DNA of 12,187 bases, from contig JAKLZA010000374.1 of NCBI GenBank assembly GCA_030704615.1, forward strand, positions 1 to 12,187. Direction: 5' to 3'. The notes below the pieces were generated by a model that was given only the letters and a program-made list of their open reading frames with translations, did not search any database and was not told the DNA's origin. The translations under genes were made by a program, and so were the position numbers. The first letter of the stretch is position 1. Each line of letters starts with the position of its first letter. Origin of the DNA: Takakia lepidozioides (Eukaryota; Plantae; Bryophyta). Shown piece by piece: positions 1 to 12,187 of the stretch.

Positions 1-1
1 G

Positions 2-255
2 AATCTCAAGGGACGGGCGGATACTTGGCATCGTATACAAAAACCAAGGCCCATGAGCTGGCATGATTTTCAAGTAGCCATAATCTTGAAATTTGGAGGA
101 GAAGATCAATCAAGTAAGATGAAGTGATGTTAGCAAGGAAGTTTGATGAGATAGATACCAATGTGGAAGAGTCTGTTACAGGGATGGAAGAGAAATTATC
201 TCTGATTGAGAAGGATAAGCATCAAACTGTTGTGTGTGATTTGCCCAATAACTAG
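2..255 (+). pseudogene. Degenerate retrotransposon gag-like fragment in the flank
   Basis: Manual translation from base 2 gives NLKGRADTWHRIQKPRPMSWHDFQVAIILKFG, matching the L.G.A..W....SW..F.....F gag pattern. An in-frame TAA follows at ~116-118, then a short open continuation. Confidence 0.4.
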
Positions 256-258
256 GCC

Positions 259-530
259 TCAGGAGGGCCTGGGCTTTGGCTCAGCCTTGAGACTTTCAAA
301 GTTGGTAAACAGAGGTACATGCACAATTCCCTTGATAGATTTGAAGAGAGCGTCTCTTTGGTGAGAGAACCCCGGACAGTGTATCAAAAAATGAGTATTG
401 TCTTCAAAATGCCCACACAACGGGCAATTGCACTCTCCCTTTCCTCTCTGCTTTTGTTTGCTGTTCAAAGGTAGGCTTCCTGCCCTGAGTTTAAATTTCA
501 GTCTAGTGCCGAGAGTGGGTAGACCTTGAG
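259..530 (-). pseudogene. C-terminal fragment of a non-LTR retrotransposon (LINE) ORF2 with CCHC zinc knuckle, cut by the large element
   Basis: LGTRLKFKLRAGSLPLN...CPLCGHFEDNTHFLIHCPGFSHQR resembles the LINE ORF2 C-terminal C-x2-C-x7-H-x4-C region. The N-terminal part of ORF 259..603 is only repeat A read in frame. Confidence 0.65.
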
Positions 531-531
531 C

Positions 532-719
532 TGTCGTGCGCATACATATCGCTACACAACTACATCGCTGTCCAAAACCACACAACACATGTGCACACCA
601 CACACTAGTATACCACTAGTCTACCACTAGTCCAGCCACTAGTCCAACCACTAGGCTACAACTAGTCAGTCACTAGGCTGCCACTACGCTGCCCACTATG
701 GCAGTCACTAGTCCACACA
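532..719 (-). repeat. Repeat A, terminal copy (188 bp, TG...CA)
   Basis: Identical by eye to 1050-1237 at a constant offset of 518. Confidence 0.97.
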
Positions 720-720
720 A

Positions 721-1047
721 TGATAAAGAAGAAGAATACAAGCACAAGCTCATGCGAGCTCACAAAGCTGAAGCATAAACTCATGCATATATAACCTCAT
801 CACTCAAATACAAGTCAAGCCAAGTGCACCCCACGCCATGGGGAATCCACACTACGGCGCCATAGCTAGGCGCGGTGAGGCTCAACTCGAGAAAGATGAG
901 CCTCCCGCGCTTGCCGTGAAGATAACCACTCCAGGGCCTAAATCTGCCTTGACCCCTGGATTGACACTTGGGCCAATCCCAAATGTCAATATGTAAAAGC
1001 TAGCTATTTCCTAGCTAGTTTCACACTAGTGGTAAAATAACTTGACA
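721..1047 (-). repeat. Repeat B, internal copy (327 bp, TG...CA)
   Basis: Near-identical to 11793-12118, with about five small differences, mostly homopolymer indels. Confidence 0.97.
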
Positions 1048-1049
1048 GC

Positions 1050-1237
1050 TGTCGTGCGCATACATATCGCTACACAACTACATCGCTGTCCAAAACCACA
1101 CAACACATGTGCACACCACACACTAGTATACCACTAGTCTACCACTAGTCCAGCCACTAGTCCAACCACTAGGCTACAACTAGTCAGTCACTAGGCTGCC
1201 ACTACGCTGCCCACTATGGCAGTCACTAGTCCACACA
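1050..1237 (-). repeat. Repeat A, internal copy. With B (721-1237) it forms a complete 517-bp 3' LTR-like unit
   Basis: Direct repeat of 532-719. Begins TGTGTGG in element sense right after the PPT. Confidence 0.95.
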
Positions 1238-1248
1238 ATCGCCCCCCT
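1238..1248 (-). promoter_or_regulatory. Polypurine tract (plus-strand primer)
   Basis: Minus strand AGGGGGGCGAT abuts the TG of repeat A, downstream of pol. Confidence 0.8.
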
Positions 1249-1497
1249 AGCTGGTGCTTAGGTCCCTCTAAGTCCAGGTAGCCACAAGATGTGATAGTGA
1301 CCATAGCCTCACTAAGTCCTCCACCACTATCCCTACTACACTCAAACTCGATAGATCAAGAGGCCGGGTGCAAGAGTTGCCCCATCGTTAGTCGCCGTCT
1401 TGCAACCTGTGAACTTGAGCTTGGGATCTCATGTATTGACTCCTATGAGCTTGGCCTCCCATGTCTTGTTAGCTGCCTCCAGTCATGTCCACTGCCA

Positions 1498-4400
1498 CTA
1501 TCCCAAGCAGTGTGGACACAACCAATCTCCGTCAGGAACCTTCTCAAGAGGTGGTGTCAAGCATCCCATATGCCAACCCCTTGAGCATCGATCACACACC
1601 AGCATGGTGGCTGCCCCTTTGGCAGACCCACAGAGCATGCACCTCAAACCTGCAGGTACCACTGCCAAGTTTGGGTCAACTCTGCCATCGACATTGGGAA
1701 GGTGACATGGCGCACAATTACGCACATGGTCTTTCCAAGTCATGCCATCCCGACCCTCTAAGATCAGGACCCCTGAGGGCAACACCTCTCGAACCCTCAG
1801 AATAACACGCCCTGCAGTAACATCCAGAGTCGTAGGAGCAGTCTGCTGCAAATAAACATAGTCACCAGGGCTAAACCTCCGAACCCCAGGACGATATCCT
1901 CCACCACGTATAGTGGCATACCTCAACGTATCACGGTGCTGTGCAATGGCAAGGTTCTCAAAAGCCATGGGCATGACTTTCTTGAACAACTCTGCACGCT
2001 GATCACATGCACGTACCCACACGTCCGGATCGTCAAGGTTAAGGACTTGAGCAGTGTCCCTACGAATGGCTGCAGGCAAATCCGGCTCTCGGCCAAAGAG
2101 AAGGAAATATGGTGAGAAGGAGGCAAGTGATGCTTGTTTGCTGAACCTGTAGCCCATGGCTAACCAAGGAACCTGAAGATCCCAATCTCCTAGGTGTCCC
2201 TTCTGCAAGCCATACTTGCGCAAACCCCTCTTCACCGTCTGAACAACTCTCTCTGCTAAGCCATCGGCCTCAGGATGATCCCGAGAAGTGGTGCGGTGGT
2301 CTATCAAGGCTTTATCACACAAAGCCTGAAACTCCCCCAAGAACTCTCTCCCTTGGTCCGTGAGTACCTCAGCTGGAGCACCAAATCGGCTAAGCACACG
2401 ATCCAAGAATGCATACGCAGCCCCCTCACTAGCCTTGTCAGGCAATGGAACCAACTCAATCCACTTGGAGAAGTGCTCCACCATCACCAACACATATCTG
2501 TGGTGGCGCATAGTCAGTGGCAACGGTCCTGCGAAGTCAAGACTCCACCTGTAGCCCAATCCCATGATAGGTAAAGGATGCAACTGTGGTGTAGGGGCGT
2601 TGAATGAAGCACGCACCCTGTCACACACCATGCACCTAGCCACAAACTGTTGCACCTCTGTATGCATACCACGCCACCAATACTGCCCCTGCAGTAAACT
2701 GTGAGTGCGTCGCACTCCAAAATGCCCCAACTCCTCATGGGCATGCCGCACTAACCGTGCACGCTGTGTGGGGTGAGGCACAATCCTCACCCGACCATCC
2801 TCCCACACTCGAAGTAGGTGTATCCCCTCCCACTTGAACCTCTTGGCTCGTTGCAGGATCCGATCCCTCTCCCTGGCAGTCACAATGGCTGCCGTGTCTC
2901 CCGTGCGGAGGTAGTCCAACACAGCCGAATCCTCATGTATATCTCTGGCACCACCTAGCTCATCACTAGCCTCAGGGTCCTCAGACACTCCGTCTACAGT
3001 CATCCTCTCACCATGCCACCGAGCTCCAGTGTCATCCTGCTGGCTCATGCATGGATTGCGACTCAATCCATCCGCATCCCGATTGACCAAACCCGGTCGA
3101 TGCACAACCTGAAAGTCATACTCCTGGAGTATAAGTGCCCACCGTGCAAGCTTCCCCGTAAGCTTGTCTGACTCCATCAACCACTTGAGTGGCTGGTGAT
3201 CCGTGACAAGGGTGAAAAGATTGCCGTATAGATAGCACCTGAAGTGTGCCACGGCCCACACTGCAGCTAAGCACTCTCCCTCATATGAGCTGTACTTAGC
3301 CTCTGCAGCGTTGTTCGAGCGGCTAGCGTAAGCCACTACGAACTCTCTTCCCTCATCATCCACCTGTGTGAGCACCGCTCCAAGCCCCAGCATGCTCCAA
3401 TCCGTATGCAGCTGAAAGGGACGCCCCCTGATAGGTCGTCTCAAGATAGGCGCCGAGGTCAACCTCGCCTTGAGCTCTTGAAAAGCTCGTTCCTGCTCAT
3501 CTTCCCACTGCCACTCCTGGTCCACCTTGGTCAGCTTGGTTAGAGCCTTTGCAATGGTACTAAATCCCTTGACAAACCGTCTATAATAGTTTGCCAACCC
3601 CATGAAAGCTCGAACTCGGCTCACATCCGTGGGGCGTGGAATTTGTGCAATGGCCTCTACCTTAGTCTGCTGTACCCCCAATCCTCCAGGATATATCATG
3701 TGACCCAGATACTCAATCTGGTTGTGGAAAAACTTGCACTTCCCCGGATGCAACTTCAATCCGTGCGCTCTCAAGCGCTCCAATACCACCTGAAGGTGTC
3801 TCTCATGCTCCTCCATCGTAACACTAAAGATGATGATGTCATCTATGTAGCACCGAGCAAAGTCCACCCCTGCTAGAATCCTATCCATGACTCTCTGAAA
3901 CTCTGCAGGAGCATTCTTAAGCCCAAATGGTAAGAACCGCCACTGATATAGGCAATCCTTGCCGTGCTCATTGATCCCCCAGAATGCCGTCTTCTGCTTG
4001 TCCGCCTCCTTGATTGGCAACTGGTGATATCCGGATCGTAAATCCAAAGTGCTAAAGGCCTTAGCATGCCCGATGGCATCAAAGATCTCCTCTGGTGTTG
4101 GCATGGCATACTTATCGGACTTGGTCTGACGATTTACAGGCCGGTAATCACCGCACATACGTCTCTCCGTCCAATTGCCATAGACATCCTTCTTGGCTGG
4201 CATCACTGTGGCTGAAGCATACTCTCCACCAGAGAGCTCCACCAAACCTGCCTCCCAGAGATCTTGAGTCCTCATCTGAATCAAAGACCTCTCCATGTCA
4301 CTATATCTATAGGGTCTCCGAAAGATTGGCGTGTCAGTGGCCAACTCAATACGGATCTCTTGACCCTTCAGTGCTCCCAAGTCCTTCAAACTGAAGGCAA

Positions 4401-4548
4401 AGCAATTCCTGTAAGCCCTCAGGAACCGCCGTATACGTCGTCTCTCTCCTCCGGTGACAATGGGTCCAATGTCAGGCTCCCAATTGTCCTCCGTAACTAC
4501 AACCTTAAGTCCAGTGGGCTTAGAGGTAGAGGACGCGTCCCGTGGTTG
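1498..4548 (-). CDS. pol: Pol: reverse transcriptase, RNase H, DDE integrase and PHD finger
   Basis: RT: RMCGDYRPVN, LDLRSGYHQ, LPFGLKNAPAEFQR, YIDD. RNase H: HTDWS, YEGECLA, TDHQPL, ADGLSR. IN: H-x4-H...CMVC, SLD/TDQG/AER. The frame is open upstream of the track start (4389, TTG) to the TAG at 4549-4551. Confidence 0.96.
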   Translation of the reverse strand, partial: QPRDASSTSKPTGLKVVVTEDNWEPDIGPIVTGGERRRIRRFLRAYRNCFAFSLKDLGALKGQEIRIELATDTPIFRRPYRYSDMERSLIQMRTQDLWEAGLVELSGGEYASATVMPAKKDVYGNWTERRMCGDYRPVNRQTKSDKYAMPTPEEIFDAIGHAKAFSTLDLRSGYHQLPIKEADKQKTAFWGINEHGKDCLYQWRFLPFGLKNAPAEFQRVMDRILAGVDFARCYIDDIIIFSVTMEEHERHLQVVLERLRAHGLKLHPGKCKFFHNQIEYLGHMIYPGGLGVQQTKVEAIAQIPRPTDVSRVRAFMGLANYYRRFVKGFSTIAKALTKLTKVDQEWQWEDEQERAFQELKARLTSAPILRRPIRGRPFQLHTDWSMLGLGAVLTQVDDEGREFVVAYASRSNNAAEAKYSSYEGECLAAVWAVAHFRCYLYGNLFTLVTDHQPLKWLMESDKLTGKLARWALILQEYDFQVVHRPGLVNRDADGLSRNPCMSQQDDTGARWHGERMTVDGVSEDPEASDELGGARDIHEDSAVLDYLRTGDTAAIVTARERDRILQRAKRFKWEGIHLLRVWEDGRVRIVPHPTQRARLVRHAHEELGHFGVRRTHSLLQGQYWWRGMHTEVQQFVARCMVCDRVRASFNAPTPQLHPLPIMGLGYRWSLDFAGPLPLTMRHHRYVLVMVEHFSKWIELVPLPDKASEGAAYAFLDRVLSRFGAPAEVLTDQGREFLGEFQALCDKALIDHRTTSRDHPEADGLAERVVQTVKRGLRKYGLQKGHLGDWDLQVPWLAMGYRFSKQASLASFSPYFLLFGREPDLPAAIRRDTAQVLNLDDPDVWVRACDQRAELFKKVMPMAFENLAIAQHRDTLRYATIRGGGYRPGVRRFSPGDYVYLQQTAPTTLDVTAGRVILRVREVLPSGVLILEGRDGMTWKDHVRNCAPCHLPNVDGRVDPNLAVVPAGLRCMLCGSAKGAATMLVCDRCSRGWHMGCLTPPLEKVPDGDWLCPHCLG
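1507..1641 (-). other. PHD finger (C4HC3) at the integrase C-terminus
   Basis: CMLC...MLVCDRCSRGWHMGCLTPPLEKVPDGDWLCPHC. Confidence 0.93.
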
Positions 4549-4551
4549 CTA
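4543..4551 (-). promoter_or_regulatory. Candidate programmed stop-codon readthrough site UAG CAA CCA
   Basis: Only stop between the same-frame MTase and pol ORFs. The 3' hexamer fits CAR-YYA. Confidence 0.7.
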
Positions 4552-6015
4552 TGCTGCAACCTCTTGAGCAGTACTCCCTACCTGCTCAGTCAATGACAAG
4601 GCATCATCCTGCCCCATCATCTCATCCTTGAGGACCTCCTCAACTCGAGAAGAATCCCCAACCTCATCCATCACAGCCGCCTTGGCTGCCAACTCCCTCT
4701 GAACCTCGAGCACCTCCCACGTGTGCCATGGATGCATGCACCCCGTGGTCCTCATATGCTCGCCCCCACTCACTGCCTGTACCGTCTCGGTAGGCAGAGA
4801 GACCATTGAGGGAAGTGTATTCCGCACTCTGCGTTGCTCAGCTAGAGCCAAGCTGATAATCCAGGTCAAGCAATTGAGATCCATTGCTTGCCCCAACACT
4901 TGACGACGTGATGCCTCAGAAAGAGACGACACCGCCGTGGTACCAGTGGTAAAACCCATTGCCCGCTCACGCTCGTCAGCATTAGGCTCCACTAACTGCT
5001 GCAACTGAGCATCCCACAGGAGGCCAGGTCCACTATCCCGGAAAGCATGCGATCCTGGGAAGCTGAGCAGTGTAGGTAATGCTGCTCGTGGTTGACCCAC
5101 CTTGTTGACCACTGCCAAAGGCGAACGGTCATCGTGTCTCACACGTTGAGACTGCCTCCCTGTGTCCAGAATGTTATCCACTGTGAGATGTGCTGGCCGC
5201 TGCACCCCATCAAATGCACGCTTGAGCAGTGCGGGTGGCATCATGTTAGTCCACCATAGCCGTGGACGATGAGCCCGTGACCCCACTGTAGCTGCATCTA
5301 GCAACACTGCTGACCCAAGCCACGACCGGACTTGATGCACACTGGCCATCACCCTGGCCCGAGAATCGCCCATCAGTGGCACATTCTCCAAGATGTATGC
5401 TGGAGATACAGCTTGATGAAGCTGCAAGTGGCGCAAAACCCGCACCATCTCCCAAAACAGACCCGACCTCGAGTCTCGCAATCCATTGCCATGCCCGGCT
5501 GATGAATGCCCTTGGCAGGGCCAACCTGCCACTACCAGATCAATGGAGCCAACCCGCTCCAAATCCTGCGCCCCCAGCAACGAAATGTCTGCTGGCAAGG
5601 CCTGCTGATATCCACGAATTGCAGACACCGACAACAACTCAGGGTACCGCTGCACCAACTGAGCAACATGGCGAAGTGAAACGCGTCGTGCAGTCTCATC
5701 CCTCTCCACATACAGGTAACGCCGAACTCGTACACCTGCCTGTAACACAGCAGCCAATCCGGTGCTGATCCCGCCAAACAAGTCCAGAAGACAAATGCCT
5801 TCATCCGGAGACTGCCACACAATAGGTGTGGTGTCCAATGGAGACAATTGAGGTGGTCCTGGTGCAATCCCCACACTCTCCTCCTCTCCTGACGGTACAA
5901 AAGCCTCCACCCAGGCTTGTTGCACCCGTCGATCAGCATCCCGCTGCAAATCCTTGCTCGTGCCCCACAATGGAGTCTGAGCAACCATGGTAGGCAACTC
6001 CGCCATACCATACAT
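4549..6015 (-). CDS. DNMT3-like DNA (cytosine-5) methyltransferase domain (~4860-5796) within the polyprotein
   Basis: Motif I LLDLFGGISTG, II YVERD, IV DLVVAGWPCQGHS (catalytic Cys at 5515-5517), VI ILENV, VIII AHRPRLWWTN, IX ERERAMGF, X RRQVLGQAM, all in canonical order. Confidence 0.92.
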   Translation of the reverse strand: MYGMAELPTMVAQTPLWGTSKDLQRDADRRVQQAWVEAFVPSGEEESVGIAPGPPQLSPLDTTPIVWQSPDEGICLLDLFGGISTGLAAVLQAGVRVRRYLYVERDETARRVSLRHVAQLVQRYPELLSVSAIRGYQQALPADISLLGAQDLERVGSIDLVVAGWPCQGHSSAGHGNGLRDSRSGLFWEMVRVLRHLQLHQAVSPAYILENVPLMGDSRARVMASVHQVRSWLGSAVLLDAATVGSRAHRPRLWWTNMMPPALLKRAFDGVQRPAHLTVDNILDTGRQSQRVRHDDRSPLAVVNKVGQPRAALPTLLSFPGSHAFRDSGPGLLWDAQLQQLVEPNADERERAMGFTTGTTAVSSLSEASRRQVLGQAMDLNCLTWIISLALAEQRRVRNTLPSMVSLPTETVQAVSGGEHMRTTGCMHPWHTWEVLEVQRELAAKAAVMDEVGDSSRVEEVLKDEMMGQDDALSLTEQVGSTAQEVAA

Positions 6016-6027
6016 GTCATCCTGCTC

Positions 6028-6895
6028 TCCGGAGGTGGTACATCCTCTGAATGAGCATTGCCCTCAAGCAACTCTCTAGGCCAACTCACTGCCGCTGTGA
6101 ATGCTGCTAGTGTCGGCATCTTGCCTCGCTGGGCAACCGCAACTCCTCCTATGAACGTCACAGGGAGCTGCACACGCCGGCCCTCCCCTGACTGCCATGC
6201 AGGCCTATAGGAAGCTGACTCCTCCCAAAAATCCAGGGTGAAGCCCATGGGGTACAACACTGCCCCACCAACCAGGACATCGTATGAGACTGCGTCTGTC
6301 ACAATGGCCTTGGCTCGCATCACTGAGCCATCTGTAGGGTGATCCGGCCGTAGTCTGATAGCCAACTCATGCCGTGTCATGCCCCGAGCCTGCTCCGATC
6401 CTCCCAGAGACGTCTGTATCTGGAAAGGACAAGGCTCCATATCCGCCTCCGTGAGGCCCAAGCCTGCAATAGCAGCTCTGCCCAGCATCAGTGGCTGAGC
6501 TCCCGAGTCCAACAAGACTCGCAGTGGCCGGTACCTCTTGCCTGCCGGTCCACTCAAACAGAAAATGCCATCCTGGTTGTCTAACATGACAACTCCAGGT
6601 GTCACCATGGCGCGCTCAATGGCTGGCCTAGCTGGCAGCTCCATCAACCTGGCAGCTGCAGCTTGCCATGGCGCCGCCGTGGCAGTCTTGACCCTCAAAT
6701 CCGAGGATCCCTCCGGCACTACACCTCCCACTATCTCCGCAGAAGATGAAGTAACCTCCCCACTCTCACAGAGTGTAGCTGCCAGCCTGAACACCTCAGC
6801 TGGTCTTATCCCCGGCGTCGCAATCATGGTAGCCGAGAACAATGGAGCCTGGCACACAGATGTGGCCGCTCCTAACAGCACACTAGCTGCCGTAG
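6028..6895 (-). CDS. Retropepsin-like aspartic protease segment, joined to its neighbours by 1-bp frameshifts
   Basis: VLLDSGA (Asp at 6507-6509), flap-like IQTSLGG and YDVLVG in ORF 5532..6881. The part of that ORF below ~6028 is off-frame overlap with the MTase. Confidence 0.85.
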
Positions 6896-8754
6896 CCTAG
6901 CCTTGGCAACACTAGGTAGTGGTGCTACCCGTGTAGCTCTCCCCAATGGCATAGTAACCTCCGCCTCGGTAACAGTCGGGCGAGAACTAGGTGCCATGGA
7001 TGGCGTCGACACTGTCTCCGCCAATGTGAATGACTGAGGAAGCCTAGCCTGACGGCTTGCCTCCCCACGCTGTGGATCCAACTCCACCTCTGCACCTCGT
7101 GGCTCAGGAACTCGTGCTGCTCCTCGAGTCACGGCTGCAGCAGACTCCACCTGCACTAGTGGTAGTGCTGCTCCACACATGAATCCCATGCCTCCCATAT
7201 CTCCTCCCTCAGGAGCAGGAGGTGGACCATCCGGCCTTAGAGCCGGTACCACCTGAGCTGTAGCCATGGCAGCGAGCCTCTGCTCTAGCTGCTGAAGCCG
7301 GTTGGCCATGCCTTGGTCAACACCCTGACCTCCGCGTCCTTGGCCACGTTGAGCTTGCCCTTGGCCTGCACCTCGTGGCTGGCCACCTCGTCCTCTCTGG
7401 GCTGCTCCACCTCGCCCCCGGCCACCATTGTTCCCTTGGAACTGGCCTGGGCGCAACTCAGGATGCAAACCATAACACTGGGCCTCTCCATGCCCGTGCT
7501 TGCCACAATGCCCACACTGCAACTGTGCAGGCTGTGCATGTGCCGACCCTTTGCCTCCCTCTGGGCAATCCTTCTTGACATGGGGTCCTCCACATGTCCA
7601 GCACACCACATCCGCCCGTTGTTGGCCAGCAAATGAAGGGAGAACCCCTTGCATCTGAGGTCCTCTCTGCCTTCCCTGAGCTTCACCTGAGCCCCCTTGT
7701 TGCCTTGAGCACGTTGAGGTAGTGGTTGGCTAGGAGCACCACTACCCCGTTGTCTCCTTAGCAAATCCCACCATGACCACTCGTTCCTCCACCATGTTGA
7801 GCTCTATCCGCTCTGCCAGCAAAAACACATTGCTAAGGTGGGTTGGGCCGCTTGTAGAGAGTTGCATCCCGCACCCTTCTCCTCAGCTCCTTGTCCAATA
7901 TCCCATACCAGAATTGGACTGCCTGAGCTTCCGTACCCCTTGGGTTACATTTATCAAGCGCCTCATGCGAGTGAAAGCCTCCCTCAAGCTCTCGGTCGGC
8001 TTCCGTTGGAACTCTTGCAAGCTCCGCAAACTTCTCTGTCCTCACCCCTTGGTAGTTCCCTCTCAACTCTTCGAAGAACTCCACAACAGGGTTGAAGGCA
8101 GCACGGGTGCTAGTGCTGGTGCGGTAGTGGCTTGGGTGGACGTCGTAGCTACTGTAGTACCACCAGTCCCACTGCTGCTTGCTGAAGCTGCCGGTGCAGC
8201 GGCAGGTGTAGCCACTGCCCTCGTGGCTCTAGTGCCCCTAGTGATGGAGACATAGTCGGGGTGACCAGTACATCCTCCACTCCTCGATCTCAACCTCATG
8301 CCCCCGCCTGAACTCATGGTAATCATCCATAGGCGGCCCCTCAAGGTGCTGAAACAGCCCTTTCCATGCCATGAAAGGCGTAAATAGTTGGATTGCGCAT
8401 TTGCTGCAAATCACACCAACTATCAAACTCTTGGATAAAATCATCCAACTCGATGGTGCCCACCGCCCCAGAGTACCTTCGTGGCCCCTTGGTAGCTCCA
8501 TACATCTCCTCCATTGTGTCCCACAATAATGGCAAAGAAACAACTTGCACCGCCGGTATGAGCCCTCCTGATTCACAATCCGAATCAGAACCTTCCGTGG
8601 AAGACACAGGAGGTGAAGGTGGCCTAAACCGCACACCTCGTCTCGTGTACCCACTAGTATCGCTAGTGCTCGAACCGGCACTGTCCCCAGCAACTAGTGG
8701 CACCTCCGTGTTGACACTCAACGTCATGAACATGTCCCCTAACCCCCTCTCCAC
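6896..8754 (-). CDS. gag: Gag (capsid-like region, two Zn knuckles, RGG-rich tract), broken by several frameshifts
   Basis: Consecutive fragments in ORFs 8341..8754, 8238..8693, 8063..8344, 7833..8084, 7285..7764 and 6872..7654: YSG...LDDFIQEFD; AWKGLFQHLEG; FFEELRGNY; CWTCGGPHVKKDC; CGHCGKHGHGEAQC. First in-frame ATG at 8733; true start uncertain. Confidence 0.8.
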
Positions 8755-8989
8755 AAGTAACCAACCGGTAGAGAACCTGTTGCGGCTTATGGTTTGGGAA
8801 TACTAAGTTCCTAACATAGCCTACACTGAACCTGCATGACCATGGATATCATAAGATACTGGTCAAACCACCGCCCTCCCACGAGCTTCAAAATTCCCTG
8901 GCTTCCAGGACCACATGCAGTCTTAGTCCCACCAGTGCCTCCACAAGTCAGCACAGGCCATCCCCAGGTCACACGGGCCACATAGACCA

Positions 8990-10265
8990 TAACAGCCCAC
9001 ACAGCTCACTGGTCACAGCCGTCACAGTCCCCCAGGCCACTGGGCAACAGCCTGTCAGCCCCTCACAGCTCGTCAACAGCCTCAAAGGCCTCAGGCACAG
9101 CCTGTCACAGCCCCTCACATCCCATCACAGCCCCAACGGCCTCAGGAGCGGCCTGTCACATCCCCTCACAGGCCCGTCACATCCCCAAAGGCCTCATGCA
9201 CTGGCCTGTAACATGCCCGTCACAGCCCGTCACAGCCTCAAAGGCCTCATGCACGGCCTGTCACAGCCCCATCACAGCCCCAAAGGCCTCACACGGCCTG
9301 TCACAGCCCCTCACAGCACCGTCACGCACAGAATCAGCCCCAAAGCCTCAGGCGCGGCCTGTCACAGCCCCTCACAGCCCGTCACAAGCCCCAAAGGCCT
9401 CAGGCACGGCCTGTCACAGCCCCTCACACCCGTCACAGCCCCCAAGGCCTCATGCACGGCCTGTCACAGCCCCTCACAGCCCTCACACAAGCCCCAAGGC
9501 CATGGGCACGGCCTGTCAACAGCCCCTTCACAGCCCTTCACGCCCCAAAGGCCTCATGCACGGCCTGTCACGCCATCCCAGCCCCAAAGGCCTCAGGCAC
9601 GGCCTGTCACAGCCCCTCACAAGCCCGTCACATCAGCCCCAAAGCCTCAGGGCGGCCTTTCACAGCCCCTCACAGCCCGTCACAGCCCCAAAGGCCATGC
9701 ACGGCCTGTCAACAGCCCTCACAGCCCTTCCAACACAGCCAGCCTAAAGGCCCTCAGCACGGCCTGTCACAGCCCCTCACAGCCCGTCACACAGCCCCAA
9801 GGCCATGGGCACGGCCTGTCACAGCCCCTCACAGCCCGTCACAGCCTCAAAGGCCTCAGCAACGGCCTGTCCACACAGCCTCCACCAGCCCGTCACAGCC
9901 CCACAGGGCACAGCACAGCCCATCACAGCCCATCACAGCCTCAAAGGCCTCAGGCACGGCCTGTCACAGCCCCTCACAGCCCATCACAGCCCAAAGGCCA
10001 TGGGCACAGCCTGTCACAGCCCGTCACACAGCCCCACAGGCCTCAGGGCACAGCCTTCACAGCCCGACAGCCCGTCACAGCCCCAAAAGGCCATGGGCAC
10101 AGCCTGTCACAGCCTGACCTCAAACAGCCCGTCACAGCCCCACAGGGCACGGGCACAGCCGTTCAACAGCCCATCACAGCCTGTCACAGCCAGCCACAAC
10201 CGCACATCCGTCACAGCCTGACACACAGCCCGTCACAGCTTGCCACAGCAGCTTGCCACAGCCCA
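8990..10265. repeat. Tandem array of 10-bp CACAGCCCNT monomers organised in a ~51-bp higher-order unit
   Basis: Consensus CACGGCCTGT CACAGCCCCT CACAGCCCGT CACAGCCCCA AAGGCCTCAGG, roughly 20-25 units with degenerate edges. Confidence 0.95.
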
Positions 10266-10769
10266 CACATGGCGCTCTGGCAGTTTAGCCATTTCTCCAA
10301 GGGGTTTAGCCACGCCAAGCTAGGGTTTGTGTCTCTTGGACTCTAGGCTTCTTTCCACCGAGCTATGGTGGCTGTGAGAGAAATCAGCAAGGTATCCTTG
10401 TTCTTTTCGGCTCCCACACCACCATAGTAGCCCTAAGCCATGAGGTGGTTGCCACAAACCAAGCCTTCTTTCTCACTTAGCCTCCCCAACACGCCACTAA
10501 ACTCAATGGCAAACAACCAAGCCCTGCTGGTTCCCAGCCCTTGTGGAGCACTCATTCAAGCACTCTCATTGCCATAGCATCTGTCTTAGAGCCTATTCCA
10601 GCCCTCTACACCTGCTGCTTCCAGAGTTGCGCTCCCTTCAAGCTTGAAGTTGAAACCAGAAACCCAATCACATAGGCCCTACAAGTGCTGTTCTTTCACT
10701 CCAAGTGGAAACCAGCCCTAGACCTTCCGTTCTAGCTCTCTAAGCTTGAAAACAAGAGCCTCAATGGGC

Positions 10770-11086
10770 TGAAGGCATGCTCCACACATGCCCCACTCTC
10801 ACCAAAAAGAAATCAGCTCCTTTGCTTCATTTCTTCTTGCACCACACAAACCTGAAAATACAAGCTTCAGCATGCTGAAAGCATGCTCTACATGCCCTAC
10901 AGGGAAACCAAGCCCCTTCCTTCCTTCTTGCACTCCCACACCTAAAAGTGCAAGCCTCACCAGCCGATAGCATGCTCCACACATGCACATTGCCCTCAAT
11001 AAGGGAAGTCAGCCTTCCCTCTTCCTTGCTTGCCCTCCAAGCTGAAGATGGAAGCTTCATGAGCTGAATACATGCTCCACACATGC
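10770..11086. repeat. Four spaced copies of CATGCTCCACACATGC in the leader
   Basis: Copies at 10776, 10882 (variant), 10971 and 11071. Confidence 0.7.
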
Positions 11087-11776
11087 AACCTCTTCACACA
11101 AGAGATATCAGCCCCTATCTTGGCTCCTTGGCTCCTTGATGCTCTCTAAGACAAGACTAAGCACTCCATAGCCTTTGCCAAGCTCCTGAAACCCTAAGGC
11201 TTACATTTCCAGCCACAAGACACTTCTCTTTGGTGCAAGAGCTCTTCTTCCAAGCTCTAAACCCTAGGTGCACATCCATGGCCTTGCCGCACCTCTTAGC
11301 TCCTGTTCCAAGCCCTGCTCTTGCCATGACAAGAGCCCTCTCAATGCTGAAGCTCGAGATTGAAACCCAATCTCACATACTCCACAAAGTGCACTGATTT
11401 GCCCCAAGCCAAATCAGCCCTTTCGCTTGGTCTTGCAATCCTTCACACAATGACAAGCTCGCATTCCCAAGTCCAGTTCTCAGCTTTGCCACCAAAGCAC
11501 TATAACCTGCTCTTGACTGGTCCTCTTCCCAATCGTGCTTGCTCATGCATGTACACAATCTGAAACCATCAAGGTGCTCTGGATTACCTACAGTATGGTG
11601 CTTTCATCTCTGAAGCTGAAGATCGAATGCCAAGGTTACCACTCGTAACCCACATCGCCTCCGCTTCTAACAACCAAGAGCTCCACGTGCTCCTTGCATA
11701 ACAACTTGGTTTCTCTCATTCTCAAGCAAAAACCACAAGTGCTCAACTAAACTCGTATCTAGCACTCTAGATACGA

Positions 11777-11792
11777 GCTCATCTTTCTCGAG
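11777..11792 (-). promoter_or_regulatory. Non-tRNA primer-binding site, complementary to a segment of repeat B (candidate self-priming)
   Basis: Sense CTCGAGAAAGATGAGC directly follows the CA end of 5' B and is the exact inverted repeat of 11958-11973 (and 886-901). Confidence 0.75.
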
Positions 11793-12118
11793 TGATAAAG
11801 AAGAAGAATACAAGCACAAGCTCATGCGAGCTCACAAAGCTGAAGCATAAACTCATGCATATATAACCTCATCACTCAAATACAAGTCAAGCCAAGTGCA
11901 CCCACGCCATGGGGAATCCCACCATACGGCGCCATAGCTAGGCGCGGTGAGGCTCAACTCGAGAAAGATGAGCCTCCCAGCGCTTGCCGTGAAGATAACC
12001 ACTCCAGGGCCTAATCTGCCTTGACCCCTGGATTGACACTTGGGCCAATCCCAAATGTCAATATGTAAAAGCTAGCTATTTCCTAGCTAGTTTCACACTA
12101 GTGGTAAATAACTTGACA
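11793..12118 (-). repeat. Repeat B, 5' terminal copy (326 bp)
   Basis: Direct repeat of 721-1047. Not preceded by A in element sense; homology ends at the A/B junction. Confidence 0.97.
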
Positions 12119-12187
12119 GTCATCCAATGTCCTCACCCATGTCCTCTGACTGGAAACAATTGTCAAGGAAGTTTTCTGCCTAACTTC

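Follow-up and report, generated by a model that had tools for sequence, protein, structure and literature searches.

Split direct repeats in a probable liverwort-type member of the KnitGypsy-Dnmt3 lineage of Ty3/Gypsy elements

Described systems closest to the element

LTR retrotransposons are, in the textbook account, integrated as linear cDNA by their LTR ends, while circular forms count as dead ends and split direct repeats are read as the hallmark of elements with a tyrosine recombinase. Members of the DIRS order encode a tyrosine recombinase and lack a DDE integrase, a protease and target-site duplications (TSDs). The element described here resembles these (Ngaro, PAT and, according to the original prediction, TOC1) in carrying a partial repeat at the 5' end and a partial-full-partial arrangement at the 3' end, a layout which points to a joined-end intermediate. 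Its lineage differs from them in having a protease, a DDE integrase, TG…CA ends and 4-bp TSDs.

The closest described system is KnitGypsy-Dnmt3 of Klebsormidium nitens, in which DIRS-like repeats occur together with Gypsy domains (de Mendoza et al. 2018, PMC5890265, Fig. 4c legend) and whose reverse transcriptase (RT) groups with Gypsy RTs in phylogeny (PMC5890265, Suppl. Fig. 14a). The same paper does not describe termini, TSDs, a palindrome, priming or a mechanism, and a literature search for later work on KnitGypsy or on split-direct-repeat Gypsy elements found none beyond it. The original prediction knew of no description of split direct repeats combined with a DDE integrase; the 2018 legend already states it, and the K. 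nitens locus L085 displays it. Features common to KnitGypsy-Dnmt3 and the present kind of element are a Gypsy-type pol with a Dnmt3-like C5 methyltransferase (DNMT) upstream of RT, DIRS-like A-coding-B-A-B repeats (seen in L085), a CA-GC-TG junction palindrome, a 4-bp TSD and a self-complementary primer binding site (PBS). The two differ in sequence: the pol ORF of the window copy is about 49% identical to K. nitens proteins and its DNMT about 45%, whereas the nearest relatives are liverwort proteins (72-78% for the pol ORF). B' is about 326 nt long in the window and 659 nt in K. nitens. Judged from these comparisons, the window element is a liverwort-type member of the KnitGypsy-Dnmt3 lineage.

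Two further systems share single features. In retroviruses (PFV, HIV-1) the palindromic 2-LTR junction, likewise a head-to-head CA…TG palindrome, is cleaved by integrase tetramers of the DDE type into integration-competent ends (PMC1905944; PMC1180852; PMC4372172). The retroviral palindrome arises only after ligation of the LTR ends and as a side route, whereas that of the window lineage is built into the U3 of every LTR; the ligated LTR ends of the lineage lack TG/CA, and its spacer is 2 nt long versus 4 in retroviruses. Tf1/sushi elements and Tcn1 (PMC6317226, Tcn1 in plants) also have a PBS after U5 that is complementary to their own LTR and not to a tRNA. They carry ordinary LTRs and a chromodomain, in contrast to the permuted repeats and PHD finger of the window lineage; the likeness is one of priming mode.

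Structure of the window copy

The element lies on the minus strand of the window (the whole stretch of DNA analysed, 12,187 nucleotides), running from 12118 to 532, and is ordered in element sense B'–PBS–gag/PR/DNMT/RT/RH/IN/PHD–PPT–A'–B'–A'. Its features are the following.

1..531, plus strand: flank outside the element, with a short gag-like ORF fragment (2-124)
532..721, minus strand: A' copy 2, terminal; element-sense terminus …CACGACA
719..724, minus strand: B'/A' junction; last U5 base joined to first U3 base, nothing lost or added
722..1047, minus strand: B' copy 2; with A' copy 1 and the GC spacer the sole complete reverse-transcribed LTR (722-1239)
1044..1053, no strand: palindrome GACA-GC-TGTC at the A'/B' junction, the two integration termini head to head
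1050..1239, minus strand: A' copy 1, proximal U3 of the complete LTR
1240..1254, minus strand: polypurine tract (PPT; …AGGGGGGCG), directly upstream of A'
1498..4389, minus strand: RT, RNase H, integrase (HHCC zinc finger, DDE core) and C-terminal PHD finger in a single 963-aa ORF
4549..6015, minus strand: C5 cytosine DNA methyltransferase domain, Dnmt3-like as in KnitGypsy-Dnmt3 (PF00145, E = 6e-13)
5532..6881, minus strand: protease-like ORF with the aspartic-protease-like motif LLDSGAQ
6872..8754, minus strand: gag-like region in several frames (ORF translations)
9013..10239, no strand: array of a 52-nt unit, about 23 copies, in the leader between PBS and gag
11777..11793, minus strand: probable PBS of the self-priming type, directly after U5; 17-nt complement to mid-B'
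11794..12118, minus strand: 5' B' copy; distal U3, R and U5; matches 722-1047 except for one-base indels
11957..11973, minus strand: central segment of the 5' B', complementary to the PBS; predicted to open R and the genomic RNA and to act as self-primer

The A copies (532-721 and 1050-1239 in plus-strand coordinates) are 190 nt long and 100% identical. Between the B copies (722-1047 and 11794-12118, 326 nt) there are five one-base indels and a single dinucleotide out of register; clean substitutions are absent. Repeats of this length and near-identity are far beyond chance. A 2-nt spacer, GC at 1048-1049, lies between the B copy at 722-1047 and the A copy at 1050-1239. On the plus strand the element starts with TGTC at 532 and ends with GACA at 12118. 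In place of two complete identical LTRs at its ends it has one LTR, a 5' B' and a 3' A', as do about 26 relatives, and this is the A1-internal-B1-A2-B2 order of split direct repeats in the DIRS order. Both the B…A-B-A order and the TGTC/GACA ends are exactly as originally predicted, and so is the lack of a TSD in this copy: the 4-nt flanks, GAGC (528-531) and GTCA (12119-12122), do not match. The flanks extend the palindrome by 1 nt (C) at the 5' side and by 3 nt (GCT) at the 3' side. Given the missing TSD and these palindrome-extending flanks, a different route of insertion, or a rearrangement, may lie behind the window copy. Local alignment against A and B at four loci detected no degenerate third copy of either repeat in the flanks (z about 0). 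The ORF fragment in the left flank, which possibly derives from another retroelement, has a weak Retrotrans_gag match (E = 0.011) below the Pfam cut-off. The assembly of the window is noisy, with one-base indels.

The boundary signals of a Ty3/Gypsy element are present, the PPT adjoining U3 and the PBS adjoining U5; the PPT is conserved in three relatives (L001, L003, L004). With the PPT next to A' and the PBS next to B', the reverse-transcribed LTR is A'+B', as had been proposed. U3 would then comprise A' and the first ~146 nt of B', and the remainder of B' would be R-U5, the RNA start and the poly(A) site both being predicted. The PBS that the original prediction placed after B' is not a tRNA site: neither TGG nor a tRNA complement occurs at the U5 boundary, and a self-priming reading was adopted instead. 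The perfect 17-nt complement between PBS and mid-B' was reached in 0/500 and 0/300 shuffles, and for the best-matched elements of the family 300-500 shuffles likewise failed to equal the complementarity found. The complement in mid-B' covaries with the PBS at the homologous position in L003, L029, L036, L058 and L085, giving five different sequence versions at one shared position; this resembles the Tf1-type pattern, with mid-B' as predicted RNA 5' end. Reverse transcription thus looks ordinary for a self-priming LTR element. The A pairs and the B pairs are identical within young copies and very different between lineages; both repeats are therefore remade in each cycle. When the B'/PBS, PPT/A' and B'/A' boundaries were compared, B'/A' proved to be an exact U5/U3 join. 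As anticipated, the integrated copy is LTR-internal-LTR in circularly permuted order, with its break at the A'/B' junction.

No ORF above 85 aa is present on the minus strand of the 3-kb leader. The gag-like region has no Pfam match; its ORF 6872-7654 encodes two CCHC zinc knuckles. The protease-like ORF, also with no Pfam match, is assigned by its motif alone. Aligned with the DNMT part of K. nitens KFL_009030040, the methyltransferase domain shows 45% identity (E = 3e-60), and the DNMT and RT ORFs are divided by stops in the window copy. Pfam matches in the 963-aa ORF are RVT_1, RT_RNaseH, Integrase_H2C2, rve and PHD, the first four following one another in the order of a Ty3/Gypsy pol, with the protease motif upstream. 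The methyltransferase and the C-terminal PHD finger, both found by Pfam, had been absent from the coding content first proposed. The catalytic residues of the integrase, D618, D678 and E713, and its HHCC zinc finger (H551, H556, C586, C589) are invariant in 24 relatives. No match to Phage_integrase, the sign of a tyrosine recombinase, was obtained in the Pfam search of 17 ORFs. On these sequence matches the conserved DDE integrase, predicted as the sole candidate, is the only integration enzyme found.

Repeats, termini and junctions in relatives

The B…A-B-A layout was recovered from about 26 non-redundant independent loci, which come from many metagenome contigs and at least six genome assemblies, among them those of Klebsormidium, Closterium and three liverworts. 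It is present in all 9 genome-assembly loci that show repeats. The opposite arrangement, B-A-B at the 5' end, was seen at none of the loci (at least 24) whose upstream sequence was long enough to show it. A sensitive upstream-versus-downstream comparison of the 23 loci without A-B-A detected no relatives with ordinary AB…AB LTRs; one of these loci, L084, has a repeat pair of 670 nt at 74% identity. In K. nitens L085, B is repeated at 360-1018 and 14099-14754 and A at 13917-14096 and 14755-14934. Closterium L086 has the 3' A-B-A, and its 5' B was not found. K. nitens L002, cut by a contig end, and Haematococcus L087 yielded no repeat information, and the flanks of Marchantia L090 were excluded because its B and terminal A are separated by a stretch of N. 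About 13 metagenome contigs, all short-read, contain B'…A' only, a form seen in 0/9 genome-assembly loci with repeats. Some of these copies carry TSDs; the contigs may represent real products, or products of assembly collapse or A/A recombination. The original prediction had named many loci with B…ABA ending at TGTC/GACA as support for its view, and the tabulated end structures of independent copies are of this kind. Judged from the loci compared, B…A-B-A is no artefact but the usual layout of integrated copies in an old Gypsy lineage of plants and algae.

The termini of the lineage are TGTCATG…CAYGACA, and TG…CA ends are kept from Klebsormidium to liverworts. The 5' B' of the window copy begins in element sense with TGTCAAG, of which TGTCA is common to relatives. 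Perfect 4-bp TSDs flank 14 copies (L003, L006, L029, L033, L036, L042, L058, L072, L085, L088, L009, L011, L027, L050), with a chance match of 1 in 256 per copy. TSD-less insertion, a trait of the DIRS order, is thus true of the window copy and its TGTC…GACA ends but not of its relatives. The suggested likeness to TSD-less recombinase elements accordingly fails for the family, which has the clean 4-bp TSDs that mark a DDE integrase and to which the window copy is an exception.

The CA-GC-TG core at the A'/B' junction is kept in Klebsormidium, Closterium, liverwort and metagenome copies. The recognition ends of the integrase are placed head to head inside U3, as this palindrome, rather than at the LTR ends, and the integrase appears to cut there. 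The U5/U3 join is exact in most copies. A 17-nt filler and 2 retained PPT bases are found at the junction of L006. In L058, despite its perfect TSD, A' is reduced to its final 29 nt. These defects differ between copies and so are not inherited; the junction would be made anew at each insertion.

Integration route and its implications

The window element is best read as a young copy of an old streptophyte Ty3/Gypsy lineage of the KnitGypsy-Dnmt3 kind, of liverwort type, which integrates by way of joined cDNA ends and cleavage of the palindrome. The route is deduced from integrated copies, and the reading is given a probability of about 0.65. Ordinary reverse transcription would produce A'B' LTRs, and the U5 and U3 ends of the cDNA would be joined, as at the junction of a 2-LTR circle or through a template jump from end to end. 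In the PBS-proximal LTR the palindrome would then be nicked after each CA by the DDE integrase, which would insert the permuted linear form through a 4-bp staggered cut, leaving B'-internal-A'B'-A' between 4-bp duplications. The 5' B' would retain about 146 nt upstream of the predicted RNA start and could act as a core promoter, while the 3' A'B' would provide U3 and R for the next round. This route needs an asymmetry, since a symmetric 2-LTR circle with two identical palindromes should also give B'A'B'-internal-A', which was not observed. A possible source is timing, if second-strand synthesis is completed much earlier in the 5' LTR than in the 3' LTR.

That missing product also makes it improbable that the lineage uses a symmetric two-LTR circle, formed by host end joining, opened at either A'/B' palindrome and then integrated. 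Such a circle would account for the permutation itself and for an exact U5/U3 junction with the occasional defects typical of 2-LTR circles, and integrase cleavage of 2-LTR junction palindromes is known. If either palindrome were chosen at random, B'A'B'-internal-A' copies should be just as frequent, and although they would be non-functional from the start they could still be seen. None turned up at the loci (at least 24) where upstream sequence sufficed, against about 26 loci with the 3' A-B-A. The original prediction, a two-LTR circle opened within one LTR, therefore stands for the permutation and not for its symmetric version, which predicts two products where one is seen.

A cDNA that was never circular is an equally weak contender. 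Here the plus strand, on reaching the U5 end of the 3' LTR, would carry RT in an end-to-end jump onto the finished 5' LTR, where A' is recopied; the integrase would then pair the left half-site of the 5' LTR with a downstream right half-site. The jump would explain the fixed polarity, permitting B'…A' and B'…A'B'A' and forbidding B'A'B'…A', would fit exact as well as filler-containing U5/U3 joins, and could draw on those B'…A' copies that carry TSDs. It is inference throughout, and the B'…A' form, confined to short-read contigs and absent from the genome-assembly loci with repeats, is maybe collapse or A/A recombination.

Replication in the manner of DIRS or Ngaro is close to refuted. In this scheme transcription would extend into the terminal A', the ends would be restored with the internal junction copies as templates, and a circle would be inserted by a recombinase. 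The scheme would match the A1-internal-B1-A2-B2 layout, but no ORF encodes a tyrosine recombinase, the DDE integrase is invariant, 14 copies have 4-bp TSDs, the PPT and PBS lie exactly at the LTR boundaries, and the junction defects vary between copies. A local accident to an ordinary AB…AB element (assembly error, nested insertion or unequal recombination), to which the indel-prone assembly, the TSD-less copy and the part of another retroelement in the left flank might point, is refuted for the layout by the recurrence of layout and palindrome across loci and assemblies and by the failure to find ordinary relatives, and may still account for the missing TSD of the window copy.

Split repeats combined with Gypsy domains have been known since 2018 from one figure legend; in the literature searched there appears to be no account of the termini, the TSDs or the palindrome, of how the elements are primed or of their wide range of hosts. 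On the sequences compared, the new elements of the description would be the TGTCATG…CAYGACA termini, the 4-bp TSDs, the CA-GC-TG palindrome, the exact U5/U3 join, the Tf1-like PBS and the invariant DDE residues in the absence of a tyrosine recombinase. The lineage breaks the rules of linear cDNA and of split repeats, yet keeps a standard DDE integrase and 4-bp duplications. The odds are even that this DDE-integrase lineage, from Klebsormidium to liverworts, must pass through a form with joined cDNA ends and integrates from a palindromic attachment site in U3. In that case integration from the LTR-LTR junction, a classical model since discarded, would be the normal route in this lineage, and the fixed polarity of the product would point to an asymmetric step. 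Whether an internal palindromic site can be the normal substrate of an integrase is a question that could be studied in this lineage as a natural system. Annotation tools that demand two full LTRs and adjacent TSDs may miss or misfile such elements. The presence of a DNA methyltransferase and a PHD finger in the lineage bears on the interaction of transposons with host chromatin.

Architecture and coding state of the element

Self-comparison of the window yields two repeat families, A and B (A' and B' in element sense), and the minus strand carries all of the long coding ORFs. The order B…A-B-A, the ends (TGTC at 532 and GACA at 12118, plus strand) and the lack of matching flanks are as the original prediction had described them; the flanking tetranucleotides (528-531 and 12119-12122) mismatch, and the window copy has no target-site duplication (TSD).

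Features of the element in element sense, followed by the repeat pairs in plus-strand coordinates
12118-11794, minus: 5' B'
11793-11777, minus: primer-binding site (PBS)-like segment of 17 nt
minus: 3 kb leader with a 52-nt tandem array, between the PBS-like segment and gag
9013-10239: tandem array of about 23 copies of the 52-nt unit, in the leader
minus: gag with two CCHC knuckles, after the leader
minus: protease-like ORF, after gag
4549-6015, minus: C5 DNA methyltransferase (DNMT) domain, upstream of reverse transcriptase (RT)
minus: one 963-aa ORF with RT, RNase H, HHCC/DDE integrase and PHD finger
1498-1640, minus: PHD finger, C-terminus of this pol ORF, after the integrase
1254-1240, minus: polypurine tract (PPT), upstream of A'
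minus: A', GC spacer, B', A', after the PPT
532-721 and 1050-1239: A repeat, 100% identical
722-1047 and 11794-12118: B repeat

Five one-base indels and one shifted dinucleotide are all that distinguishes the two B copies, a pattern that suggests a noisy, unpolished long-read assembly rather than age. Most of these indels fall within short homopolymer runs. The gag region, the protease and the DNMT each lie in a frame of their own, and stops separate the DNMT ORF, which ends at 4549, from the RT ORF, which starts at or before 4389; in the relatives' proteins P0014 and P0054, the DNMT, RT, RNase H, integrase and PHD finger form a single ORF. Because indels of a single base are what sets the B copies apart, the frame breaks in gag, protease and DNMT may in part or entirely be sequencing errors.

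The D, D, E triad and HHCC residues of the integrase and the YxDD aspartates of RT are invariant in an alignment of 24 relatives. A search for a recombinase ORF, which had been proposed as a check, detected no tyrosine recombinase domain in any of the 17 ORFs scanned. Whereas chromoviruses carry a chromodomain after the integrase, the window element has a PHD finger at that place, as have most relatives.

On the minus strand, the leader has no ORF of more than 85 aa. Its 52-nt array, whose copies are set apart by many one-base indels, gives rise to long spurious plus-strand ORFs of 183-377 aa. Within each A copy an 11-nt unit (CACTAGTCTAC) is repeated 7.5 times (603-686 and 1121-1204). A short plus-strand ORF fragment in the left flank (2-124) has a weak likeness to Retrotrans_gag (E = 0.011, not passing the cut-off), and the element may lie in or beside another retroelement.

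Layout across the family and lineage

Loci from the genomes of Marchantia, Calypogeia, Riccia, Klebsormidium nitens, Closterium and Haematococcus and 80 JGI metagenome contigs were compared, with A and B mapped on all of them. This comparison of independent copies, likewise proposed as a check, bore out the layout. The 3' A-B-A arrangement is present in about 26 non-redundant loci, including all nine genome-assembly loci with any repeats. Both ends are visible in 15 loci: 14 are B…A-B-A (L090 being read across a scaffold gap) and in one, L058, the terminal A' is shortened. No B-A-B stands upstream of pol in any of the loci, at least 24, whose upstream sequence is long enough to show it, and no ordinary AB…AB LTRs occur in the genome loci or metagenome contigs.

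About 13 cases show B…A only (contigs L009, L010, L011, L023, L024, L027, L031, L045-L048, L050, L061, L064 and L075). These could be real products of A/A recombination or of cutting at both palindromes, and four of them carry perfect 4-bp TSDs; they could equally be assembly collapse, since every one is a short-read metagenome contig and no genome-assembly locus has the form. In L084, a distant relative (42% pol identity), a 670-nt repeat pair with 74% identity (2333-2996 and 11470-12128) flanks pol, and the B copy is followed by just CGACA.

The DNMT domain, which the original prediction did not mention, lies within the retrotransposon coding region and ties the window element to the KnitGypsy-Dnmt3 lineage; Gypsy elements with a Dnmt3-type methyltransferase were reported from K. 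nitens by de Mendoza et al. in 2018 (PMC5890265). The DNMT region is 45% identical to K. nitens KFL_009030040 (E = 3e-60). For the pol ORF, identity is about 49% with K. nitens proteins and 72-78% with liverwort proteins (Calypogeia, Riccia, Marchantia), pointing to a liverwort, or something closely related, as the probable source. The combination of permuted repeats and Gypsy domains, for which the original prediction knew of no description, has been on record since 2018 (PMC5890265, Fig. 4c legend, which gives KnitGypsy-Dnmt3 a DIRS-like repeat structure), and the window element is a further, liverwort-type representative of a known lineage. No later publication dealing with the repeat structure of these elements turned up in literature searches.

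Termini, junctions and target sites

The integrated termini of the family are 5' TGTCATG… and …CAYGACA 3' (TGCCATG… and …CACGGCA in K. nitens). At the internal A'|B' junction both termini meet head to head across a spacer of 2 nt, CA-GC-TG, a core conserved in Klebsormidium, Closterium and the liverworts; where the spacer is GT, AC or AT instead, it looks like a product of deamination of GC. Throughout the family the PPT adjoins A' and the PBS adjoins B', so the reverse-transcribed LTR is A'+B'; its own ends lack a consistent TG/CA.

Perfect 4-bp TSDs next to the termini, by copy
B…A-B-A: L003 GTCA, L006 TCTC, L029 AAGG, L033 ATGT, L036 TTTA, L042 TGAC, L058 CCAC (with shortened terminal A'), L072 GGTA, L085 TCTT, L088 ATGT
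B…A only: L009 TGTG, L011 ATTA, L027 CCAA, L050 TGTT

The supposed likeness to recombinase elements without TSDs fails at the family level, where 14 copies have perfect TSDs, a tally that leaves out L054 and L074; two more copies match at three of four positions. L090, with its scaffold gap, has none. The flanks of the window copy, in element sense, prolong the palindrome, with C before TGTC and GCT after GACA. GCT, the spacer with the initial base of the other half-site added, also follows the terminal CA in L018 (about 3567) and L089 (about 13943), three cases against about 0.4 expected by chance in 26 loci. These three may be non-canonical insertions or rearrangements outside normal integrase processing.

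At the B'|A' junction the last U5 base is joined exactly to the first U3 base, except in L006 and L058. The L006 junction (10838-10856) holds a 17-nt filler and two retained PPT bases, and looks like aberrant retroviral 2-LTR junctions. The filler resembles a nearby piece of B; L006 is the same locus as L019. The terminal A' of L058 (13415-13443) comprises its last 29 nt alone, joined exactly to the U5 end. The two defects differ between copies and are of the kind found at de novo end joins. As L058 nevertheless has a perfect TSD, the terminal integrase site of A' alone seems to be needed at the 3' end.

Priming and integration

From the last U5 base(s) onward, 10-22 nt form the complement of a mid-B' segment, which lies at a homologous position in every lineage. 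Pairing is kept despite different sequences in the window, Calypogeia, a second liverwort-like group, a distant metagenome group (42-50% pol identity) and K. nitens, and in most elements the observed score was reached by none, or by at most 2, of 300-500 shuffles. The complementarity is a sequence signature of Tf1-type self-priming. In the window the predicted RNA start lies about 146 nt inside B'; the 5' B' would thus retain some U3 upstream of the start, and A' would be the distal part of U3.

The core of the original prediction, an LTR element that is circularly permuted and relies on a DDE integrase, offers the best explanation. Reverse transcription would give a linear A'B'-internal-A'B', whose U5 and U3 ends would become joined. 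Integrase would then nick each strand after CA in the palindrome of the PBS-proximal LTR, producing directly recessed CA-3'OH ends with 2-nt 5' overhangs, and insertion of the permuted molecule would involve a 4-bp stagger. In retroviruses, integrase tetramers are known to cut the palindromic 2-LTR junction (PMC1905944, PMC1180852, PMC4372172). Within young copies, the members of each repeat pair are identical.

A symmetric circle should also yield B'A'B'-internal-A', a form never seen, and the fixed polarity is the weak point of a mechanism by joined ends. The 5' LTR, double-stranded about 10 kb of synthesis before the 3' LTR, may be bound and cut first; possibly, the U5|U3 join forms at the right end alone, via an end-to-end template jump.
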